In this document: positions 1-64,000 of the stretch, one piece after another | Layout: each line of letters opens with the position of its first letter | How positions within the stretch are numbered: the stretch's first letter is position 1 | DNA from: Patescibacteria group bacterium | GTDB taxonomy: Bacteria; Patescibacteriota; JACPGU01 | NCBI GenBank assembly: GCA_041675145.1 | Contig: JBAYUK010000001.1 | Location: forward strand, 220,057 to 284,056 | Direction of reading: 5' to 3' | Length of the DNA: 64,000 bases | Notes under the pieces: model-generated | What the model was told of the DNA's origin: nothing | Databases searched by the model: none | Seen by the model: only the letters and a program-made list of their open reading frames with translations | Made by a program: the position numbers and the translations under genes

Positions 1-625
1 CCTCAATCTCGCACAAGCCGCACAGTATCTCAATGTTTCGGAAAAAAGTGTCCGTCGCTATATCCATGCGGGACGCTTACCGGTACAAGTGGTGCGTGGC
101 CAAAAAGGAGATGAGTACCGCTTTGACTCCGTAAACCTTGATCAGCTCTTAAAGCCTGAACGAGGAAGAAAGAAGAACAGCACACCACACACCCCAGTCA
201 CCAAAGCACAAGTAGATACCCCCCGCACCCCGAAACCATACGAACCCGAGAAAAGAGCGGAAGAAACTGCTCCGTTATCTCAAGAGAAACACCTAGACCA
301 GATCATTAACCGTGACTTTATCCATATCCGTCAGCTCATCGACGATATCAAAGAGAAAAAAGCCGCTACCCAGGATACAAGACCTGAGACACGAACACCT
401 ACTCCTGAACCAGCCTTTGTAAAACCAACCGAGACAGATACCCTCTACCGCGAACTGCTTGCCAAATACGAAGATGCCCTCATGAAGATCGGACATTTAG
501 AAGCTCAGTTGCGAGTAGAGAACGCTCAAATTACGCAACGAGAAGAACACTTAAAGCGGCGCCTCGCCGAACAGGAGCAACTCATTCAAGAACTCTACCA
601 GATCGTCCGGTTCTATGAGGCATAA
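1..625 (+). CDS. HTH (excisionase/MerR-type) DNA-binding protein with a coiled-coil C-terminus, 5'-partial
   Basis: In-frame translation from nt 1 reads LNLAQAAQYLNVSEKSVRRYIHAGRLP (HTH) and continues into the listed ORF. Lys/Glu/Thr-rich tail. Confidence 0.55.
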   Translation, partial: LNLAQAAQYLNVSEKSVRRYIHAGRLPVQVVRGQKGDEYRFDSVNLDQLLKPERGRKKNSTPHTPVTKAQVDTPRTPKPYEPEKRAEETAPLSQEKHLDQIINRDFIHIRQLIDDIKEKKAATQDTRPETRTPTPEPAFVKPTETDTLYRELLAKYEDALMKIGHLEAQLRVENAQITQREEHLKRRLAEQEQLIQELYQIVRFYEA

Positions 626-626
626 G

Positions 627-654
627 TAAAAAATCCCCTTTTGGGGATTTTTTA
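627..654. terminator. Rho-independent terminator (bidirectional)
   Basis: aaaaatcccc-tttt-ggggattttt hairpin between convergent genes. Confidence 0.6.
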
Positions 655-694
655 CTATTTCTGCACATCATGTGCGCTATCTTTCTGTTGTGTC

Positions 695-1429
695 TTATTT
701 CTTTGCAGGGATTTTGAGAACCTGACCGATCTCGATTGGATACGGGTCTGCCATGTTGTTTTCTTTTGCAATATCCTGCCATGTCACGCCCAGCTCTGCT
801 CCGATACCGGCTAGCGTATCACCAGACTTAACGGTATACGTAGTGCCACCCGTAGTTGGAGCTGTTGTAGTACCAGTTGGTGCATCCGGATTCGTTGTAG
901 TTGTAGTTGTTGCTGGAGTAGTTGGTGCAGGAGTCTCAGTCTTTGGCGCCACCCCTGGAATAATAAGCTCCTGATCAATTTCAATATTGTACGGCTCTTT
1001 CATATTGTTTGCCTCAGCAATTTTTTGCCACTCAACACCAAACTCGGCTGCAATATCTGCTAGAGTATCACCAGACTTCACTTTGTAGGTAACCTGCTTT
1101 GCCTTTGCCTCTTCTTCTGCTGCCTTTTTAGCGTCCTCAGTTTTTTTCGCTTCTTCAGCCTTCTTAGCTTCTTCAAGCTTAGCGCGGTCAGCATCGCTCA
1201 GGTTCTTTGTCTGCTCTGAAGTGAGGTTGTTGAGGTTCTCAAGATTTGAGAGATCTTCTTTACCAAACAAACTACGGAAGGCAAGAATTACTATCAAAAC
1301 TACGAAGATTAAAAAGATACCAAGAATAACATTCGACATTGCACCAGATTTTTTACCCTTCTGTCCAAGTACCTCTGTATGGATCCAATCTTCTTCGATA
1401 CTATTAAATTCATCTTTATGTGGCTTCAT
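695..1429 (-). CDS. LysM-domain protein with N-terminal TM anchor
   Basis: Two LysM motifs (YTVKSGDTLAGIGAELGV..., YKVKSGDTLADIAAEFGV...). ATG at 1427-1429 preceded by GGAGG. Thr/Pro linker. Confidence 0.8.
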   Translation of the reverse strand: MKPHKDEFNSIEEDWIHTEVLGQKGKKSGAMSNVILGIFLIFVVLIVILAFRSLFGKEDLSNLENLNNLTSEQTKNLSDADRAKLEEAKKAEEAKKTEDAKKAAEEEAKAKQVTYKVKSGDTLADIAAEFGVEWQKIAEANNMKEPYNIEIDQELIIPGVAPKTETPAPTTPATTTTTTNPDAPTGTTTAPTTGGTTYTVKSGDTLAGIGAELGVTWQDIAKENNMADPYPIEIGQVLKIPAKK

Positions 1430-1502
1430 GAAAAACCTCCGTATGGTTACTAGTATCCAAACTTTGAATTCATTATACACGAGGCAAGCGCTTCTGCAAC
1501 AC

Positions 1503-1531
1503 AGAAAAACCCTGGGTTGCCCCGGGGTTTT
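1503..1531 (-). terminator. Palindromic hairpin aaaaaccc...gggttttt, likely terminator after tRNA-Leu
   Basis: 8-bp A/T-flanked GC stem, reads the same on both strands. Confidence 0.4.
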
Positions 1532-1630
1532 TCCCATTGTCGCCTAAACAAATGGTGGACGCACTATAGCAGAAAATAGGGTGATTTTCAAGGGAGATTA
1601 GTGTCTATATTACGCATATGGGTTGTGTAT

Positions 1631-1657
1631 GCGATTATATGCGATTATATGCGATTG
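1631..1657. repeat. Tandem 10-bp repeat gcgattatat x2.7
   Basis: Direct inspection. Confidence 0.6.
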
Positions 1658-1728
1658 GTCGTCAATATGGCTATGACTACCCAATACACAAAGAACCCAC
1701 CTACTGGTGAGTTCTTTTTACGTTCAAT

Positions 1729-1813
1729 ACCACGGGCGAGACTCGAACTCGCACGGCGTATTACCGCCCAGGGATTTTAAGTCCCTTATGTCTACCATTC
1801 CACCACCGTGGCC
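1729..1813 (-). tRNA. tRNA-Leu (anticodon TAA), type II with long variable arm
   Basis: Reverse complement GCCACGGTGGTGGAATGGTAGAC...GGGACTTAAAATCCC...TTCGAGTCTCGCCCGTGGT. Acceptor stem pairs. Anticodon loop CTTAAAA. Confidence 0.8.
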
Positions 1814-1852
1814 AGTCTCTTCTCACTACCTACTACCGCTTAGTAGGCTACC

Positions 1853-2476
1853 TTACTGAGCCTTAAGCACAACCAGTCTCTGTCCATCACTTGGTAAGTC
1901 CTTTGCTTCAAGCTTTAAGGTATCGAGAGTCTCTGCAGTCTCGCCTACTTCTTTAATAAAGTCAGCCAACACCCCGTCATCACCGGTCATTGGGATGACA
2001 ATTCTTGGTTCAATCTGGTCAACAATCTTTGACGCTGTTTTTGCATCAACTCCTTCATCTCCTACTGAGATGAATAATATATCTACGTTACCAATCTCCT
2101 CTATATCATCAGCTGTTAGTGTATGACCCAACATCCCGCAATGCAAAATGTTCATACTCGAAAGTCTGAGAGCAAAAATGGTATTAGGTCCGCGAAGCGT
2201 TCCTTTCTCACCATCTGCGTATGAGGCAATACCATCGATCAGAACACCTTTAAGTTCGTATCCACCTGGAGCATCCACTACGAACGCACGAGGAGTATCT
2301 ACTCCGGCAACTTCCTTTCTGGTAACATCAGGAGTCGCAGCAGTACTCACGGTAACCAAATGAGCCTTTGCTCGTGGATGCGCAATCTGCCCTGTTGGCT
2401 CATACGGATCAAGCAAGGCTATGATACCCTTTTGCTTGATCTCGATACACTGGTGTCCGAAGTAATTAATTTCCAT
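1853..2476 (-). CDS. MBL-fold metal-dependent hydrolase (UPF0173-like)
   Basis: MEINYFGHQCIEIK... start typical of MBL-fold hydrolases. Confidence 0.6.
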   Translation of the reverse strand: MEINYFGHQCIEIKQKGIIALLDPYEPTGQIAHPRAKAHLVTVSTAATPDVTRKEVAGVDTPRAFVVDAPGGYELKGVLIDGIASYADGEKGTLRGPNTIFALRLSSMNILHCGMLGHTLTADDIEEIGNVDILFISVGDEGVDAKTASKIVDQIEPRIVIPMTGDDGVLADFIKEVGETAETLDTLKLEAKDLPSDGQRLVVLKAQ

Positions 2477-2563
2477 AGGAATACATATTAACTTAGTAAC
2501 TAGCTGTCGTGGTTATACTACAATCATAATCTGCTTATCTTTTTAACACAAGCATGCAATGTA

Positions 2564-2830
2564 TTACTTCTGATGTGTTGCCTGCTCAAAAGAGATCTGT
2601 GGCAGGGCAACATATGCTCCCTTTGGGCTCTTGGAATCTACTTTGATCCGGCGACCCTTACTTGAAGCACTATTCCAGCAGTCTGGTGAACAAAAATACA
2701 CTCCTCGCCCTGCCATGTTCTGTTGCGGATCGTAGACAAGCGTTTCGCCAGTGACCACAAAACGAACAAGTTGGGATTTCGGTTTCTTTGTTCTACACAC
2801 GCAGCAACTTCGCTCGACTGCACCTGCCAT
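2564..2830 (-). CDS. YlxR/DUF448 family RNA-binding protein
   Basis: CCVCR...LVRFV...GRGVYFC...C motif arrangement. Confidence 0.7.
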   Translation of the reverse strand: MAGAVERSCCVCRTKKPKSQLVRFVVTGETLVYDPQQNMAGRGVYFCSPDCWNSASSKGRRIKVDSKSPKGAYVALPQISFEQATHQK

Positions 2831-2831
2831 A

Positions 2832-4178
2832 TTACTGTGCAAGTTGTACTATTTTTTCTGCAGTTTTTTCACCAATACCTTCAATAGCGGTAAGATCTGC
2901 TACTGTTTTTCCTTTAATGTCAGACATAGAACTAATACCGCCAGCGTTAAGCTTTTTTAGTACTGCCGCGCCAAGAGAAGCAAATGACTCACCTGACTCC
3001 TCTTCAGAGTCTACTACTTCAGCCTTCTTTGCTTTTGGCGCTTTTTTAGCTGTCGCTTCCTCGCCACCTGGCTCAAGAGCCTTGAGTGAAAGAGAAAGAC
3101 GGTGCTGTTCTGGGTCAATTGAGAGTACTTTAAATTCTTTCTGGTCACCTAGAGCGAGAACCTCAGCAGGGTCGGTAAGATGCTTATGTGAGATCTCAGA
3201 AATGTGGACGAGGGCATCTATTTCAGCGTCTTTAAGTTTTACTTTCACGAATGCTCCGTATGGAGTAAGTCGACTCACACGACCTGAAAGGATTGCTCCT
3301 GGAGAAAGTTCTTTTACCATCTTCTTCCATGGGTCCTCATCGAGTTGCTTGAGTGAAAGAGAGAGACGGCTGTTTTCAATATCTATAACCTTGAGCTTCA
3401 TAGTATCCCCGATCTTTACAAAGTCAGCGATATGTTCTACCTTGCCCCATGAGATCTCCGAGATGTGAACAAGTCCTTCAACACCACCTACATCTACAAA
3501 GAATCCGAAGTCTACAATACCAATGACGGTACCGGTAACAACTGCACCAACGGCGATATCTTTTGGCACATCACGGTTACCGATAGCTTCGCGCTCAGAG
3601 AAAATAAGCTTATTTGATGATTTTTCAAGTGCGTGGATCTTTACATCAATAGTCTTACCAACTAACTGTCCAAGACGAGATAAGATCTCATCCTTGTTAC
3701 CACCCTCTACACGAGGATAGTGTTGTGCAGAAAGCTGAGATACTGGCAAGAATCCTTTGATTCCGCCCATCTCGATGATAAGTCCACCCTTATTAGCAGC
3801 AGAAACTACTACCGCTAGAGATTCTTTGTCCTCCATCTTCTTATTCAAAGCAGTCCAGGTAGTATCCCGGTTTGCTTTGCGTAGTGAAAGGAGCATAGTA
3901 CCTTCATCGTCTTCTGGATAAATCACAAAAGCGGTGATTACATCACCTTTGACAAGACCGCGCACAAATTGCGGGTCATACATGAGTTCCTTACCACCAA
4001 CAATACCGTGGATACGGTCGTCGATCGTAACGAACACTTTATTTTTTGTGACTTTATCAACAATACAATCAATCGAGTCGCCCTCTTTGTAGATCTTCAT
4101 TCCCGCTGCTTCTTTGAGCAGTTTTTCCATCGGGATGAGTCCGCCTCGAATAATGTCCTTATCTGTAGTAGTTGCCAT
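2832..4178 (-). CDS. rpsA: 30S ribosomal protein S1
   Basis: Multiple S1 domains (e.g. GDTMKLKVIDIENSRLSLSLKQL). ATG at 4176-4178. Confidence 0.85.
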   Translation of the reverse strand: MATTTDKDIIRGGLIPMEKLLKEAAGMKIYKEGDSIDCIVDKVTKNKVFVTIDDRIHGIVGGKELMYDPQFVRGLVKGDVITAFVIYPEDDEGTMLLSLRKANRDTTWTALNKKMEDKESLAVVVSAANKGGLIIEMGGIKGFLPVSQLSAQHYPRVEGGNKDEILSRLGQLVGKTIDVKIHALEKSSNKLIFSEREAIGNRDVPKDIAVGAVVTGTVIGIVDFGFFVDVGGVEGLVHISEISWGKVEHIADFVKIGDTMKLKVIDIENSRLSLSLKQLDEDPWKKMVKELSPGAILSGRVSRLTPYGAFVKVKLKDAEIDALVHISEISHKHLTDPAEVLALGDQKEFKVLSIDPEQHRLSLSLKALEPGGEEATAKKAPKAKKAEVVDSEEESGESFASLGAAVLKKLNAGGISSMSDIKGKTVADLTAIEGIGEKTAEKIVQLAQ

Positions 4179-4223
4179 GTTAATTATATAAATTACTAAT
4201 ATTATGAGAACAGCTCATGCGAG

Positions 4224-4631
4224 CTATTTTTTACGATAAAGGTTCTTGCGTCGTTCCTGCGCCTGGTCTGCAATACTACGGGCAATTGTTCTCAGTACTG
4301 CCTTGAGCCCTAGAACTATCCAGACAATTGCCATGATGATCCAGGCTGCAAAAAGTGCCCGCATACTAAAGTATGGAATACCCTGCAGTCTAAAGAATAC
4401 TAGGAGAAGACCAACAAGACCTACCCATAGCCCCCAGTTAGCAAGATATGCGTACAAAGGACGGTAGACAGACTTTCTTTTCTTATATGCAAGAAAAGCA
4501 GTTACTATAGCCAATAATACCAGAACTGAGAAAAAAATCAAGAAAAAGGGTGCAGACGTAAAATAATACCCAGGTTCTGGGTTAAAGATATACGTCGGTG
4601 TAAAGAGGAGTTTCAAGCTCGTACTATTCAT
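4224..4631 (-). CDS. Hypothetical membrane protein
   Basis: Three or four predicted TM helices, basic C-terminus. Confidence 0.5.
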   Translation of the reverse strand: MNSTSLKLLFTPTYIFNPEPGYYFTSAPFFLIFFSVLVLLAIVTAFLAYKKRKSVYRPLYAYLANWGLWVGLVGLLLVFFRLQGIPYFSMRALFAAWIIMAIVWIVLGLKAVLRTIARSIADQAQERRKNLYRKK

Positions 4632-4654
4632 TCTTTTTCAGGTTATGGTACAAA

Positions 4655-4728
4655 TGGGCGGTAGAGGATTCGAACCTCTGACCCCCTCGGTGTAAACGAG
4701 GTGCTCTAACCAACTGAGCTAACCGCCC
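4655..4728 (-). tRNA. tRNA-Val (anticodon TAC)
   Basis: Reverse complement GGGCGGTTAGCTCAGTTGGTTAGAGCACCTCGTTTACACCGAGG...GGTTCGAATCCTCTACCGCCCA. Confidence 0.85.
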
Positions 4729-4733
4729 TCAAA

Positions 4734-4805
4734 TGCCTGGAGAGAGAATTGAACTCCCGACGCCAGCCTCTTCAGGGCTGCGCTCTACCACTGAGCTATC
4801 CAGGC
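4734..4805 (-). tRNA. tRNA-Phe (anticodon GAA)
   Basis: Reverse complement GCCTGGATAGCTCAGTGGTAGAGCGCAGCCCTGAAGAGGCTG...GGAGTTCAATTCTCTCTCCAGGCA. Confidence 0.85.
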
Positions 4806-4879
4806 TCTCAACTGCATAGCACGAGAACATGCCAAGCATGTATTTCGCATTTTACCCAATAATCCCTTTTTATGCAACC

Positions 4880-5710
4880 CTAGTCCTCTTCTTCAACTGT
4901 GGCAGCAAAAAGTTCGTTTTGCTTAACCAGCCCCAACAGAAGGTCGTTTAAAAGTGGGATACGCAGTTGCGACTTATATTGCAACACTGCTTGGAGTTTC
5001 TTATCTATCGTACCGGGCTGTAACACATACTTACCCCAGCGTTCGTCGAGGCGTACGAGGCGCACTGGTGGAAGAAGGAATACTCCCGTGTTTAAATTCC
5101 GTGGCTTGGGAAAGAGCGGGTGGTGCACCAGATACCTATAAAACCGGAGCTTTCTTTTACCCGCTGCGATGCGTGCCATCGTACCCGTAACGGCATGGTC
5201 AGCATGCGCGTCTTTTGGATGTGGCGCAAAAATCACCGTTGGTTTTACCTGATTAATAACCTCGGTAAATTTCTTCTGCACTATTTTTTTATCTTGGCGG
5301 GCTAACGACCCGTCCTTGAAATCAAGAAAGAGCAGATTATCATGCGGGACACCCAGTATCTCTGTTGCACTATAGAATTCGCGGTACCTCTTAATCTCAA
5401 AGCCGTACTTGTTGCCGTTGGTAATGAGCGCTATCCACACCTGAGCACCACGCTCGATACTTTCTATAATATACCCACCAACCGCAATCGTCTCATCATC
5501 TTGATGAGGCGAGAAAACGAGAATCCTGTCCCGTGCATCGGCTGGCGTTACATCGTCCAGCAGTGAAGCTGCTGCTTGAGGCAACACCTCGTATCTCCAG
5601 GCGTAAAATCCATACGCCAACAACGATACCAGTGAAGATATCCAAAAAGGGGCACTAGGAAAGCGACCCCGAAACAGGAATGGTTTTTGTGGTTTGTTTT
5701 CTTTTGGCAT
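4880..5710 (-). CDS. PIG-L/LmbE family N-acetylglucosaminyl deacetylase, membrane-anchored
   Basis: VFSPHQDDETIAVGG ... HPKDAHADHAVTG motifs, N-terminal TM. Confidence 0.75.
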   Translation of the reverse strand: MPKENKPQKPFLFRGRFPSAPFWISSLVSLLAYGFYAWRYEVLPQAAASLLDDVTPADARDRILVFSPHQDDETIAVGGYIIESIERGAQVWIALITNGNKYGFEIKRYREFYSATEILGVPHDNLLFLDFKDGSLARQDKKIVQKKFTEVINQVKPTVIFAPHPKDAHADHAVTGTMARIAAGKRKLRFYRYLVHHPLFPKPRNLNTGVFLLPPVRLVRLDERWGKYVLQPGTIDKKLQAVLQYKSQLRIPLLNDLLLGLVKQNELFAATVEEED

Positions 5711-5783
5711 TGTGAGCGCTGTCTAAGCGCTCAGACTAGTATAGCGTATTTTTTTAAATACAACTAGGGTATGAGGCCATAAT

Positions 5784-5808
5784 AAAACCCCATCTACTGG
5801 GGTTTTAT
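5784..5808 (-). terminator. Rho-independent terminator
   Basis: aaaacccc-atctact-ggggtttt. Confidence 0.5.
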
Positions 5809-5814
5809 TATGCG

Positions 5815-6231
5815 CTATTTTGTAACGGCTGTTGGAGTTGGTGCTCCTGCATGACGAGAGAATCCTTTCTTTCTCTCAGAGACCTTCCCTTCTTTATGTC
5901 CTCCTCGAGGTGGTGGCAGAAAACCTAAGTCCTTCATAATCTGTTTCGCCTCAGCATGCTTTCCTTCCTTCATAAGTTGATGGGCTTTGGCAAACTGTGC
6001 AAAGTTTTCTGGCGTAACGTTTTCAGTTAGCTTTCCCGGCAAGTCACTGGTTGCTGTTTTCCAAGCCTGGTAGTCGGCCTGTTCCAGTGCCTGTTCGATA
6101 GCCGCTTTCTTTTCTGGGTTAAATACTTTTTCACGACCCATACCATGGGCAGATGCAGCTCCAATACTGGCGGTTAGTACCGCTCCAGCTGCGAAAACAC
6201 CAAGTCCTGCACGCATCATTTTTTTCTTCAT
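5815..6231 (-). CDS. Secreted small helical protein (signal peptide), last gene of the ECF sigma operon
   Basis: MKKKMMRAGLGVFAAGAVLTASIGAASA signal. Helical, Lys/Glu-rich, possibly CpxP/Spy-like. Confidence 0.5.
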   Translation of the reverse strand: MKKKMMRAGLGVFAAGAVLTASIGAASAHGMGREKVFNPEKKAAIEQALEQADYQAWKTATSDLPGKLTENVTPENFAQFAKAHQLMKEGKHAEAKQIMKDLGFLPPPRGGHKEGKVSERKKGFSRHAGAPTPTAVTK

Positions 6232-6306
6232 ATCTCCTCCTTGCTTTACTAGTATGTTCTTGAGCGCTCATACACTACTACGCACGAGTTATTTTTTTGT
6301 TACACA

Positions 6307-7011
6307 TTACCGAGGAACCATAGGAGCGGCAAATCGTACCATATGTGCTTCAAAGTGCATTTCAGGTCTGCGTTCCCCCATCACGCGCAAGACATCTTGA
6401 ATGCGGATATCTGGGTTAAGATCCTCGCACATTTCACACAACACCTGCCACCTATCTCCTCTTGGGTCTTGTAATATAAAGCTTTGTTGAGTTTTAATAT
6501 CTCGTACTGAACCAAAAATGAATCCTCTTTCAGGCCTCTCCCAGTACCCTTGACCGCGCAACTTTGGCGCATGTTCATAGTAAGGTAGGTTTCTTATCAT
6601 AAAGCGATCTATCGCCTGGCCCAAGCCTAGACTAAAAGAAATAACACCTATTAAAATAGAAAAAATAATATGGAAAAGGCCAAGCCGGATTAGGCTAATA
6701 CGGTATCCGTTCCGTGTGTGGCGCAGTGCGTAGCCTGAAAAAAGAAAGAACCCTGCCATGGCAGCTACCCAGATATATGGGACAGAAAGAACTAAGAGCT
6801 CAAGAATACTGCCTCCTGTCTTACGCAGAAACTCAAAGTCCTGACTAGCAACTGAGTCCAAAATAATAGCAACCGCTAAGCCTCCAAATATAGTACTGAC
6901 CGCAAAGATCACCCAGATACCGTAGTCCTTAACCCAAAATAACCACGGCGATAGTGGCTTGATGTGTTCTTGCTCTATTTGTTCCAACACTTTTTGCTCG
7001 ATGTTTTCCAT
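6307..7011 (-). CDS. Polytopic membrane protein co-transcribed with ECF sigma (putative anti-sigma factor)
   Basis: ATG 8 bp after the sigma gene stop (the TTG alternative overlaps it). Several TM helices. Confidence 0.5.
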   Translation of the reverse strand: MENIEQKVLEQIEQEHIKPLSPWLFWVKDYGIWVIFAVSTIFGGLAVAIILDSVASQDFEFLRKTGGSILELLVLSVPYIWVAAMAGFFLFSGYALRHTRNGYRISLIRLGLFHIIFSILIGVISFSLGLGQAIDRFMIRNLPYYEHAPKLRGQGYWERPERGFIFGSVRDIKTQQSFILQDPRGDRWQVLCEMCEDLNPDIRIQDVLRVMGERRPEMHFEAHMVRFAAPMVPR

Positions 7012-7018
7012 GGTATTG

Positions 7019-7615
7019 CTAGATACTATCAAATTGTATGCTATTTTTTTGAGAAATTTGTTTAAACTGCTTTTTTGCGCGATTGATCATGGCAGATACG
7101 GTTCCTATGGGCCTGCGAATAATATCAGATATCTCAGCGTAATCCATACCGTCAAAGAATCGCAGCTCTAAGACTTCTTTATACTTTGGATCCATCTGTG
7201 AAAAGATACTACGAATCATGTGCGCATCATGCTCGACCCCTAACTCCTCTATTACCGAGTTAACCTCATACCCTAAGTCAAGCTCCGCTACCTCATCGAT
7301 AGATACTTCTTGTACCCTGCTCTTTCTTTTCCTATATAAACTAATCGCTTCATTGTGAGCGATGCGGTAAATCCATGAAGAAAACTTGAGTGATGGATTA
7401 AAATCATTCAAATTTCGGTAGGCTTTAATAAACACCTCTTGTAATACATCTTCTGCCTCGTCACTGTGTTGGCTAATTAATCGACAAATGTATCTCAGTA
7501 GCTTTGACTCATAGCGCCGTACAAGATGTCCAAAATAGAGGTGGTCTTCAAGCGCTTTTGCAACCAGTTCTTCATCAGATAACTGATTTTCGTGTTGGTT
7601 TGTGGTGTCAGGCAT
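7019..7615 (-). CDS. RNA polymerase sigma-70 factor, ECF subfamily
   Basis: Region 2 (VLQEVFIKAYRNLNDFN...FSSWIYRIAHNEAISLYRKRK) and region 4 (DYAEISDIIRRPIGTVSAMINRAKKQ). Confidence 0.85.
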   Translation of the reverse strand: MPDTTNQHENQLSDEELVAKALEDHLYFGHLVRRYESKLLRYICRLISQHSDEAEDVLQEVFIKAYRNLNDFNPSLKFSSWIYRIAHNEAISLYRKRKSRVQEVSIDEVAELDLGYEVNSVIEELGVEHDAHMIRSIFSQMDPKYKEVLELRFFDGMDYAEISDIIRRPIGTVSAMINRAKKQFKQISQKNSIQFDSI

Positions 7616-7662
7616 TATACTCCCTAGTATCTAGTACGGATTTTAGGACTTTTTCTTGCACC

Positions 7663-8766
7663 CTAGAGACTCTGCAGACTGCGAACAATGTGAGCAGTAG
7701 CATATGGCTTTGCAATTCTTCTCGTAGCAAGTCTCAGTTTTCGAAGTACGAGAGTATTTTCTAGAATAATACGCGTAATTTCAGAGACTCCTAGCGGGTC
7801 ATCGGAACGGTAGGCCGCTTTATGTTTCATAATATACCGGGCATTGGCTTCTTCTTGTCCAGGTAGTGGATTAGAAATAAGCAGTGGCACACCCATAGCC
7901 AGCGTCTCGGCAGTAGTCAGTCCCCCAGGCTTACTAATAATAAGGTCTACCACTGCCATAATTTCCTCGATCGTATCGGTAAAGCCAAGCACCACCACCT
8001 TTTTCCGGGATTTCTGTGCTAACTCTGTCATCTCCTTTTTCAGTGCATGGTTATTACCCGCTACAACAATAATCTGGAATTGTCCTGGAATTGCTTCAAG
8101 TGCGCTCCATATCTCCTTCACGGGACCCATACCGAATCCACCCGAGAAAATACCCACCGTAAACGTCTTTGCGATATGGTACTTACGACACAGCAATGCT
8201 CGGTTATATCGCTTGCTAAACTTCACATCAATAGGGATACCAGTACAAAATATTCGAGAGGTCTGGATACCATAGCCTACTAGGCTCTTTTTTACATCAG
8301 GAGTGGCGACAAAGTAACGGTCAACTCCACGATCCGCCCATAACTTATGCGCTTCATAGTCTGTGACAGTGACTGCTATCTTGTAGTCGTACTTGTATTT
8401 ACTTCTCCAGTGAACAAATAAACTGGCGGGGATGAAGTGGGTGCAGACTATCAGGTCAGGGTTAAACTCTACCATCTGCTTTTTTAACTCCTGCGCATTC
8501 ATGCGGTCAAAAATTAGTCTCGCTTCGTTACTTGAAGACATATCTGCATTCTTATACAGCCAAGCATAAAGCTCGGGCAACTTCCCAATCACATCAACAG
8601 CGAGTTTTCCGTAGAACTTATTGGATAAAAAACTTGCATAGTCGAGAAAATCGATGTTCTTCACCTCAACGCCAGGATGCGCGCGAACAATCTCTCGTTC
8701 GAGCGCTTCGGCAGCTTTGACATGTCCCGCCCCAACTCGTAGTGATACTATTAAAACTTTTTTCAT
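7663..8766 (-). CDS. GT28-family glycosyltransferase (MGDG synthase / UgtP-like diacylglycerol glycosyltransferase)
   Basis: N-terminal VGAGHVKAAEAL motif and C-terminal GT-B domain, around 370 aa. Confidence 0.7.
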   Translation of the reverse strand: MKKVLIVSLRVGAGHVKAAEALEREIVRAHPGVEVKNIDFLDYASFLSNKFYGKLAVDVIGKLPELYAWLYKNADMSSSNEARLIFDRMNAQELKKQMVEFNPDLIVCTHFIPASLFVHWRSKYKYDYKIAVTVTDYEAHKLWADRGVDRYFVATPDVKKSLVGYGIQTSRIFCTGIPIDVKFSKRYNRALLCRKYHIAKTFTVGIFSGGFGMGPVKEIWSALEAIPGQFQIIVVAGNNHALKKEMTELAQKSRKKVVVLGFTDTIEEIMAVVDLIISKPGGLTTAETLAMGVPLLISNPLPGQEEANARYIMKHKAAYRSDDPLGVSEITRIILENTLVLRKLRLATRRIAKPYATAHIVRSLQSL

Positions 8767-9320
8767 TTCTTAGGTAGTTGTGGTAAGTATTTTTTGTTGA
8801 TGTGTAATATTACAAGACCAATCACAACCCCAATTATAGACCCTGAGATAACATCAGTTGGAAAGTGAGATCCTAGGTATACTCGAGAAAACGCAATCAG
8901 TACTGCTGCGGGATAAACAGCTAAACGAGTCTTCGGATACATAGTCGCGATTATTACAGCACATGCAAAAGCCGTCATAGAGTGACCCGACATAAACGCC
9001 GTATCTTTCCAGCCAGTATCCCAGAAAGTGAGATAGTATAGATCCGGAGTAGAATACGGACGAGGCCGCATCACGAGATGCTTAATAATTCCACCATTTA
9101 CAACTACCTCAGTTAAAAGCCCCGAGATGATAAGCCAGAAGGTGCGCATGCCTCGCGCTCCATTCGCAAAAAGTATCCCGAGAGCGAGCGACCACCAGAG
9201 CACACCAAGCGTTCCAAGGTTAGTAATGAACCGTGCAGTAGTAACCAACCACATAGGGTGTGGCAGGTGGTTTATGTACGCAAACAAAGCGTAGTCGATT
9301 GTTTGGATTATATGGAACAT
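8763..9320 (-). CDS. PAP2-family phosphatase (phosphatidic acid phosphatase type 2)
   Basis: RPRPY ... SGHS ... SRVYLGSHFPTDV motifs. 4-bp overlap with the downstream GT28 gene. Confidence 0.8.
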   Translation of the reverse strand: MFHIIQTIDYALFAYINHLPHPMWLVTTARFITNLGTLGVLWWSLALGILFANGARGMRTFWLIISGLLTEVVVNGGIIKHLVMRPRPYSTPDLYYLTFWDTGWKDTAFMSGHSMTAFACAVIIATMYPKTRLAVYPAAVLIAFSRVYLGSHFPTDVISGSIIGVVIGLVILHINKKYLPQLPKK

Positions 9321-9371
9321 ATTTGTTTCTAGTATTAGTTCATTTTATATACAAAGAAGGTTTTTGTATAT

Positions 9372-9400
9372 AAAAAAGAGACCACAATAGTCTCTTTTTT
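9372..9400. terminator. Rho-independent terminator (bidirectional)
   Basis: agagac-cacaat-agtctc flanked by A6/T6. Confidence 0.55.
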
Positions 9401-9406
9401 ATGTAA

Positions 9407-9488
9407 TGCCGTGGAGAGGACTCGAACCTCCAAGCCTTGCGGCATACGCACCTCAAGCGTACGCGTATACCAATTCCGCCACCACGGC
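9407..9488 (-). tRNA. tRNA-Leu (anticodon GAG), type II
   Basis: Reverse complement GCCGTGGTGGCGGAATTGGTA...TACGCTTGAGGTGCGTA...long variable arm...GGTTCGAGTCCTCTCCACGGCA. Confidence 0.8.
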
Positions 9489-9551
9489 ACATAATGCAGA
9501 TCAGCCAATGCTGATCTCACCTATTATAACCCTATATGTAGATATATTCAA

Positions 9552-9779
9552 CTATGCCAAACCAGCATGAATCTTGAGCTGCTCGATATCTCGTTCATTT
9601 CTCTTCATCCGTTCGCTCTTAAATGTCATATTCTCATCTACTCGAGAGACTATCGTCATAATATCGTCGGTAACACTCAAGAATTCCTCTCGTGTTACCA
9701 TCTTTGCTTCAATATTAGCAATTTTTTCTTGCTGCAAGATAAGCATATCAATTATTTTGTTTTCTGTTTCGTCAGTCAT
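9552..9779 (-). CDS. Hypothetical small coiled-coil protein
   Basis: 75-aa ORF, hydrophilic, no recognised motif. Confidence 0.4.
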   Translation of the reverse strand: MTDETENKIIDMLILQQEKIANIEAKMVTREEFLSVTDDIMTIVSRVDENMTFKSERMKRNERDIEQLKIHAGLA

Positions 9780-9875
9780 ATTGCAATACTAATACATAGC
9801 TACTCATCAGTCAACGCGTGAGATATACACATGCATCGTAATTAAGACTGCATTGCCACATAATACTACAATGGA

Positions 9876-9904
9876 TTGACTTAAAATAGTAATAGTTATA
9901 TAAT
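9876..9904 (+). promoter_or_regulatory. Sigma-70-type promoter TTGACT-N17-TATAAT
   Basis: Consensus -35 at 9876-9881 and -10 at 9899-9904, upstream of the 9951 ORF. Confidence 0.5.
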
Positions 9905-9950
9905 CAATATGAAACAAAAATCCAAACGAACCCAAAGGAGTTGATGCACT

Positions 9951-10607
9951 TTGTACAACCGAAAAAGAATGAAGTTTTTCCCCTTCCTCTACTGGCTGGT
10001 ATCCTGCTTCAAAATTCGACCCACCGTGAAAAAAGCTGACCCATTCTTGCAAGAGCTCGGCAACAGACTCCTCATCGTGGTCTTTGCCTTCGGGCAAGTC
10101 GAGAAAAAATCACACATAGGAACTCCCGTTTACACAAGAATATTCCCTGGTGAAAGCAATGAAGCTCTTGCAGAATATGTGAAGGACTTGTGGACTCAGT
10201 ACCCCAACGCACACTTTGCAATTCAATGGAAAGTTTGCGACTGGATAACAGGCGAGATGAACCTTAAGGCTAGAATCACCCGCATCCACCAGCACCGCGA
10301 AGTTGATCCCAAAACCGGCAAGCCAAAGTACTTAGACTGCCAAGAAATTGCCCTACAAGCTAATGACGCCCATACTGCACTGCTAACTGAAGTCCAGCAC
10401 ACCTCCATGGTTGTCAGCCACGAAATCTTGGTGCCCCGAGGTGTTGCTCTTATGCAAAACCTTGAATACACAGCACATGTTCCACCGGGCCTTGGCCAAA
10501 TTCCCTACTGCAAAGACTCTACCCAGCCATGGTGCCGCTCCAAGTGGCGCTTTGTCCCGCGCGAGATTCTCGCCAGAATCCTTTACCGCCTTAAAGGGTG
10601 GATCTGA
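9951..10607 (+). CDS. Hypothetical protein (TTG start with GGAG RBS), GC-richer than surroundings
   Basis: 218-aa ORF flanked by a strong promoter and a downstream terminator. No family recognised. Confidence 0.5.
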   Translation: MYNRKRMKFFPFLYWLVSCFKIRPTVKKADPFLQELGNRLLIVVFAFGQVEKKSHIGTPVYTRIFPGESNEALAEYVKDLWTQYPNAHFAIQWKVCDWITGEMNLKARITRIHQHREVDPKTGKPKYLDCQEIALQANDAHTALLTEVQHTSMVVSHEILVPRGVALMQNLEYTAHVPPGLGQIPYCKDSTQPWCRSKWRFVPREILARILYRLKGWI

Positions 10608-10621
10608 CTCGACGCACATTT

Positions 10622-10657
10622 CAATGCCATGTCTCCCAAAGGAGGCATGGCATTTTT
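10622..10657 (+). terminator. Rho-independent terminator
   Basis: aatgccatg...catggcatt followed by T-run. Confidence 0.6.
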
Positions 10658-10734
10658 TATATCTTTTACCCTTTTTTCTATAGTCCGCACATATTTCTTT
10701 GAGTGCAAAAGTCAGTTAGGGTCAACACGGATAC

Positions 10735-13700
10735 CTAACTCTTTACCTGAATCTCCCAGTACAATCCAATATCTTTCATCCAATCAACCCCATCTACTAC
10801 TGGAGTAAAGTACGCTTTATATGTACCAGGCTTATCTGGTGCTTTAATACTAAACTGGAATCTGGTATGCCAACCAGGCTCTATTATTGGGTGCATAATA
10901 GTTACAGGACGATTGTTTGACAACCAACTTGCATGTGCAAATTCAGATGCGTAGTCTCGTTGCTGATTGGTTGCACCAAAGGCAGATCCCGTACCAAGCC
11001 TGACAGGATGCTTTCCGACATTAAACCACGGAGTCTTTCCGGTATTTTTAATCTCCACCCACACATTGCTTACCTGTCCTGGCTTCATGACAGCTGGATA
11101 CGGGGATTGCGTAATAAACTGGTAATCATAGAGACGAGGCACTTCATAGCGTATACGCCAACCTGCCACTACAACTTCTGGGTTTGATACCAGACTCGGA
11201 AAGGCGATCTTATTAAGCTCAACTAACCTTTTCCACTGCTCTCTATCTCCATACAACTTTAACGCAATAGTTTTGAGACTATCAAACGGTTGAACAATAT
11301 AGTATGCGATTCCGTCCTCAGCTGAAGTATCAACCACTCCTTCTACTTGACCTACTACTGTTGTACCAGAGGTATAGTCTTTGACGATTATGCCGTTAGC
11401 ACTACCCTGGGCAGTAACAATAGTAAGGGTTGTCTGTGTGAGCCGTATGTGACAGGTATACTTCCATGTTTCGGAAATATCGAGCAAACCGTTATTATTG
11501 ATGTCACCAGACGGGCTAGATAAAGGCGCGCATCCACTATCGGTCACAAGCACGTGCGACAATGGCACCTCGCCAGGATTAGTAACGGTATAGGTATAGT
11601 TAACGACTCCGCCTGCAGCCGGTAATACAGCTGGACTCCTATTTTTCACTACACTAATAACAGGCTGCTGAGGAGTTGCACCAACCGTGAGGGTAAAATC
11701 TGCACTTGCCTGAATAGAAGAACCACCGGCTACTCCAGTAGCAACTACATTACTTTTTGTTGTCTGCGTAACATATGTACTACACGAGAATTCCCAAGTT
11801 TCACTAGCGTCTAGTATGTTGTTACTATTTATATCCCCCGCTATACGAAAAACTGGGCTACATACAGAGTCTGTTACAGCAATAGTACCCACTGGTACGG
11901 TGCTGATATTCTTTACAATATATATATAACTTACTGAACCGGGAACAGACAATGAGTTAGATGGAGTAGCGGATTTTGTAACACTAATCCCTGGAGTAAC
12001 ATTTTGTGGAACATATATACCACCACCAACACTCGTACTAACAGGATTAAGACTCACCGAGATATTCTGTTCTGGTGTGCTGATGAAGTTAGAAGTTGTC
12101 TGCGAGACATACCCTGCGTTACTCGTGCTAAAAGAAAAGGGATTTCTTCCTCCGCTGGTTATAGATAATGAACCGCCGTTACTAATACTAGTAGCAAGAA
12201 TAGGTGTACTTAACGCAGATACCCCAGATATTCCCGTTGTAACCGTTCCGACAAGCTGCTGAAGTGCGTTGCGTATTGTAGTGACTGCTCCATTAATTGG
12301 ACTACTACCCTCTTGTACGGTAGTTTTAACGGTGTAATAAATGTCTAAGTTCCCGGTATTTTGAACATCTAATGCCGAGATAGAAAAGACACTATCTTGC
12401 AACGCATTATTTGCCGTCGTAAGCATAATGACATCTTTTGCGGCACTATTTTGCAAAGTCGAATTTTTAATCACATTACTTGCTGATGTCCCGGTCAAAA
12501 CTACCGCATTATCGTTGTTTGTACTCGTAACTGCTTCAACTATATTATCTGTAGAGTTATGCAATACAATACCTCCGTAGTTGTCGGTAATCACCGTACG
12601 GTGAATAGCTGGCGGAGAAGTATCGCCTGGCTTGACTGAAATACCTTCTGCAGCAGCAGCTGCTGCGTTGTAAGTAAAAACACCATTTGTCACCGTAAAG
12701 ATATTCGGGATATAGTGCTCAACAGTCACCTCACCCGGGTTGGCGCATTGCAAGAATGCACTCGCGCCCGACAGGTAGTTATCCTGTGCAAAAGCAGTAA
12801 GTCGCAACCCCAGATAGTTAACTAAATACAGATTCCAGTTTTGTGGCGTACCTACGAGCGCAGTAATATCATGGTTATTATCTGTAGTAGCATCAAATGG
12901 ACAACTACCTGGAGAGGGAGTTCCTGAAGCAATAAGCATAATATCAGAGCCACCACTCACTGCAGCCCCATCGTCGTACAGATTTACTCCGTCACTCATC
13001 TCAGAATAATCAATTGCATAGGTTGTACTCGTAGGAGAAGTCGAGCCAGTTGTCTTAAGATTCTTAACAGTCGAGTTGGTGAAGTTTGGAAGATATACTG
13101 CATTACTATTCCCACCCGCGTCAAACACCGTCCCTACACCCGCTCCCTGAATCGTTACATTATTAAATGACCCAGTAAGTAGCATCGGGGCGTAAGTTCC
13201 CGCCGCAATATCTACAATATCGCCGTCTTTAAGAATACTACTCAAAAATGTACTAACATTGTTTCCACTAAAGTAGCAAGTAGCGTAGTCGATTGTACAG
13301 CTATCATCAATACTATAGTGTGTTACGCGCGCTGCGGAGAGTACGCCAATATCCTGTGCACCGTTTACATCGAAATAACGGCTCATCGGAGCTGGGTTGT
13401 AATCATCAGCGGTACTGACGTTCTGTGTGCGCAACATAGGATCAGCTGTGGTTGTAGTGGCATCGAGACTCGTAAAAACATTATTCAAGTCAGAAATAGA
13501 TGCTGCTACATGCGAGATACCGTTATATGAATTTGGAATACTTAACGTAACATTCCCAGGAACATAGGTAAGCGCAATGCCGTACCCACTTCCCCCGGGG
13601 GCGGTTGAAGGACTGTAACATAAGTTGTAGTTGACCTGAAGCGTAACAGACGGGTTGCCATGAGACCCATCGTCATACAAACCAAAACAAGTACTACCCG

Positions 13701-14643
13701 AGAGCATTGAGGCATTGGTACCATCGCGCATAATAATAGTATTATGCTCCGCAGTAATAGTCATATCCCCGTCACCAACTCGCAAATTAACTCCCCATGA
13801 GTTACTACTCGCTCCAACAGTCTTTTCCGGGAGGATATAGTAGTTATAGGCAATGTACACTTCAGAGTTACTAAAACTCGTCATCACTGTATAGGTGTCG
13901 TTTTGTACTATCGCAGCATCTATTGTGTTGTTTGTAATATTTATGTTCTCTCCTGCATAAATACTAATATAGTCCCCGGCACTATTTGGTGAGTAGTTTG
14001 AGATATGATTATTGGTAATATCTACATTACTTGAAATAGATGCTGAGTCTGTATAATCAGAGCCGCCGCCAGCAATTGAAGCGCTAATACAACTTTGGTC
14101 AAACCGACAGGTAATGGTGTTGTTGTTAATGACCACGTTATCTGCAGTCTGTAAGCGAATGTTTTGAACTCCGATATTGTTACTTATCTCAATGCCATCA
14201 TCGTTTGTAAGAACAATTTGGCTTTCTGCCGCTGCTGAAATAGTATTTCCGAGCCACTTTACGTTACCTGTGTTACTGGCATCAAAAAAAACATTCTCAA
14301 AAGTACAATTCTGAATAGTGTCATCACCGCTCGGGTTAAGCTGAATTCTTGCACTCGCCTGATCTCCAACAGTATCTGACCCCGGTAAACACTCGAGTGT
14401 AACGCTAACCGGAAGAACAATAGAAGTCCCCTCGTTTGCGTCATTAAAAACATATCCAGCAGTAAGCTGTATGATATCGGCTCCGCCAATACCAGGAGCA
14501 ATAGAAGCGTCATACAGGGACGTAAAATCACAACCACTCGTACAGACAGTATACGTAGTCCCAGCAGCATGAACGCTGCTCGTAAAAGAAAAGAGAGCTA
14601 GTACTACACTAAAAATACAAAAAAGAATTCTACTTTTTTTCAT
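10735..14643 (-). CDS. Giant secreted surface protein: signal peptide, right-handed beta-helix repeats, two DUF11-like repeats, LysM-like segment and C-terminal NBR1-like Ig domain
   Basis: MKKSRILFCIFSVVLALFSFTSSVHA signal. Many N-N-T-I/ITNN beta-helix-like repeats. ASETWEFSCSTYVTQTT and ISETWKYTCHIRLTQTT repeats. YYIVQPFDSLKTIALKLYG (LysM-like). C-terminal KPGQVSNVWVEIKNTGKTPW. Confidence 0.75.
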   Translation of the reverse strand: MKKSRILFCIFSVVLALFSFTSSVHAAGTTYTVCTSGCDFTSLYDASIAPGIGGADIIQLTAGYVFNDANEGTSIVLPVSVTLECLPGSDTVGDQASARIQLNPSGDDTIQNCTFENVFFDASNTGNVKWLGNTISAAAESQIVLTNDDGIEISNNIGVQNIRLQTADNVVINNNTITCRFDQSCISASIAGGGSDYTDSASISSNVDITNNHISNYSPNSAGDYISIYAGENINITNNTIDAAIVQNDTYTVMTSFSNSEVYIAYNYYILPEKTVGASSNSWGVNLRVGDGDMTITAEHNTIIMRDGTNASMLSGSTCFGLYDDGSHGNPSVTLQVNYNLCYSPSTAPGGSGYGIALTYVPGNVTLSIPNSYNGISHVAASISDLNNVFTSLDATTTTADPMLRTQNVSTADDYNPAPMSRYFDVNGAQDIGVLSAARVTHYSIDDSCTIDYATCYFSGNNVSTFLSSILKDGDIVDIAAGTYAPMLLTGSFNNVTIQGAGVGTVFDAGGNSNAVYLPNFTNSTVKNLKTTGSTSPTSTTYAIDYSEMSDGVNLYDDGAAVSGGSDIMLIASGTPSPGSCPFDATTDNNHDITALVGTPQNWNLYLVNYLGLRLTAFAQDNYLSGASAFLQCANPGEVTVEHYIPNIFTVTNGVFTYNAAAAAAEGISVKPGDTSPPAIHRTVITDNYGGIVLHNSTDNIVEAVTSTNNDNAVVLTGTSASNVIKNSTLQNSAAKDVIMLTTANNALQDSVFSISALDVQNTGNLDIYYTVKTTVQEGSSPINGAVTTIRNALQQLVGTVTTGISGVSALSTPILATSISNGGSLSITSGGRNPFSFSTSNAGYVSQTTSNFISTPEQNISVSLNPVSTSVGGGIYVPQNVTPGISVTKSATPSNSLSVPGSVSYIYIVKNISTVPVGTIAVTDSVCSPVFRIAGDINSNNILDASETWEFSCSTYVTQTTKSNVVATGVAGGSSIQASADFTLTVGATPQQPVISVVKNRSPAVLPAAGGVVNYTYTVTNPGEVPLSHVLVTDSGCAPLSSPSGDINNNGLLDISETWKYTCHIRLTQTTLTIVTAQGSANGIIVKDYTSGTTVVGQVEGVVDTSAEDGIAYYIVQPFDSLKTIALKLYGDREQWKRLVELNKIAFPSLVSNPEVVVAGWRIRYEVPRLYDYQFITQSPYPAVMKPGQVSNVWVEIKNTGKTPWFNVGKHPVRLGTGSAFGATNQQRDYASEFAHASWLSNNRPVTIMHPIIEPGWHTRFQFSIKAPDKPGTYKAYFTPVVDGVDWMKDIGLYWEIQVKS

Positions 14644-14726
14644 TGATTTGTATATGTTTACAAGTTACCTATATTCTATATGAAAGTAAGCATTTGAACA
14701 GAGCATAACCTGTGCATAATACGCAC

Positions 14727-15146
14727 TTACTGTTCAATATCCGCATTGTTCTGCTCTCTTCTTCGACAATTCACACATACCCCTTTGAGCACCACTGAGT
14801 AGTCCTCGATGAGATCTACTACTCCATCTTCCTTGATCGTCTGGAAGTTAAGCAGGATATTATCCGGCACATTATATATTCTCTCGCACATAGTACAAAT
14901 AAAATGATGGTGCTTCTCTTCAACGCCATCGTATTGGACACGGTCGTGCTTGAAGTGGTGCGCACGAATGAGCCCCTTGCCCGCCATAGAGTCAAGATTA
15001 CGGTACACTGTCGCGAGGGATATCTGCGGCAGACGATCGCGCACCACTTCATATACCTCGTATGCATCAGGATGACCCGTGGTAGATCGTAAGTAGTCTA
15101 GTATCGCTTTCTTTTGGTTGGTTAGTCGTTCTATCTTTTCAGCCAC
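14727..15146 (-). CDS. Fur-family transcriptional regulator (Fur/Zur/PerR)
   Basis: ILDYLR...HPDAYEVY... ATVYRNLD ... HHHFICTMCERI ... CVNC metal-site motifs. Confidence 0.85.
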   Translation of the reverse strand: MAEKIERLTNQKKAILDYLRSTTGHPDAYEVYEVVRDRLPQISLATVYRNLDSMAGKGLIRAHHFKHDRVQYDGVEEKHHHFICTMCERIYNVPDNILLNFQTIKEDGVVDLIEDYSVVLKGVCVNCRRREQNNADIEQ

Positions 15147-15233
15147 TGTGTTTTTATAGGAATTATTATTAATAACATTGTATTACTAATAGGTTTTAAT
15201 ATGCAATAGGTAATACATACCAATAATGAAGAT

Positions 15234-15260
15234 ACAAAAAAATCGGGGTCTCCCCCGATT
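15234..15260 (-). terminator. Rho-independent terminator
   Basis: atcgggg-tctc-ccccgat preceded by A7 on the plus strand. Confidence 0.55.
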
Positions 15261-15272
15261 TCAGACACCGAG

Positions 15273-16976
15273 CTATTTTGTATTGATGTACCAGTTTACA
15301 ACACTGGCAAATCGATCCCAGGTATTAGTTATACCCGCAATACCGATACCCTTCACCTGGTTCGAAACCTTATACACATATACCGGCTGATACAGCATGA
15401 TAGCGGGCAATTCTTGCGCTATAATTTGCTGGAATTTCTGGTAGTCACGAATCTTGAGATTAGTATCCGTAGTTTGTCGTGCTTCCTCAAGCAACTTATC
15501 TACCTCACCATTTTCAAACATTGAAAGGTTAAGACCTGGGTAGTTACTTTGAGATGAGTGCCAGTACGAGTACGGGTCAGCATCTAAGCCAACGTTCTCA
15601 CCAATGAGTACCATATCATAGGCACGAGTGGCAAGATACTGCTGTTCAAATTCCTGAGCAGTTCCTTTGCGTACATCAAGGCGCACGCCAATGACTTGCA
15701 GTTGTCGGGTAAGCTCGTCTGCTACACGGACAAACTGTTCATCTTGCGGAATAGCTAAGAGCAAAGATAAGTCATGCCCATCTTTCTCACGAATACCATT
15801 ACTGTCAGCATCGTTCCATCCCGCTTGAGACAATAATGACTGAGATGTTTTGACATCCTGTGCGTATTTTTTTACATCGTCGCTATGCCCGATATATCCC
15901 TGGAGTATCGGAGAGTCAATAACCGTACCTGCTGAAAAGTTGGCAGCAGCACGCAGTGTCTCACGATCAAGAGCACCAGCAACAGCCTCGCGCACCGCGT
16001 GGTCAGTCACATACGATCCGCCTGGTTTTTTAAGATTAAAAAATAGTCCAACATACTGAGGAAGAGAAACAACATGGTTCGTGTATCCACGAAGGTTATC
16101 TCCAGCCAGGGCATCGTCAAAAGAGAAAAGCCCAGCAGAAGATATCTCGCGCTTCGCAAGACCCTTAACTAGGTCAGAGCGTTCATTGTAAAAACGGATA
16201 TCAAAACGAGAAATATATGGAGCGTGAGGTTGTCTTTTAGAAAAAGCAGTAAGCTCCATCGTCACGATCTTACCTTCCTTATCCTGATTGATCGTATTCA
16301 CCTGATACGCTCCTGCACCAACTGGCTTGGTGTTAAGTGGGTAGGTCGGGAAGTCAGAAACTTTTACATCAGCCCATAAGTGCCAAGGTAGCAACCCTAC
16401 GGTTAACGCATTTAAAAAGAGGGGGTAGGCTCTGGGTAGGCCAAACTTAACGGTCAACTGATCCACCTTTTCTGCTCGTATTCCTTCCCAGGTCGCTTTG
16501 AGTGCTCCGTTGTAATCTGGATTCTGAAGTACTGCAACGGTGTACATAACATCATCCGCATCAAGTGCCTTTCCGTCCTGCCAGGTAAGCCCTGGCTTAA
16601 GATACAAGGTATATATCTTTTTATCTTCAGAGACTTCAAAGCGAGCAGCTAAGTCAGGTACGATCTCCTGTTTCTCGTTCATCTGCATAAGACCCGCGTA
16701 GACAAGCGAAGTAAGGGACTTATCTAATTCGCTTTTCGCGAGTACCGGGTTGATAAACTCAGGTCGTCCTACCATACCTTCAATAATCAGACCACCTGAA
16801 ATCGGCTGGATACCACCAGTTACGCTCAGTTTTCCACCGGTAGGTAGCACGGTTAAAAAACCTGAGACCACCATGACCACGATTAGAATTGAAGCTGCAA
16901 TTTTTTCCTGCCTAGTCAAAATCCGCAATAGCGCAAACAATACAGTGCGAATTTTGCGTAAAAAAGAAACTTTCAT
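15273..16976 (-). CDS. ABC transporter substrate-binding protein, family 5 (oligopeptide/nickel-type)
   Basis: 567 aa, N-terminal membrane anchor, SBP_bac_5-like length and composition. Confidence 0.65.
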   Translation of the reverse strand: MKVSFLRKIRTVLFALLRILTRQEKIAASILIVVMVVSGFLTVLPTGGKLSVTGGIQPISGGLIIEGMVGRPEFINPVLAKSELDKSLTSLVYAGLMQMNEKQEIVPDLAARFEVSEDKKIYTLYLKPGLTWQDGKALDADDVMYTVAVLQNPDYNGALKATWEGIRAEKVDQLTVKFGLPRAYPLFLNALTVGLLPWHLWADVKVSDFPTYPLNTKPVGAGAYQVNTINQDKEGKIVTMELTAFSKRQPHAPYISRFDIRFYNERSDLVKGLAKREISSAGLFSFDDALAGDNLRGYTNHVVSLPQYVGLFFNLKKPGGSYVTDHAVREAVAGALDRETLRAAANFSAGTVIDSPILQGYIGHSDDVKKYAQDVKTSQSLLSQAGWNDADSNGIREKDGHDLSLLLAIPQDEQFVRVADELTRQLQVIGVRLDVRKGTAQEFEQQYLATRAYDMVLIGENVGLDADPYSYWHSSQSNYPGLNLSMFENGEVDKLLEEARQTTDTNLKIRDYQKFQQIIAQELPAIMLYQPVYVYKVSNQVKGIGIAGITNTWDRFASVVNWYINTK

Positions 16977-16979
16977 AGA

Positions 16980-17204
16980 TTATTTTACCAGCAAGCTCGC
17001 AATAGCGAGGCCGACAAAACAGATAGCCAAAATAATAGTTACAATATAGAGAAACTTCTCAGCACCACGACGAGTCGTATGCAGTGCACTATCTCCACCA
17101 AAAGTACCAGACAGTCCCGCTCCGCGAGATTGCACCATAATACTAATAATAAGGAGGAATGCAACAAACAACTGTGCAATCAGTAAAACATCCGGAATGT
17201 TCAT
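16980..17204 (-). CDS. secG: Preprotein translocase subunit SecG
   Basis: LLIISIMVQSRGAGLSGTFGG...TTRRGAEKFL signature. ATG at 17202-17204. Confidence 0.8.
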   Translation of the reverse strand: MNIPDVLLIAQLFVAFLLIISIMVQSRGAGLSGTFGGDSALHTTRRGAEKFLYIVTIILAICFVGLAIASLLVK

Positions 17205-17231
17205 AATGTAAGTTAGGTAACTGGGTATAAA

Positions 17232-17303
17232 AGCGGGCAAGCAGGATCGAACTGCCGTCTCATCCTTGGCAAGGACGTGTAATAGCCACTATACGATGCC
17301 CGC
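17232..17303 (-). tRNA. tRNA-Gly (anticodon GCC)
   Basis: Reverse complement GCGGGCATCGTATAGTGGCTATTACACGTCCTTGCCAAGGATG...GGTTCGATCCTGCTTGCCCGCT. Confidence 0.8.
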
Positions 17304-17315
17304 ACGGTTTTTAAA

Positions 17316-17387
<72 letters not shown>

Positions 17388-17408
17388 TCAAGCAACCCTT
17401 AAAAACTT

Positions 17409-17756
17409 CTAGATAATAAAATGCGCGAAATAGTTCACCAGCCCTACAATACCACCAGCAAACAACACGGTAAGAATGTCTCCCGGATGGAACCCTGGAA
17501 CAAACATGCCAATACCATACAATACTGCCGCATCCACAAAGAAAAATAGAATAGGGCCAAGAAAGAACAAGGGTAAGGACAGCACTTTTACTACCGGCTT
17601 CAAGACTATTGCAATGAGCGAGAAGATACCAGACACCATCAGTAGGATTTCTATACTATCGTAGTTGAACTGATTAAGGTATAGAGATGCAAAATACATC
17701 GCCAGCGCGTTAATCACCCATCCAAGTACAAATTTTCTGATCTGTGTCTTTAGCAT
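17409..17756 (-). CDS. Small 4-TM membrane protein (phage-holin-4-like family)
   Basis: GWVINALAMYFA...PGFHPGDILTVLFAGGIVGLVNYF pattern. Confidence 0.5.
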   Translation of the reverse strand: MLKTQIRKFVLGWVINALAMYFASLYLNQFNYDSIEILLMVSGIFSLIAIVLKPVVKVLSLPLFFLGPILFFFVDAAVLYGIGMFVPGFHPGDILTVLFAGGIVGLVNYFAHFII

Positions 17757-17820
17757 ATATATCTGTGTATTAGTCCTCTTATGGTAGCATAAACACCGAA
17801 AATCGTCAAAATCTTGCAAG

Positions 17821-18237
17821 TTAGTATAAATCGGCTGATTGTATACCCGATCTACCCTTTTTTATATGCGACCTCACCTTCTTCTCCACTAGCCTTTTCA
17901 CCTTCTCTTGCTTGGGGATTTTAGTCGCATATCGTTCTTTTTCAGGGATCAGCGCTTCCCGTATCATGTCTTGTAGCTTCTCCATGGCTTCGAGGTAGTT
18001 TCTATGTTGCGCCCGCTCGCTTTCTGCTGAAACAATTAACTCCCCCATCTTGTTGATTCTATTCGCCAGTTTTTCTAAGACAATACTCTTTTGACTTTCA
18101 TTAAGGGTCTTAGATTTGGCTACTGGGAACCGCAAAACCACTTTACTTTCTGTCTTGTTGACATTTTGCCCACCGGGTCCCCTAGACCTGGCAGTGGCAA
18201 CATCTATTTCGTGGAGTGGTATCTTTATTGTATGCAT
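17821..18237 (-). CDS. arfB: Peptidyl-tRNA hydrolase ArfB (alternative ribosome-rescue factor, GGQ domain)
   Basis: RSRGPGGQNVNKTESKVVLRF with basic C-tail, 138 aa. Confidence 0.8.
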   Translation of the reverse strand: MHTIKIPLHEIDVATARSRGPGGQNVNKTESKVVLRFPVAKSKTLNESQKSIVLEKLANRINKMGELIVSAESERAQHRNYLEAMEKLQDMIREALIPEKERYATKIPKQEKVKRLVEKKVRSHIKKGRSGIQSADLY

Positions 18238-18240
18238 ACT

Positions 18241-19752
18241 TTATTCTACCACTATTTTTTCTTTGATGCGTAGTGCAAGAGATCTACCCACCACTGCTTC
18301 TAGTTGTGGTATCGTAGCTCCTGCTATACCACGAACCGACCCGAACTCTTTTATCAGCTTGCGTCGAGTTGCTGGACCAATACCTAAAACCTCATCAAGA
18401 GAGGAAGTGATGTTGCGTTCACGGCGTAACTTTTTGTGGAAAGTGATCGCAAACCGATGTGCTTCATCTCGAATATTTTGTACAAAATATCCCTCTGGAC
18501 TATCTTTTGATATATCCGCACGCGCAAACTGTAGCTTCTTGATATCTATCCCCCAGACTTCCTCATCACGCTTCGCAAGTCCCACGAGTGGGATATTAAT
18601 ATGTTCTTTTTGGAACAGCTGCCAGATGGTTGAAAGCTGTGGCTTGCCACCATCCAAGATTATGAGATCGGGGTTTCTCCATGGTTTCTTATCGTGGCCA
18701 GTAAGGTGTCCTAAGCGACGAGTGAGCACTTCTTTCATCATCGCAAAGTCGTTTACTCCTTTTACGGTCTTAATCTTAAACTTCCTGTACTCTCTTTTAT
18801 CCATCTTTCCATCTTGCCAGACCACCATACTCCCTACTGGTTCTGCTCCTTGAATATTACTCATATCATAAAGCTCGATACGAAACTTTCCAGATGATAA
18901 TATGGCATACCCAAAAGCTGAATTAATCTTAGCTATGACAGATTGCAAAACATCGGAATCTACTTTAGGAACGCTTTGTTGTTCCTTTACCTTATGTACG
19001 CTTTTATCCCTTACCTTGCCCAAGTGAAGTAACCCTTCTACTTTGTCTCGTACTCTTGCTGCCCCTTCGAAATCTTTCTTTTTAGATAACCTACTCATGT
19101 CTTTCTTTAAACCGCTTACCAAGCTCTCTTTCTTACCTTCAAGGAAGGTAACCAACTGCATTAAGTCCTTCTTATATTCCACCTCTGAGATGTATCCGCC
19201 ACACACCCCGCGACAAAACGCTATATGGTAGTCAAAACACGGACGGTGCTTTTTACGATGCAACTCTACCTGATGGGGAGTCAACTCACACCACTTAAAT
19301 ATTTTTCTTAAAGTCCTCATGCCGTCCTTGAGTAACCCAGCATCAGTATATGGTCCAAATATTTTTATCTTAGTATCTTTACTAGATCCAACTACCTGAC
19401 GAATAAACTCAGGACGAGGAAACTGCTCATGGAAATCTATTTTGATGTATAGAAAAGATTTATCATCTTTAATCTTTATGTTATAGCGAGGAAGATGCTT
19501 TTTAATGAGTTGGGATTCTAAAATTAACGCCTCCATCTCGGATGGAGTCTCGATCCATTTAAGATCAGCAATTAAGGAGACTAAAACATGGGTCTTAGGA
19601 TCATGATCTTTCTTTTGAAAGTAAGAGTTAACACGCTTTTTCAAGTCTTTCGCTTTACCGACATAGAGCAACTTTCCTTTCACATCAAAATACTGGTAAC
19701 AACCAGGGGATGTGGGAACTAGTTTCAGTTTGTCTGCAAGGTGTTGAGTCAT
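18241..19752 (-). CDS. uvrC: Excinuclease ABC subunit C
   Basis: N-terminal GIY-YIG (PGCYQYFDVKGKLLYVGKAKDLKKRVNSYF), C-terminal HhH. Confidence 0.85.
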   Translation of the reverse strand: MTQHLADKLKLVPTSPGCYQYFDVKGKLLYVGKAKDLKKRVNSYFQKKDHDPKTHVLVSLIADLKWIETPSEMEALILESQLIKKHLPRYNIKIKDDKSFLYIKIDFHEQFPRPEFIRQVVGSSKDTKIKIFGPYTDAGLLKDGMRTLRKIFKWCELTPHQVELHRKKHRPCFDYHIAFCRGVCGGYISEVEYKKDLMQLVTFLEGKKESLVSGLKKDMSRLSKKKDFEGAARVRDKVEGLLHLGKVRDKSVHKVKEQQSVPKVDSDVLQSVIAKINSAFGYAILSSGKFRIELYDMSNIQGAEPVGSMVVWQDGKMDKREYRKFKIKTVKGVNDFAMMKEVLTRRLGHLTGHDKKPWRNPDLIILDGGKPQLSTIWQLFQKEHINIPLVGLAKRDEEVWGIDIKKLQFARADISKDSPEGYFVQNIRDEAHRFAITFHKKLRRERNITSSLDEVLGIGPATRRKLIKEFGSVRGIAGATIPQLEAVVGRSLALRIKEKIVVE

Positions 19753-19785
19753 TGTGTGTATGGCGTATAAAAAAAGTAGGTTGCA

Positions 19786-20079
19786 TCATTCAAAGAAATA
19801 CGAGTGGCTACCGATATCAATAAGTATTAAAATTAACTGACTTCTGTCAGTTCTGTATAGCAGTAATACATCACTGCGTATGTGACATTCACGAAATTCT
19901 TGCATATCGCCCTTGAGTTGGTGGTCACGATACTTGCTTGCCAGCTTTTCCCCACGAGCGATCGTACGGATAATATCATTGAGTTCATCTAGTGCCTGTT
20001 GATACTTTCCTGATCGACAAATCTTATTATATGCCTTAACAAATCTTTTTGTTTTAATTTGTTGGTACATCTCAGACAC
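19786..20079 (-). CDS. yafQ: Type II toxin YafQ-like (RelE/ParE superfamily)
   Basis: HQLKGDMQEFRECHIRSDVLLLYRTD...GSHS. 8-bp overlap with the upstream antitoxin. Confidence 0.7.
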   Translation of the reverse strand: MSEMYQQIKTKRFVKAYNKICRSGKYQQALDELNDIIRTIARGEKLASKYRDHQLKGDMQEFRECHIRSDVLLLYRTDRSQLILILIDIGSHSYFFE

Positions 20080-20347
20080 CTAAATCCTTAATAAACTCTT
20101 CAACATCAGTATATACCTTTCCCTCTCGTAATGTCTCCTCGACCTCTTTCTTTAAACGCACAGCAAGCGCTTTTTGCTCAGCCCTAGAAGTAGGCTTTCG
20201 AGAGGGCAAAAAAGGCAAGGCCTGATCATGTACCGCCTGCTGAAAGAACACTTTAATTGCAGTAGACATGTCCATCCCTAGGCCAGCAAAGGTTTTTTGC
20301 GCCTCTTTTTTCAGCGATTCATCAATACGAACATTGAGAGTGGTCAT
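20072..20347 (-). CDS. dinJ: Type II antitoxin DinJ/RelB family
   Basis: MTTLNVRIDESLKKEAQKTFAGLGMDMSTAIKVFFQQAV. Confidence 0.7.
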   Translation of the reverse strand: MTTLNVRIDESLKKEAQKTFAGLGMDMSTAIKVFFQQAVHDQALPFLPSRKPTSRAEQKALAVRLKKEVEETLREGKVYTDVEEFIKDLGV

Positions 20348-20413
20348 AGTAGTAATTTAGTAATATATACATTGTAATTACGAAGTCGTTACCTGTCAAC
20401 ACTAAGTCTCCAC

Positions 20414-21486
20414 CTATTCATACCACATGTTCTCGATTTTTTGACCGAGTTCAAAGGTATCTGCATGGCTTAGGACTCCTCGGTACGACTGCATTGTTTG
20501 CAGTAGCTTTTTCTCAACTATCTTTCCGTTTCTATACTCATCCAACTTGTGTCGAATATTTCTAATAATTCGTTGTCGTGTCTTACTTCGAACGAGTCTG
20601 TGGGTCGGAAACACTACATACCCTAGAAAATCTATTCCTTGAGAAAACTTACGAATACTGGTCTTATGCGGGTGAAGTGTGAGTCGCAACTGGTTATGTA
20701 AGAAGCTATTTAGTACTGGGGTTAGCTCCATAAGATACGCCTGGCTATCTGAGACAATCACGAAGTCATCGGTATAGCGCACATAGTTCTTGATACGCAA
20801 GGTATGTTTCACAAACTGATCAAATTCATTCATGTAGATATTGGCGAACAACTGAGATGTGAGGTTTCCAATAGGTATACCTGTTTTTCGGGAGCCCTCC
20901 TTACTCTCTCTCTCTCTCTCTCTCTCTCGAAGGTGCCTACCTGAAGGCTATAGCTTTGGATAATATTCTGGATCAACTGAAGAGCCCGCAAATCAGTGAT
21001 GCGTTTCGAGATAATATCAAATAAGATGTCATGATCGACTGAATCAAAGAATTTACGAACATCACATTTTAGAGCAAAGCATGGGCGAGTGTTGTTACGC
21101 GATACTGAACGCAACATATTCTCAAGAACCGCTACTCCCCGGTGAGTGCCAAAACCTATGCGACAAGAAAAAGATGTGGCTATAAATGTCGGTTCAAAGA
21201 TAGAGTTTAAAACTCTAAACAACGCGTGATGCACTACCCGATCCCGAACTTGAGCTTTATGAATATGTCGCTGTTTGGGATCCTGGATATAAAATCCTTG
21301 ATAAGGCCCGTGCTGATAAGTTTCGCTTTTAAGCTCGCTATAAAGGGCAAATAAGTTTTGCTCTATATCTTTTTCAAAAGCTATCACATCTTCCTTGTGC
21401 CTCTTATCATGTCGGAATTCTTCCCATGATAGAAAGAGATTTGGTACTGAAATAATGGTATGATAGATTTTGGAAAATTTCTGCAT
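20414..21486 (-). pseudogene. DGR reverse transcriptase, interrupted by a +1/-2 frameshift inside a (TC)12 tract
   Basis: N-terminal segment (frame of 20830-21501) has RT motifs 1-3 (FALKCDVRKFFDSVDH). C-terminal frame reads ...GIPIGNLTSQLFANIYMNEF...YVRYTDDFVI (DGR-specific I/LGxxxSQ plus YxDD). The two frames meet in the GA/TC repeat. Confidence 0.8.
20904..20928. repeat. Dinucleotide microsatellite (CT)12C on plus, (GA) on the coding strand, inside the RT gene
   Basis: ttaCTCTCTCTCTCTCTCTCTCTCTCTCga counted directly. Confidence 0.95.
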
Positions 21487-21508
21487 ACTAATAATATACA
21501 ATATCCCA

Positions 21509-21856
21509 ATGGACCACTTCGATATACCCTTATTTAAAAAGTCATACGACCTGTATAAAACACTGTATGGGTACCGTCTTGCTGTACCAAAACTAGATCG
21601 CTATGGTATCTGGCAAAAGACCGAGAATACCTTACTAGAAGTAATCGAACACGTACTCCTTGCAAGTCAAAAAGCAAAACAAGAAAAGATCTCCCATCTA
21701 GAACAAGCAAGCTCAAGCCTGAACCTTCTTCGTGTTTTTATCCGCCTCATGAAAGACACGAAGGCACTGGACATGAAAAAGTACCTCATACTAGAAGTAG
21801 CCATTGAAGAGATAGGCCGCATGCTTGGTGGCTGGATAAAGTCTACAAAAGAATAA
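21509..21856 (+). CDS. avd: DGR accessory variability determinant (Avd), four-helix-bundle family
   Basis: MDHFDIPLFKKSYDLYK... and C-terminal LEVAIEEIGRMLGGWIKSTKE resemble Bordetella bAvd (..IAEVGRILGSWI..). ATG at 21509. Alternative TTG at 21470. Confidence 0.7.
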   Translation: MDHFDIPLFKKSYDLYKTLYGYRLAVPKLDRYGIWQKTENTLLEVIEHVLLASQKAKQEKISHLEQASSSLNLLRVFIRLMKDTKALDMKKYLILEVAIEEIGRMLGGWIKSTKE

Positions 21857-21881
21857 ATACCCACTAAGAGTGGGTATTTAT
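21856..21881 (+). terminator. Hairpin terminator directly after the avd stop
   Basis: atacccact-aag-agtgggtat then ttat. Confidence 0.5.
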
Positions 21882-21901
21882 AACCTGTTCTAGGCGAGAT
21901 G

Positions 21902-22019
21902 ACTTCCGGGAGGACGACACGCCCACATTGTCGTTGCGGTTACTGTCCCAGTTGTTGTTGACATTGAGACCGTCGCCATCAAAGCTGCCAATGTTGACAT
22001 GGTTGCCGTCCGAATCGAT
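21902..22019 (-). repeat. DGR template repeat (TR)
   Basis: 118 bp collinear with 22368-22485. 15 mismatches, all at plus-strand T (= A in the minus-sense TR). Encodes an Asn-rich peptide (NHVNIGSFDGDGLNVNNNWDSNRNDN). Confidence 0.85.
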
Positions 22020-22271
22020 AATTGCCTTTCTCCATCCGTTGTGTTTCACTAGAAATCGAGACGTTTACCGCACTGCTTATCTCTTTTTCCTGTATCTTTT
22101 TTGGGGGCTTACTCCACCAGAGAGAGGCAAGAAGTTCGATCTCTATCCTTTTTTGCACACTACCGTCATCCTTAGATAACGATACTCCGGCATCCCAGGC
22201 GAGATATCTCGTGAGTTTAAACCGTAATCCAAACTACATGAACGAGATACTCATACTATATAAGAATTCAA

Positions 22272-22309
22272 AGTAAAAGAAAATGCCGACAGCTAAAGCT
22301 GCCGGCATT
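22272..22309 (-). terminator. Rho-independent terminator of the DGR target gene
   Basis: atgccgacagc-taaa-gctgccggcat followed by a T-run on the minus strand. Confidence 0.5.
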
Positions 22310-22335
22310 GCAAAAAGGGTTCAAAAGTAAAAGTA

Positions 22336-23151
22336 TTAGGGGTTCAAGGACTCAAGAGCCTTCGTAAACTTCCGGGAGGACGACACGCCCACATCGTCGC
22401 CGCGGTAACTGCCCCAGTAGCTGTCGACATCGAGACCGCCGCCATCAAAGCTGCCAATGCGGACAAGGCTGCCGCCCGAATCGATGGAAGCCGTCCTGGC
22501 ATAGAGCTTCATAAAGATCCGCTCCCCAGTGGCCAAGAAATGGCCGATGATGGTATACACCATCACCTGAGCGGTGGGAACTTCTTCGAGCTCCTTGTCC
22601 AGAAGCTCACCTTGCTCGCTCCAGTTTTTAGCAAGCGATCCTGGCACCTCGTCCTTGCGGACCAAGTACCACCCAACGGTTCCTTTTTCTTGAGCAAAAG
22701 CCTGGGAATTGTACCAGGCATCCTCATGCCGATAGAAGAGCGCTCTCTCGACTCTGGACCTTATATCCAGAATGGAGAGCGGAAAAACAGCCACGAGAAT
22801 GTGGGTTGTCTTACACGCACGCAACTCCTCTTCAGAGTACGGCACTTCTTCCAGAGTCTGCAACTCTTCAAGGGTAGGAGTAATGCCGAAGTGTTTTGTG
22901 GCCTCTTCCACCCCGAAGTAGTTGCTTCCCATAATCCTGCGTGCCTTCACCTGGGATTGTGAGGACTTGCTCGTCATGGCAATGAATTCGACAGCCCTTC
23001 GGGCAGCCTCACCCATCATTTCCTGGAAAATATCACTGTTGACGACTGCCAACTGTGCGTTTTCCTTGCTCGTTTCTGCCAAGCCTTGCTTGGCGCCGAT
23101 CTCGGCCAACTGACCGAGTTTGTCTTTCTGTCCGGATGTGATCAATTTCAT
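22336..23151 (-). CDS. DGR target (variable) protein with C-terminal VR
   Basis: C-terminus ...IDSGGSLVRIGSFDGGGLDVDSYWGSYRGDDVGVSSSRKF aligns with the TR-encoded peptide. AAGGAGG RBS. Confidence 0.8.
   Translation of the reverse strand: MKLITSGQKDKLGQLAEIGAKQGLAETSKENAQLAVVNSDIFQEMMGEAARRAVEFIAMTSKSSQSQVKARRIMGSNYFGVEEATKHFGITPTLEELQTLEEVPYSEEELRACKTTHILVAVFPLSILDIRSRVERALFYRHEDAWYNSQAFAQEKGTVGWYLVRKDEVPGSLAKNWSEQGELLDKELEEVPTAQVMVYTIIGHFLATGERIFMKLYARTASIDSGGSLVRIGSFDGGGLDVDSYWGSYRGDDVGVSSSRKFTKALESLNP
22368..22485 (-). repeat. DGR variable repeat (VR) at the 3' end of the target gene
   Basis: Offset +466 from the TR, no indels. 3'-proximal 27 nt (plus 22368-22394) identical to the TR and GC-rich (IMH-like). 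Confidence 0.85.
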
Positions 23152-23201
23152 GTCATCATCCTCCTTTGTAATCTCCCATCCGAGGTAGTGTGAGTACTTT
23201 C

Positions 23202-23250
23202 AGACGAGGGAACTGCTTACCTTCAATACCAGGCAGGCAACTCCCTCATC
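23202..23250 (-). promoter_or_regulatory. 15-bp stem-loop in the 5' leader of the DGR target mRNA
   Basis: Minus-sense AGAUGAGGGAGUUGC-19 nt-GCAGUUCCCUCGUCU, fully paired with 3 G-U wobbles. Lies 35 nt upstream of the RBS. Confidence 0.45.
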
Positions 23251-23284
23251 TGAAATAGGTTAGTTTTCAAAGATCAATTTCTAT

Positions 23285-23313
23285 ATTTTATCACATTTTA
23301 TACTAAAAAGCAA
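23285..23313 (-). promoter_or_regulatory. Putative promoter of the target gene (TTGCTT-N17-TAAAAT on the minus strand)
   Basis: Reverse-complement reading of 23285-23313. Confidence 0.4.
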
Positions 23314-23452
23314 GCTTTTTCTGTATTCCTTTGATCTCTTCCCTTCTGGTCAGTCTAGTCTTGACTTGTGGATAATAGTATGCTAAGATGAAGATATTAA
23401 GACGAAAAGGGGTCCAAACGGCTAACTACCTAAGGCACCCTTTTCTTTTTGT

Positions 23453-23971
23453 CTAAAATACACTCTCTTCTGCTATTTTTTGCCTAATATCACCATCATC
23501 TAAATATACAAAATATTTATTAGATAACTTCTTATAAAGTGAGGATCTAAACCTTCTATTTGGAAATAATATTTTTTCTAGTCTTTCTTCCTCAACAAGA
23601 AAATCGATTAACATTTTGTAGTCCCCATCTCCAGAAACTAACACGATTTTCCCGAAATCTTCTCGTCTATATATTCGTACCATAATGTTGAAGATAATAT
23701 CAGAATCAACATTCCCCTTCTTGGTGCCGAGCATAGCAGCGTTATGTTGACGAAAAACTAAAATAAAACCTGCGAGTTGTATCTCTTCATATAAATCCTG
23801 ATATTGTTCTTGGACATAGCCTAAATAGTAATATGCCTGAGTAACGCCATATTTCTTTTCAAGATATACACGAAAACGAGCTAGATCAATATTCCAAGGA
23901 GGATCGATTTTGGCTGTACCCATATATAGATTCTGTCCATCAATAAACGCATAGTTGTTTTGTTTTTGCAT
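23453..23971 (-). CDS. NYN-domain (LabA-like) protein, predicted RNase
   Basis: YAFIDGQNLY ... VLVSGDGDY signature. Confidence 0.75.
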   Translation of the reverse strand: MQKQNNYAFIDGQNLYMGTAKIDPPWNIDLARFRVYLEKKYGVTQAYYYLGYVQEQYQDLYEEIQLAGFILVFRQHNAAMLGTKKGNVDSDIIFNIMVRIYRREDFGKIVLVSGDGDYKMLIDFLVEEERLEKILFPNRRFRSSLYKKLSNKYFVYLDDGDIRQKIAEESVF

Positions 23972-23981
23972 TGTGATTAAG

Positions 23982-25985
23982 TTATTTCTTTTTTGTTTTA
24001 CCTTCGCGGCGTCTCACCGTCTCCAGCTCAAATATATGATCCCTGATATCTGCTGCTTTTTCAAACTCGAGGTTACGAGCAGCCAAGTCCATCTTTTTTT
24101 CCATATCTCTTACCATCTGGCGGAATTGTTTTTCCGGTAGAGCTTCAATATCTACCGGTAGACCGTCGATTCTCTTTTTCTCCTCACCCTTAGCACTTCT
24201 CCAGTCACCATCCTCAGACACCGCCTTATCTATTGTATGTGGCGTAATCCCATGCTTGGTATTGTATGCTTCCTGGATCGTGCGGCGACGATTCGTCTCG
24301 TCGATAGCCATCTGCATAGAACCCGTAATACTATCTGCATACATAATTACTTTTCCATCCACATTACGAGCTGCTCGTCCCATGATCTGGACAAAGGCCG
24401 AGTAGGAACGCAGAAACCCTTCTTTATCTGCATCTAAAATTGCCACCAGCGACACCTCTGGTAAGTCGAGTCCTTCACGCAGGAGGTTAATACCGATCAA
24501 ACAGTCATAGCGCCCGAGTCGCAGGTCGCGCAAGATGTCCAAGCGATCGAGTGTATCCACATCTGAGTGCATGTAAGCTGCCTTAATACCCAACTCTTGC
24601 AAGTAAAGTGAGATGCGCTCGGCCAGCTTTTTGGTAAGGGTTGTGATTAAGATGCGCTGTCCCCTGGCAGTACGCTCCCGAATCTGTTCAATCAAGTCAT
24701 CGATCTGGTTGGTAGTAGGTTTTATTTCAATAACTGGGTCAACTAGGCCAGTTGGACGAATAATTTGCTCAACAACCTGGATACTTTTCTCTATCTCGTA
24801 GGGAGCTGGAGTAGCTGAGACATACACTATCTGCTTTTGCCGTGCATCAAACTCATCAAAAGTAAGTGGTCGATTATCTCGAGCAGAGGGCAGGCGGAAA
24901 CCAAAATCTACTAGATTTTGCTTACGAGCTGCATCTCCGTTATACATACCCCGTACCTGCGGTACGGTCATGTGAGACTCATCAATAAACGTTAAGAAGT
25001 CTTTTGGAAAGAAGTCTATTAGTGTCGACGGGGGAGAGCCCGGCGTACGACCAGATAAGTGCCGGGCATAGTTTTCAATACCATTCACATACCCTACTTC
25101 TTTGAGCATCTCAAGATCGTAGTTTACTTTCTGCTCTATTCGCTGCGCCTCGATCAACTTGTCGTGCTTTTTGAAATACTCAATGCGTTCTTTGAGTTCC
25201 TCGTAAATACTTTTCTCAGCTCGTGCGATACTATCTGCTGTAGTCATAAAGATCTTAGCCGGGTAGATCGTAAAATCGGTAAGCTTTTCCATCACTGATC
25301 CCGTAATAGGGCTGACCACTCCAATGGAGTCTATTTCTGAACCAAAGAACTCCACCCGAATAACATTCTCCTCATAGGCAGGAATAACCTCTACAGTGTC
25401 TCCCCGTACTCTAAAACGACCGCGAGCAAGCTCCATATCATTTCTTTCGTAAAGGTTGGCGATTAGAAAGTTCAGGAACGCTTCACGGGTCATCTTACCG
25501 CCTTTTTCTATTTTAAAAGAAGCATTGAGGTACTCCTCCGGTTCTCCGAGACCATATATACATGAAACAGAGGCAACAATGATCACATCCCGACGCGTTA
25601 AAAGTGCGTGAGTAGCAGCATGACGCAAGCGGTCTATCTCATCGTTAATTGATGTCTCTTTTTCTATATAGGTATCTGTCTTGGGGATATATGCTTCTGG
25701 CTGGTAGTAGTCGTAATATGAGACAAAGTAGTGTACGGCATTGTCTGGAAAAAAAGCCTTAAACTCTGAGGCAAGCTGGGCAGCTAAAGTCTTGTTGTGG
25801 GCGAGTACCAAAGTCGGACGATTCTGAGCTGCTATGATATTTGCCATAGTAAAGGTCTTACCAGAGCCTGTGACACCTAAAAGCGTCTGGTCGCGATACC
25901 CAGACTCAACTCCTGATAGTAGTTTTTTAATAGCCTCCGGCTGATCTCCTTGTGGCTGAAATGGGGAAACAAGATTAAAGGACAT
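23982..25985 (-). CDS. uvrB: Excinuclease ABC subunit B
   Basis: [14 protein letters not shown]...[15 protein letters not shown]... full-length helicase and UVR domain. Confidence 0.9.
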
Positions 25986-25991
25986 GTAGAA

Positions 25992-26246
25992 CTATTTATT
26001 ATAAACATCTCTCCTGTGCCCAGCTTTTAGCACAATAATACACTCACCCACAATGTCAAAAAAAACACGGTAGTCGCCAATACGAAACTTAAATGTACCA
26101 AGCTCAGGATCAAGTAATCTCTCGGCGTGCCGGTAAGGATCAGCCAGATTCCGAACAAGCGTTTTGTCTATTCTTTTCCGAACTACAAAATCAAGTTTCT
26201 GTATTTGCTTGAGAGCTCTATTTGTATACTGATATTCGTATGCCAT
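25992..26246 (-). CDS. Type II toxin, RelE/ParE family
   Basis: FKFRIGDYRVFFDIVGECIIVLKAGHRRDVY. Confidence 0.7.
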   Translation of the reverse strand: MAYEYQYTNRALKQIQKLDFVVRKRIDKTLVRNLADPYRHAERLLDPELGTFKFRIGDYRVFFDIVGECIIVLKAGHRRDVYNK

Positions 26247-26251
26247 AAGAC

Positions 26252-26497
26252 CTACCCAAAAACCTCTTCGTGAGAATGCAACTTACCTTGCTTTGCCTCA
26301 AGGCGAGCGGCACGAATATCCGCAAGAAATTCTGGTGAAGACAGCGCCAACAGATCCTCAAAATAGTCCAGATTAATCAAAGCTGAGACTGCTTTTCCTT
26401 TATTGGTGATTACGAAGTACTTCTCTTTTTCGTTTACCAAACGAATAGCATCTGCAATGTTATCACGAAACGCCGATGTGGTAAGTGTTTTTTCCAT
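26252..26497 (-). CDS. Type II antitoxin, Phd/YefM family
   Basis: MEKTLTTSAFRDNIADAIRLVNEKEKYFVITNKGKAVSALINLDYFEDLL. Confidence 0.7.
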   Translation of the reverse strand: MEKTLTTSAFRDNIADAIRLVNEKEKYFVITNKGKAVSALINLDYFEDLLALSSPEFLADIRAARLEAKQGKLHSHEEVFG

Positions 26498-26513
26498 ATA
26501 ATGAAATTTAATA

Positions 26514-26545
26514 GTACAAATTAATTGTACAACAGATTCGTACAA
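26514..26545 (-). promoter_or_regulatory. Three GTACAA (TTGTAC on the coding strand) direct repeats upstream of phd, candidate TA operator
   Basis: gtacaa at 26514, 26526 and 26540, spacing 12 and 14. Confidence 0.4.
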
Positions 26546-26665
26546 TGTCAACTATAAGATTGATCACACCTGTTTCTCTCTCTTATTATAGAAGCACCAG
26601 CAGATAATCAACATCCATATCATATGGTATATGTCAAGTATATTTAATGAATATATAGAATATAT

Positions 26666-27337
26666 CTAAGTAATCTTTTTATTAATCTTCATTACACAAG
26701 CATCATCGATACCGCCCTTTGCACTCACATAGACTGCATACATAAAAGTTTCCTTTTTTGTGGAATGTTGCCCGCCGAAATCATCCCCAAAGTCGGGGTC
26801 ATTTGTATAGAACTCCGTGTTGTTCATGCCTGTAACTACATTAAAGTGGGTAGTAAAACGAGGTGGCATACTGGTTTGGCGCAAGAACCAGTGAGATAAA
26901 GGTACTAAAACTGGGCGTTGTTCGTTTAGTTCTGATTCGATATCCATATCCGTGGGAATTTTTGGCGAAAATATGCCTCCTTCTTGGACAAAAGAAATAA
27001 AATGCTCAATTGCTATAGCATCATAGCCGTCTTTTAAAACAGTTCGCATCTTTTGCAGATACTCGATCATTTCTGACGAATCAATAAAACTACTGTTGAG
27101 CTGAAATAGTGCTGGGTGTAGGCCAACGATTTCCACATCAAATCCGTGTGCTAGAAAAAACCTTCCTAATTGAGGAGTGGTAGTCCCCCAAGAGTAAACT
27201 CCAAGCTCTTTTCTGATATCTTCGTAAGAAATATCTAGATTATAGTAGTCCGCTATCATCGCAACACAAGCAACCCCACAATCATTGCTCATGTTAGGCT
27301 GTTGAATCAAGTTAACTTTTAAATCAATTTCTGTCAT
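26666..27337 (-). CDS. Papain-like cysteine peptidase, C39-like domain protein (no signal peptide)
   Basis: QQPNMSNDCGVACVAMIADYY N-terminal Cys box. Confidence 0.55.
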   Translation of the reverse strand: MTEIDLKVNLIQQPNMSNDCGVACVAMIADYYNLDISYEDIRKELGVYSWGTTTPQLGRFFLAHGFDVEIVGLHPALFQLNSSFIDSSEMIEYLQKMRTVLKDGYDAIAIEHFISFVQEGGIFSPKIPTDMDIESELNEQRPVLVPLSHWFLRQTSMPPRFTTHFNVVTGMNNTEFYTNDPDFGDDFGGQHSTKKETFMYAVYVSAKGGIDDACVMKINKKIT

Positions 27338-27381
27338 ATTAGATATTTAATTTATCTTATAAATCTACATGTATTTATAAC

Positions 27382-28074
27382 CTATACCTCCTTTACTTGC
27401 TTTCCTCTCCACTTCGCAATTTCAGCATGGTTACCAGACTTGAGTACCGGTGGAATTCTTTTTTTTGTTACCTTACCGGCAATCTTTGCTTCAAAGATTT
27501 CTGGCCTGGTGTACTGCGGGTACTCTCCAAACTTCCCTTCCTTCTCCTGTATGGTAAAAGTCTCATCTTTTAAAGAATCGGCCTTTATCGCACCAGGCAC
27601 GAGGCGCACTACCGAGTCGATGATAGCAAGAGCTGGGATCTCTCCTCCCGTTAGAATAAAGTCCCCTAAACTTATCTGTTCATCCACTAGACTCACAATC
27701 CTTTCATCATACCCTTCGTAGTGCGGGCATAAAATTACCAGGTGTTTCTTTTTTGATAACCGTTGCGCCATCTTCTGATCTATTCGTTTGCCCTTAGGGG
27801 TTGGGAGTATCACCCAGGAATCACGAGACTTTTTTGGCTTATCTATCTGTGCCAGCTCCTTTAAGGCCTGGTACGCCACATCTACTTTAACTACCATCCC
27901 CGCCCCTCCACCGTACGGGCGATCATCCACGGTTTTATGCGGGTCAGCGGTCCAGTCGCGTAAGTAATGTATGGCGATATCCACCACACCCTTTGCCTGA
28001 GCACGCTTAATAATGGATTCTGTGAGAATCCCTTCAAACATCTTGGGAAATAAAGTAACAACATCGATTTTCAT
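27382..28074 (-). CDS. trmD: tRNA (guanine37-N1)-methyltransferase
   Basis: MKIDVVTLFPKMFEGIL... full TrmD. Confidence 0.9.
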   Translation of the reverse strand: MKIDVVTLFPKMFEGILTESIIKRAQAKGVVDIAIHYLRDWTADPHKTVDDRPYGGGAGMVVKVDVAYQALKELAQIDKPKKSRDSWVILPTPKGKRIDQKMAQRLSKKKHLVILCPHYEGYDERIVSLVDEQISLGDFILTGGEIPALAIIDSVVRLVPGAIKADSLKDETFTIQEKEGKFGEYPQYTRPEIFEAKIAGKVTKKRIPPVLKSGNHAEIAKWRGKQVKEV

Positions 28075-28141
28075 AGGATATGATTTAAAAAAGCCACGCT
28101 CAAAAACAGAGTGTGGCTTTTTCTCGTATTCAAAATTTCAA

Positions 28142-28441
28142 TTACATCATGCTATCAGATGAACCCATTTCAGGAGACCGCATTCCGCGAGTCGAGCCTT
28201 CAGGTTCAATGATTTTGAGGTTCAGACGAGCATTGTTCTTTGCGCCAAACGCACGAAGAATCGTACGTAGTGCCTTGGCTGTGTTTCCCTGCTTCCCAAT
28301 AACCGTACCCATGTCGGTCTGGTCTATTGAAAGTTCAAGAAGCACTCCCATTTCGTCCACTTTACGATCAATCTTGACCGCTTCAGGACTACTGACGATC
28401 GCCTTTACCATCGTTTCGAGCAGTTCGATATCTGTAATCAT
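28142..28441 (-). CDS. KH-domain RNA-binding protein (UPF0109/YlqC-like)
   Basis: VIGKQGNTAKALRTIL GXXG motif. Sits between rpsP and trmD. Confidence 0.7.
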   Translation of the reverse strand: MITDIELLETMVKAIVSSPEAVKIDRKVDEMGVLLELSIDQTDMGTVIGKQGNTAKALRTILRAFGAKNNARLNLKIIEPEGSTRGMRSPEMGSSDSMM

Positions 28442-28533
28442 CGCTATTCCTATCGTCTTTACTGTATATTGATCGACCTTTCGTTCACTATACTATATTG
28501 AACTAGATTGTGAAGACCACTTTATCCACAATA

Positions 28534-29112
28534 TTAGACTGCCTCTTCTGCAGGAACTTCATCAGTTGGAGCAAGCGCTTCCTCTACCACCTCTGCCGCT
28601 TCGGCAGGAGCTTCGGTAACTTCTTCAGCAACTACTTCCTCTGTAGGTACTTCAGGAGTTTCGACAACTTCTGAAACAGGAGCTTCAGTTGACGCAACTT
28701 CTTCTACTGGTGCAGGATTTTTGGCTGCTTCTTCAGCTGCGGCCTTAGCCTCAGCTGCCGCAATCTTAGCATCCTCCGCAGCTTTTTTCGCTGCCTCGGC
28801 TTCTGCTACTTTTGCCGCTTCTTTTTCAGCATTACGATATACCTTGAGTGGTACTTCTTTTTGATAGTCCTTGTTCTTATCTACAAAACGACCCTTCAGG
28901 CGCAAAACAGTATCTGTAGGTTGCGCACCCTTCTTTATCCAGTCATTGTATTTATCTATATCAAGATTGAACTCCTTGCGAGAGATCATTGGATTATAGT
29001 TTCCGATAAAGTCAGTAACCCGACCGCGACCAGTGCGAGCGCTCTCAACCACTACAACACGCCAGGTAGGCTGATCTTTTTTTCCGAATCGAACAAGTTT
29101 AATACGAAGCAT
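28534..29112 (-). CDS. rpsP: 30S ribosomal protein S16 with a long Ala/Glu-rich C-terminal tail
   Basis: MLRIKLVRFGKKDQPTWRVVV... Confidence 0.85.
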   Translation of the reverse strand: MLRIKLVRFGKKDQPTWRVVVVESARTGRGRVTDFIGNYNPMISRKEFNLDIDKYNDWIKKGAQPTDTVLRLKGRFVDKNKDYQKEVPLKVYRNAEKEAAKVAEAEAAKKAAEDAKIAAAEAKAAAEEAAKNPAPVEEVASTEAPVSEVVETPEVPTEEVVAEEVTEAPAEAAEVVEEALAPTDEVPAEEAV

Positions 29113-29279
29113 AGCAAGTCTTTAGTTCTGTAATAATCCTACCTATTGTAATCGATCAGGAAGACAAAGTCAAGGAAGAAGAAAAAGGCTAATTCAAGAG
29201 TTTATCTTGCTAAATACATTCTTTTAGTGTATAGTATGCACATCTCCAGAAATCCAACCATTCTAGAAGGAGCAGATCA

Positions 29280-29801
29280 TTGACAAATTCACTCTATACC
29301 CCGACATGCCCCTACCGGTTCTCGGACCACATCAAAAACCCAAAGTTACGCAGTAAATCAGCCGATGCTCTGATGTTTACCAACTACAGAGCACTTAAGA
29401 ACTTTTTCTTATGGCTATCCAAGCAACACAGACCAAACCACGAGATGTACAACCATCTTGGCTGGCTGCTCCACCAAGGGGAAAACAGAAAAACAGTGAT
29501 GACTTGCCGGTTTTGTCAGGAGAACCCTGTTACCCAGTTTTCGGTTATTTTTTCAGCTGAAAACATACCGTCCCTTGGTCAGGGGTACACCTGCTGTGAT
29601 GGCGAACACTGCAAAACTCAGTTGTTCGAACTATCCTGCAGAAAAGATCTTTACTTCTACCCCTTTGCCTTTGATTCCATGACCGCCTTTCATACTGCAC
29701 TGGATGTCGAGAAGGTGGATCACCTCTTTCGCTGGGCCTTTGGTCTTACAGGAAAACTCACTGCCGAAAAAGCCTTTGCTTTCTTCCAGAAAGAACCGTA
29801 A
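29280..29801 (+). CDS. Hypothetical Cys-rich protein (TTG start, AAGGAG RBS)
   Basis: 173-aa ORF, 10 Cys including CRFCQENP and YTCCDGEHC. Confidence 0.5.
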   Translation: MTNSLYTPTCPYRFSDHIKNPKLRSKSADALMFTNYRALKNFFLWLSKQHRPNHEMYNHLGWLLHQGENRKTVMTCRFCQENPVTQFSVIFSAENIPSLGQGYTCCDGEHCKTQLFELSCRKDLYFYPFAFDSMTAFHTALDVEKVDHLFRWAFGLTGKLTAEKAFAFFQKEP

Positions 29802-29859
29802 ACCTCTCTTCGCCAAGAATATGCCCCAGATCTCCGTATGGAAATCTGGGGCTCTTGTT

Positions 29860-31881
29860 TTATAAAATAGAAAGCGGATCCACATCTATCGTCCAATCAG
29901 ATGGAACTTGTTTTAGCAGCTGGTCCCGAACTACATACCTCTGATCTGTAGTATCTTTTCGTATTTTCAGCACGATGGTTCTTAGATACTTGCCATATTT
30001 TTTTGCAACGAGTGGTTCAAATGGTCCAACAATAGTTACAGTATTTTCTGGATCCACTTTTTCTTTCAGTTCATCCAATTGTATTTTAAGGTCTTTTGCT
30101 TTTTTCTCAGCCACTTCAGGCTTGAGGTGTGCGTAGGACAATACCACCAAATCCATAAACGGTGGGTAACCAAAGAGTTCTCGCTTTTTCAGTTCCTGTG
30201 TGGCAAAGCCAGTGTAATCACCTTTACGAGCTAACTCAAAAATAAAGTGATCCGGCATTTCAGTTTGCACAACCAGCATCCCCTTCATTTCCCCACGACC
30301 AGTACGACCCGCCAACTGAACAAGGAGCTGGAAGACTCCCTCCTCGCTCCTATAGTCTGGTAGCAGCAGTGGACCATCAATGGAGATGACCGCAGCCAGA
30401 TCCACACTGGGAATATCCCAGCCGTGGACTACCATCTGCGTTCCTACAATAATATCTATTGCGCCTTTTTTAAAAGATTCGAAGATGTTTAAATAATCTT
30501 CTCCTTTTTCCATTGTGTCACGATCCATTCGCGCGATAATTGCCTGCGGGAATGACTGTTTTAATTCCATCTCCACGCGCTCTGTTCCTCGTCCACCAAA
30601 AAATATCTGCGCTCCTTGGCAGTGCTTACATTTATACAAGAGCTCATACTGGCGACTACAGTGGTGGCACCACATCTTGTTATTGGACATGTGATACACC
30701 AGTGGCACGGAACAATCTTCGCACTCTGAGACCGTACCACAGTCCTGACAGCGTATAATTGTCGAGGCACCACGACGATTAAGAAACACGATCGCCTGTC
30801 TCTTATGTGCCACAATGAAGCGCAACGACTCTTCCAAGTAACTGGAAAGATACGACTTGTTACCGTGTTGCCGTTCATCCCACATGTTTAAAATCTTTAC
30901 AGTGGGAAGTTGCTTGTTATCTACCCGCTCTGGTAGTGATAAATATTCCCATTCACTGGTTACAACTTTCTGGTAGCTGGTAACTAGCGGGGTGGCCGAC
31001 CCGAAGATAAGGGCTGCACCAGTACGCTTGGCCAGTTCTTGGGCAACAAAATGTAATTCGTAACGAGGAGTTTGATCTGACTTGAACGAAATCAAGTCGT
31101 GTTCCTCATCCACTATTATGATCTTAAGATTAGGTAGTGGAGCAAAAAGAGCTGAGCGCGAACCTACCACCACTTTCTTTTGTCCGTCTCTTATACCCTC
31201 CCAGATCTTAAGACGCTCCCCACTTGTCATCTGTGAGTGAACTACTGCGACACTTTCACGCCCAAATACTTGCTCAAAACGAGCAATGGACTGGGGTGTT
31301 AGGGATATCTCAGGCACAATAAAGATCCCTTGTCCGCCTGATTCTAAGACATGTGCCATAGCACGAAGATATATTTCAGTCTTACCAGACCCCGTGACAC
31401 CATGGAGCAGAAATGGAGTATATATTTTCTTATCTATAGCAGAAGTAATTTTTAATAGAGCAGGCTTTTGATAAGCGTTTAAAATAAGGTCGTTTATAAC
31501 GAACTTCTGACCGTGCGTTTCTTTTTTCGCCTTTACGCTTGAAAGCTTTCTTTTTCTTTTCCGTACATTGGGTGGCAACATATGGAATAAGGTAAGTGGC
31601 AGTGAGGTATAGAAATGCTGGGCAATAGTGCGGGCAACCTCAATATGCACAGGAGATAGTACTGGCTCCTCATCAATAATCTTTTTTATCTCACGAGTCG
31701 TAAAGCTGGGCTTCGTATTATGAATAGCGAGCACTATCCCGTTAATAGTACGAGGTCCTAATGGTATCTGCACGAGTTGCCCTATTATAACAATACCCCG
31801 TAGTTCCTCGGGGATGGCATAGGTAAAAAGCTCCAGATTACCTGAAGTCTTGGCATTAGGAGCGATATCTGCGTAGGTCAT
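29860..31881 (-). CDS. priA: Primosomal protein N' (PriA helicase)
   Basis: [12 protein letters not shown] Walker A, DEEH box, Cys4-Cys4 zinc region (CQDCG...CEDC...CHHC...CKHC). Confidence 0.85.
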   Translation of the reverse strand: MTYADIAPNAKTSGNLELFTYAIPEELRGIVIIGQLVQIPLGPRTINGIVLAIHNTKPSFTTREIKKIIDEEPVLSPVHIEVARTIAQHFYTSLPLTLFHMLPPNVRKRKRKLSSVKAKKETHGQKFVINDLILNAYQKPALLKITSAIDKKIYTPFLLHGVTGSGKTEIYLRAMAHVLESGGQGIFIVPEISLTPQSIARFEQVFGRESVAVVHSQMTSGERLKIWEGIRDGQKKVVVGSRSALFAPLPNLKIIIVDEEHDLISFKSDQTPRYELHFVAQELAKRTGAALIFGSATPLVTSYQKVVTSEWEYLSLPERVDNKQLPTVKILNMWDERQHGNKSYLSSYLEESLRFIVAHKRQAIVFLNRRGASTIIRCQDCGTVSECEDCSVPLVYHMSNNKMWCHHCSRQYELLYKCKHCQGAQIFFGGRGTERVEMELKQSFPQAIIARMDRDTMEKGEDYLNIFESFKKGAIDIIVGTQMVVHGWDIPSVDLAAVISIDGPLLLPDYRSEEGVFQLLVQLAGRTGRGEMKGMLVVQTEMPDHFIFELARKGDYTGFATQELKKRELFGYPPFMDLVVLSYAHLKPEVAEKKAKDLKIQLDELKEKVDPENTVTIVGPFEPLVAKKYGKYLRTIVLKIRKDTTDQRYVVRDQLLKQVPSDWTIDVDPLSIL

Positions 31882-31964
31882 GGATGTATTGTACACGACT
31901 CCTGAGCTTATATGAAAAAATCCCTCCAACCACAAGGGTCAGAGGGACAAAGTGTCTGAAGAAC

Positions 31965-32654
31965 TCAGGGCTTGAGTTTCTTCAGTTTCGGGACGAAGAA
32001 CCGACGCCGATTCCGCGCGGACAAGACATTGCTGAACTCAAGCTCGTAGACAGGCACAACGAGACGACCCCGGCCGCCGAAGGAAGCGTTAGCAACGAAG
32101 AAACCCTCTTCGATGTTATTGGCCTCGTCTTTTTCCCGTTTCATAAGGAAAAAGTTGCCGTACCCATCAGTTCTGAGCTTGTTCTTATGAAGGTGGCAGA
32201 ACTCCCGGATTTGGTGCGGGGTAAACACCAGAGCGTTTAAGTCAACACCAAAGCCACGAAAGATCTGGTCAAGGATGCCATCCTTGGAAAGCTCGTAGCA
32301 GATAACTTTGGTCTCGGGGGTTGGGACCTGTTTCTTTTCCAAGCCCCACCTGGCAAAATCTGCGTCGGTGCCTCCTGGGAAGACTTCTTTGGCTCCCGTG
32401 ATCGCCTTTGTGCCATCAGTGGCATCCAGGTTTAGGGTGACCAAATAAGTCAAGAATGAGTTGACCATTTTTGGCCTTCCCGCTCTCTCTTTTTTCTTCA
32501 CAGGGACATCTACAAAGGGATTTTCCCCTCGGTTGAAACGGTTGAGCCGTTCCAGCCACAGTTTTCCCTCTGGGCCCGTAAGGCGATCCAAAAGGGTGGA
32601 AAACGGTCCGCGTGCTTCGCGAAGCGTTAGGTCAAGCACATCATTTCCAGACAT
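31965..32654 (-). CDS. Hypothetical protein, GC-rich, C-terminus weakly resembles the DGR target C-terminus
   Basis: 229-aa ORF. ANASFGGRGRLVV...NVLSARNRRRF versus TASIDSGGSLVRIG...VGVSSSRKF. Confidence 0.5.
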   Translation of the reverse strand: MSGNDVLDLTLREARGPFSTLLDRLTGPEGKLWLERLNRFNRGENPFVDVPVKKKERAGRPKMVNSFLTYLVTLNLDATDGTKAITGAKEVFPGGTDADFARWGLEKKQVPTPETKVICYELSKDGILDQIFRGFGVDLNALVFTPHQIREFCHLHKNKLRTDGYGNFFLMKREKDEANNIEEGFFVANASFGGRGRLVVPVYELEFSNVLSARNRRRFFVPKLKKLKP

Positions 32655-33066
32655 GGTCGACTCCTTTTTACTGGGTTGGTTTGTATTAAGCGATTACCTC
32701 GCCCCAGCAGGGAGGAGAGAATAAAATATTATCTTCTTTCTGCTGGGGTGAAATGTATTTGTAAATGAACAAAGAGTACGTACCTATATTATACCAAATC
32801 CCAGTCTTGAAACTGCCGCGATGGTGAGGGCGGTAAGTATATAAACGACCCTATCTTTTGACTGACCATCGCACAAGCAGTTTGCAAACCAGGATTACGG
32901 TCTCTTTATACTAGCATATTTATGTACTTATGTCAAGTATATTGTGTTATTTTAGCCATTTTATAGATACTTTACAGTTATAGTATGTGTGTTAGGGCGA
33001 GACAACTCCCTACTCTTCTTCGGTATTATTTGGTATAGTAGGGACATTATTAGAACTGCAATTCCT

Positions 33067-33378
33067 ATGAGCAAGAAATTCAAGAAAGACAAGATCAAAA
33101 AGCAACTCTTAGCCGCCCAGATGCAAGCACACCAGCGTGCAGCATCTCAGAACCCGCATATCACAAGTACACACCCTACCCAGCAGGTAGCGCCCAAGAC
33201 CGGCGAAATAACTCACTCATCTTCTGATGAAACCCGTGTTCACCGTCGAGATACCTTTCTTTCAGTGGGGCTGATTATTGTTATCGTAATTCTTTTTTCA
33301 GTACTGTATGTAATGGACCAGAAACACAACGTCCTGCTCCCATTTGCTAATCGTCTCTTTACTTCACTCGTGCGCTAA
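33067..33378 (+). CDS. Hypothetical small protein with C-terminal TM helix
   Basis: MSKKFKKDKIKKQ... followed by a strong terminator. Confidence 0.45.
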   Translation: MSKKFKKDKIKKQLLAAQMQAHQRAASQNPHITSTHPTQQVAPKTGEITHSSSDETRVHRRDTFLSVGLIIVIVILFSVLYVMDQKHNVLLPFANRLFTSLVR

Positions 33379-33380
33379 TA

Positions 33381-33408
33381 AAAAAAGACCCAGAAGGGTC
33401 TTTTTTTA
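33381..33408 (+). terminator. Rho-independent terminator
   Basis: aagaccc-agaa-gggtctt-ttttttt. Confidence 0.6.
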
Positions 33409-33504
33409 TGCATGGCGTATATCATATCCCACTTGCAATGCACTATTACATAAAAACGCCGACCTTTTTAGGTCGGACGTTTTACGTGTTCGCGTGAGTT
33501 CTCC

Positions 33505-34071
33505 TCACGGTATGGGAAATTCGAAGTGGTGTAGTGAAGCGTTAGGGATCTTCGCTAGACCTTGCTGGTCGGTATAGAAATGCAACGCCATCCTCACAAT
33601 TCCACCGTGGGTCACCACTAAGATTCGCGAACCAGGCTCCTTGTGGTGGTCACGAATTTCTGTGATCACTCGGCTGAACCGCTCGGAAACCTGCAGTGCT
33701 GATTCCCCGCCATGTGGCGTGTAGTCGTATCCTTGGAAGCGATCCAGTGTGGCTAGGTCTGGGTTCTGGGTCTTTTCAGTCGCTTCTTCCCAGGTAAGCC
33801 CTGCCAGATCACCAAAGTTTCGCTCCCATAGGTCACCTGTGAAAATCACAGGAAGCTGTAAATCCTGGTTGAGAATCTCGGTGGTTTGCTGGCACCGCAG
33901 TGCGGTTGAGGAGTAGATGGCAACAATGCCATCTGGCAACTGAGAACGAGCTTCTTCAACTTGCGCTCTGCCCTCAGCAGACAAGGGGACATCAGTCTGT
34001 CCTGTAATCACCCCGCTTTCATTGGTTGGTGTTCTTCCGTGCCGGATCAGCGTCAGCGTAATTGACGGCAT
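33505..34071 (-). CDS. Histidine phosphatase (phosphoglycerate mutase family)
   Basis: LIRHGRT catalytic-His motif. Confidence 0.75.
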   Translation of the reverse strand: MPSITLTLIRHGRTPTNESGVITGQTDVPLSAEGRAQVEEARSQLPDGIVAIYSSTALRCQQTTEILNQDLQLPVIFTGDLWERNFGDLAGLTWEEATEKTQNPDLATLDRFQGYDYTPHGGESALQVSERFSRVITEIRDHHKEPGSRILVVTHGGIVRMALHFYTDQQGLAKIPNASLHHFEFPIP

Positions 34072-34116
34072 ACTCTGCCTCCTAAAATGTATTTCTTGTC
34101 TTATTGTAGCAGTTTT

Positions 34117-35016
34117 TTACAATTTCACAAAATCAGAAGCACGCTTTATGCCTTGCTCTGGGCTTTGTACCCAGTAAATACTGGGGTCACGCTTAAACCA
34201 TGTTAGTTGGCGTTTAGCATATTGCCTGGTATGGAGCGTAATCTTTTGTTTAATTTCTTTTATCTCTTCAGGAGCTGGGTTGTGCCAGAGGTCACCGATC
34301 ACCTCCCGAAACTCACGGTACCCAATGCTCGTCATCGCTTCATGCTCCCAGCCATATTGAGAAACAAGATTAGCTACTTCCTTCACTAGTCCGGAGTCCA
34401 CCATCTGGTTAGTACGGTCGACTATCTTGCGCTCAATAACCGCCATATCTGCCTGAGGGGCAAGTTTTAGTACATCATACTGAGATTCCCCGAGCTTGGG
34501 CTGCTTAGTAAATGGCACTCCCGTTTCAAAGTACACTTTAAGAGCTCGAAGTACGCGTCGAGGGTTTTTGAGATCTACCTGAAACTGGGAGTCTGGATCT
34601 ACTTTCAAAAGGAGCTGCACCTGCTCATCCTCTGTCTCAGGTATCTCGTAGTATATTTCCTCTGTTTTTTTTGGTAACTGATAGTTGTATATCAGACCAT
34701 CTATCCAGAGGCCGGTTCCCCCCACGAGAACTGGTACCTTACCGCGGGCAACAATTTCTGAAATAACCTGCGCTGCATCGCTCTTGAACTGAAAGAGCGT
34801 GTAGCGCTCGTCTGGGTTTGCAATATCTACTAGATGGAGTGGGATATCTTCAGGAATTTCTTTATTCGTCCCGATATCCATACCTCTATATACCTGACGA
34901 CTGTCGGCGTTGACCATCTCTCCGTTAAGCGTGCGACATATCTCAGAAGCGAGCTGGGTTTTCCCGCTCGCTGTTGTTCCACAGACTACAATGAGTTTTG
35001 GTTTTAGACTTTTCAT
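34117..35016 (-). CDS. miaA: tRNA dimethylallyltransferase
   Basis: LIVVCGTTASGKTQLASEI P-loop, full-length MiaA. Confidence 0.85.
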   Translation of the reverse strand: MKSLKPKLIVVCGTTASGKTQLASEICRTLNGEMVNADSRQVYRGMDIGTNKEIPEDIPLHLVDIANPDERYTLFQFKSDAAQVISEIVARGKVPVLVGGTGLWIDGLIYNYQLPKKTEEIYYEIPETEDEQVQLLLKVDPDSQFQVDLKNPRRVLRALKVYFETGVPFTKQPKLGESQYDVLKLAPQADMAVIERKIVDRTNQMVDSGLVKEVANLVSQYGWEHEAMTSIGYREFREVIGDLWHNPAPEEIKEIKQKITLHTRQYAKRQLTWFKRDPSIYWVQSPEQGIKRASDFVKL

Positions 35017-35134
35017 CTTCTAAATAAGAAACTATAAAAATGTATGAATTTTGTACATGATAAAAAAGTACAAAGGTCGGTTCACCCGACCCTCGAGGAA
35101 CCCTGAAAGGGGTTCCGTTTTTTTATACTTACGC

Positions 35135-35485
35135 CTACAACTCCGCTCCCTTAAGCGTAAACACTCCAAGAAAGACGTAGGGCAGAAGGAACAGAAGAAA
35201 CGGAGTGAGAGCAAGAAGGGCTGTGATCGTCTCGTAGCGAGCAATATCCTTCTCGTCTATATCCTGGGCACTATGAATACCAAAAAATATAGATCCAGCA
35301 TACGCTCCAGCACAAATAAGAGCAAAAGTGAAAAGCACAGGCACAAAGAGGGGCTTATACAACATCGGTGTTATAAAGGCTGAGAAAATAGATGAGAAGA
35401 TTAGCCAGAGAGCACAAGCGAAGTTCAGTATAAACGAGAAGAGAGCTTTTCTTTTGATCTGCGCTATTTTTATTTCATTCTTCAT
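35135..35485 (-). CDS. Hypothetical membrane protein
   Basis: 3-4 TM helices. Confidence 0.5.
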   Translation of the reverse strand: MKNEIKIAQIKRKALFSFILNFACALWLIFSSIFSAFITPMLYKPLFVPVLFTFALICAGAYAGSIFFGIHSAQDIDEKDIARYETITALLALTPFLLFLLPYVFLGVFTLKGAEL

Positions 35486-35501
35486 AGTGGTGTGTTAGTT
35501 T

Positions 35502-35837
35502 TTATTCTTTTTCATCTACTCCAGTAAGAAACACTCTCATTTCAAAACCACCTCTTTTTTCTTTTTTATCAGTGCGTTTCTTCTCTATATCTTCCCATAC
35601 TATACCATAGTTAGTAGCAATTGCCTGAAGTACTTCAAGACAGTCGGCCAACTCCTCCCCGACCCCCCCCTGATCTTGTGCACCCTTTACTTCACCTGCT
35701 TCTTCTAGTAGCTTATCTTTGAGCATCTCACTATATTCTTCTACTGTAAGAATTCTTGTATGAGGCGTCTCTCCACCTGAGATAATCTTCTCAGGAATAC
35801 GGTCACGAACTAGTTTGTTGTATTCTTTGTATGGCAT
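35502..35837 (-). CDS. MazG-like nucleotide pyrophosphohydrolase
   Basis: KLVRDRIPE ... EELADCLEVL all-alpha NTP-PPase motifs. Confidence 0.7.
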   Translation of the reverse strand: MPYKEYNKLVRDRIPEKIISGGETPHTRILTVEEYSEMLKDKLLEEAGEVKGAQDQGGVGEELADCLEVLQAIATNYGIVWEDIEKKRTDKKEKRGGFEMRVFLTGVDEKE

Positions 35838-35974
35838 AAAATATTAGAGAGATAGATCTTTAAGATACTGAGCAAACTCTGTGCCAGTCTGCTCATGCTG
35901 CAGATCAGTTCATACTGTAATTTTACCATACTCTCTAAGTCTCATACTAAAAACTGCAAATTGCAGTAAAAAAA

Positions 35975-36003
35975 CTTGACTTTTTCACCATTTCCTGTAC
36001 ACT
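35975..36003 (+). promoter_or_regulatory. Promoter-like TTGACT-N16-TACACT on the plus strand
   Basis: Followed about 30 nt later by a terminator hairpin, enclosing a possible transcript of about 60 nt. Confidence 0.3.
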
Positions 36004-36032
36004 AGAAAGTACAAATGGCCTTTTGGCTCCGG

Positions 36033-36066
36033 AGACCCCACCCCTCAAAGGTGGGGATCGTCTGTT
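36033..36066 (+). terminator. Plus-strand terminator hairpin abutting the mazF stop
   Basis: ccccacccc-tcaaa-ggtgggg + atcgtctgtttt. Confidence 0.45.
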
Positions 36067-36453
36067 TTATAGACACACCTCCCTAGTTTTCAATTTAATA
36101 TCCTCAAATAAGTCCTCATTAATTTTTCTAATTTTTCTTGTGAGTCTCTTTGTACTTATTAATCGTAACTGTGAGAGTATTACGGCAAACTGCTTTCCGT
36201 CATGCTCAAAAATATAATGGAACTTATCTTCTTTCACCTTTGAAGTGAGTGGCACAACCATAACAACTGATCGGTTGAACTTTTTTAGTATCAAAACTGG
36301 TCTCTCGAATAGATCATTTTTCCCATCTTGCTCGTACCCAATATTAATACCAAGCGAACACCACCAAATCTCACGCTCGTGAACATAGGCAACAAACTCA
36401 CTAGTCTGTATATCCTTTTTTCTATTATTCCAAGTATCGAAATCTTTATGCAT
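36067..36453 (-). CDS. mazF: MazF/PemK-family endoribonuclease toxin (no cognate antitoxin ORF adjacent)
   Basis: RPVLILKKFNRSVVMVVPLTSK..., similar to EndoA/MazF. Confidence 0.7.
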   Translation of the reverse strand: MHKDFDTWNNRKKDIQTSEFVAYVHEREIWWCSLGINIGYEQDGKNDLFERPVLILKKFNRSVVMVVPLTSKVKEDKFHYIFEHDGKQFAVILSQLRLISTKRLTRKIRKINEDLFEDIKLKTREVCL

Positions 36454-36531
36454 TTTTGTTTTACTACATCACTAGTAAAGAAAACCCATAAGCATGTGAA
36501 TTGCCGCTCTGCCCTAGTCTTTTGTACATTC

Positions 36532-36556
36532 AACTGTCCGATTTTATCGGACAATT
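36532..36556. promoter_or_regulatory. Inverted repeat TGTCCGAT-N3-ATCGGACA upstream of mazF (operator candidate)
   Basis: 8-bp perfect arms, extendable with one mismatch. Confidence 0.4.
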
Positions 36557-36563
36557 GAACTTT

Positions 36564-36782
36564 CTATTTCAACCGGTGACATTTTGTCACCACTTCACTT
36601 CCTTCTTCTCTCAGCCTCTGAGCAAGCTTATTCCAATACTTTCTTGCCGCTAAATCGTCAGCTTGATCTGTTAGCGACTGTACCACATCCACTACTGAAA
36701 ACCACCACTCGTTGCTATAAATAACCTTACGAATCTTAGTACCTTTGAAGAGAACAATTTTGTTTGTGTCCGTAGTAATAAA
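36564..36782 (-). pseudogene. N-terminal fragment of a DinD-like (DNA-damage-inducible protein D) gene, no start codon
   Basis: Minus-strand frame reads KIRKVIYSNEWWFSVVDVVQSLTD...ARKYWNKLAQRLREEGSEVVTKCHRLK then stop. Resembles the DinD-type EWWFS...YW..L motif block. Begins right after a stop codon. Confidence 0.35.
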
Positions 36783-36788
36783 TTACTA

Positions 36789-37271
36789 TTAATTCTTTTT
36801 CTTAACCGTCTTTTGCTTGAGTACCTCTCGTACCGTGTTTAGCTGCTCTAAAGTTAATGCTCGCTTTGGAATAGGGAGTGTTGGTGACTTCATAACATAC
36901 AAGACGATAAAGTCTTTTGTCTCAGTAAACTTCTTCGATAGCTGCCATTTTATCTTTGAGTTGATTAAGTCCGTCTTCATCTCCCAGCCTTCGTCATCAA
37001 GAGTTACTTGCTGCCCTGTATTCATCTTCTTGTTCTTACTGTACCCAATACGACGAGCCACCCATAGCATAAGAAACAAGACGAGAGATGAAAGAATTAA
37101 AGAGATCAAAAAGTCTATATAGTGAAATCCATCGTCTTTAATATGGGTGATAATGTTTATAACAAGGAGAATTAGGTATACATTCCTCATTTTGTTTTGC
37201 AACATAATACTCGTTACTTGCAACAGTTCTTTTTTAGTATAGGTAAAACTTAATGAGATGGGTTGAATCAT
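36789..37271 (-). CDS. Hypothetical membrane protein (YcxB-like)
   Basis: Two TM helices followed by a soluble domain. Confidence 0.45.
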   Translation of the reverse strand: MIQPISLSFTYTKKELLQVTSIMLQNKMRNVYLILLVINIITHIKDDGFHYIDFLISLILSSLVLFLMLWVARRIGYSKNKKMNTGQQVTLDDEGWEMKTDLINSKIKWQLSKKFTETKDFIVLYVMKSPTLPIPKRALTLEQLNTVREVLKQKTVKKKN

Positions 37272-37280
37272 AGAAGGATA

Positions 37281-37589
37281 TTAGAGGGTATGTATAACTA
37301 GAAACTTCAACGCATCAATAAGAAGGATATCCTCGTGACCCCCGAACCTTTCGAGTAACTCCTTTTCGTGCTTAATACATAGAGAAAGAATAGCACGAGC
37401 ATCCTCTTCAGGACCATTGAAGTGAATGCCGTTTATTTTTCCATCCTCAACATGAACATGCTCATCTTCCTTATACCAAGGCGTAAACTGGTTTCCTGAC
37501 TGCATCTGCCTTGAGTCATCAGGTCTTTCAGGAAGCGTTGTCGCGTCCATCACAGACCCATCACGCTCAAGTATTATCCAACTACTCAT
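37281..37589 (-). CDS. Hypothetical protein
   Basis: 102-aa ORF, acidic, no motif recognised. Confidence 0.4.
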   Translation of the reverse strand: MSSWIILERDGSVMDATTLPERPDDSRQMQSGNQFTPWYKEDEHVHVEDGKINGIHFNGPEEDARAILSLCIKHEKELLERFGGHEDILLIDALKFLVIHTL

Positions 37590-37610
37590 ATGAATATGTT
37601 AGTGCTATGT

Positions 37611-38294
37611 CTAGGCAAACATTGCTTCTATCTTCTCAGAACTTAGGTCTGTAAAGCTTGTAATTTCAGCATCCGCACCGGTAACGGTAAGATCTACTCC
37701 TACTACTGTCTCTTTCTTCTCTGACTGGTACTGAGTAAACAGGATAGATTTCATACCTGCCCGTTTAGCCGCATCAATACCAGACTGAGCGTCTTCAATT
37801 ACCACACAGTTGCCAGGCTCAACACCGAGTTGTTTGGCAGACTCTAAAAGTACATCAGGATGTGGTTTGTGTTGTACTACATCTTCTGAAGTCACTACTA
37901 CCGGGAAATATCCTCCAAGATCAAACATAGTAAATACGCGATCCACTCGAGCGTGAATTGAGTTGGTCGCAAGTGCAACTGGTATATTCTTTGATTTAAG
38001 ATCTTTTAATAACTCCGCAAGACCTTCAGGAGCTGTTACTCCGTCTTTTTCCATCAAAGAGAAAGTTAGTTCAGTCGCTTGACGAGAAAACTCATTATAG
38101 TCGAGAGCAACCTCAAATTTCTGTTCGACGTACTTGAGTAAATCACGTAGCGACCTTCCTCTCCATGAGAACCCTTGGTTGATACGATCCATAGTAAGTC
38201 CGTGGGACTTCAAAATTTCATCAAAGGCTATTGAATTGTATCGAGGCGAATCTATTAGCACTCCTTCGAATGTAAAAATAACTGCGTGGTTCAT
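37611..38294 (-). CDS. HAD-superfamily hydrolase (beta-phosphoglucomutase-like subfamily IA)
   Basis: IFTFEGVLIDS (DxD-like motif I region), motifs II-IV consistent. ATG at 38292-38294. Confidence 0.7.
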   Translation of the reverse strand: MNHAVIFTFEGVLIDSPRYNSIAFDEILKSHGLTMDRINQGFSWRGRSLRDLLKYVEQKFEVALDYNEFSRQATELTFSLMEKDGVTAPEGLAELLKDLKSKNIPVALATNSIHARVDRVFTMFDLGGYFPVVVTSEDVVQHKPHPDVLLESAKQLGVEPGNCVVIEDAQSGIDAAKRAGMKSILFTQYQSEKKETVVGVDLTVTGADAEITSFTDLSSEKIEAMFA

Positions 38295-38295
38295 A

Positions 38296-40110
38296 TTATC
38301 CCTTTCTATTCTTAATCTCATCTAAAATTTTCTCAACAAACTCTTCTGCCTTCATCTGACCTAGATCGCCGTCTTTTTTAGAGCGGACGGCAATTACCCC
38401 TGCTTCGCGTTCTTTAGCTCCAAGCACTACCATGTATGGGACTTTCTCGACCTCCGCAGTGCGGATTTTTTTACCCAATGACTCGGTACGGTCGTCGATT
38501 TCAAATCGAATACCGGCGAGGTGCATCCGGTCGCCTACTTCCTTCGCAAACACAATTAGTTCATCATTAATAGGAAGTAACTTCACTTGCACTGGTGCGA
38601 GCCAGACGGGGAAGTTCCCCGCATAGTGTTCAATTAACACCCCAAGGAAACGATCTGGGCTACCAACGAGGGCAGCGTGGATCATAACCGGAGTCTTGGC
38701 CTCACCTGTCTCGTCGATATATTCAAGCTTAAAGCGTTCTGGTTGGTTGAAGTCCAGCTGGATGGTTGAGATCTGCCACTCACGATTTAATGCGTCGCGA
38801 GCGATGAGATCCATCTTCGGACCGTAAATTGCTGCTTCGCCCTCTGCTCGTACATACTCAATCTTGCGTTTCTCAACGATACCTTCAAGAATAGACTCGG
38901 ACTTATCCCAGACCTCATCAGAACCCAGATACTTCTCCTTATTTTGTAAGTCACGCAAAGAGAGGCGGATATAATAGTCCATGCCATACGTAGCCATAGC
39001 TTTTTTGATTGCATCAAGCAATGCATCAAACTCCGCTTCAATTTGGTCTTCACGACAAAACGCATGGCCATCGTCCTGCGCAAACGAGCGCAGACGAGTG
39101 AGCCCTGAGAGTTCTCCTGGTCGCTCGTCCCGGTAGAGCGTAGCAAAGTCACAGTAGCGGATTGGTAAATCCCTGTACGACCGGGTATGCGCCGCGTAGA
39201 TCTGAGTATGTTGCGGACAGTTCATGGGCTTTAAAAAGAATTCTTCTTTTGAGTAATGTGAAGTTACCATAAACATATCTTCATGGTACTTGTCATAGTG
39301 ACCTGAAATCTTAAAGAGCTCTGCCTTGTTCATATTCGGCGTAAACACTTCTTGGTATCCAATAGCAGTTCGAAGCTCTCTTGAATATTGGGCAATTTGA
39401 TTTCTGACCGCAAATCCCTTCGGAGTGTACAGTGGCATACCGGGCCCGACTAAGTCTGAAAAAACGAAGAGATCGAGTTCGCGGCCAAGTTTTCTGTGGT
39501 CTCGTGCCGCTGCTTCTTCCAGGTTTTTTTGGTGCTGCTCAAGTTCATCTTTTGTGTTAAAGTAGGCGCCATATATACGAGTAAGCATCTGGTTTTTCTC
39601 ATCTCCACGCCAGTAGGCACCGGCAATGCGCATAAGCTTGAGTCCTTCCGGATTAATCTCACCTGAGTTTGCAACATGAGGTCCACGACACAAATCCACA
39701 AACTCACCTGTCTTATATACAGAGACTTCTTTGACTGAATCTCCCAGATCCGTCATCTCGTCTTCTTTCAGGCTTGTAGTCCCTTTCTTTTTAAGGTCAG
39801 AAAGTAACTCTACTTTAAAGCTCTGGTTCTTTTTTTCAAAAAGGGCGATAGCATCGTCAATATCCAAAACTTCTTTTTCAAAGGCAACTTTGCCACGAAT
39901 AATCTCGTGCATGTAGCGCTCGAGCTTTTCTAGATCGTGCTCGGTAATGGGTGTAGGAGTAGCCACATCATAGTAGAAGCCGTTTTCAATCACAGGACCT
40001 ATTCCAAACTGCGTATCTGGATACCAGTGCTCAATTGCAGCAGCTAATATATGCGCCGCTGAGTGTCTGGCTGAAGAAAGTAGGTCATGGTCGTGTGATT
40101 GTTTTTTCAT
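38296..40110 (-). CDS. thrS: Threonyl-tRNA synthetase
   Basis: Class II motifs, HxxxH editing domain start (SARHSAAHILAAAI), anticodon-binding C-terminus. Confidence 0.9.
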   Translation of the reverse strand: MKKQSHDHDLLSSARHSAAHILAAAIEHWYPDTQFGIGPVIENGFYYDVATPTPITEHDLEKLERYMHEIIRGKVAFEKEVLDIDDAIALFEKKNQSFKVELLSDLKKKGTTSLKEDEMTDLGDSVKEVSVYKTGEFVDLCRGPHVANSGEINPEGLKLMRIAGAYWRGDEKNQMLTRIYGAYFNTKDELEQHQKNLEEAAARDHRKLGRELDLFVFSDLVGPGMPLYTPKGFAVRNQIAQYSRELRTAIGYQEVFTPNMNKAELFKISGHYDKYHEDMFMVTSHYSKEEFFLKPMNCPQHTQIYAAHTRSYRDLPIRYCDFATLYRDERPGELSGLTRLRSFAQDDGHAFCREDQIEAEFDALLDAIKKAMATYGMDYYIRLSLRDLQNKEKYLGSDEVWDKSESILEGIVEKRKIEYVRAEGEAAIYGPKMDLIARDALNREWQISTIQLDFNQPERFKLEYIDETGEAKTPVMIHAALVGSPDRFLGVLIEHYAGNFPVWLAPVQVKLLPINDELIVFAKEVGDRMHLAGIRFEIDDRTESLGKKIRTAEVEKVPYMVVLGAKEREAGVIAVRSKKDGDLGQMKAEEFVEKILDEIKNRKG

Positions 40111-40168
40111 ATATAGATGTTACTGGCACGAATATATTTTCCCCTATTATAAACAATTTCCGGCTCAT

Positions 40169-40199
40169 TTGACAGCCCCGTCTACTAAAGGAGTATAAT
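40169..40199 (+). promoter_or_regulatory. Promoter TTGACA-N19-TATAAT for the DUF5667 gene
   Basis: Consensus hexamers, GGAG RBS at 40222. Confidence 0.45.
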
Positions 40200-40235
40200 A
40201 CTATCAATATCACAACAATCTAAGGAGTTATACAC

Positions 40236-41432
40236 ATGTACACAAAGAGATTCAATCTTGTTATTTTTGCGCTACTAGCACTTGTTATTGCCTTGCCAGG
40301 AGGTGTGGCTCACGCAGCCGACACAAATACTACAGAAGCCACAACAACGAGCACTGAGACCAGTAGCTCAGTTACTACCGAAGATACAGATACAGCAGTG
40401 GCAGCTAGTACTACTGTAGATGAAGTAACCGCAGACGACTTAGGAGTTGCCGAACCATCAGTACTCCCTGGTTCTTTCCTGTACCCGTTTAAGAGGCTCT
40501 CTGAGAGCATCCAAGAGGTATTCACCTTCAATGCCCAGAGCAAAGCAGAACTTTCTGAGCACTTAGCGAACAAGCGCTTGGTTGAGGCTCGTGCTCTTGC
40601 TCGTGACGGCAAGACAGATGAAGCAGTGAAAATCTTAGATGACTACAAGGCGCGCCTAGACCAAGCACAGACGAAGCTTGCTGCAATTGACCGCACTAAG
40701 CTTACGCAAGACCAGGTAGCAAAGCTTGAGAAGGTTGAAGACCGTCTTACCTCAAACCTCCTCAAACAAGAAAGAGTTTTAGAGCGCGTACAAGACCAGG
40801 TACCTGAAGTAGCAAAAGAAAAGATCAAGGAACATCTCTCTCAAGCGCAGGAGAAAATAGAAGACAGAATCAGCAAGCTTCCTGCAGGAGACCAAGAGAA
40901 AGCAAAGGCTCGCTTGGATGAGATAATCTCTCAGCTTCCTGGAGACGAGGTAAGTAAGGTTGAATATCTTCAAGCTCTTAAAACGGTCAGAGCAGACATA
41001 GTACCAGAAGCTATCAAGGCTCAAATCGAGATAAAAGCTACTGAACACCAAGCAAAAATAGATGAAGCTGTTAAGGCCGGTACTATCACAGCGGAGCAAG
41101 CAGCGAAAAGAATCGAGGCAGTAAAACTTCGTGCAGAGACTCGTGTTGAGAATCTCGATGTAAGAACAAAAGCAGAAGCTGAACTAAAAGATCTCAGAGA
41201 TCAAGCAAAAGACGCAGTAACCGAAGAGGCGAAAAAAGCAGTTCAAGATCAAGCAGCACAGTTAAAGAATACAGTGAAACAGACAGTGGAACAAAATAAA
41301 GAAATCATGAAAGACGAACTCAAAGCTAACGCTAATCGTGCAGTTGAAGAAAAGAAAAAAGAGGCAGCAGACACAGCAACACAAAAAGCAGAGCAACTAA
41401 GAAAGATGCTTAAGCCAGAAGAAGTAAAATAA
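40236..41432 (+). CDS. Secreted DUF5667-like coiled-coil protein with a Thr-rich linker
   Basis: Signal peptide. LPGSFLYPFKRLSESIQ motif. Long Lys/Glu/Ala helices. Confidence 0.65.
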   Translation: MYTKRFNLVIFALLALVIALPGGVAHAADTNTTEATTTSTETSSSVTTEDTDTAVAASTTVDEVTADDLGVAEPSVLPGSFLYPFKRLSESIQEVFTFNAQSKAELSEHLANKRLVEARALARDGKTDEAVKILDDYKARLDQAQTKLAAIDRTKLTQDQVAKLEKVEDRLTSNLLKQERVLERVQDQVPEVAKEKIKEHLSQAQEKIEDRISKLPAGDQEKAKARLDEIISQLPGDEVSKVEYLQALKTVRADIVPEAIKAQIEIKATEHQAKIDEAVKAGTITAEQAAKRIEAVKLRAETRVENLDVRTKAEAELKDLRDQAKDAVTEEAKKAVQDQAAQLKNTVKQTVEQNKEIMKDELKANANRAVEEKKKEAADTATQKAEQLRKMLKPEEVK

Positions 41433-41439
41433 AACATTA

Positions 41440-41464
41440 AAAAGCCCCGTACGGGGCTTTTTAA
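41440..41464 (+). terminator. Rho-independent terminator
   Basis: aaagcccc-gtac-ggggcttttt. Confidence 0.6.
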
Positions 41465-41494
41465 TCAATAATACCCTGAATATTCAGGGTATTA

Positions 41495-41707
41495 TTATTT
41501 CTTCATAGCAGCTGAAACGAGCATGTATACCGCGGCAAGACCGACGAGTATATACACAGCGCTCTCAACCATAGGCCACGAACCAACCAAGACTTTAACG
41601 AGGTTGAAACTGCCGCTTGTCGCGCCAACCAAACCCCAGTTAAGTCCACCCACGATAACGAGGATGAACGCTACCCAGTCGAGTCCATTCATTTTTACAT
41701 CTGCCAT
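41495..41707 (-). CDS. DUF378 family small membrane protein
   Basis: GGLNWGLVG...FNLV...ILVGLAAVY. Confidence 0.65.
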   Translation of the reverse strand: MADVKMNGLDWVAFILVIVGGLNWGLVGATSGSFNLVKVLVGSWPMVESAVYILVGLAAVYMLVSAAMKK

Positions 41708-41785
41708 AGCAACTCCTTTTTGTGTGTGTTACTAATATTACCCTATTCATACGCTATATACCAAATGATGTCAAGAGCTAGTATA

Positions 41786-41823
41786 TATAAAAAGAAGGCT
41801 GATGCATTTCTGCAATCAGCCTT
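41786..41823 (-). terminator. Rho-independent terminator
   Basis: gaaggctgat-9 nt-atcagccttc, T-run on the minus strand. Confidence 0.5.
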
Positions 41824-41851
41824 CTGTTATCCTCAGTATGAGGCGTTGAAT

Positions 41852-42616
41852 TTATTCCGCTTGAATGTGCGGTTGCCCGAAACGGGCCACATAGCTTTTC
41901 CCTTTACCAACATCCGTGTTGATACGGACGCCTTCTTTGCACATGGGACACTCATCAGGCTCCCATGCATCCATTTTGACATTAAGAAGTGAAACAAACT
42001 GCGGTGGATCTCCCACATCTTCTGCCGTTTTTCCTCCTCGATTGCACAAAACCCCAAGACCCAACACTTCACCTCCGAGAGCGCGGATCGCCTCGATTGT
42101 TCGTTTGGCTGAGCCACCTGTTGTGATGATGTCCTCGACACCCAGAACTTTCTTGGCTTCGACCAACTTGTTGTAGTTGCGCTTGGCTTCAAAGCCCGGG
42201 CGGCGCACAAAAAGCTCATCGCTCTTTGCAAGTCGTGTCTCTTCTTGCACTTTGGAGCCAACTTCTGTGCTCCAATAAAAAAGCTGGTCTTCTGTCGCCT
42301 TAAAGAGCGATATCTCTTGGCGCTCCAAGTAGACACCCAACACTTCACGATTTTCCATTTCGCTTAAGTGATAGGCCACCCACTGGCTCAAAATGATGCC
42401 GCCCTTTTCAGGACCGACAACCACTTCAACGCCAAGACCCTGAAACTGGTGAGCCAAGGCTTTGCAGAGCAAGGAAACTTTCCGTGTGTAGGGATAGACC
42501 GCATCCTTATTGACATAGGCCCTCCCGTGTTTGTCTGAGGTGTACACGAAGTGACCGTTGGTGTCAATTGCGTTGGCCTCAGAAAAGATTGCTTTAATTT
42601 CTTCTAGCGTTAACAT
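41852..42616 (-). CDS. pyrE: Type I phosphoribosyltransferase, orotate phosphoribosyltransferase-like, with Cys-containing C-terminal extension
   Basis: VVVGPEKGGIILSQ ... DIITTGGSAKRTIEAI PRPP-binding motif. Immediately downstream of pyrF. Confidence 0.6.
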   Translation of the reverse strand: MLTLEEIKAIFSEANAIDTNGHFVYTSDKHGRAYVNKDAVYPYTRKVSLLCKALAHQFQGLGVEVVVGPEKGGIILSQWVAYHLSEMENREVLGVYLERQEISLFKATEDQLFYWSTEVGSKVQEETRLAKSDELFVRRPGFEAKRNYNKLVEAKKVLGVEDIITTGGSAKRTIEAIRALGGEVLGLGVLCNRGGKTAEDVGDPPQFVSLLNVKMDAWEPDECPMCKEGVRINTDVGKGKSYVARFGQPHIQAE

Positions 42617-42634
42617 AAACCCTCCTTCAGGGCA

Positions 42635-43591
42635 TTAGGCCGCTGGCTGTGGAGCCAGTTCGACCTCTTTTTTGATGTCTTCGTGGAAGTTTTTCGCTGC
42701 GCGAGCAACTGCCTCGAAGTGATCTTCACCTTCTGCTTTGTGCTTCGGGCTCGTAATGTAAGAGGAAACATTGATCAAGATCCCCTCTCCATTAGAGTCA
42801 AGACCAGCACGCACCGTCGTCATCATGTCTCCTCCCTGCCGGCCAAGGCCAGGCATAAGGAAAACACAACTAGGGGCGAAATGCCGCATTGCGCGAATGC
42901 GTTGATCTGAGCAGGTGGCTCCTACCACTAGTCCCATGTTGCCATTGCCGTTCCAGCGTTCAACTGTTTTAGCAATGTGACTGGCAAGAGAAATGCTGGT
43001 GGGCTGAATCTCCAGACCACCAAATTCCTTGGCTCCCTTGTGGGACATCTCCCCGAGGACAAAGAACAATTTATCAGGATACTCAAAAAAAGCATCCAGC
43101 CCTTGTTCTTTTCCGGGGAGCGGGTTCAAGGTGACCGAGTCCGCACAACACAGGCCAAATGCGAATTCGGCCGCGGCCTTGTTGGTGTTACCTAAGTCGC
43201 TGTACTTTGCATCCAGAATCAAAAGGATGTCTGGATAGTTTTCAGTGATGTACTGGCAAATCCGTTCCAAAGCGCGCATGCCACAGTGACCGAACCGTTT
43301 GTAAAACTGTTCGTTCGGTTTGTACGCGGCTGCGAACTCGTGCGTTGAGTCCACCACTTTCTTGAGGAAGTCGAAAATAACCGCCTCCGCCAAGGCGTTG
43401 CGGATACCCACATATTTGAGGTATCCATATTCACCCATCTGTTTTTCTGCGGGCCATTCAAGGTGACTCTTCAGGTCTTCCGGTATGTCCTCCAATACCG
43501 GATCGAGGCCAACGCACAAGTATTTTCCTTCCTTCCACTTGCGCTGGAGTTTTTGCATGGCAGTTTCCTGCATGACAGCTACATTACTCAT
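42635..43591 (-). CDS. pyrF: Orotidine 5'-phosphate decarboxylase (long type 2)
   Basis: LCVGLDP ... ILDAKYSDLGNT ... motifs. Confidence 0.8.
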   Translation of the reverse strand: MSNVAVMQETAMQKLQRKWKEGKYLCVGLDPVLEDIPEDLKSHLEWPAEKQMGEYGYLKYVGIRNALAEAVIFDFLKKVVDSTHEFAAAYKPNEQFYKRFGHCGMRALERICQYITENYPDILLILDAKYSDLGNTNKAAAEFAFGLCCADSVTLNPLPGKEQGLDAFFEYPDKLFFVLGEMSHKGAKEFGGLEIQPTSISLASHIAKTVERWNGNGNMGLVVGATCSDQRIRAMRHFAPSCVFLMPGLGRQGGDMMTTVRAGLDSNGEGILINVSSYITSPKHKAEGEDHFEAVARAAKNFHEDIKKEVELAPQPAA

Positions 43592-43732
43592 ATCTCTACC
43601 TACACTTTCGTATTTTTTAAAAGGGCGAGCCTTCCGTTACCCATGGTAACAGAAAATGGGTTTACAGACAAGAAAAAACCGTCCTCAGCGAAAGTGCTAA
43701 GAACGGTTTACAAAGAGCTAATGAGATAGGAC

Positions 43733-44017
43733 TTAGAAAAGCTTCTTGGTTTCCAGCTTTTCAAGTGCTTGTTTGAGCGTGGCAATGAGGTCGCTACGCT
43801 TTTTCTCAAGACTTTTTTTCGAAGCGTTGAACCGATCCCGATCCTTGGGATCTTCATCCAGCACTTTAAGGCGCTGATCTTCGTATTCCCCGATATGGAA
43901 CAGGAGCTTGTTCTGAAGATTCTCAAAGACAGTTTCACTCATGAAGCCAGGGATCTTCCTTGCGTTAACGCGAAGTGTCCTGATGTTTTCTGACTCTTCC
44001 TTGTAGAGCTTTTTCAT
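43733..44017 (-). CDS. Hypothetical protein
   Basis: 94-aa ORF with its own terminator at about 43671-43710. Confidence 0.45.
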   Translation of the reverse strand: MKKLYKEESENIRTLRVNARKIPGFMSETVFENLQNKLLFHIGEYEDQRLKVLDEDPKDRDRFNASKKSLEKKRSDLIATLKQALEKLETKKLF

Positions 44018-44580
44018 GGCTGAACTCCAGGAACAGATGGCCAGTACATATATACTGGCTTGTTGTCGATTGCCACCAGTCCAGAAGACCTAGGAAACTG
44101 GAATTCACCAAGTGGCGTTTTCACCACTTCAGTTGCCAGCGCACCCGGCAGCACTTTTACTGCCGTGGTTGAGCTGTAAAACGGCTTGAGTTCACCACCG
44201 TAAGGACCCGTGAATCCGTACTGAGCCACCGTGGTTGTCCCGGTGGACATATCAGCTTGCACCCAGGAATAGAACAGGAACAGGGTGTTCTGATCCAACA
44301 GTCCAACATGAATGTTGGTTGCCCAGGGAGGAAGCGTGAGGGTTGGCTTGGCAATCTTTGTGCCAGCATACCCCTTCACTTCGGTCGAGGCCGAAACAGG
44401 AAGCGAGGTGCTCAGCGCCACCACTGGGATGTCGAGACACTTAGTGACATCTGTTGCAAGGCACATGCGCACTGTTTGGAGTGGCTGGGTGGCCAGGTCT
44501 GGAGCAGCATGTGCTGCGCTTCCTGAAACGAGACTGCCGATCATAAGAAGGGCAGGAGTAAGCCAATTTTTAAAAGGCAT
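44014..44580 (-). CDS. Hypothetical secreted protein
   Basis: MPFKNWLTPALLMIGSLVSGSAAHA signal peptide. GC-rich. Confidence 0.55.
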   Translation of the reverse strand: MPFKNWLTPALLMIGSLVSGSAAHAAPDLATQPLQTVRMCLATDVTKCLDIPVVALSTSLPVSASTEVKGYAGTKIAKPTLTLPPWATNIHVGLLDQNTLFLFYSWVQADMSTGTTTVAQYGFTGPYGGELKPFYSSTTAVKVLPGALATEVVKTPLGEFQFPRSSGLVAIDNKPVYMYWPSVPGVQP

Positions 44581-44643
44581 GAGAGAACTCCTTTATCCGA
44601 TGTGGATGTTTGTGTTGCCTATAATTATACATATTTATCCACA

Positions 44644-44669
44644 ATTGTCAATAAATGCATATTGACAAT
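44644..44669. promoter_or_regulatory. Perfect inverted repeat ATTGTCAAT-N8-ATTGACAAT in the promoter region of the secreted-protein gene
   Basis: 9-bp perfect arms, 60-85 bp upstream of the 44580 start. Confidence 0.4.
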
Positions 44670-44995
44670 CATTCCCAACTAGGATTAAATACAATGACCA
44701 CGCGTTATTCATACGCAATTGCAACTTACCAACACACAAACATCAACCCACCTCCCCCATCTTCGAGCAACCGCTCACGCGAAAGGAACTTACCTTGAAT
44801 TTTATCGACACTTACTCCCACTGGGCAAATAGCCTGCTTTGGTGGCAATATTGCCTCGTCTTCGGTGTCCCAGTATGTTGCTTGTGGACATACCTTCTTT
44901 TTAGAATTTTTTCTCCTAATAAAGACAGGGACACCACCCGCCACACACTCCATGTTTCGTAATAAACACCAAACCTGGAGCATCATCAACAGTAA

Positions 44996-45037
44996 CCCAG
45001 CAGCGACTTCGGTCGCCCGCTGGGTTCTTCTCTTTTT
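44996..45037 (+). terminator. Plus-strand terminator-like structured hairpin
   Basis: cccagc-AGCGAC-ttcg-GTCGC-ccgctggg followed by ttcttctcttttt. Confidence 0.4.
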
Positions 45038-45039
45038 AA

Positions 45040-45102
45040 GGCAAAAAATAGAGCGCCGCAGATTACATCTGAGGCGCTCATTTCGTTTCAATAAAAAGCC
45101 TG
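45040..45102 (-). terminator. Tandem pair of minus-strand terminators after the CYTH gene
   Basis: gcctgc-tta-gcaggc and gagcgcc-N15-ggcgctc, each followed by a T-run on the minus strand. Confidence 0.5.
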
Positions 45103-45103
45103 C

Positions 45104-45742
45104 TTAGCAGGCGAGATTGCTGTTTTTCCAGGCTGAGTCAGCAGTGACCTCGACGGGGTTAAGTTTTGTGACCCAGGAAGGGAAAACTAATAAGGATTCT
45201 TCGCGCTCTGATTTGAATTCGCATTCGAGAGAAAACTTACCTTCGGGTTGTTGGTACTGGTCAAACTCAAGCGTGAAGCGACCATGCAACACTTTGTACC
45301 GCAGCTTCTTCACTTGCTTGCCCACTGTGTAGCCAATGAGAAGGTCAAACACCCAAGAGGGGATTTCTTTTTCCCACTCTGTGCGGTGTTGACCTCCAAA
45401 TAAAGACTTGATGGTGAAGTAGCACCGGTCCCCCGCGATACGTAAACGCCTCTCAAATGGAGCTCTTTTGTTGTCATCAAATGCGATAAGGAGATCAAGT
45501 GGGATGCGTTTTTTCCAGACAGTGCCAGCACGATCCTGAACTTGCAGATAGGCGTAGTTTAAGTCGTTTTCCGACCTGTATGCCACCACCTCCTTAGGGG
45601 TACGGGACAAATATCCCTGCACAATTTGCACGGGGTCGTTGAGATACTTCTTGGGTGGCAGATGATCTATCTTCCACTTCTTTTCGTTTTCAATACCACT
45701 TTTTTTGTGTGGTTTTGGTTGCGTTTTGTTTTTACCCTCCAT
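45104..45742 (-). CDS. CYTH-domain protein (triphosphate tunnel metalloenzyme)
   Basis: ENEKKWKI (EXEXK motif) and later acidic motifs. Confidence 0.6.
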   Translation of the reverse strand: MEGKNKTQPKPHKKSGIENEKKWKIDHLPPKKYLNDPVQIVQGYLSRTPKEVVAYRSENDLNYAYLQVQDRAGTVWKKRIPLDLLIAFDDNKRAPFERRLRIAGDRCYFTIKSLFGGQHRTEWEKEIPSWVFDLLIGYTVGKQVKKLRYKVLHGRFTLEFDQYQQPEGKFSLECEFKSEREESLLVFPSWVTKLNPVEVTADSAWKNSNLAC

Positions 45743-46436
45743 TGGCTACCTCCATAAGATTGTTGAGCAATGCAATCGTAAACGACTGCACGAGTTGTTC
45801 GACGCTGGTTTCGGTAATGACGATATGACGACGGTGCGGTTTCCATGCCTCCATGAGATCTTTGTCTAGTTTCTGCGCTTGTGCAGCACTGGTTTCGTAG
45901 CGCGCCATATTTCCTTCTTGGATGTTTTTCTCAAACTGTGCTGGGTTGGTGACCGCTAGCGAAGTTAAGTGAAACACCATAGTGTAGCGCTGGTTAAGCA
46001 GATCTGGGCTAAAGTTATGGAAATCATAGAAGCCACTACTTCCACCCTCAAGATGGTATCCGTCGCCGTCTCCAACACCCCGATCTCCAAACACGAGTGG
46101 CGGACACCCGATTTGGTTTAACGCTTTGTCTTCCAGTCCCATCGTCAGTGGCACGATGATGTTGTTAAACGTCCGCTGCCATAGAGAGCTTTTAGCTTGC
46201 GCCTCAGTGGGAATGGGATAGCCATTTTTAAACAGAAACGTGGCGGCTTCTGGCACGATGCGTACCAGAAATCCCAGAGTGTCCTGGATAAAGTCCATAA
46301 CCGTGGTTTTTCCTGCCATAGGCCCACCCGTCACGACTACCAAGAGTGGTTTCTCTAACTGGTAGAGAAAATACAAGAGCTCCGGGGTAATTAACCGCCG
46401 GACGTGTGCTTTGGGTAACCGATACATGAGAAACAC
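45732..46436 (-). CDS. P-loop NTPase / AAA-family ATPase-kinase-like protein
   Basis: VVVTGGPMAGKTT Walker A. 11-bp overlap with the CYTH gene. Confidence 0.6.
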   Translation of the reverse strand: MFLMYRLPKAHVRRLITPELLYFLYQLEKPLLVVVTGGPMAGKTTVMDFIQDTLGFLVRIVPEAATFLFKNGYPIPTEAQAKSSLWQRTFNNIIVPLTMGLEDKALNQIGCPPLVFGDRGVGDGDGYHLEGGSSGFYDFHNFSPDLLNQRYTMVFHLTSLAVTNPAQFEKNIQEGNMARYETSAAQAQKLDKDLMEAWKPHRRHIVITETSVEQLVQSFTIALLNNLMEVANGG

Positions 46437-46658
46437 CTGCCTTTATGTAGTTGTGTGTGAAATGTCGAAGTTGGTAAGGAGCTTCCTCCTTGTCCCTATT
46501 ATACCCAAGAACGAGACTACAACCAAATACTTTACTGTTTTCCTGTTGTTAATACATAAATTCATCTAATGTATTGACATACTTAGTATAATATGCAATA
46601 ATCTGATTAATTGCACTTTTGCAGACCAGACACCTACACCCACATCACAGGAGGAACT

Positions 46659-46937
46659 ATGCCCATTCACATTGACTTTGACGGCTGGAAATTTTTTCTT
46701 GCCGCCCTACTCTTGATTGGGGTAGCGCCCCGACTTAACTATCCGAAGTTGTACCAGAAAGCGAAAACAAAATACCAGCGATGGTATTTTGCCCGTTTTC
46801 TAGACAACGGAGGGCGTTACCGGACCAACAACGAGAAGCTTTTAAAGAAGCGTCGCGTAAGCCCGCCAACAACCGGGAGCTACTTGTTTCCCGATGACCC
46901 GTCTGATCTGCAATCTATGCAGATAGGGAGGAACTAG
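46659..46937 (+). CDS. Hypothetical small membrane protein
   Basis: GGAGG RBS, ATG at 46659, one TM helix. Confidence 0.45.
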   Translation: MPIHIDFDGWKFFLAALLLIGVAPRLNYPKLYQKAKTKYQRWYFARFLDNGGRYRTNNEKLLKKRRVSPPTTGSYLFPDDPSDLQSMQIGRN

Positions 46938-46940
46938 GCC

Positions 46941-48011
46941 ATGTATTACACAATCTACAAAGGTGTTCCCGTGCTGGCACACCCACCAAACCTTGCGTTG
47001 TTCTTCATCGCTTTTCTTCTCGCAGCAGTTTGCGGAGCATTTCTCTACCGCCTCTGGCTGAAACGGGTCAAAAAGTGGAACAGCGAAGCAGTCCAACGAC
47101 TCCGAGACGACCCGGACTTTAAAGTTGCAATTCAGGATTTCTTTGACGATGTCCTGGAAGGCAAAGACCAGCGCCGGAGCAACATGCTTCTCAGACGATT
47201 CGAAGAGGCTGGCATCATCCACGACGGCCTTGAAAAGACATTCCCCAAGTATGCGGATAGCAAACTTGCAAGCCTTGGGGAACAAATAAAAGTCGAGGAG
47301 GGAAAGGCATTAGACAACCTCGCAACTTCAAAGGCTAATCTTCAACGAGAACTCTCTGTTCAGACTGAAGACAGCAAAGACACAATCAAGGAAATGCTTA
47401 AATCCGCTGAACAAACCCTTGAAGTTCTTACCAACAAAACGAAGGAACTCGAGAGCCTTAAACAAAAGGGGCTCGAGGAAAAATACGACGAAGTTTTCAA
47501 CGAAATTGGAGAGCGTGGTGTTAAAATCGTGCAAGATGCAAAAAATAGCATCGAAGAAGCGCTCACCAGCTTTCAAAATCAGTGCAAGGCTAGCCTGACT
47601 CATCTCGAGGAAAACGCTGACGCAGAAGAAAAAAAGCGATGGGACAGTCTCAAGACCCATATCCGAGACATACAAAGCAAACTCGATGTAGACATGAAAA
47701 ACCTCACAAACCGTGTCGGCAGAATCGAGTCTTCGCTTAAGCTGACAAACGGCAATGGTGACACCCATGGGCTAACTATTACATCCACGCCTAAACCACC
47801 GACGCAAACACAAGCCGGAATTCAGGCAATGAACTTGTCTCTGCAGTCCCAATCTGAGCAACAAGAACAAGCTCCACAGGCCACAGCACAGCTTGAGCAA
47901 CCAGCGAACACTCCCGAAGAAACCTTTATTGGTCCGCCGGATTCAACCGAACAAGACCAGTCACTAGGAAACCCGCCTCCCGCAGGCGAAGCCCCTGCCC
48001 CTACCGAGTAA
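46941..48011 (+). CDS. Membrane-anchored coiled-coil protein with Gln/Pro-rich tail
   Basis: GGAGGG RBS, N-terminal TM, long heptad-like region. Confidence 0.55.
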   Translation: MYYTIYKGVPVLAHPPNLALFFIAFLLAAVCGAFLYRLWLKRVKKWNSEAVQRLRDDPDFKVAIQDFFDDVLEGKDQRRSNMLLRRFEEAGIIHDGLEKTFPKYADSKLASLGEQIKVEEGKALDNLATSKANLQRELSVQTEDSKDTIKEMLKSAEQTLEVLTNKTKELESLKQKGLEEKYDEVFNEIGERGVKIVQDAKNSIEEALTSFQNQCKASLTHLEENADAEEKKRWDSLKTHIRDIQSKLDVDMKNLTNRVGRIESSLKLTNGNGDTHGLTITSTPKPPTQTQAGIQAMNLSLQSQSEQQEQAPQATAQLEQPANTPEETFIGPPDSTEQDQSLGNPPPAGEAPAPTE

Positions 48012-48035
48012 TCGGTTCGTATTGATTTGGTATTG

Positions 48036-48066
48036 AAAAGGCCCCTCTTCAGGGGCCTTTTTTTAT
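48036..48066. terminator. Bidirectional rho-independent terminator
   Basis: aaaggcccct-cttc-aggggccttttttt. Confidence 0.6.
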
Positions 48067-48998
48067 TCTTCTTTTTTGTTCTTACCATGGAACGCTTTAT
48101 GTACATCACGCAATTGCTGGTTGGTGATATGGGTATAGATCTGGGTAGTAGTAATAGATGAGTGACCCAGCATGGTTTGTACTGAGCGGATATCTGCCCC
48201 GTTCATAAGCAGGTCTGTTGCAAACGAGTGACGCATAGTGTGGGGAGTAACTTTTTTTACAATCCCGGCAAGCCTCGCATACTTTTGAATAATACGCTCA
48301 ACAGACCTGGCGGTTAACCTCGGCTCACCTTTGATCGTCTTTTTCCCAGTGGTAGGTAAAAAGACTGCCTTACGGTCATCTTTTCTAAAGCTTAAGTATT
48401 CTTTCAAGATTTCTTTGGCATCCTCAGATAAAAAGACGAGGCGGATCTTACTTCCCTTTCCACGCACCGCAAACTCACCGCGCGTGATCTCTACTTGGTC
48501 TCGGTTCAGCCCTACTAGCTCTGAGACACGCAAGCCAGTAGAAAAAAGAGTGGCGAGAATCGCGCGGTCTCGCAGTTGCTTTTGCAGGTTTTTTTCAAAC
48601 TGGAGGGGAGCAGCTAAAATTCTCACCAACTCTTCAGCATGTAAGAACGATACCTCCCGTGCCTCTTGTTTGGCTAGCTCTACCTTCTCAGCGGATAGTG
48701 TATCTATATCTCGCTTGGCTAGGTACTTCAGAAATGAGCGTAGCGCAATACTATGGTAGTTTTGGGTACTCTTTTTAATCGGGTCTCCGTTCTTATCCAA
48801 GAAACGGTTTAAGTATAGACGGTAGTGACGAATGAGATCGTGGTTAATGTCTGGTGCGCTAGATACTCCTTTTTCTGCCGCAAACAACACGAAGCGTCCG
48901 AGGTAATGCTCGTAGTTTTCAATAGTCTTAATAGAGCGACCTTTCTCTATTTCAAGATGTTCAAGAAATTCCCTTAGTAGTATAGAAAGATCGTGCAT
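48063..48998 (-). CDS. Tyrosine site-specific recombinase XerC/XerD
   Basis: RHSFATDLLMNGADIRSVQTMLGHSSITTTQIYTHI catalytic region. Confidence 0.85.
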   Translation of the reverse strand: MHDLSILLREFLEHLEIEKGRSIKTIENYEHYLGRFVLFAAEKGVSSAPDINHDLIRHYRLYLNRFLDKNGDPIKKSTQNYHSIALRSFLKYLAKRDIDTLSAEKVELAKQEAREVSFLHAEELVRILAAPLQFEKNLQKQLRDRAILATLFSTGLRVSELVGLNRDQVEITRGEFAVRGKGSKIRLVFLSEDAKEILKEYLSFRKDDRKAVFLPTTGKKTIKGEPRLTARSVERIIQKYARLAGIVKKVTPHTMRHSFATDLLMNGADIRSVQTMLGHSSITTTQIYTHITNQQLRDVHKAFHGKNKKEE

Positions 48999-49090
48999 AG
49001 GTATGTGTGTGTTCTAAACAATACTTGTATTGTACGACATCTCAAAAAGAAAACATAGAGAAAGGGGATAATCTTTGTTAGAATACATCC

Positions 49091-49717
49091 ATGTGGAATA
49101 TTTTAATGACCATTACCGACTCGATTGCGCACCACGGATATTTGGCTACTTTTGTGTTGATGTTTTTAGAGTCCTGCAATATCCCGGTCCCCTCAGAACC
49201 AGTCCTCATGTTTTCCGGCTTTCTTGTGGTAACAAAAGACATGTCTTTTTGGGGAATGGTACTGGCGAGCACCATTGGATGCGTGCTCGGTTCCCTACCC
49301 CCATACGCGCTTGGTCGCTGGGGCGGAAGACCACTGGTGTATAAATACCGCAGGCTTCTCCTTTTAACTAAAAAAGATCTTGATCGTTCAGATCGCTGGT
49401 TTGATAACCACCGAACTCCGGTACTCCTCATCTCACGAATGCTACCACTCGTGCGTGCAGTCATTTCAATCCCGGCCGGCATATACGAAACACCGATCTG
49501 GATCTTTTGTCTGTTAACGGCTCTCGGAAGCTTGGTGTGGTCGGTAGCACTGGTCTATCTCGGTATGATCGCAGGCACTCACTGGGAACAGTGGGCAGAA
49601 AAGTTTAATTACCTTTTGTACACCATTATTTCTCTCGCTATCATGGCAGTACTGTGGTACATCTGGCACAAAATACATAAAATACGAACAGAAGATAACG
49701 AGGAGATATCATCATGA
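49091..49717 (+). CDS. DedA-family membrane protein
   Basis: YLATFVLMFLESCNIPVPSEPVLMFSGFL... Confidence 0.8.
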   Translation: MWNILMTITDSIAHHGYLATFVLMFLESCNIPVPSEPVLMFSGFLVVTKDMSFWGMVLASTIGCVLGSLPPYALGRWGGRPLVYKYRRLLLLTKKDLDRSDRWFDNHRTPVLLISRMLPLVRAVISIPAGIYETPIWIFCLLTALGSLVWSVALVYLGMIAGTHWEQWAEKFNYLLYTIISLAIMAVLWYIWHKIHKIRTEDNEEISS

Positions 49718-51003
49718 AATTTCACTATTCAAAAATACAACTCAAAAACGGGATCCGGGTCTTAACCTCCCCGATGCGAGAAACTGCCGCTGCTATGGTT
49801 AGAATCTATTTTGGTGCTGGGGCACGCCACGAAACACAAGAACAAAACGGGATTGCCCACTTTTTAGAGCATATGGCCTTTAAGGGCACAAAGAAGCGCC
49901 CCACTACCCTGGATATTGTGAAAGAGCTCGACCGGTACTCGGGAAGCTACAATGCCAGTACAGGATATGAAACCACTAGCTACTACATTCACCTACCAGC
50001 CAGAAAGTTAGATGTAGCACTCGACATCTTTTCCGACATGTTACTCAACTCTAAGTTTGATGCTAAGGAAATAGAGAAAGAAAAAGGACCGATTCTGGAA
50101 GAACTCAAGCACACCCACGATGACCATGGCTCTTTTTTAGGGTACCGGATGCAGGAGTTACTCTACGGAGACTCTCCACTCGGCCGCGAGATTGTGGGAA
50201 CCGAGAAGCTCTTGAAAGAAATGGATCGAGAAAAGATCCTTGGGTTTTACAACCAGTTCTACAATCCAGATAACATTGTCGTGGCAGTAGCCGGGAACTT
50301 TGATGAGGCGAAGACTCAGAAGCTCATCAGTAAACTCTTTACTCCCCTTACCGGTAAAACCACAGATAAGTTCGAGCGGATCATCCCCATTCAGACAGCA
50401 CCACAGGTCAAGCTCTACAAACGAGATATGCAACAAGTACGCCTCTCGATGACCTTCCGCTCTTTTGGACGCCACCACACACCCGAATCAGATCTCTACG
50501 CGCGGTGGTTACTCTCAGACATCCTGGGAGGCTTTATGAGCTCACGCCTTTTTATTCAAGTTCGCGAAAAGCGCGGTTTATGCTATAGTATAGGTTCCTC
50601 ACAGGGTAGTTATGATGAATTAGGAGAGTTTGAGATCGGCGGTGGCTTTGATCCTGCCAATACCAAGAAAGCACTGGAAGTAATCTTTGCTATCCTGCGC
50701 GATATAAAGAGAAAAGGTTTTACCCCAGATGAACTCGCAATGGCCAAGGAGAATAACATCGGAGGACTTGAGCTTGCCCAAGAAGGACCAGGGTATATTT
50801 CTAACTTACTTGCTCGTGATGAGCTCCACTTCGGTAAGATCAGGACTCCAGACGAGACTATTGCTAATATTAAAAAAGTCACAAATAAAGATCTCATGAG
50901 AGTAGCAAACCAGATCTTTACCCCAGAGAACTGTAATATGGTACTAGTTGGCGCAGTGAAGGAAAAGGAAGAGAGCGAATACGCATCATTAATTAAATTG
51001 TAA
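49714..51003 (+). CDS. M16-family zinc peptidase (insulinase-like)
   Basis: HFLEHMAFKGT inverted zinc motif. Start overlaps the dedA stop. Confidence 0.8.
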   Translation: MKFHYSKIQLKNGIRVLTSPMRETAAAMVRIYFGAGARHETQEQNGIAHFLEHMAFKGTKKRPTTLDIVKELDRYSGSYNASTGYETTSYYIHLPARKLDVALDIFSDMLLNSKFDAKEIEKEKGPILEELKHTHDDHGSFLGYRMQELLYGDSPLGREIVGTEKLLKEMDREKILGFYNQFYNPDNIVVAVAGNFDEAKTQKLISKLFTPLTGKTTDKFERIIPIQTAPQVKLYKRDMQQVRLSMTFRSFGRHHTPESDLYARWLLSDILGGFMSSRLFIQVREKRGLCYSIGSSQGSYDELGEFEIGGGFDPANTKKALEVIFAILRDIKRKGFTPDELAMAKENNIGGLELAQEGPGYISNLLARDELHFGKIRTPDETIANIKKVTNKDLMRVANQIFTPENCNMVLVGAVKEKEESEYASLIKL

Positions 51004-51031
51004 TAATTACTAATTAGGAATAATTACTGTT

Positions 51032-51562
51032 ATGACTGAGAAAACACTTGTACTTGTTAAACCAGATGGCGTGCAAAAAAAGATTGTCGGGGATATTATC
51101 GCCCGTTTTGAAAAAGTAGGACTAAACCTTGTTGCTCTAAAGATGATTGCAGCTGACCAGCAGACTGTCGAACAGCACTATATCGCAGATGAAGCCTGGA
51201 TGGAGAATCTTGGTAAGAAAGCTCGTGCCTCGTACGAAGCAAAAGGCATGGATTTTCCTGTAACAGATATGGAGCATGGACAAAAAGTACGCGCTCAACT
51301 GATGGATTACCTTGGCATGGGACCAGTTGTAGCTATGGTACTTGAAGGAGAAGGAGCGGTTAAACTCGTGCGTAAACTAGTAGGTTCAACTGAACCTGCC
51401 AGCTCTGCACCTGGCACGATTCGAGGAGATCATGCGCTGGAGAGTTACCAGCTAGCAGATAACCTGGATCGTCCAGTATATAACGTGATCCATGCCTCGG
51501 GAGAGGTAGAGGAAGCGGCTCGTGAGATCCCGATCTGGTTCTCAGACCACGAGATTGTCTAA
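51032..51562 (+). CDS. ndk: Nucleoside diphosphate kinase (with internal insertion, 176 aa)
   Basis: TLVLVKPDGV ... NVIHASGEVEEAAREIPIWF. Confidence 0.75.
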   Translation: MTEKTLVLVKPDGVQKKIVGDIIARFEKVGLNLVALKMIAADQQTVEQHYIADEAWMENLGKKARASYEAKGMDFPVTDMEHGQKVRAQLMDYLGMGPVVAMVLEGEGAVKLVRKLVGSTEPASSAPGTIRGDHALESYQLADNLDRPVYNVIHASGEVEEAAREIPIWFSDHEIV

Positions 51563-51565
51563 AAC

Positions 51566-51594
51566 AAAAATCCCCCGGTCTGGGGGATTTTTTA
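51566..51594. terminator. Bidirectional rho-independent terminator
   Basis: aaatccccc-ggtc-tgggggattttttat. Confidence 0.6.
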
Positions 51595-51608
51595 TACTCA
51601 CCTGTTTC

Positions 51609-52424
51609 CTATTCAACAGTAAAGTTTATTTCCTTAATCTGTTCGTTGTTAATCATCACCTGTACGGTGTACTTACCCTTCGCGAAGCGATGTGAGGCAA
51701 GCCATGAATCCGCGCGCGCTTCAAACAGGGCAGCAAACGATCCGTCTCCTTCAACTTTCTTAGTAAAGGTCTTAATAGTACGATCATCGGGGAGATAACG
51801 CCATTTAAGGGTAAATTCTGTATCTTTGGGTGCTTGCTGATAGGCAACTGAGGCGTAAACCTTTGCGCTATCTTGCGTAAAGCTAGTTTTAGCTCCTACT
51901 GCTGGCTTACCAGTTAGATCTACTTCTGAAACGATTGAGACATTTTTTAGAATATTTAAGAACTGTTCTTGGCTGATCTGTTGCGGAGTTCTAACTGAAA
52001 ACTTCCCGCTGTAGTCTTCTGTTCCATTAATTAAGACCCGTAAGACAAAATCACCAGTTCCCCATTGCAAACTTTTTTTCGATATCTTCGTAATACTACT
52101 TCCCGAGAACGGGTCCTTAACGGCTCGGTCTTCTCCAAGGAGCAATTCACTGGTATTGGTATTCGCCCACTCGTAGCGAACGGTCGTTGCAGCGGGGACA
52201 TTTACGAAGTCAACGACTGCTATAATATCGGTATCGTTAGTAGTAAAGACCGTTACTTCGTCACCATCTATTTTTTTGTCCTCGGTAACAGCGCGACCAA
52301 AGGCAATGTTTTTTACCACCCCTGAAACTGATTGCGGTTTACCAGCTCCTCCCGAGAGGAGTATAATACCCAAGAGGAGAACGATAACCCCGCCGATTAT
52401 TGCAAAGAGTATTTTCTTTTCCAT
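51609..52424 (-). CDS. Hypothetical membrane-anchored extracytoplasmic protein
   Basis: N-terminal TM (ILFAIIGGVIVLLLGIILL), beta-rich remainder. Confidence 0.5.
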   Translation of the reverse strand: MEKKILFAIIGGVIVLLLGIILLSGGAGKPQSVSGVVKNIAFGRAVTEDKKIDGDEVTVFTTNDTDIIAVVDFVNVPAATTVRYEWANTNTSELLLGEDRAVKDPFSGSSITKISKKSLQWGTGDFVLRVLINGTEDYSGKFSVRTPQQISQEQFLNILKNVSIVSEVDLTGKPAVGAKTSFTQDSAKVYASVAYQQAPKDTEFTLKWRYLPDDRTIKTFTKKVEGDGSFAALFEARADSWLASHRFAKGKYTVQVMINNEQIKEINFTVE

Positions 52425-52440
52425 ATTATAAATTGTTACT

Positions 52441-53514
52441 GTGATTATTTATTTTTTTATCTCAGCACTCGTATCCCTTGTCTTTTCATTCAGTCTATAT
52501 CGCCTGAGTCTAAAATACAAGCTGGTAGATACTCCCAATAAAGAGCGCAAACATCATGCCACGCCAACCCCAAATATTGGCGGTATTGCACTGTTTGCTG
52601 CCTTCTGGATCACAACCATACTCTTTGTCCTAATCTATCAAGTGCAGGGCGAGTATCTTACATATCTTACTGGTCTGTTTCTGGGTAGTTTACTCTTACT
52701 GGTTATTGGGATTATTGATGACCGCATTAATCTGTCTCCGAGCAAGAAACTTATCGGACAGGTGGTAGCCTCAGGAGTTATCATCGCATCGGGAGTTGGC
52801 GTAAGCGTACTGGCCAGTCCGTTTGGCGGGTTTCTTCATTTAGATCAGATCAATATCGGTCTTTTTACCATCCAGGGAGTCACCTACCATCTTACGCTCA
52901 TTGCTGACGCTTTGGCGTTACTTTGGATTATTACACTCATTAATACCTTCAACTTCTTAGATGGCTTAGATGGCTTAGCCGCTGGCACCGCTGCAATTGC
53001 TTTTTTTGTCATAACGATTCTTTCACAAAATCCACTTATTAACCAACCACTTTCTGCTATTATCGCCCTTATTGCCCTGGGTGCTATAGTTGGCTTTCTG
53101 CCATTCAACCTCCCACCCGCTAAAATGTTTATGGGAGATTCTGGCAGTACTTTCTTGGGCTTCCTCCTCGCTGTACTCGCTATTATCGCGGGGAGTAAAC
53201 TGGCTACTGCTCTACTTGTACTTGGTCTTCCTATCTTTGACTCACTCTGGGTAGTATCCTCTCGTATCCTTAAAGGGAAAAAGCCCTGGGAAGCAGGACG
53301 CGACCACCTTCATCACAAGCTTCTTCAGCTCGGTATTTCCTCTCGTTGGGTAGTGATTATTTTCTGGACTATTACTGCTACCTTCGGTGCTATTAGCCTA
53401 CTGACACAAGGATCTGGGAAGCTTGTTGCGTTAGTGATATTTATTACGATCCTCGTCATCGCGATGACTCTTATTGAGCTCCGGCTCAGGAAAATTAAAA
53501 GAGCCGAAGCGTAA
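52441..53514 (+). CDS. GT4-family polyprenyl-phosphate N-acetylhexosamine-1-phosphate transferase (WecA/TagO/MraY-like)
   Basis: NTFNFLDGLDGLAAG and FMGDSGSTFLGF motifs. GTG start at 52441. Confidence 0.7.
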   Translation: MIIYFFISALVSLVFSFSLYRLSLKYKLVDTPNKERKHHATPTPNIGGIALFAAFWITTILFVLIYQVQGEYLTYLTGLFLGSLLLLVIGIIDDRINLSPSKKLIGQVVASGVIIASGVGVSVLASPFGGFLHLDQINIGLFTIQGVTYHLTLIADALALLWIITLINTFNFLDGLDGLAAGTAAIAFFVITILSQNPLINQPLSAIIALIALGAIVGFLPFNLPPAKMFMGDSGSTFLGFLLAVLAIIAGSKLATALLVLGLPIFDSLWVVSSRILKGKKPWEAGRDHLHHKLLQLGISSRWVVIIFWTITATFGAISLLTQGSGKLVALVIFITILVIAMTLIELRLRKIKRAEA

Positions 53515-53638
53515 TCTTTTATTCCAGCGCTAAATATGATAATATAGCCTAGATAGGCTCTTCTTTGAGCCTGTTCGCATTTTAAAAAATCGCGTGAGTA
53601 GAAAAATCAAAACCCAAGGAAAAGGAGCGTGGTCAACC

Positions 53639-56533
53639 ATGACCAAAAACACAATTCATGTAGTACGCGTCGTGGAGAAAGGTTTTCAACAAAACCGCCA
53701 CCACCTACTCAGCAACATCCGTCAAATCGGAATTAAGGGTGTCACAAATGTGCAGGCCGTAAAGGTCTACCGCTTAGAAGGGATATCTCTTAAAGAGACT
53801 AAAAAGCTGGCAACCAAGTTGTTCGCTGAGTCTCTTACACAAGAGTTCTCTATTAATGCACCCGCACCCATTGAGCACGGAAAGGATATCGTTGAGGTCG
53901 GCTACATCCCTGGTGTCATGAATCCTGAAATTAGCTCGATTATGAAAGCAGCGCATGACCTGGGAATTGCTCTTGTCGCCGTTGACACAAGTTGGGAACA
54001 CCACTTCTACGGCAAACAGTCAGAAGGTGATATTCACACCATTACCTCTCGTCTGCTCTTTAATAAAACCACGCAACGCGTGATCACTGAAGAACCAGCG
54101 ACACTGCTGTTCGCCGACACACCGCCTGAACCAACGAAAACAATTCCAGTTCGCTTCATGACAAATGGACAACTGGAAAAACTTTCAAAAGAAGGGCAAC
54201 TGTTTCTCAATCCAGCAGAAATGGCAGTTATCCGCGACTTCTTTTATTCGATTGGTCGCGATGCAAGTGATGTTGAGCTGGAAACACTCGCCCAAACATG
54301 GAGCGAGCACTGCAAACACAAGACCTTCTCCGCAAAGCTGGTTATTAATGGGGTTGAAAAAGAATCACTATTCAAGCGCCTCAAAGATGCCAGCAAACGA
54401 GCGGGTGGAAACATCATCTCGGCTTTTATTGATAACGCCGGTGTCATCTCGTTTTATGATGACTACGGTATCGTCGCAAAGGTCGAGACACATAACTCAC
54501 CTTCGGCTCTCGAGCCGTATGGTGGAGCCATGACCGGCACTGGTGGTGTCTTTCGAGATATCATGGGTACCGGCAAAGGAGCACGGCTTATCGCCTCAAC
54601 CGACATGTTCTGTCTTGCTCCGCCCGACCTTGCAGTGGAAGATTTGCCTCCAGGATGCTTGCATCCTCGAGAGCTTTTGCAAAACATTGTAGCGGGCGTG
54701 CGTGACTACGGAAATAGAATGGGGGTTCCGACCAACAATGGCTCGGTCACCTTCCATGAAGACTTCAGAGCAAAACCAACCGTCATTGTTGGTAGCTACG
54801 GCCTTGCCCCTGCCAAATACTGCACACAAGGAGAAGCAAAAAACGGCCATCGCCTCATCACAATTGGCGGAGCCATTGGACGCGACGGTGTGCATGGTGC
54901 AACATTCTCCAGTGGAGAAATGAATGCCCAAACAGTACACACTAGCGGGAGTGCTGTTCAGATTGGCAATGCCATTGAACAGCAACGCATGGCTCGTGCA
55001 CTACTAAAAGCTCGTGACCTTCATCTCGTTGAGGCCATCACCGACTGTGGCGCTGGAGGACTTTCAAGCGCTGTCGGTGAAATGGGCAGCAAAACTGGCG
55101 TCCATATCTTCTTGCATTTAGCTCCAACTAAGTACCCTGGGCTTCCTGCCTGGATACGCTGGATCTCTGAATCGCAAGAACGAATGGTAGTAGCCGTTGC
55201 TCCAAAAAATGTTCGTCGCTTCATTAAACTCTGCCACGACTATAATGTGGCAGCAGTAGATATCGGCGAATTCACCGACACCAAACGACTTGTGGTTCAG
55301 TTTCATGATGAGATTGTATGCGACTTGCTGATGGAGTTTCTCCATAACGGTCTCCCGCAACGGGTCATGAAAGCTACTTTCACTCCACAAAAGCCAAAGA
55401 TTCACCAAATCAAAGAACCGCTAACCCCACAACAGTGGAGTGAGACTTATTTGAAAGTCATGGGGCATTTGGATGTGTGCTCAAAAAAGCCCATCACTGA
55501 TCAATACGACCACACCGTCCAGGGGACCAATGTGCTCCCGCCATTTTCTGGCGTCAAGCTCGATGGCCCCAACGATGCGGCAGTTCTGGCTCCGTTCCCA
55601 AACAAGCCACACGGGATCATTATTAGTCACGGAATGAACCCAAGACTCATGCGCATTGACCCCTACCACGGGGCGATCTGGGCAATCCTGGAAGCACTCT
55701 CCAATTATGTTGCCGTAGGCGGTAACATCACAAAAGGTGAACTCGGCTTGGTGGACAACTTCATTTGGCCGTTCCCTGACGACCGTGGGCTTTTCATGCT
55801 TGACCAAGCAATGGAAGCTATCTGCTACATGATTAACACCTTCGGGATTGGATTTATTTCCGGCAAAGACTCACTGTCGAGCACCTACCGATTTCCCGAT
55901 GGAAGTAAACTGGAAATCCCACCGGTGCTTTGCATCTCAGCAGTTGGACGCATCCCGGATATCAGTAAAACAATGAGTGCTGACTTCAAAAAAGTCGGAT
56001 CACGCATCGTGCTGGTTGGAGCAACACACAAAAGCCTTGCTGGTTCAGTTTATGCTGACATTCAGAAGAAACTACCAGCAGGAGAGCAGTACGCTAACCA
56101 CATACCTTCTCCCGCCAAGTACCCGGAGAGCCTGGAGATCATTCAACAGGTCTACGCCAGAATCCACCAACTCATCATTCGAGGAGAAATCAGCGCCTGC
56201 CATGACATTAGTCAAGGAGGAGCGCTTGCAGCCTTAGCTGAAATGTGTATCGGTGGAGACTGTGGGGCGTTTGTTGGTAAAGAAATTGTGAACATGCAAG
56301 ATCCTGGTCGCTTCTACTTCAATGAATCACCTGGGTGCTTTTTGTGTGAAGTTCCGGAAAACACTGAACCATCCACTCTCTTTCATGACACCGACATCCC
56401 CTATTACGAAATCGGCACAACGACAAAAGAAAAAGATATTGTTCTGCACAATTACGGGCGACAGATCTGTAAAATCTCAGTTGCGGAACTCAAAAATGCC
56501 TGGGAAAAACCCATGAAGGAGGTGTTCGCATGA
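53639..56533 (+). CDS. purL: Phosphoribosylformylglycinamidine synthase, PurS-PurL fusion
   Basis: N-terminal PurS-like block (HVVRVVEKGF...), then PurL start (LAQTWSEHCKHKTF) and two AIRS domains. ATG at 53639 with AAAGGAG RBS. Confidence 0.8.
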   Translation: MTKNTIHVVRVVEKGFQQNRHHLLSNIRQIGIKGVTNVQAVKVYRLEGISLKETKKLATKLFAESLTQEFSINAPAPIEHGKDIVEVGYIPGVMNPEISSIMKAAHDLGIALVAVDTSWEHHFYGKQSEGDIHTITSRLLFNKTTQRVITEEPATLLFADTPPEPTKTIPVRFMTNGQLEKLSKEGQLFLNPAEMAVIRDFFYSIGRDASDVELETLAQTWSEHCKHKTFSAKLVINGVEKESLFKRLKDASKRAGGNIISAFIDNAGVISFYDDYGIVAKVETHNSPSALEPYGGAMTGTGGVFRDIMGTGKGARLIASTDMFCLAPPDLAVEDLPPGCLHPRELLQNIVAGVRDYGNRMGVPTNNGSVTFHEDFRAKPTVIVGSYGLAPAKYCTQGEAKNGHRLITIGGAIGRDGVHGATFSSGEMNAQTVHTSGSAVQIGNAIEQQRMARALLKARDLHLVEAITDCGAGGLSSAVGEMGSKTGVHIFLHLAPTKYPGLPAWIRWISESQERMVVAVAPKNVRRFIKLCHDYNVAAVDIGEFTDTKRLVVQFHDEIVCDLLMEFLHNGLPQRVMKATFTPQKPKIHQIKEPLTPQQWSETYLKVMGHLDVCSKKPITDQYDHTVQGTNVLPPFSGVKLDGPNDAAVLAPFPNKPHGIIISHGMNPRLMRIDPYHGAIWAILEALSNYVAVGGNITKGELGLVDNFIWPFPDDRGLFMLDQAMEAICYMINTFGIGFISGKDSLSSTYRFPDGSKLEIPPVLCISAVGRIPDISKTMSADFKKVGSRIVLVGATHKSLAGSVYADIQKKLPAGEQYANHIPSPAKYPESLEIIQQVYARIHQLIIRGEISACHDISQGGALAALAEMCIGGDCGAFVGKEIVNMQDPGRFYFNESPGCFLCEVPENTEPSTLFHDTDIPYYEIGTTTKEKDIVLHNYGRQICKISVAELKNAWEKPMKEVFA

Positions 56534-57282
56534 AACCCAATATCTGCGTTCTTATCACGGACGGCACCAACTGCGACACTGAGACTGCCTTCGCCTTCCA
56601 AAAGGCTGGCGGCAAGGTGAAAACCATCCACATCAACCAACTTCGTTCAGGACAAAAGAGCCTGAGAGACTTCCAGATCATCACCCTGCCAGGAGGATTC
56701 TCATACGGTGACGACATTGTCTCCGGAAAAATCCAGGCCATTGAGATGATCTCGTTTCTGAGTGAACAACTCAGAGAATTTATCAAAAAGAAAGGACTGA
56801 TCGTCGGAATCTGTAACGGATTCCAAATTCTGGTTCGCACGGGACTTCTGCCTTTTGGAGTGCAACGGTTAGGAAAGATGGATGCCACTCTTACCCACAA
56901 CGAGTCCGGGAAGTTCCAATGCCACCCTATCACAATGCGCGTTGAAAAAACTTCCTGCATTTTCACACAAGGAATGGAAGGGAAAACCATCGAGCTCCCA
57001 ATGGCACATGGAGAAGGAAGGTTCTTTGCAGAACCCCCAGCCATGGAGCGACTCCACAGCAACAACCTCGTGGTCCTGCGCTACACAGACAACCCAAATG
57101 GGAGCCTCGAGGACATCGCTGGTATCACTGATCCCAGCGGTCATATCCTTGGCCTCATGCCTCACCCTGAGCGCGCAGTGCGACCAGAGCTCAATGCAAA
57201 CTGGCGACGAGGCAACACCTTTCCTGACGGCCTCGCGTTCTTCCAAAACGCTGTCGCCTACGCAACAAAAAACCTCTCATAA
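56530..57282 (+). CDS. purQ: Phosphoribosylformylglycinamidine synthase glutaminase subunit PurQ
   Basis: GICNGFQIL Cys nucleophile, HGEGRF. ATGA overlap with purL. Confidence 0.85.
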   Translation: MKPNICVLITDGTNCDTETAFAFQKAGGKVKTIHINQLRSGQKSLRDFQIITLPGGFSYGDDIVSGKIQAIEMISFLSEQLREFIKKKGLIVGICNGFQILVRTGLLPFGVQRLGKMDATLTHNESGKFQCHPITMRVEKTSCIFTQGMEGKTIELPMAHGEGRFFAEPPAMERLHSNNLVVLRYTDNPNGSLEDIAGITDPSGHILGLMPHPERAVRPELNANWRRGNTFPDGLAFFQNAVAYATKNLS

Positions 57283-57305
57283 CGATCACACTATGTGTAG
57301 AAAAT

Positions 57306-57336
57306 TGAAGACCGGGCCACAAGCCCGGTCTTTTTG
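57306..57336. terminator. Bidirectional rho-independent terminator
   Basis: aagaccgggc-cacaa-gcccggtcttttt. Confidence 0.6.
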
Positions 57337-57359
57337 ATTTCCAAAAAAAACACTATCCT

Positions 57360-59147
57360 CTACTTCTTAAGCAGATCCAAGAACACATTACTCGGGATAT
57401 TAACCTTACCAAACATCTTCATCTTTTTCTTTCCCGCTTTCTGTTTTTTAAGTAACTTATCTTTTCTTGATCTATCTCCTCCATACAGGTACCCGGTTAC
57501 ATCTTTACGCATTGCCGACATGGATTCACGAGCAAGAATCCGTGACCCTATTGCCGCTTGGATAGATACCTCAAACATTTGGCGCGGGAGTAGCTCTTTG
57601 AGTTTTGCAACCATAGCTCGTCCTACTTCCTCTGCTTCTTCCTTTTCTACAATTTTTGCAAGCGTCTCGATGATATCTCCGGCAAGCAGGATATCCATTT
57701 TAACTAAGTCTCCTTCCCGCATACCAAGGTGCTCGTAGTTTAAAGAGGCATAGCCTGAAGAAACAGACTTCAGGTCGTCATAGAAGTCCATGATCATAGC
57801 AGCTAGCGGGATCTCAAACTTAATCAGTGTCTTGGTTTCATCCAAGTACGACATATCTTTATATATCCCACGGTAGCGGGATAACATCTCCATTACAGGA
57901 CCTACAAAGTCTTTGGGTACGAGAATTTCAGCCAACACCCATGGCTCTGCAACTGCCGTAATACGACTGGGGTCCGGGAAGTCAGCGGGGTTACTGGTTG
58001 AAAACATCGTGCCGTCCGAGAGCTCGATGTCGTACTCTACAGTAGGGCTGGTTACAATCAGGTCGAGGTCGTTTTCCCGTTCCAGCCGCTCTTTAATAAT
58101 ATCTAAGTGAAGCATCCCTAAAAAGCCACAACGGAACCCTAGCCCTAACGCGGGAGACTTCTCGTTAGTAGTGATTAATGAGGCATCATTCATTTTCAAT
58201 TTTGAGAGTCCATCGCGTAACCGAGCATAATCCGTACCGTCAGTTGGGTAGAGTCCCGCAAAGACCGTCGGTTTGGCTTTCTTGTATCCAGGAAGGCCTG
58301 GGGTAGTAGTCTTTTCTTTTTCCAGCATGACGGTATCTCCCACTGAAGCCAGCGAGACATCTTTCAGTGAAGTAACGATATATCCGATCTCGCCTGTCTT
58401 AATGCCATCGCTTTTACTCATGCGAGGACTAAAATATCCCACTTCAAGAGACTCAGTCGACTTATCTGCTGCTAGCATATACAGCTTCTGGTTAGCAACC
58501 AAGCTACCGGTGACCACGCGCACATAGGCAATAACCCCACGGTACGAGTCGTAGAGCGAATCAAAGATAAGCGCCTGCAGGTTGCCGTTTGGGTCTCCTT
58601 TAGGAGCAGGGATGCGTTCAATAACCGCTGCCAGCAACCCATCAATGTTCTGCCCAGTCTTAGCAGAGACAAAGATCATCTCAGACATATCGAAACCGAA
58701 TGTCTTGATGAGCTCGTGTGCCACCCGTTCAGGCTCGGCACCTGGTAAGTCAATCTTGTTTATAACTGGAATGAGCTTGAGTCCAATATCCTGCGCCTGG
58801 TAGGCGTTAGCCAGCGTTTGTGCCTGAATACCCTGCGCTGCATCTACTACCAGTAGTGCGCCTTCTACAGCGGCTAGAGACCGAGATACTTCATACTGGA
58901 AGTCTACATGCCCTGGGGTGTCGATCAGGTTTAAAATATATTTCTGGCCAGTAAGGGTATAGTGCATGCGAACAGGTGCCAGCTTGATAGTAATACCCTT
59001 TTCTCTTTCAAGATCCATGGAGTCTAAAAGCTGCGCCTGCATATCTCGTTTCTCGACCGTTCCGGTAAATTCCAAAAGCCGGTCGGCAAGCGTCGATTTC
59101 CCGTGATCAATATGAGCGATAATACAAAAATTGCGGATATTTTCCAT
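57360..59147 (-). CDS. lepA: Elongation factor 4 (LepA)
   Basis: NFCIIAHIDHGKSTLADRLL G-domain and LepA C-terminal domain. Confidence 0.9.
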   Translation of the reverse strand: MENIRNFCIIAHIDHGKSTLADRLLEFTGTVEKRDMQAQLLDSMDLEREKGITIKLAPVRMHYTLTGQKYILNLIDTPGHVDFQYEVSRSLAAVEGALLVVDAAQGIQAQTLANAYQAQDIGLKLIPVINKIDLPGAEPERVAHELIKTFGFDMSEMIFVSAKTGQNIDGLLAAVIERIPAPKGDPNGNLQALIFDSLYDSYRGVIAYVRVVTGSLVANQKLYMLAADKSTESLEVGYFSPRMSKSDGIKTGEIGYIVTSLKDVSLASVGDTVMLEKEKTTTPGLPGYKKAKPTVFAGLYPTDGTDYARLRDGLSKLKMNDASLITTNEKSPALGLGFRCGFLGMLHLDIIKERLERENDLDLIVTSPTVEYDIELSDGTMFSTSNPADFPDPSRITAVAEPWVLAEILVPKDFVGPVMEMLSRYRGIYKDMSYLDETKTLIKFEIPLAAMIMDFYDDLKSVSSGYASLNYEHLGMREGDLVKMDILLAGDIIETLAKIVEKEEAEEVGRAMVAKLKELLPRQMFEVSIQAAIGSRILARESMSAMRKDVTGYLYGGDRSRKDKLLKKQKAGKKKMKMFGKVNIPSNVFLDLLKK

Positions 59148-59212
59148 ATCTGGTGATTATACCAAAATTCAGAAAAAAAATAAGACCCACACCCCGGAGA
59201 GTGTGGGTCTTA

Positions 59213-60055
59213 TTACTTTTTCGTTCGTGAAACATGCGGGTACAGGGAATCGAGGTCCCTTGTTGTGAGGGCTATTTTTAGCCTATCCAGCGTATCTTGT
59301 TCGATTTGCCGGACACGTTCCCGCGTGACGCCAAGCTCAATACCAACTTCCTCGAGGGTCTTTTCTTCAACAATGCGCGACAAAATAATGAAGCGTCTTT
59401 TTGAATCTAGGTGAGCCAATGCTTTTCCGAGTAGTTCGGAGTCACTCTCAAGGATAAGTCCATTAGATAGGTCACCGAGATGCTCATCCTCTACGCAGTC
59501 GACCAATCGTGTTTTTTTCTCTCCGTCATAAACATAACTATCGAGTGGTATTGGAGTGCGTAAACGCTTTTGATTATCCCACCCTGCCAACTTCTTCTCA
59601 GATACACCGATACCTTCTGCAGTTTCTGGAGTAGTCGGAAAACGACCGTGTTCGCGACGAAACTTTTCTTGGAATGCCTTCACTTTCTGTATTCCTTTGT
59701 TAGTTTCGTATTTAACCATACCAGTCGAACGCAGATAGGTAAACGCGACATTGAAGGTGTTCTGGTAGGCGTAGGTATTGAATTGCAAGCCCATCTCAGG
59801 CTTGAAATGTCGGCGAGCAATATCAAGTAAGGCAAGGCTCGCAATCTGCTCGAACTCCTCCAGCGTGGGACGAACTGCCCCCATATCTGCCGCCACTCCA
59901 CTAAAAAAGAGTTTGTTAGCAGCCTTCATGATCACGCCGCGATTCTTCTTCAGGAGCAACTCTGCTGCATTGCGGTCGCCTGCGCGATACAGGGCAACGA
60001 GTTCTTCATTGCTCTGCATGACAGTATTTGCGAACTGCTTCTTCTTCAAATCCAT
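59213..60055 (-). CDS. RNA polymerase sigma factor, sigma-70 family (non-ECF, regions 2-4)
   Basis: Region 4 TLEEVGIELGVTRERVRQIEQDTLDRLK. ATG at 60055 with AAAGGAGG RBS. Confidence 0.75.
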   Translation of the reverse strand: MDLKKKQFANTVMQSNEELVALYRAGDRNAAELLLKKNRGVIMKAANKLFFSGVAADMGAVRPTLEEFEQIASLALLDIARRHFKPEMGLQFNTYAYQNTFNVAFTYLRSTGMVKYETNKGIQKVKAFQEKFRREHGRFPTTPETAEGIGVSEKKLAGWDNQKRLRTPIPLDSYVYDGEKKTRLVDCVEDEHLGDLSNGLILESDSELLGKALAHLDSKRRFIILSRIVEEKTLEEVGIELGVTRERVRQIEQDTLDRLKIALTTRDLDSLYPHVSRTKK

Positions 60056-60179
60056 CGCCTCCTTTGGTGTATTTTTTTTGCAACAGATACGAAATTTTCC
60101 AATTGTTAAGGATACTTCACTATACAACAAAAACAACTATTCTTCAATAGTTGTTGGGTATACACACCTAATAATTACA

Positions 60180-61760
60180 TTATTTCACAACCGGTTTAGA
60201 TCGCGTAATAAGTGCAACGAGCTTATCTGCCTCGCCTACCTTAAGAAGCGCAGATAGCAAGAGGTAAACAAAGATACCGACACCACCGGCAAACACCGTC
60301 TGAGTCATAAGGCCAATGGTAGTTAAGGTATTTACCAGTGGTGCTGTGAAGTACAACATTCCATACGCGGCAAGCCCTGCAACCGTACTCATAGCGATAT
60401 ATTTTCCGGCAGACAGGAACATAGCGTTAAAGTCGATAGCAGGAAAACGAGTACGCAGTGCGTAGAGCAGGCACATCATAGAAACAAAAGCGGCAATGGT
60501 TGAACCAAGAGCCAGACCTGCAACTCCTAAACCTAAGAAATGTGCAAAGAAAATTGAGGCGACGACATTTACCACCACATCAACGGCCGTAATCTTAAGA
60601 GGGGTTTTCGTATCATTGATGGCATAAAAGATTCGAGCCAAGAATGGAAGCAAGCCTTCTGCTACAAGGCCAAGCGCAAAATACCCAAAGGCACGAGAGG
60701 TACGCACTGTGTCTATAATATCAAAGAGGCCGGCACCAAGCACCAGACGCACAATCTGAGCGCGCAGAATCAAAGACAAGACCATGAGTGGAATCAGTAG
60801 GAAGACAATGAAGTTGAAGGTCTTCGTAAAGTGCAGGGCAAACATATCCGACTTCTTCTCGTTATATGCATAAGAAAGCAACGGGAACACCGAAGTGGCA
60901 AAAGAGAGCCCCACCAGTCCAATCGGAAGTGAAATAAGATTGTTAGCCAAGTGGATTACCGCGATACTTCCCTCCGTTAACCATGATCCAATAATCGTAT
61001 CTACAAAGATGTTAATTTGTGTGAGTCCTAACCCTAATGTCACGGGGATCATAAGAATCAGAATCTTTTTAAGGTGTGGGTCTTTGAAGTCAAAAACTGG
61101 CTTAAAACGGTACCCGACTGCAAGCAAGCTGGGAACTTGGACTAAAAAGTGTCCAGCCGCACCGATTACCACACCATACGCAAGGCCCTCTAGGCCGTAG
61201 CGCGGGACAAGGTAGAGTGCTCCAATAATAATTCCAATATTGTAGATAATAGGAGCAACTGAATAGACAAAGAACTTACCAAACACATTTAGCACTCCCC
61301 CTACAATAGAGGAAAGAGCGAAAAAGAGCGGGGAGAGCAACATAATACGCGTTAACCAGATTGTAGTTGCGAGTTGCTCGCCTGAGAACCCAGGAGTAAT
61401 AAGACGCACGAGCCACGGTGCAAAAATAAAAACTACCGTAAGTATTGCAATCAGTGAGATGGTTGCGACATTGCCGAAGTTGTTGACCACGCGCCACGCC
61501 TTCTTCTCGTCTTTAAAAACTAGACTGGAGAAGATAGGAATAAAGGCAGCAGAAAGGGCTCCTAGTATAAGGAGGTTAAAGATAAGATCTGGGATACGAA
61601 ACGCTGCATAGTAGCTATCCAGCTGATGCCCTGCTCCGAATTCACCAGCGAGTACTCGGTCACGGAAAAGACCCAGTACTCGGGAAATAAGAGAAGCAAC
61701 AGCAATTACTGCTGCGTTGCGACTGACTTGGCCTATTTTTGAGACAACTTTGCTATCCAT
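60180..61760 (-). CDS. murJ: Lipid II flippase MurJ (MviN)
   Basis: VASLISRVLGLFRDRVLAGEFGAG...DSYYAAFRIPD N-terminal signature, 14 TM. Confidence 0.85.
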   Translation of the reverse strand: MDSKVVSKIGQVSRNAAVIAVASLISRVLGLFRDRVLAGEFGAGHQLDSYYAAFRIPDLIFNLLILGALSAAFIPIFSSLVFKDEKKAWRVVNNFGNVATISLIAILTVVFIFAPWLVRLITPGFSGEQLATTIWLTRIMLLSPLFFALSSIVGGVLNVFGKFFVYSVAPIIYNIGIIIGALYLVPRYGLEGLAYGVVIGAAGHFLVQVPSLLAVGYRFKPVFDFKDPHLKKILILMIPVTLGLGLTQINIFVDTIIGSWLTEGSIAVIHLANNLISLPIGLVGLSFATSVFPLLSYAYNEKKSDMFALHFTKTFNFIVFLLIPLMVLSLILRAQIVRLVLGAGLFDIIDTVRTSRAFGYFALGLVAEGLLPFLARIFYAINDTKTPLKITAVDVVVNVVASIFFAHFLGLGVAGLALGSTIAAFVSMMCLLYALRTRFPAIDFNAMFLSAGKYIAMSTVAGLAAYGMLYFTAPLVNTLTTIGLMTQTVFAGGVGIFVYLLLSALLKVGEADKLVALITRSKPVVK

Positions 61761-61784
61761 GAAATATAGTATATCACGCTAAGA

Positions 61785-63581
61785 CTACAACTTCTGCAAC
61801 TCATAAAACTTCCGGTACAGGCCTTTCTTGTTCTTGATCAGCTCCTGATGTCTACCTACTTCTGCTATCCTGCCATCTTTTAAAACTATGATCTTATCTG
61901 CCTTACGCACGGTAGCCAGGCGGTGAGCAATAATAAAAGTAGTGCGACCCTTCATCAGAATATCCAAGGCCTGAGCGATAGCCCGCTCAGATGTCGCATC
62001 AAGCGCTGAAGTGGGTTCATCAAGTATAAGGATCCGTGGATCACGCAAGATTGCCCTGGCAATAGCAATGCGCTGCTTCTGACCTCCAGATAACTTAATG
62101 CCTCGCTCACCTACTACTTGGTTATATTGCTTCGGGAACTTCATAATAAACTCATGCGCGGCTGCCTTCTTAGTAGCCTCTATCACCTCTTTTTCTTTGG
62201 CCGTAAAACTACCGTACTTGATATTGTTCTTTACTGTGTCATTAAATAACAAGACTTCCTGGGGGACGATAGCAATCTGTGAGCGAATATCTTTCAGGTT
62301 AAGCTTCGTACTGTCAACGCCATCAATCTCTATTACCCCGTGCTGTGGTCTACTATACAGAGAAATGAGGTCAATCAAGGTAGATTTACCTACGCCCGAC
62401 TCACCAACCAGGGCAACGGTCTCACCAGGGGCAATACGAAATGACATGTTCTTAATAGTAGTATCTTTTTTCTTCCCATAACTAAATGAGACATTCTTAA
62501 AGACAATACTGCCCTGCATCTTTTTAAGCGAAATAGCATTGTCTGGCTCGTAGTCCTCGGATGGCGTTTGAAGAATTTTTTCTGCATCTTCGAGTGCTAA
62601 GATACCCGTCTGAAGCGTCTGCCAATTTTCTGCCAAGTTCACAAAGGGAGTAAAAATCATCGCAGAATATGCCGTAAAGACTGCAACTTCACCAATTGTC
62701 ATCTTATGGTTCCAGACAAAGTAGATGGCAATAGCGTAAATACCCAACTGAGCGATAGCAATAATGAGACCCTGGGAAAAACCCGCATTGCTATATACAT
62801 GCATGTATTTTGCATAGTACCCCACTGCCTTTTCAAACATCGTAACTACCGTCTTATTTTCGTGATCTTCGGCAACTGCTTGTTTAACTGACTGAACATT
62901 TGTTAACGAGTCATAAAAATAACCCCACGCCTTACGGTAGCTGTCCTGACCTTTTTTCTGGAAGTAGCGGATCTGCGCCATGACTCGCCATGAGATAATC
63001 GCATACAAGATTACCGAGAGCACAAGGAGGAACGAGAGGTAAGAGTTGAGCTTAAAGGCAAGAAAGAAGACAAAAAAGACACTTAAAAAACGAGGAGCAA
63101 GATCGACAAAAATAATACCGATCTGTTCATAGAGCCACCCAGCTGCTTTTTCTATTCTTCGAGCTGTTTCACCGATCTTATTCGTTTTATGATACGACAT
63201 CGGCATAGAAAGAAGATGCGCAAAGCCCTGCTTATAGCAGTCCGCCTCTACCTGCAGACGCAGGATCTGGCGTCTTTTAGACCGCTGCCAGGCGAGTACT
63301 TCCTCGGTAGCACGAATTGCAAACCAAAGAATTATCCACCAAATAATAGTAAACATAGTGATGCCAAACAAGGAGGTGGTGACTCCTGGTGCTAGCATTG
63401 AGTCAATAATCTTACCGGCAAAGTATGGGGAGATGGGACCTAAGGCCGCCGAAACCACAGCAAGAATAATCAGAAACCGAAGATTCTTCTTATGTAAGGC
63501 CACATACCGGTACATGATCGCAAGACCAGATAAGAGCTCTTTGCGTGAAAGTTGTTTGAATTTTTTTGTTTGTTGTGCCAT
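61785..63581 (-). CDS. ABC exporter, fused permease/ATPase (MsbA-like)
   Basis: 6 TM + GESGVGKST Walker A, LSGGQKQRIAIARA signature, ILILDEPTSALD. Confidence 0.85.
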   Translation of the reverse strand: MAQQTKKFKQLSRKELLSGLAIMYRYVALHKKNLRFLIILAVVSAALGPISPYFAGKIIDSMLAPGVTTSLFGITMFTIIWWIILWFAIRATEEVLAWQRSKRRQILRLQVEADCYKQGFAHLLSMPMSYHKTNKIGETARRIEKAAGWLYEQIGIIFVDLAPRFLSVFFVFFLAFKLNSYLSFLLVLSVILYAIISWRVMAQIRYFQKKGQDSYRKAWGYFYDSLTNVQSVKQAVAEDHENKTVVTMFEKAVGYYAKYMHVYSNAGFSQGLIIAIAQLGIYAIAIYFVWNHKMTIGEVAVFTAYSAMIFTPFVNLAENWQTLQTGILALEDAEKILQTPSEDYEPDNAISLKKMQGSIVFKNVSFSYGKKKDTTIKNMSFRIAPGETVALVGESGVGKSTLIDLISLYSRPQHGVIEIDGVDSTKLNLKDIRSQIAIVPQEVLLFNDTVKNNIKYGSFTAKEKEVIEATKKAAAHEFIMKFPKQYNQVVGERGIKLSGGQKQRIAIARAILRDPRILILDEPTSALDATSERAIAQALDILMKGRTTFIIAHRLATVRKADKIIVLKDGRIAEVGRHQELIKNKKGLYRKFYELQKL

Positions 63582-63596
63582 TTGTGTGTACCGATC

Positions 63597-63836
63597 CTAA
63601 GTATCGTAGTGTAATTTTAAAAACTCACTTTTTGTAATCTTAAGATCTCGAAGGTATTTACTCATCATACCAGCAGAGATCGTGCGCCCTGAGTGAAAAG
63701 ATATCGTTAAGATGAGGCCATACTGATTAATATATTGCCGGTGACTTCCTTTTTGTCGAATAAAAAAATAGCCGAGCTTATGTACGACCTTTTCCATATC
63801 CTTCGCAGTAAGACTTGGACTATGCTGGCTGGCCAT
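63597..63836 (-). CDS. hicA: HicA-family toxin (YcfA-like mRNA interferase)
   Basis: KVVHKLGYFFIRQKGSHRQY motif. Confidence 0.6.
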   Translation of the reverse strand: MASQHSPSLTAKDMEKVVHKLGYFFIRQKGSHRQYINQYGLILTISFHSGRTISAGMMSKYLRDLKITKSEFLKLHYDT

Positions 63837-64000
63837 GAAGCTCTTCTGTATGTTTTTTTATGTTTTGAATGACCGTCTGAGAAAGCTCCTGGCGCACTTC
63901 AAGGCAAAGTGTAATTACTTCTGCAATATGCTTCAACGCTTCTTTCTTTGTCTTCCCGTCTGCATAACACCCTTGGAGAAGTGGGCATTCAGCAATGTAA
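63820..64000 (-). CDS. hicB: HicB-family antitoxin, 5'-partial (runs off the window end)
   Basis: Minus-strand frame reads ...AECPLLQGCYADGKTKKEALKHIAEVITLCLEV... and stops overlapping the hicA start. Confidence 0.5.
   Translation of the reverse strand, partial: YIAECPLLQGCYADGKTKKEALKHIAEVITLCLEVRQELSQTVIQNIKKHTEELHGQPA

Follow-up and report, generated by a model that had tools for sequence, protein, structure and literature searches.

A variable uvrB-uvrC slot in a Patescibacterium, probably filled by a mosaic of accessory modules with a possibly (GA)n-switchable diversity-generating retroelement

In diversity-generating retroelements (DGRs), a reverse transcriptase (RT) together with Avd, the accessory variability determinant, copies the RNA of a template repeat (TR) with errors at adenines, and the copy is written into the variable repeat (VR) of a target gene. 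The DGRs of Patescibacteria (CPR) were described by Roux et al. (2021; PMC8144416) as 'DGR clade 2', and in the CPR set of Wu et al. (2018; PMC5758913) the architecture named 'B3' accounts for 90% of CPR DGRs. Phase-variable methyltransferases, known as 'phasevarions', are among the simple-sequence-repeat (SSR) contingency loci (PMC5909438, PMC7383803). Our literature search found no paper on a link between DGR RTs and repeat-based phase variation.

We analysed a 64 kb stretch of DNA from an uncultured, ultra-small Patescibacterium (referred to as the window), in which uvrB and uvrC are separated by 4229 nt holding an NYN-domain gene, a DGR (target, TR, avd and RT), dinJ and yafQ. The placement of these genes between uvrC and uvrB, as proposed in the initial annotation, was confirmed in gene identities and coordinates by Pfam and TIGR models. 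The flanks and the modules other than the DGR are listed below (promoter and terminator calls, here and further on, are consensus matches alone):

18241..19752, minus strand: uvrC, the downstream conserved flank (Pfam GIY-YIG, UvrC_RNaseH_dom, HHH_5, UVR), in a position common to six relatives
19786..20079, minus strand: toxin gene of the yafQ/relE family (PF15738, 85.8 bits, cut-off 30; TIGR02385, 59.9 bits), put at 19788-20072 by the ENA contig gene call
20072..20347, minus strand: antitoxin gene of the relB/dinJ family (PF04221, 34.5 bits; TIGR02384, 68 bits, cut-off 45.65)
20371..20399, minus strand: promoter-like site TTGACA-17-TACAAT (11/12) between the RT stop and dinJ, predicted by consensus scan
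23453..23971, minus strand: NYN-domain gene (PIN-like RNase fold; PF01936, 53.1 bits), 10 nt downstream of uvrB
23982..25985, minus strand: uvrB, the upstream conserved flank (Pfam UvrB_inter, UvrB, Helicase_C, ResIII)

The synteny of this region was compared with the six closest relatives found, which are distant (UvrC 46-50% and UvrB 65-66% identical to those of the window). The backbone rpsP-KH-trmD-uvrB-uvrC-arfB-holin-secG-SBP-fur was common to the window and all six. The relatives' uvrB-uvrC gaps measured 23, 683, 952, 1063, 1231 and 1438 nt and contained from zero to two lineage-specific small ORFs, in every relative without similarity to the genes of the window, and the block of NYN, DGR and dinJ-yafQ was missing from the slot in 6/6. 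Since all six relatives have short gaps with unrelated ORFs, the comparison supports the view that uvrB and uvrC were ancestrally near-adjacent in the clade and that the 4.2 kb between them would be extra, in line with the earlier suggestion of an inserted accessory block. We consider it probable that the 4.2 kb fills a variable slot in a lineage-specific way and is a mosaic made up of three accessory modules unrelated to one another: the NYN-domain gene directly behind uvrB would be the first, a Patescibacteria-type DGR, with a putative (GA)n switch, the second, and the type II pair dinJ-yafQ, with its own promoter-like site, the third.

Among the same relatives, the neighbouring trmD-uvrB interval was also variable. 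Upstream of uvrB, the window and one relative, L084, share a different toxin-antitoxin (TA) pair, Phd/ParE, at the same place (42% and 51% identity).

That the block is ancestral and vertically inherited, with each relative having lost it, appears improbable to us. Such a history would need at least six independent complete losses, each with different unrelated ORFs as the replacement, although the distance of the relatives leaves much unsampled history and the Phd/ParE pair indicates that vertical persistence of small accessory genes does occur here. Moreover, the RT, with up to 61% identity to RTs of MAGs named Pacebacteria, Minisyncoccia, Staskawiczbacteria and others, shows a higher similarity across Patescibacteria than the host UvrC does to its nearest relatives, and the composition of the NYN and target genes is atypical.

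The initial annotation had also described parts of the block as GC-richer than the flanks. This holds for the target gene, which had the highest GC of the 67 ORFs in the window (GC 0.536, GC3 0.651, z = +2.6, with an ORF mean GC of 0.449), but the lowest value (GC 0.329, GC3 0.272) belonged to the NYN gene, and the RT, avd and TA genes were typical of the window. In two other genomes, target homologs likewise had a far higher GC than the RT and surroundings of the same genome; the high GC is a trait of the target gene family, and the GC argument for insertion is weak.

These values also bear on whether the NYN gene, the DGR and dinJ-yafQ form a single mobile island, inserted whole, with the TA pair as an addiction (stabilising) module. 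The genes are contiguous, tightly packed and nearly all co-oriented, and all of them are missing from the relatives' slot. However, the uniform atypical composition expected of a single island was not seen; the maximum and the minimum of GC both fall within the block, with a sharp GC and GC3 contrast between adjacent genes. No flanking direct repeats were found at the block borders, no integrase or transposase among its ORFs, and no tRNA at the borders (the nearest tRNAs, at 17232-17388, lie outside the block), and PADLOC gave no defence-system signature except generic RT models.

The partners of related RTs argue in the same direction. Among the 57 related RT loci with enough downstream DNA, a dinJ-like gene was found near one and yafQ near none, and NYN was found at 0/80 related RT loci; the TA and NYN homologs thus almost never go with related DGRs, and a functional TA-DGR link by stabilisation, as had been suggested, found no support in co-occurrence. 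Homologous DGR cassettes stand alone elsewhere, such as the target-TR-avd-RT cassette that adjoins cell-division genes in L093, without TA or NYN. We therefore regard one coherent island as very unlikely; from the original proposal of a DGR, TA and NYN island, the accessory insertion is supported and the single element is not. The dinJ and yafQ genes themselves are adjacent, small and of matching families, both above the Pfam cut-offs, with ORFs overlapping by 8 nt.

The mosaic reading leaves the DGR as a module in its own right. Its parts were located as follows:

20414..21486, minus strand: DGR RT gene, with RVT_1 matches in both halves, split in this assembly
21509..21856, plus strand: avd, divergent from the RT (PF22296 bAvd, 66 bits, cut-off 40)
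21853..21881, minus strand: 13-bp hairpin, then a T run, immediately 3' of TR (fold z-score -5.75; predicted by a terminator-like scan)
21902..22019, minus strand: TR, 118 nt with 31 adenines and many AAC/AAT codons
22282..22309, minus strand: GC-rich 12-bp hairpin and T run, predicted terminator-like, 27 nt past the target stop codon
22336..23151, minus strand: DGR target gene, 271 aa, with VR at its 3' end
22368..22485, minus strand: VR, differing from TR at 15/118 positions

All 15 mismatches between TR and VR fall at TR adenines, with a chance of ~2e-9 given 31 A in 118 nt, and the DGR is judged genuine. From its sequence features it is, moreover, complete and of the Patescibacteria type, in the order target-TR-avd(reversed)-RT; this layout would correspond to 'B3'. 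The 3'-most 27 nt of VR (22368-22394) are the same as in TR, GC-rich and IMH-like. VR is located C-terminally in the target protein, in which the last ~120 aa have a C-type-lectin/FGE fold; no Pfam family was found for this protein, and no signal peptide was evident by eye. The start codons of avd and RT are 22 nt apart. The avd product scored 79.1 bits against NF033474, just under the cut-off of 80, and at least 57 of the 80 related RT loci had a reversed avd. By the general mechanism, the RT with Avd would make a copy of the TR RNA that is error-prone at adenines, to be written into the 3' part of a gene whose product is probably a cytoplasmic protein of C-type-lectin fold.

The RT motifs IGNLTSQ and YTDD are readable in the sequence (GIPIGNLTSQLFANIY and RYTDDF) and agree with the IGxxxSQ and YxDD of the DGR clade; the closest solved structure is BPP-1 bRT (8ub7, E = 1.6e-44). 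In the window assembly, the gene is split into ORFs 21486-20830 (218 aa) and 20851-20414 (145 aa), and the frame breaks at a dinucleotide tract, listed here with the one base at which the assemblies differ:

20904..20928, minus strand: dinucleotide tract, read as (GA)12G along the gene and as (CT)12.5 on the plus strand (TRF), the site of the RT frame break
22439..22439, minus strand: the one base substitution that separates the window from the ENA/Logan assemblies over ~28 kb, G (Gly) here and A (Asp) there, corresponding to TR adenine 21973

The frameshift at (GA)12 was overlooked in the initial annotation. No other long simple repeat occurs in the 64 kb of the window. Compared with bRT, the loop that holds the tract is an insertion of 17 aa, and its length differs from homolog to homolog. 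Removal of one GA unit, to (GA)11G, makes the RT a single 356-aa ORF, as found intact in the ENA and Logan contigs, which come from two other assemblies of the same population. In the consensus sequences, the tract measures 25 nt in the window vs 23 nt in L081, L082 and L083, and over ~28 kb the consensus sequences of the window and of the ENA/Logan assemblies differ only twice, by one GA unit and by the VR base. A length polymorphism that shifts the reading frame is thus present among genomes otherwise identical in consensus sequence.

In five other Patescibacteria loci (L123, L130, L143, L174, L175), the same RT loop holds a (GA)n tract, pure and 16-27 nt long. In two of them the RT is frameshifted at the tract, by one unit more in L174 (coverage only 2.7x, per the contig name) and by one unit fewer in L175, and a one-unit correction restores otherwise intact, full-length RTs. 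In 448 kb of related loci, four of the five long dinucleotide repeats were inside RT genes and the fifth was 62 nt upstream of one. Tract-bearing RTs are scattered across the RT tree and form a minority, 3-6 of 78 in a sample unbiased by shared words and 37/120 in a word-biased list. Given the proportion in the unbiased sample, the (GA)n tract does not characterise these DGRs in general. Of 78 RT loci of mostly phage type (with two exceptions, at most 42% identical to the window RT), none had such a tract.

The frame break could have no regulatory meaning, being either an assembly or consensus error or an inactivating mutation in a decaying DGR, with the tract neutral and slippage-prone; we find this quite possible, though we lean slightly away from it. 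The comparison rests on consensus sequences, with low coverage for L174, the RT loop is clearly permissive, given the insertion and its variable length, and a DGR survey (PMC3521204) reported occasional frameshift-truncated RTs and raised sequencing error as a possible cause. On the other hand, three independent loci are exactly one unit off the in-frame length and otherwise intact, and the tracts are pure GA in the DNA and not mixed Glu/Arg codons, recurring in branches dispersed over the RT tree. Long dinucleotide repeats are also concentrated in RT genes and nearly absent elsewhere in these genomes, and the sole other difference between assemblies falls at the other hypermutable site, VR.

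The DGR was probably active recently in this population and is genetically OFF in this assembly, with 12 GA units in the permissive RT loop vs 11 in frame. If the tract is a switch, gain or loss of a unit by slipped-strand mispairing could turn the RT, and hence targeted mutagenesis, on and off. For the tract itself, we observed the length polymorphism and the effect on frame; the reversibility of the switch and its adaptive value we see as an even call. That some of the Patescibacteria DGRs have a hypermutable (GA)n in the RT loop as a contingency switch may equally well be true or false. If so, a lineage could fix a useful variant with the RT off and later restart diversification with the RT on, and the window would show the switch OFF, the two further assemblies of this population the switch ON.

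Compared with known systems, the block resembles genomic islands and integration hot spots in that accessory genes of partly atypical composition are located between conserved core genes, but it differs from them in lacking integrase, tRNA and flanking repeats, and in its mosaic content. As in the DinJ-YafQ and RelB-RelE type II systems, the antitoxin gene precedes the toxin gene and the ORFs, of 91 and 97 aa, overlap; the pair differs in having no demonstrable DGR link, and its activity is predicted. The DGR of BPP-1 (Mtd, Avd, bRT; PDB 8ub7, 1yu0) is different in several respects, since the one in the window is not phage-borne, its avd, found between TR and RT, is encoded on the opposite strand, its target is small and apparently cytoplasmic, and its RT has the 17-aa loop insertion bearing the repeat. 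Like the DGRs of Patescibacteria, the one in the window is cellular and chromosomal, with avd, TR and RT and a short, functionally uncharacterised target that has VR at its C-terminus; thousands of Patescibacteria RTs are 53-61% identical to the window RT, and the reversed-avd layout is found in most related loci. In contrast to these, the window RT is interrupted at (GA)12 and the cassette is located between uvrB and uvrC beside TA and NYN genes. The SSR contingency loci of Haemophilus, Neisseria and Campylobacter differ from the window in host (here an uncultured environmental Patescibacterium), in the repeat, here a dinucleotide, and in the switched gene, here a DGR RT with putative switching. 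The window nevertheless shares with them a long perfect repeat within an ORF, at which a change of one unit toggles the frame and otherwise identical genomes differ, and with phasevarions a switched gene whose product would be an enzyme that affects diversity downstream.

The initial annotation had listed the genes that separate uvrC and uvrB, and every gene it named was found at its site, as follows.

Genes and elements from uvrC to uvrB (window coordinates)
18241-19752, uvrC
19786-20079, YafQ/RelE-family toxin
20072-20347, RelB/DinJ antitoxin
20414-21486, reverse transcriptase (RT)
21509-21856, Avd gene, on the strand opposite to the RT
21902-22019, template repeat (TR), 118 nt
22336-23151, target gene, 271 aa
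22368-22485, variable repeat (VR), 118 nt of the end of the target gene, before its tail
23453-23971, NYN-domain gene
23982-25985, uvrB

Rfam detected nothing but tRNAs in the window, and PADLOC run on the window returned generic RT models and nothing further.

The genes between uvrC and uvrB had been interpreted as an inserted accessory block, and our synteny check against relatives supported this view. A scan of representative genomes with UvrC retrieved relatives of at most 41% identity, which were too distant for synteny (uvrB within 10 kb of uvrC in 3 of 80), and it was superseded by a protein search combined with contig look-ups, which provided closer UvrC relatives at 46-50% identity, among them, by source name, one Microgenomates and one candidate division CPR3. 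In all six contigs examined we found the backbone rpsP-KH-trmD-(variable)-uvrB-(variable)-uvrC-arfB-holin_4_2-secG-SBP-fur, and the uvrB-uvrC gap, which is 4229 nt in the window, was 23, 683, 952, 1063, 1231 and 1438 nt in these relatives. Depending on the lineage, their gaps hold from zero to two small ORFs, which were similar to none of the window NYN, target, Avd, DinJ and YafQ; we rejected the possibility that they are diverged NYN, TA (toxin-antitoxin) or target genes. As judged from gene order, this clade has uvrB and uvrC nearly side by side; that this holds in 6/6 relatives, with unrelated ORFs in the gap, indicates that the window block is extra.

We also noticed an ArfB-type ribosome-rescue factor gene directly after uvrC (window 17821-18237; NF006718, 123 bits); the conserved backbone downstream is made up of arfB, a gene of the holin_4_2 family, secG, an SBP_bac_5 gene and fur. 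A second variable slot lies between trmD and uvrB, an interval that is different in each of the six relatives. In the window, a peptidase C39-like gene (26666-27337; 223 aa, GC 0.394), present in 0/6 relatives, lies there between trmD and a second TA pair, composed of a Phd antitoxin and a ParE/RelE-like toxin (25992-26497) and located directly upstream of uvrB. In a distant WWE3 genome (L008:3657-11332), uvrB and uvrC are co-oriented and 4.3 kb apart, with a 965-aa ORF in the gap.

The block had further been described as a single island, GC-richer in parts (the target gene above all) and perhaps stabilised by its TA pair. GC averages 0.449 (sd 0.042) across the 67 ORFs of the window; the target is indeed the GC maximum (0.536; GC3 0.651), and this part of the description stood; however, its neighbour, the NYN gene, is the GC minimum (0.329; GC3 0.272), and the RT, avd and TA genes are ordinary. 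Moreover, the target homologs of L093 and L102, two contigs with other RT loci, have a GC of 0.58 and 0.55, against 0.38 and 0.43 in the RTs of the same loci. High GC is a trait of the target family and therefore makes a weak case for a recent transfer to this genome. In three genomes (window 22336-23151; L093:1547-2428; L102:222-1004), family members had a GC3 of 0.64-0.74 and were each time far richer in GC than their own RT and host locus.

Flanking repeats, an integrase and tRNA were looked for at the block borders, and none was present. A dinJ-like gene adjoined the RT in one and yafQ in none of 57 related loci (those of 80 related RT loci with at least 700 nt downstream), and the NYN gene adjoined the RT in 0/80. 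A homologous target-TR-avd-RT cassette (target 51% identical) is present in L093:1547-4366 without TA or NYN genes. Together with the adjacent GC extremes, these results argue against a single island: what fills this variable slot is an ordinary mosaic, and an island stabilised by its TA pair is not supported. Variable slots are commonly filled by diversity-generating retroelements (DGRs), TA pairs and small nucleases. The L093 cassette adjoins cell-division genes (an ftsI-like gene and rsmH, from ORF reading) and is another DGR among housekeeping genes. An association of DGRs with uvr genes was considered and dismissed, as the RT was near uvrC (L128) or uvrB (L110) in 2/80 related loci, which is about chance, and orientation and slot differ; in these Patescibacteria contigs (L128:2001-5936 and L110:1-5996) the DGR RT is within ~4 kb of uvrC or uvrB.

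The dinJ-yafQ pair has its own strong promoter-like site (consensus match). The Phd/ParE pair has a syntenic ortholog in the relative L084 (42% and 51% identity), and, unlike dinJ-yafQ, it appears to be vertically retained, which suggests that small accessory genes can persist vertically here.

The block itself is ordinary and mainly records that one Patescibacteria clade has a variable slot between uvrB and uvrC; the part of the locus that could matter is a repeat in the RT of its DGR. This DGR is genuine. A mismatch between VR and TR occurs at 15 of 118 positions, each time at an adenine of the TR (31 A in the TR; chance ~2e-9), in which AAC and AAT codons are abundant; the 27 nt at the end of VR and TR are identical, GC-rich and IMH-like. 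The RT has motifs of the DGR type (GIPIGNLTSQLFANIY and YTDD), with BPP-1 bRT (8ub7) as its closest solved relative (E = 1.6e-44), and the window Avd is above the Pfam bAvd cut-off. The target matched no Pfam family; it is a member of a family that counts at least 683 proteins of ~255 aa, and those that carry a name come from Patescibacteria. A phage origin of the RT is not indicated, because among its best 80 viral-contig matches two RTs reach 52-54% identity and the other 78 are at most 42% identical.

The divergent start codons of avd and the RT are 22 nt apart (window 21486-21509), and each promoter would therefore be inside the other's coding region; avd is antisense and placed between the TR and the RT. 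A 13 bp hairpin with a T run (window 21853-21881, z = -5.75) stands directly after the TR, and a 12 bp GC-rich hairpin with a T run (window 22282-22309) stands 27 nt past the target stop; both hairpins are strong and may serve as terminators or as cis elements of the DGR. A near-consensus promoter-like site, TTGACA-17-GATAAT, inside the TR (window 21994-22022, + strand), antisense to the TR and target, may be due to chance.

The window RT is split into two ORFs of 218 and 145 aa, with the break at (GA)12G (20904-20928), and the NCBI record (WC045_ locus tags) annotates it as two separate fragments, one of them a hypothetical protein. The same locus in ENA ERZ27247358 (377-kb contig) and in Logan SRR6484325 has (GA)11G and an intact RT of 356 aa. 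Over ~28 kb, the window differs from these assemblies at exactly two positions: by one GA unit in the RT tract and at base 22439 in the VR, which corresponds to a TR adenine and is G (Gly) in the window and A (Asp) in the ENA and Logan assemblies. The difference in tract length toggles the RT frame, and both differences are at sites expected to be hypermutable. The locus has the anatomy of a DGR, with adenine-specific divergence of TR and VR and a VR difference between assemblies, and the change at 22439 fits recent activity of the DGR in this population.

Within the 64 kb window, the (GA)12G tract is the only long simple repeat: all homopolymers are shorter than 9, and the second-longest dinucleotide repeat is (AT)5. 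A read-through of (GA)12 by programmed -1 ribosomal frameshifting or by slippage during transcription was rejected on sequence grounds, because neither an X XXY YYZ slippery heptamer nor a homopolymer run is present at the site. An AAGGAGG just past the tract was considered as an internal ribosome-binding site and discarded, as no start codon follows at a suitable distance and the RT loci of contigs L174 and L175 do not conserve it.

The tract loop is a 17-aa insertion relative to bRT. Many Patescibacteria RTs have an (ER)n run in the same loop, just upstream of GxPIGNLTSQ, and others are without it; its frequency was 37/120 in a list biased by shared words, as compared to 4/77 in a motif-based sample. 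At the DNA level, loop runs are pure (GA)n in L123 (20 nt), L130 (17 nt) and L143 (16 nt). An exhaustive search, in which RTs were traced via truncated proteins, revealed two unrelated Patescibacteria RT genes, in L174 and L175, frameshifted exactly at an AG tract in this loop; removal of one unit (L174) or addition of one (L175) gives a full-length RT ORF with all motifs. Hence the tract recurs, and so do states in which a single unit separates the RT from its reading frame. Dinucleotide repeats of at least 14 nt numbered only five in 448 kb of related loci, three in the tract loop, one in another RT loop (L167) and one upstream of an RT start (L131).

Dinucleotide tracts in other RT loci (contig coordinates)
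L174:1180-1206, (AG)13.5 tract, 27 nt
L175:1137-1157, AG tract, 21 nt
L167:532-565, (GA)17, 34 nt, in frame, another loop of a more distant RT
L131:19-44, (TG)13, 62 nt upstream of the RT start codon

Long dinucleotide repeats in the related loci cluster within or beside RT genes. In a neighbour-joining tree the tract-bearing RTs were scattered. A GA tract of at least 8 nt was found in the loop of 0/78 IMG/VR RT loci, which are mostly phage-type (apart from two, none is more than 42% identical to the window RT). No match came from viral contigs scanned for a GA tract beside the RT motif, or from metagenomes scanned for the two repeat flanks separated by a variable gap. Exact look-ups of the window RT N-fragment and of the window target allele matched no record, and a search of the literature for SRR6484325 gave no paper.

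These tracts may be explained in two ways. According to the main rival explanation, the tract is a tolerated insertion prone to slippage, and the off states reflect errors or early decay; we consider this a serious contender, with a probability somewhat short of even. An older survey noted occasional frameshifted RTs and raised sequencing error as a possible cause (PMC3521204). In the reading that we rate slightly higher, at about even odds, the tract would act as a frame switch of the RT. By established DGR biology, RT and Avd would copy the TR RNA into cDNA with misincorporation at adenines, and this cDNA would replace the VR. By analogy to simple-repeat contingency loci, slipped-strand mispairing would alter the tract length reversibly and at a high rate, and the population would then be a mix of RT-on and RT-off cells. 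A heritable, reversible switch of the RT frame, if true, would be a simple answer to restraining DGR mutagenesis after a good variant. A DGR survey that accepts only uninterrupted RT ORFs would overlook such loci or score them wrongly.

Our literature search found no report linking DGR RTs with repeat-based phase variation, and none of the literature searched describes such a repeat-interrupted RT variant. The DGR in the block is of a known kind. Its order, target-TR-avd(reversed)-RT, is usual for this RT clade, with avd reversed directly upstream of the RT in at least 57 of 80 related metagenome loci. Wu et al. attribute 90% of CPR DGRs to architecture B3 (PMC5758913), and Roux et al. described a cellular DGR clade restricted to Patescibacteria (PMC8144416).

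Follow-up and report, generated by a model that had tools for sequence, protein, structure and literature searches.

The DNA analysed here, a stretch of 64 kb referred to as the window, carries a chromosomal diversity-generating retroelement (DGR) of Patescibacteria (CPR). The locus is a real DGR with a target gene ending in a VR, a TR, an Avd gene and a reverse transcriptase (RT) of the DGR clade, an identification that all the tests made of it support, and as such it is an ordinary member of a known CPR class. Its most interesting feature is a (GA)n tract in the RT gene. We consider it likely, with a probability of about 0.75, that the RT of this DGR contains a conserved phase switch of the slipped-strand (GA)n type, which is OFF in this assembly. 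The tract is probably a built-in on/off switch for targeted hypermutation.

A (GA)12 tract divides the RT gene

The features of the locus are listed below by position in the window.

20414..20903, minus strand: 3' part of the RT gene, with GIPIGNLTSQ, YVRYTDD and the thumb; its open frame is -1 with respect to the 5' part
20830..21486, minus strand: 5' part of the RT gene, with motifs up to LKCDVRKFFDSVDH; crosses the tract into the wrong frame and stops at 20830
20904..20927, minus strand: (GA)12 tract (CT on the plus strand), translated as an (ER)n loop shortly before motif 4
21509..21856, plus strand (opposite to the RT): avd accessory gene, 115 aa, with HMM matches
21853..21881, minus strand: perfect hairpin with a 13-bp stem, 20 nt past the TR, with the avd 3' end on its other side; a T-rich run comes next on the minus strand
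21902..22019, minus strand: TR, with 31 adenines; identical in assemblies L201 and L202
22282..22309, minus strand: hairpin with a 12-bp stem followed by a T-run, just past the target stop codon
22336..23151, minus strand: target gene, 271 aa, whose C-terminus is the VR
22368..22485, minus strand: VR, 118 bp, 15 mismatches to the TR; target residues ~223-261
22368..22393, minus strand: GC-rich 3' end of the VR, an IMH-like boundary equal to the TR 3' end; TR/VR homology ends directly downstream
22439, minus strand: polymorphic VR position, G in the window, A in L201 and L202, A in the TR; residue 238 is Gly or Asp

The RT in the window consists of two ORFs, with the frameshift inside the (GA)12 tract. 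The 5' ORF ends after motif 3 and before motif 4, and the YxDD catalytic motif is missing from it. With 12 GA units the RT is out of frame, whereas 11 or 14 units give an in-frame RT of 356 or 358 aa, respectively, that is colinear with its homologues. The tract is the sole dinucleotide repeat of at least six units in the window, and the (ER)n loop is a 17-aa insertion relative to bRT. Because the assembled RT gene is shifted out of frame at this hypermutable tract, its two frames have to be joined for analysis.

Two other assemblies of the same genome were compared with the window. L201 (ENA) is identical to it over 12.5 kb and L202 (Logan) over 8.3 kb, in each case apart from one GA unit and one VR base. 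L201 and L202 may have been assembled from one set of reads, and their sample may be that of the window's MAG as well. Both carry (GA)11, and their RT is called as one 356-aa protein, so that an intact, expressible RT gene is found in L201 and L202 and not in the window. The sole substitution in the 12.5 kb, at position 22439, is a single event and lies in the VR where the TR has an adenine. In this lineage, ON and OFF alleles are only one VR base apart. The ON/OFF difference between these assemblies and the window could be a consensus choice in a mixed population, which would still imply polymorphism.

Anatomy and identity of the DGR

A preliminary description, made from the sequence, had presented the element as a complete cassette on the minus strand, composed of a 271-aa target ending in a VR, a 118-bp TR with an adenine pattern, an Avd with a C-terminus resembling bAvd and an RT with the motifs GIPIGNLTSQ (motif 4) and YVRYTDDFVI. 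All of these components were found on re-inspection. Two points had to be corrected: avd lies on the plus strand, while the target, TR and RT are on the minus strand, and the frameshifted RT means that the element is not complete in this allele.

TR and VR form an ungapped 118-bp repeat with 15 mismatches, every one of which falls on an adenine of the TR. Adenine makes up 31 of the 118 nt, which gives a hypergeometric p of 8e-11. Read in the VR frame, the TR has each of its 31 adenines in the first or second codon position and contains seven AAC codons. A search of the 64-kb window with the IMH-like 26-mer (up to 3 mismatches) and with an 80-nt A-to-N degenerate TR pattern yielded no second VR or remote target. 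The hairpin at 22282-22309 may be a terminator-like element, the inverted repeat often seen downstream of a VR, or both, and that at 21853-21881 may serve as a 3' structure of the TR RNA and/or as a bidirectional terminator. At the Rfam gathering threshold, the whole window gave six tRNAs only and no known RNA family at the DGR. A sigma-70 promoter scan was uninformative, with 7 sites versus 5.2 expected.

The start codons of avd and the RT gene are 22 nt apart in a divergent arrangement. In an HMM search of 21509-21856, Avd scored 66.5 bits against the Pfam model PF22296 (bAvd; cut-off 40) and 79.6 bits against the NCBIfam model DivGenRetAVD, 0.4 below the cut-off of 80.

A motif 4 of the form [I/L/V]GxxxSQ is diagnostic of DGR-clade RTs. 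The RT profile scored 208 bits against BPP-1 bRT (chain 8ub7_A, 100% identical to BPP-1 brt), its best solved match. The best group II intron RT reached 114 bits, and chains with the name 'retron-type' RT reached 108 bits. The RT is also 55-61% identical to hundreds of Patescibacteria RTs. In NCBIfam, the top match was with a model of group II intron maturases, whose cut-off of 300 bits is far above the 154 bits scored; the NCBIfam matches included no DGR RT model, and this search is therefore not evidence against DGR membership. Placement of the RT in the DGR clade, rather than with group II intron or retron RTs, is supported by profile scores and motif. The DGR is flanked by housekeeping genes (uvrB, uvrC, rpsP, trmD, priA and secG), in agreement with the description of a chromosomal element with no phage structural genes nearby.

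The target belongs to a CPR-wide family of ~255-aa hypothetical proteins that have no Pfam domain. It had zero matches in Pfam (FGE-sulfatase included), NCBIfam and PDB-sequence searches, and the family profile retrieved nothing from the PDB at E <= 1. It likewise has no detectable sequence similarity to TvpA (2y3c), TaqVP (5vf4) or Mtd (1yu0), which are DGR variable proteins with the FGE-type C-type-lectin fold. The VR of a DGR typically lies in the 3' part of its target gene, in a CLec or Ig fold. The C-terminal part of the target was modelled as an FGE-type C-type-lectin fold, as had been expected, with moderate model confidence and low pLDDT in the VR segment. The N-terminal region of ~60 residues is helical. 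The absence of a signal peptide, noted previously, agreed with a heuristic scan, which found no hydrophobic segment at the N-terminus and nothing signal-like or transmembrane in the sequence; an intracellular target is compatible with this sequence.

The tract in related RT genes

We found at least 120 metagenomic RT genes with (GA)7 or longer, located 5-36 nt upstream of PIGNLT, in a metagenome scan. The 97 non-redundant loci that could be classified comprised 19 in frame and 78 out of frame, the latter distributed over both shifted frames (43 versus 35). A scan of genome contigs with one genome per species gave mostly tract-less relatives; these were the control set, and 51/51 were in frame.

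These counts bear on whether sequencing or assembly of a difficult repeat introduced the frameshift in the window as an artefact, with the true RT intact and the DGR ordinary and constitutive. The (GA)11 tract and intact RT in the two other assemblies of the region would agree with an artefact, and PCR stutter is common at dinucleotide repeats. However, a VR base also sets the window apart from those assemblies, indicating a different consensus or population and not a mis-copy, and a 24-nt tract is far below read length or assembler k-mer length. Random consensus errors would also not yield such an excess of frameshifts in independent tract loci from many studies and none in tract-less genes. 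An artefact is accordingly quite improbable.

Differences in tract length were also observed directly between closely related contigs. In pairs with flanks 98.8-100% identical, the tract lengths are whole GA units apart and the ON/OFF state is not the same. The near-identical contig sets that differ in the tract are:

L082/L112 (OFF) versus L102 (ON)
L094 (OFF) versus L200 (ON)
L142 versus L154; L116 versus L118; L152 versus L185

The pair L113/L132 was left out, as L132 begins inside the tract. L134, which has two tracts in one contig, was considered as a case of within-sample polymorphism and rejected as uninformative, since its scaffold joins two different RT genes through Ns.

Outside the tract, 35% of Glu codons in the tract-bearing RT genes are GAG and 27.5% of Arg codons are AGA, and the chance of even four GAG-AGA pairs from codon usage is ~9e-5. 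Codon usage outside the tract therefore indicates that the pure GA tract is a DNA-level feature. The tract-bearing RTs share as little as 28% identity with each other and are interspersed with tract-less RTs; the tract is conserved across a deep RT clade, and its position is constant.

A tract of this kind could be a mere mutational liability, and the out-of-frame copies, that of the window included, would then be dead DGRs in the course of decay. The majority of tract-bearing copies are indeed out of frame, and the ON fraction is less than one third. Several observations argue against decay. The 3' ORF (at least 125 aa) is intact in 60/61 OFF loci. An A-biased TR/VR pair with 0-5 non-A mismatches was present in 36/44 OFF loci having enough flank, and ON loci were about equal; OFF loci keep adenine-only TR/VR differences, with non-A mismatches as few as in ON loci (0/15 in the window). 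ON and OFF alleles coexist in 99-100% identical backgrounds, and the tract is held at one position across RTs that are only 28-50% identical. It is very unlikely that these are dead elements. The ON fraction of 20% is lower than the 33% expected under neutral drift (p = 0.003), which fits selection for OFF, although other causes are possible.

Another possibility is that the frameshift is bypassed during expression. RNA-polymerase slippage on the GA tract or ribosomal frameshifting would let every allele give some full-length RT, and the tract would tune the RT dosage and not switch it. The near equality of the two shifted frames is as expected if the genomic frame matters little. Transcriptional slippage is known at slippery tracts in some bacteria; the well-documented cases, however, are homopolymers and not dinucleotide repeats. 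The loci have no conserved frameshift direction or downstream stimulator, which counts against programmed ribosomal frameshifting, and the length polymorphism of the tract is seen directly in DNA. We regard bypass as unlikely to be the main explanation; it is not mutually exclusive with phase variation, and both could hold.

The RT could also be naturally split, with the purine-rich tract serving as a ribosome-binding site and the part with motifs 4-7 and the thumb translated separately and assembling with the N-terminal part. In the window, the tract is followed by TAAGGAGG, which is Shine-Dalgarno-like. However, an in-frame ATG, GTG or TTG lies between the tract and PIGNLT in only 35/85 OFF loci, the distance from the tract to PIGNLT ranges from 5 to 36 nt, and in the window no start codon of this kind precedes motif 4. 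Fused in-frame alleles also occur in the same lineages. A split RT was rejected because no restart codon is conserved, and we give it almost no weight.

Comparison with known systems

According to Wu et al. 2018 (PMC5758913), 90% of CPR DGRs have architecture B3, TR-(avd)-RT, in which avd is on the reverse strand. The DGR in the window has the same gene order and reverse-strand avd as CPR B3 DGRs (PMC5758913; DGR clade 2 of Roux et al. 2021, PMC8144416), as well as a small hypothetical target with a C-terminal VR and a chromosomal location, and the core anatomy shows no difference. As the reversed avd is standard for CPR DGRs of this layout, the element itself is not unusual.

The DGR of Bordetella phage BPP-1 (mtd-avd-TR-brt) contains the closest solved homologue of the RT, brt. 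The two systems share the IGxLTSQ motif 4, YxDD, an Avd of the four-helix-bundle family, adenine-specific TR-to-VR substitutions and a VR at the C-terminus of a CLec-type fold. However, the BPP-1 element resides in a phage and diversifies a tail fibre, whereas the DGR in the window is chromosomal and has a small, apparently cytoplasmic target. Its avd is inverted and placed between TR and RT, in contrast to the BPP-1 order. Furthermore, the 17-aa insertion before motif 4, encoded by a slippery repeat, has no counterpart in BPP-1 bRT.

The tract resembles those of SSR contingency loci, such as the phase-variable methyltransferase gene MmyCI of Mycoplasma mycoides with its (AG)12 tract (PMC3498834) and SSR genes of Neisseria, Haemophilus and Campylobacter. 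As in these phase-variable genes, a long perfect repeat lies within the coding region, the number of units varies between otherwise identical or near-identical genomes, each change shifts the frame and truncates the protein, and both gene halves stay intact, with OFF alleles not decaying. Unlike in these loci, the gene that is switched itself drives a second, targeted system of hypermutation, and the hosts are uncultured environmental CPR bacteria rather than host-adapted pathogens.

The low in-frame fraction may also affect which elements reach a survey. Paul et al. 2017 is said to be the key paper on CPR DGRs. We found no published description of a repeat tract in a DGR RT in the DGR literature covered, including the surveys PMC5758913 and PMC8144416; Paul et al. 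2017 lay outside this coverage, and an earlier description is possible. The compilation of Wu et al. 2018 (PMC5758913) was limited to 'putatively functional' DGRs, and such a criterion would tend to leave out elements whose RT is frameshifted.

Proposed mechanism and implications

In the proposed phase switch, the (GA)n tract would lie between RT motifs 3 and 4, in a loop that is tolerant and exposed at the surface. Slipped-strand mispairing at replication would add or remove one GA unit and thereby bring the 3' two-thirds of the catalytic domain into or out of frame. Since one GA unit gained or lost shifts the frame, any OFF state is one step from ON, and we infer that the switch is reversible within a clone. 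The window allele with 12 units would be RT OFF, and the sister assemblies with 11 units RT ON. Where the RT is made, the RT-Avd complex would copy the TR RNA to cDNA with its adenines misread, and the cDNA would replace the VR, recoding ~20 residues on the ligand-binding face of the C-type-lectin/FGE-like C-terminal domain of the 271-aa, apparently cytoplasmic target. Tract state would in this way be linked to retrohoming. Only a stochastic subpopulation would diversify the target; the other cells would keep a fixed VR and be spared the cost of the RT, which may be the adaptive value of the switch.

A broader reading extends this to a large clade of Patescibacteria RTs with a conserved (GA)n switch in the catalytic domain, in which the mutator is OFF in most cells (~80% of assembled alleles) and turns ON stochastically via one unit, making hypermutation itself phase-variable. 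We judge the case for it to be evenly balanced.

To our knowledge, DGRs are the only natural system of targeted protein hypermutation in prokaryotes, and we know of almost nothing on the control of their activity. They are especially abundant in CPR bacteria. If true, the switch would be a previously undescribed regulatory layer for DGRs, and ORF-based DGR surveys would systematically miss most members of the clade; pipelines that require an intact RT ORF would drop about four-fifths of the tract-bearing elements or label them pseudogenes. Tract length modulo 3 would provide a simple sequence read-out of the DGR ON state in a metagenome, and existing read data would then allow a direct test of how RT state and VR diversity are linked. 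A repeat-based stochastic switch of the RT would explain how an organism with a small genome limits the cost of an error-prone RT and yet can still diversify.

A (GA)12 tract interrupts the RT gene

The preliminary description had presented the locus as a complete diversity-generating retroelement (DGR) cassette. The core of this reading, namely the template and variable repeats (TR and VR), the target gene, the accessory gene avd and a DGR-type reverse transcriptase (RT), stood, but the integrity of the RT did not, owing to a frameshift at a (GA)12 tract. The features are as follows (window positions).

22336-23151, minus strand: target ORF, 271 aa, ending in the VR
22368-22485, minus strand: VR, at the C-terminus of the 271-aa ORF, aligned to the TR without gaps
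21902-22019, minus strand: TR, aligned to the VR without gaps
21509-21856, plus strand, opposite to target, TR and RT: avd, Pfam bAvd 66.5 bits (cut-off 40)
21486 (ATG) to 20830 (stop), minus strand: RT 5' part, which enters (GA)12, leaves it in the wrong frame and stops before motif 4
20904-20927, minus strand: (GA)12 tract, site of the RT frame change
down to 20414, minus strand: RT 3' part with motifs 4-7 and thumb, open in another frame

Instead of a single complete RT, the window thus holds two ORFs in different frames, and the tract between them had been overlooked. It is the sole dinucleotide repeat of at least six units in the whole 64-kb window. A tract set in silico to 11 or 14 units gave an RT of 356 or 358 aa, respectively, colinear with its homologues over 100% of the length. 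In the protein, the tract becomes an (ER)n loop directly before GIPIGxLTSQ, a 17-residue insertion that is absent from bRT, the RT of Bordetella phage BPP-1. Since (GA)n reads as (ER)n in all three frames, the loop of ON alleles (RT in frame across the tract) changes only in length.

The NCBI record of the window MAG (MFA7308702-MFA7308710) has exactly five protein accessions between the target (MFA7308708) and UvrC (MFA7308702). This number suits Avd, two RT fragments, RelB and YafQ; with the RT apparently annotated as two proteins, ORF-based DGR finders would miss it as an intact RT.

Identity of the RT and Avd

The expected motifs, GIPIGNLTSQ and YVRYTDD, were both present. An RT profile built from the window RT and 20 homologues scored 208 bits against PDB 8ub7_A, which is 100% identical to brt of BPP-1. 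The best group II intron RT reached 114 bits, and retron and defence RTs less. The scores favour BPP-1 brt and so give no sign of the clustering with group II intron or retron RTs that would have refuted the preliminary description. In two identical metagenome loci (L114 and L131; GA tract of 17 nt, out of frame), the RT 3' frame runs 347 aa past motif 4 as opposed to the usual ~155 aa, and these RTs seem to carry a C-terminal extension or fusion.

The presence of Avd was borne out by the Pfam match, and the same ORF scored 79.6 bits with NCBIfam DivGenRetAVD, just below the cut-off of 80. Its plus-strand orientation had not been stated previously; its start codon lies 22 nt from that of the RT. 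Wu et al. 2018 (PMC5758913) define the order TR-(avd)-RT, in which avd is reversed, as architecture B3 and report it for 90% of their CPR (Patescibacteria) set. The orientation in the window is the standard one in CPR DGRs, and the element as such adds one more member to a well-described class, the CPR B3 DGRs.

The TR/VR pair and the target gene

The proposed adenine pattern held: TR and VR align over 118 bp with 15 mismatches, 15/15 at TR adenines. The TR has 31 adenines in 118 nt, and the probability of all mismatches falling on them by chance is 8e-11. All 31 occupy codon position 1 or 2 of the VR reading frame, and there are seven AAC codons; this is the classic DGR design. TR and VR share a GC-rich 26-nt block, directly after which their homology stops. 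The target stop codon is followed by a 12-bp hairpin with a T-run. No second VR was found in the 64-kb window.

In BPP-1, RT-Avd reverse-transcribes TR RNA and misincorporates specifically at adenines; the resulting cDNA then takes the place of the VR as far as a GC-rich 3' boundary. The window DGR would follow this established model.

In the NCBI MAG from which the window comes, the identical target protein is MFA7308708.1 (locus tag WC045_01405), on a 428-kb contig. A heuristic scan of the target found no hydrophobic segment, N-terminal or internal, in agreement with the earlier claim that it has no signal peptide. The DGR variable proteins compared with it were TvpA (6.0), TaqVP (4.4) and Mtd (4.1).

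An inverted repeat at 23198-23255, some 45 nt before the target start codon, is imperfect: its 25-nt arms are 80% complementary and are separated by 8 nt. With no T-run it does not look like a terminator, and it could have a regulatory role for the target gene. A near-consensus sigma-70-like promoter (TTGACA-17-GATAAT, 11/12) was located at 21994-22022 on the plus strand, within the TR but antisense to it, and directed into the target antisense. It may be a chance match, since the scan as a whole gave 7 sites compared to 5.2 in shuffles, showing no enrichment.

Genomic setting

The gene order is priA, rpsP, khpA, trmD, C39 peptidase, Phd/ParE, uvrB, NYN-domain gene, DGR, RelB/YafQ, uvrC, RF-1-domain (PF00472) gene, secG and others. 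The DGR is chromosomal and no phage structural genes occur near it, as had been described. The region is flanked on both sides by a type II toxin-antitoxin pair (19786-20347 and 25992-26497), with RelB/YafQ directly downstream of the RT and Phd/ParE directly upstream of uvrB. The DGR, the NYN-domain gene (23453-23971) and RelB/YafQ all lie between uvrB and uvrC, and this interval looks like an inserted island. A 1302-aa NosD/CLIPPER_2-domain protein (10735-14643), ~6 kb from the DGR, is probably a large surface protein of the type usual in CPR genomes; no VR-like repeat was found in it.

The tract is polymorphic in the window lineage

Exact-protein look-up retrieved two other assemblies of this region, L201 (ENA ERZ27247358, 377-kb contig) and L202 (Logan SRR6484325). 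The window differed from them at only two places, over 12.5 kb and 8.3 kb. Their tract is (GA)11, and gene callers give them one 356-aa RT. The second difference, at 22439, lies inside the VR at a TR adenine position (G in the window, A in L201/L202; Gly238 versus Asp). The sole variable places are hence the two predicted hypervariable sites. L201 and L202 may derive from common reads, and the window MAG possibly comes from their sample; in either case, the difference is real allelic variation and not copied sequence.

The tract across the RT clade

Among the best 120 RT homologues, intact proteins by construction, 34 have (ER)n of at least five residues at this alignment position. The metagenome scan required (GA)7 and, 6-36 nt further on, CCN-ATH-GGN-AAY-YTN-AC, and at least 120 contigs matched. 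The frame was called by comparing the upstream motif (L/W)(K/R)xD(I/V)xKFF with PIGNLT. Among the matches listed, 19 of the 97 non-redundant classifiable loci were in frame and 78 were OFF, i.e. out of frame (43 by one shift, 35 by the other), whereas in reference genomes every one of the 51 classifiable relatives without a tract was in frame. An assembly artefact is an unlikely source of the window frameshift, given this contrast (78/97 against 0/51 out of frame) and the VR difference that accompanies the tract difference.

The view that OFF alleles are pseudogenes is contradicted by their intact RT halves and clean TR/VR pairs. The 3' ORF (at least 125 aa) was intact in 60 of 61 OFF loci among the matches listed. 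Of the 44 OFF loci with enough upstream sequence, 36 keep a VR-TR pair arranged in the same way (9-25 adenine-site differences, 0-5 others), indistinguishable from the in-frame loci (10/13). OFF copies are not decaying. A naturally split RT with a separately translated 3' part is disfavoured, as an in-frame start codon between tract and motif 4 exists in only 35 of 85 OFF loci and is missing from the window. Transcriptional slippage may bypass the frameshift in expression, and could coexist with a switch.

Contig pairs with flanks 98.8-100% identical differed in tract length, and some of them also in state: L082/L112 (18 nt, OFF) and L102 (20 nt, ON); L094 (15 nt, OFF) and L200 (19 nt, ON). 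L142/L154, L116/L118 and L152/L185 are likewise apart by whole GA units. L082 and L102, with identical RT flanks, show two differences besides tract length (L082 coordinates 1567-1980 and 2770-2830). One is a cluster of VR substitutions; the other, a divergent patch some 1 kb beyond it on the upstream side, lies within or ahead of the target gene and is not explained by the TR.

Codon usage does not account for the pure GA tract, because elsewhere in these genes GAG makes up 35% of Glu and AGA 27.5% of Arg codons. Tract-bearing RTs share as little as 28% identity in the C-terminal half (median 48%) and are interspersed with tract-less ones in a neighbour-joining tree, where the state changes at least 23 times. 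By these comparisons, the tract is conserved across a large clade of RTs.

A probably phase-variable DGR

Slipped-strand mispairing at the DNA level would best explain the length changes. Because the unit is 2 nt, unit changes would cycle the gene ON, OFF, OFF, ON, each OFF allele being one step from ON. The coding (AG)12 phase switch of the Mycoplasma mycoides MmyCI methyltransferase gene (PMC3498834) is a close precedent. The ON fraction of ~20% (loci L081-L200, with a GA tract in the RT gene) was below the one third expected from neutral drift of a dinucleotide tract (binomial p = 0.003). Either the OFF state would be selected for or slippage would be biased in length; as a hint only, the low fraction is also compatible with a cost of RT expression.

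In the full-text DGR literature covered, which does not extend to Paul et al. 2017, the principal paper on CPR DGRs, we found neither a repeat tract nor phase variation described for the RT gene of a DGR, so priority is uncertain. The locus is an ordinary CPR DGR, genetically OFF in this assembly via the (GA)n tract in its RT, which is both conserved and polymorphic, and this tract is the part of the locus that deserves follow-up.

Follow-up and report, generated by a model that had tools for sequence, protein, structure and literature searches.

Two groups of diversity-generating retroelements (DGRs) are the closest described relatives of the element considered here. In the DGR of Bordetella phage BPP-1, whose components run in the order mtd-avd-TR-brt (structures 8ub7-8ube), avd shares the strand of the TR and precedes it, and the final 20 nt of avd belong to the functional RNA. 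The RNA immediately 3' of the Bordetella TR folds into a stem-loop that binds Avd, and for 207 further DGRs similar stem-loops are predicted immediately downstream of the TR (bioRxiv 10.1101/2023.10.23.563531). The second group is made up of the DGRs of CPR bacteria. The survey of Wu et al. 2018 (Nucleic Acids Res 46:11, PMC5758913) assigns 90% of these to an architecture named B3 and written TR-(avd)-RT, with parentheses marking the reverse strand. In the same account, components that lie on different strands imply at least two transcription units.

A complete DGR cassette is found at ~20400-23150 of the window, by which we mean the whole 64-kb stretch of DNA that was analysed. All four components are present, in the order target-VR, TR, avd (on the reverse strand) and RT, with the following features:

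22336..23151, minus strand: DGR target gene (ORF 23151->22336), 271 aa, with the VR at its 3' end
22368..22485, minus strand: VR (22485->22368), 118 nt, at the 3' end of the target ORF
22282..22309, minus strand: terminator-like hairpin with a 12-bp stem and the tail TTCTTTT, just past the target stop codon
21902..22019, minus strand: TR (22019->21902), forming a 118-nt pair with the VR
21853..21881, minus strand: hairpin 3' of the TR, with a perfect 13-bp stem and a T-rich tail on the TR strand
21509..21856, plus strand: avd, 115 aa, on the strand opposite to TR, VR, target and RT
21487..21508, no strand: avd-RT spacer, 22 bp, with two overlapping -10-like hexamers
20414..21486, minus strand: DGR RT, frameshifted as assembled (21486->20830 and 20851->20414)
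20904..20928, minus strand: (GA)12 simple-sequence repeat in the RT, (CT)12 on the plus strand

We read this locus, with a probability of roughly 0.8, as an ordinary CPR/Patescibacteria-type DGR of the B3 layout that would be run as separate short transcription units and whose RT is probably switched by its GA repeat. Below, we discuss the components of the cassette, the arrangement of its genes and the repeats found in it and its relatives.

The TR and VR are 87% identical over 118 nt, and all mismatches (15/15) fall at TR adenines. The end of the VR lies 32 nt from the target stop codon, and its final 27 nt (22394->22368), which match the TR exactly, are rich in G+C and IMH-like. Adenine-site differences of this kind, in a VR placed at the 3' end of a coding target, are among the features by which DGRs are recognised, as is the accessory protein Avd. 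The target protein itself (271 aa) has no Pfam or NCBIfam match. The ORF at 21509-21856 matches the Pfam family bAvd (PF22296) with E=3.5e-18 and 66.5 bits (cut-off 40) and scores 79.6 bits against NCBIfam NF033474, 'DGR protein Avd', 0.4 bits short of the cut-off of 80; the Avd HMM built in this analysis aligns to it over positions 1-115 from ATG 21509. An identical Avd protein (P0121) is encoded on a 428-kb contig of a Patescibacteria MAG, where NCBI names it 'MAG: four helix bundle protein [Patescibacteria group bacterium]', and two further homologues (P0153 and P0186) carry the NCBI name 'diversity-generating retroelement protein Avd'. The RT starts at ATG 21486 on the minus strand, at position 1 of the RT HMM. 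The original prediction treated this gene as intact, but it is split at the (GA)12 run into two ORFs. When repaired, the protein carries GIPIGNLTSQ and YTDD, corresponding to the I/LGxxxSQ and YxDD motifs of the DGR clade of RTs, and its best solved relative is the Bordetella phage bRT (8ub7_A, E=7e-61), with group II intron RTs behind (E=2.6e-32). Scanning the entire 64 kb with the Avd and RT HMMs reveals no second avd or RT, and an Rfam scan of the window returns tRNAs only.

These components place the locus close to both described groups. Its RT and Avd are homologous to those of BPP-1, and the two elements share adenine-specific TR-to-VR differences, a G+C-rich IMH-like end and a stem-loop just 3' of the TR. 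Unlike in BPP-1, avd is inverted between the TR and the RT, so that it converges on the TR, and bRT has no counterpart of the 16-residue (RE)n insertion in the window RT. With the CPR B3 elements the correspondence is complete at the level of architecture, since component order and strands are the same: avd lies on the reverse strand between a TR and an RT that share a strand. The host group also agrees, the exact Avd match coming from a Patescibacteria MAG, as does the type of target, a protein without a recognisable domain. The Wu et al. survey was confined to putatively intact elements, and the parts of it that were searched contain no mention of simple-sequence repeats in avd or RT.

The arrangement of avd (plus strand, ATG 21509) head-to-head with RT (minus strand, ATG 21486) across a 22-bp spacer was the subject of the original prediction, which regarded it as atypical, called for a survey of related genomes and named a same-strand avd homologue elsewhere at the locus as one finding that would speak against it. 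The geometry is as predicted, and the 64-kb window holds no such homologue. For the survey, the repaired RT was aligned with 25 homologues, 80 loci were taken from GTDB species representatives, nearly all of them Patescibacteria, and Avd and RT HMMs built from the homologue matches were used to scan the loci. An avd is detected in 78 of the GTDB loci, and in 76 of these it lies directly upstream of the RT on the opposite strand. A metagenome set of 80 loci comprises 74 divergent and no same-strand pairs, four loci without upstream sequence and two in which avd was not found. Because avd and RT are head-to-head in 150 of the 152 related loci with a detected avd across both sets, chance does not account for their juxtaposition. 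The order VR - TR - (avd) - RT is stereotyped among relatives, and the TR and RT share a strand in nearly all of them. Two exceptional loci (L032 and L068) keep the convergent TR/avd module with the RT on the other strand or elsewhere, and two others (L005 and L062) hold second, more divergent DGRs with a Bordetella-like same-strand avd. Among 14 close relatives with unambiguous ATGs, the gap between the start codons ranges from -2 to 22 bp, the 22 bp of the window being the largest; at -2 bp, the palindrome CATG holds both start codons. The layout is therefore atypical in comparison with the Bordetella prototype and typical for this lineage, in which B3 is a published class and 150 of 152 related loci with an avd show it. 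The flagged architecture is thus a known one and adds nothing new. The need for two transcription units, which the geometry implies, stands.

A hairpin at 21853-21881 starts 21 nt past the TR and overlaps the avd stop codon (21854-21856). It had been described as an avd terminator hairpin (21856-21881); the hairpin is real, but the terminator scan finds it terminator-like on the minus strand only (21881->21853, tail TCTTTTGTAG), which is the strand of the TR and not that of avd. A stable hairpin follows the TR within ~25 nt in 55 of 59 relatives, although the sequences differ. When the relatives are scored with the terminator scan's own criteria, a T-tailed hairpin within 110 nt after the TR is found on the TR strand in 45/59, on the avd strand in 4/59 and in 8/265 control stretches (3%). 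This bias of the T-tail indicates that the hairpin serves chiefly as a 3' element of the TR RNA. Transcripts of the TR probably stop here, and in that case the RT needs a promoter of its own. By analogy with Bordetella, the hairpin may also be the counterpart of the Avd-binding stem-loop, besides or in place of a role in termination.

The 22-bp spacer offers candidates for such promoters. On the plus strand, TACAAT (21497-21502) is a -10-like hexamer 6 nt from the avd ATG, and on the minus strand, TATATT (21498-21493) is a -10-like hexamer 6 nt from the RT ATG, the RT form being TG-TATATT-6 nt-ATG. The hexamers, which are on opposite strands, have 2 bp in common, so that 6+6+6+6-2 accounts for exactly 22 bp. 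Shine-Dalgarno-like motifs precede 18 of the 74 ORFs in the window; avd and RT belong to the 56 without one. Among these 56, -10-like hexamers matching at at least 4/6 positions occur 6 times at d=5 and 8 times at d=6, against a background of ~2.5 per position, and hexamers matching at at least 5/6 occur 4 times at d=6, against ~0.7 per position. The same hexamer-6 nt-ATG geometry is seen at the window genes starting at 31881, 49091 and 37271. We infer from these positions that the spacer hexamers fit leaderless divergent transcripts from back-to-back promoters, a model drawn from this one genome. A standard sigma-70 scan finds no promoter in the avd-RT junction, with hits no more frequent than in shuffled controls, and in 13 close relatives the junctions show no recognisable conservation of the hexamer-6 nt-ATG geometry, a positional test there being flat. 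The original prediction had placed the promoters of avd and RT inside each other's coding sequence; the -10 hexamers would fit within the 22 bp, and only the -35 regions would be intragenic.

Assembled into a working scheme, these features suggest a locus of separate transcripts. The target transcript would end at its own terminator (22309->22282), the TR RNA would stop at the hairpin over the avd stop codon, and the RT would not depend on read-through from the TR. Instead, avd and RT would be transcribed divergently from back-to-back promoters with overlapping -10 boxes, each 6 nt from its ATG, which would yield leaderless mRNAs, and RNA polymerase would be able to occupy only one of the two overlapping promoters at once. 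In this scheme the (GA)12 genotype would be RT off, the loss of one GA unit would restore the RT, and the GA run would act as a slippage switch on the whole mutagenesis machinery.

The (GA)12 run at 20904-20928 is the sole dinucleotide run of at least six units in the 64 kb. With 12 units, the RT frame yields an N-terminal product of 218 aa and then a stop ahead of the YTDD motif; the RT is taken to be off in this genotype because this shortened product ends without the YxDD catalytic motif. A run of 11 or 14 units gives an intact protein of 356 aa, and the length of the repeat thus sets the reading frame, as it does in phase-variable loci. The run encodes (RE)n in the loop immediately upstream of GIPIGNLTSQ, where the alignment with 8ub7_A places the 16-residue insertion relative to the Bordetella bRT. 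Programmed ribosomal frameshifting on the GA run was set aside by inference only, since GAG/AGA offers no re-pairing codons for the -1 shift that would be needed.

A natural in-frame counterpart exists. The same locus on a 377-kb contig of the independent ENA assembly ERZ27247358 (L081) carries a called, intact 356-aa RT and, over 6,348 bp, matches the window except at two places: it has (CT)11 where the window has (CT)12, in a comparison of two consensus assemblies that possibly come from the same reads, and it differs at position 22439. This sole substitution is a VR site opposite a TR adenine, which, as one site, is suggestive of recent DGR activity. Of the 120 best RT homologues, 37 have an (RE)n with n of at least 2 in this loop, and wherever its DNA was inspected it proved to be an uninterrupted GA run with no mixture of Arg and Glu codons. 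The loop holds 10 GA units in L024, L039, L084 and L154, 25 in L120 and 9 in L136, and L154 is a second natural case of an RT out of frame at the GA run. Other relatives carry G9 (L107) or accept a 190-nt insertion (L137) in the same loop. A search of JGI metagenome contigs with a DNA pattern flanking the GA run across a variable gap returned no match, and look-ups for protein records of the two possible RT N-terminal products of the window and of its target protein returned none.

Simple repeats are concentrated in the avd-RT core of related elements generally, a pattern that is apparently unreported. The G/C-containing repeats in 145 non-redundant loci (973 kb) number 72, and 66 of them lie inside the avd-RT core, which makes up 20% of the sequence; this corresponds to a density ~43-fold above that of the flanks (binomial p ~9e-39). 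In a more distant clade, with RTs at most 52% identical, the conserved parts of avd and RT have a poly-G tract of 7-13 nt between them. The G is always on the RT strand and the mode is 9-10 nt; (GT)n, (GA)n and (CT)n occur less frequently as alternative junction tracts.

Tract length varies between near-identical genomes, as judged from consensus assemblies only. One pair (L020 and L128) is identical over 3.5 kb except at RT codon 309, where L020 has G10 and L128 has G9; only one of the two gives a complete RT match, the other a truncated one. In a second pair (L152 and L155) the sole indel is a junction tract of G10 versus G8, and the substitutions comprise 15 in the VR, 14 of these 15 at TR adenines, and two elsewhere; a third genome of this lineage (L172) has a third junction allele, G7. 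Controls behave differently: a locus without the repeat (P0340) has an identical junction in 10 assemblies, and a G7 tract (P0339) is identical in four. A look-up of a further locus (P0264) gave no additional polymorphism; its tract length is fixed by the exact-match look-up, since the tract lies inside the queried ORF.

The frames on either side of the junction tract bear on how these genes would be read. In all 62 tract-bearing loci, an ATG on the avd strand lies upstream of the tract with its frame open into the tract; it is in frame with the body of avd in 17/62, and in 38/62 there is no in-frame canonical start. The RT start codon lies downstream of the tract in 40 loci and is absent there in the other 22, in which the RT frame is open back through the tract to an ATG 19-70 nt upstream. 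In 19 of these 22, the upstream RT ATG has the same frame offset as that of avd, compared with a chance expectation of about one third. The tract thus seems to lie within both ORFs, and one slip would shift both. In the second pair described above, both ATGs are in frame in the G10 genome and both out of frame in the G8 genome. Database proteins support RT starts beyond the tract, in that 35 of 120 RTs of the poly-G clade start like MGSSFLRGGGDL or MRGGGDL. The glycines number 3 to 5 in these and just two in several more (P0241). Another 11 RTs of this clade are N-terminally truncated gene calls. Gene callers mis-annotate the N-termini of avd and RT at tract-bearing loci. The majority of consensus assemblies are out of frame, with about two thirds among the junction-tract loci, which fits phase variation biased towards off; it also fits neutral drift with rescue by transcriptional slippage, or assembly error. 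A few of the MAGs are long-read assemblies, judging by their contig names, and errors at the tracts are possible in these.

Repeats of this kind are familiar from phase variation, where poly-G/C tracts lie within ORFs of Campylobacter and Neisseria, and a (TA)n tract of Haemophilus influenzae lies in the overlapping divergent promoters of hifA and hifB. The DGR repeats resemble these systems in being uninterrupted homo- or dinucleotide tracts in a 5' coding region, a junction or an internal loop, in differing by 1-3 units between near-identical genomes so that the frame of an ORF shifts, and in the placement of a single tract common to two divergent genes; the likeness is known here from consensus sequences. 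They differ in that the controlled genes would be a targeted-mutagenesis machine rather than a surface structure, and, unlike in hifA/hifB, the tract of one clade lies in the overlapping coding 5' ends of both genes and not in a shared promoter. A literature search combining DGRs with phase variation or repeat slippage found no report of repeat-mediated switching of avd or RT, although a prior description is possible. Frameshifts, homopolymers and slippage are not mentioned by Roux et al. (bioRxiv 10.1101/2020.04.01.020958).

We give even odds to the proposal that the simple repeats of these DGRs act as genuine on/off switches, and the broader proposal, that the DGR machinery of Patescibacteria is itself a contingency locus in which hypermutable simple repeats gate the mutator, is for us just as evenly poised. 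For the window, contingency would operate through the (GA)n in the RT loop, with the RT on at n=11 and off at n=12. For the sister clade, it would operate through the 7-13-nt poly-G/poly-C at the avd-RT junction. About one in three of those loci would have the tract within overlapping, head-to-head 5' coding ends of both genes, where it would specify Gly on one strand and Pro on the opposite one, so that a single slip would move Avd and RT in or out of frame jointly.

Two other accounts concern the window element itself. The T-tailed hairpin on the TR strand, found directly after the TR in 45/59 loci against 3% of controls, makes it quite unlikely that the RT lacks a promoter of its own and is translated from a long TR-RT transcript that runs through the hairpin and antisense across avd, an arrangement in which the head-to-head geometry would mainly serve antisense interference between the avd mRNA and the TR-RT RNA. 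Such read-through would suit the shared strand of TR and RT in nearly all relatives, the linkage of TR and brt in the Bordetella phage element and the failure to detect a canonical sigma-70 promoter in the junction. It would also suit the requirement of Bordetella cDNA synthesis for ~140 nt of RNA 3' of the TR (bioRxiv 10.1101/2023.10.23.563531), since an equivalent stretch here would pass the hairpin into avd antisense. Against it, two of the surveyed loci retain the TR-avd module with the RT on the other strand or elsewhere, and Wu et al. 2018 point out that a TR and its RT can occupy different strands, so that co-transcription is not needed. An equally improbable account takes the GA-run frameshift as an inactivating mutation in a dying DGR rather than a switch. 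The RT of the window is indeed out of frame, and broken DGRs are common, given that over half of the candidates of Wu et al. 2018 were discarded for premature stops or truncations. However, the 99.95% identical assembly has an intact RT, its sole substitution, at a TR-adenine VR site, hints that the element was active recently, the two halves of the RT show full conservation outside the repeat, and Avd, the TR, the IMH-like end and both hairpins are intact.

A further account extends to all of the repeats and holds that they are non-regulatory: (RE)n, poly-Gly and poly-Pro would be tolerated low-complexity loops or N-termini, their length differences would be assembly noise or neutral drift, and out-of-frame alleles would, if needed, be expressed through transcriptional slippage. 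The absence of the (RE)n loop from bRT and the 190-nt insertion accepted in the same loop of a relative speak for such tolerance. About two thirds of the junction-tract loci being out of frame is what an unselected length would give, one G7 tract is identical across four assemblies, and MAGs with long-read-type contig names would be error-prone at homopolymers. We nevertheless consider this account doubtful, although it carries some weight. Set against it are the 43-fold repeat density in the avd-RT core relative to the flanks, the uninterrupted GA run underlying every (RE)n inspected in DNA, and the co-phasing of the avd and RT frames across the shared tract in 19/22 loci. The tract is moreover the sole indel in three near-identical pairs (window/L081, L020/L128 and L152/L155), with L172 adding a third allele to make four sets; the remaining differences of the L152/L155 pair cluster in the VR, and the locus free of the repeat is identical in 10 assemblies.

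The conserved hairpin suggests that CPR DGRs make their functional TR RNA as a short transcript of its own, which is relevant for reconstituting or engineering compact CPR DGRs. Surveys that drop DGRs with premature stops, as Wu et al. 2018 did, would systematically miss or misclassify elements that are off-phase. If the contingency reading is true, joint switching of Avd and RT would provide a functional rationale for their conserved divergent orientation. If the repeats do gate RT and Avd, the rate of targeted hypermutation would come under stochastic, heritable on/off control, which would amount to bet-hedging on evolvability in organisms with tiny genomes.

In most relatives of the window's diversity-generating retroelement (DGR), the target gene with its VR is followed by TR, avd on the reverse strand and RT, so that avd and RT stand head-to-head. 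Of these related loci, which come from GTDB representatives or metagenome contigs and are designated here by L-numbers, with coordinates within the locus after the colon, 62 have a simple-repeat tract at the avd-RT junction. The tracts are poly-G runs of 7-13 nt, in which the RT strand is always the G strand, or else (GT)n, (GA)n or (CT)n. Examples are the following:

L033:4965-4975, repeat tract at the avd-RT junction
L044:1971-1980, repeat tract at the avd-RT junction
L152:1767-1776, repeat tract at the avd-RT junction
L043:4949-4974, repeat tract at the avd-RT junction

Repeat density is 43-fold higher in the avd-RT core than in the flanks, and a single lineage carries three tract alleles (G7 in L172, G8 in L155 and G10 in L152). 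In 22 loci, among them L018, L023, L044, L046, L049, L073, L151 and L157, RT lacks a start codon on the downstream side of the G tract. The upstream ATG for RT has a frame offset matching that for avd in 19 of these 22, and the two genes thus appear to overlap head-to-head over one tract, which would encode glycine on one strand and proline on the other. Public gene calls for L162-L171 place a 115-aa ORF lacking a Pfam hit on the RT strand (1055-1402, plus), and the Avd HMM match lies on the opposite strand (segment 1207-1617), overlapping that call. It appears that these records annotate avd on the incorrect strand.

Repeats also occur inside RT, and the window carries one such run:

20904-20928, minus strand, (GA)12 run within RT, at the site of the RT frameshift

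No other long dinucleotide run occurs in the 64 kb. Removal of one unit gives an intact 356-aa RT, and this RT-restoring allele, one GA unit shorter, is present in L081, a near-identical locus from an independent assembly, both being consensus assemblies that may derive from the same reads. Over the 6.35 kb compared between the two, the sole base substitution falls in VR at position 22439, a site templated by a TR adenine at 21973, and the difference is consistent with recent activity of the DGR in the population. In L137, the RT loop that elsewhere holds the GA run contains an in-frame insertion of ~190 nt (L137:3046-3242) rich in short G/C hairpins, such as CCCCCCTTGAGGGGGG. A third repeat position within RT, at codon ~309, is found in L020 (911-920), L128 and L142. 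L020 and L128 are near-identical 3.5-kb contigs whose sole difference is G10 versus G9 at this position, and the RT match is complete in one contig and truncated in the other.

Two genes or gene pairs flank the DGR in the window:

19786-20347, minus strand, RelB antitoxin/YafQ-family toxin pair, directly downstream of RT
23453-23971, minus strand, NYN-domain protein gene, immediately upstream of the gene for the DGR target

The toxin-antitoxin pair is placed between the DGR and uvrC, and the NYN-domain gene adjoins uvrB. The 64 kb contain just one further G/C tract of at least 8 nt, a C8 homopolymer at 35663-35670.

No Shine-Dalgarno motif precedes 56 of the 74 ORFs in the window, and many of these genes have a -10-like hexamer 5-8 nt upstream of the ATG (starts at 31881, 49091, 37271, 61760 and 59147, among others). 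Together, these features suggest that leaderless mRNAs are frequent in this organism.

The DGR layout has two exceptions, L032:3192-4225 and L068:6044-7002, in which the convergent TR/avd module and VR stay together on the strand opposite RT; in L032, a (GA)13 run adjoins avd. With the module kept despite the changed position of RT, the most conserved linkage is the tail-to-tail TR-avd unit. A second, more divergent DGR lies on the same contig in L005 (1306-2916) and L062 (5009-7043), and in both loci this second element has the same-strand avd-TR-RT order of the Bordetella element. On the evidence of these contigs, single CPR genomes can hold both DGR architectures.
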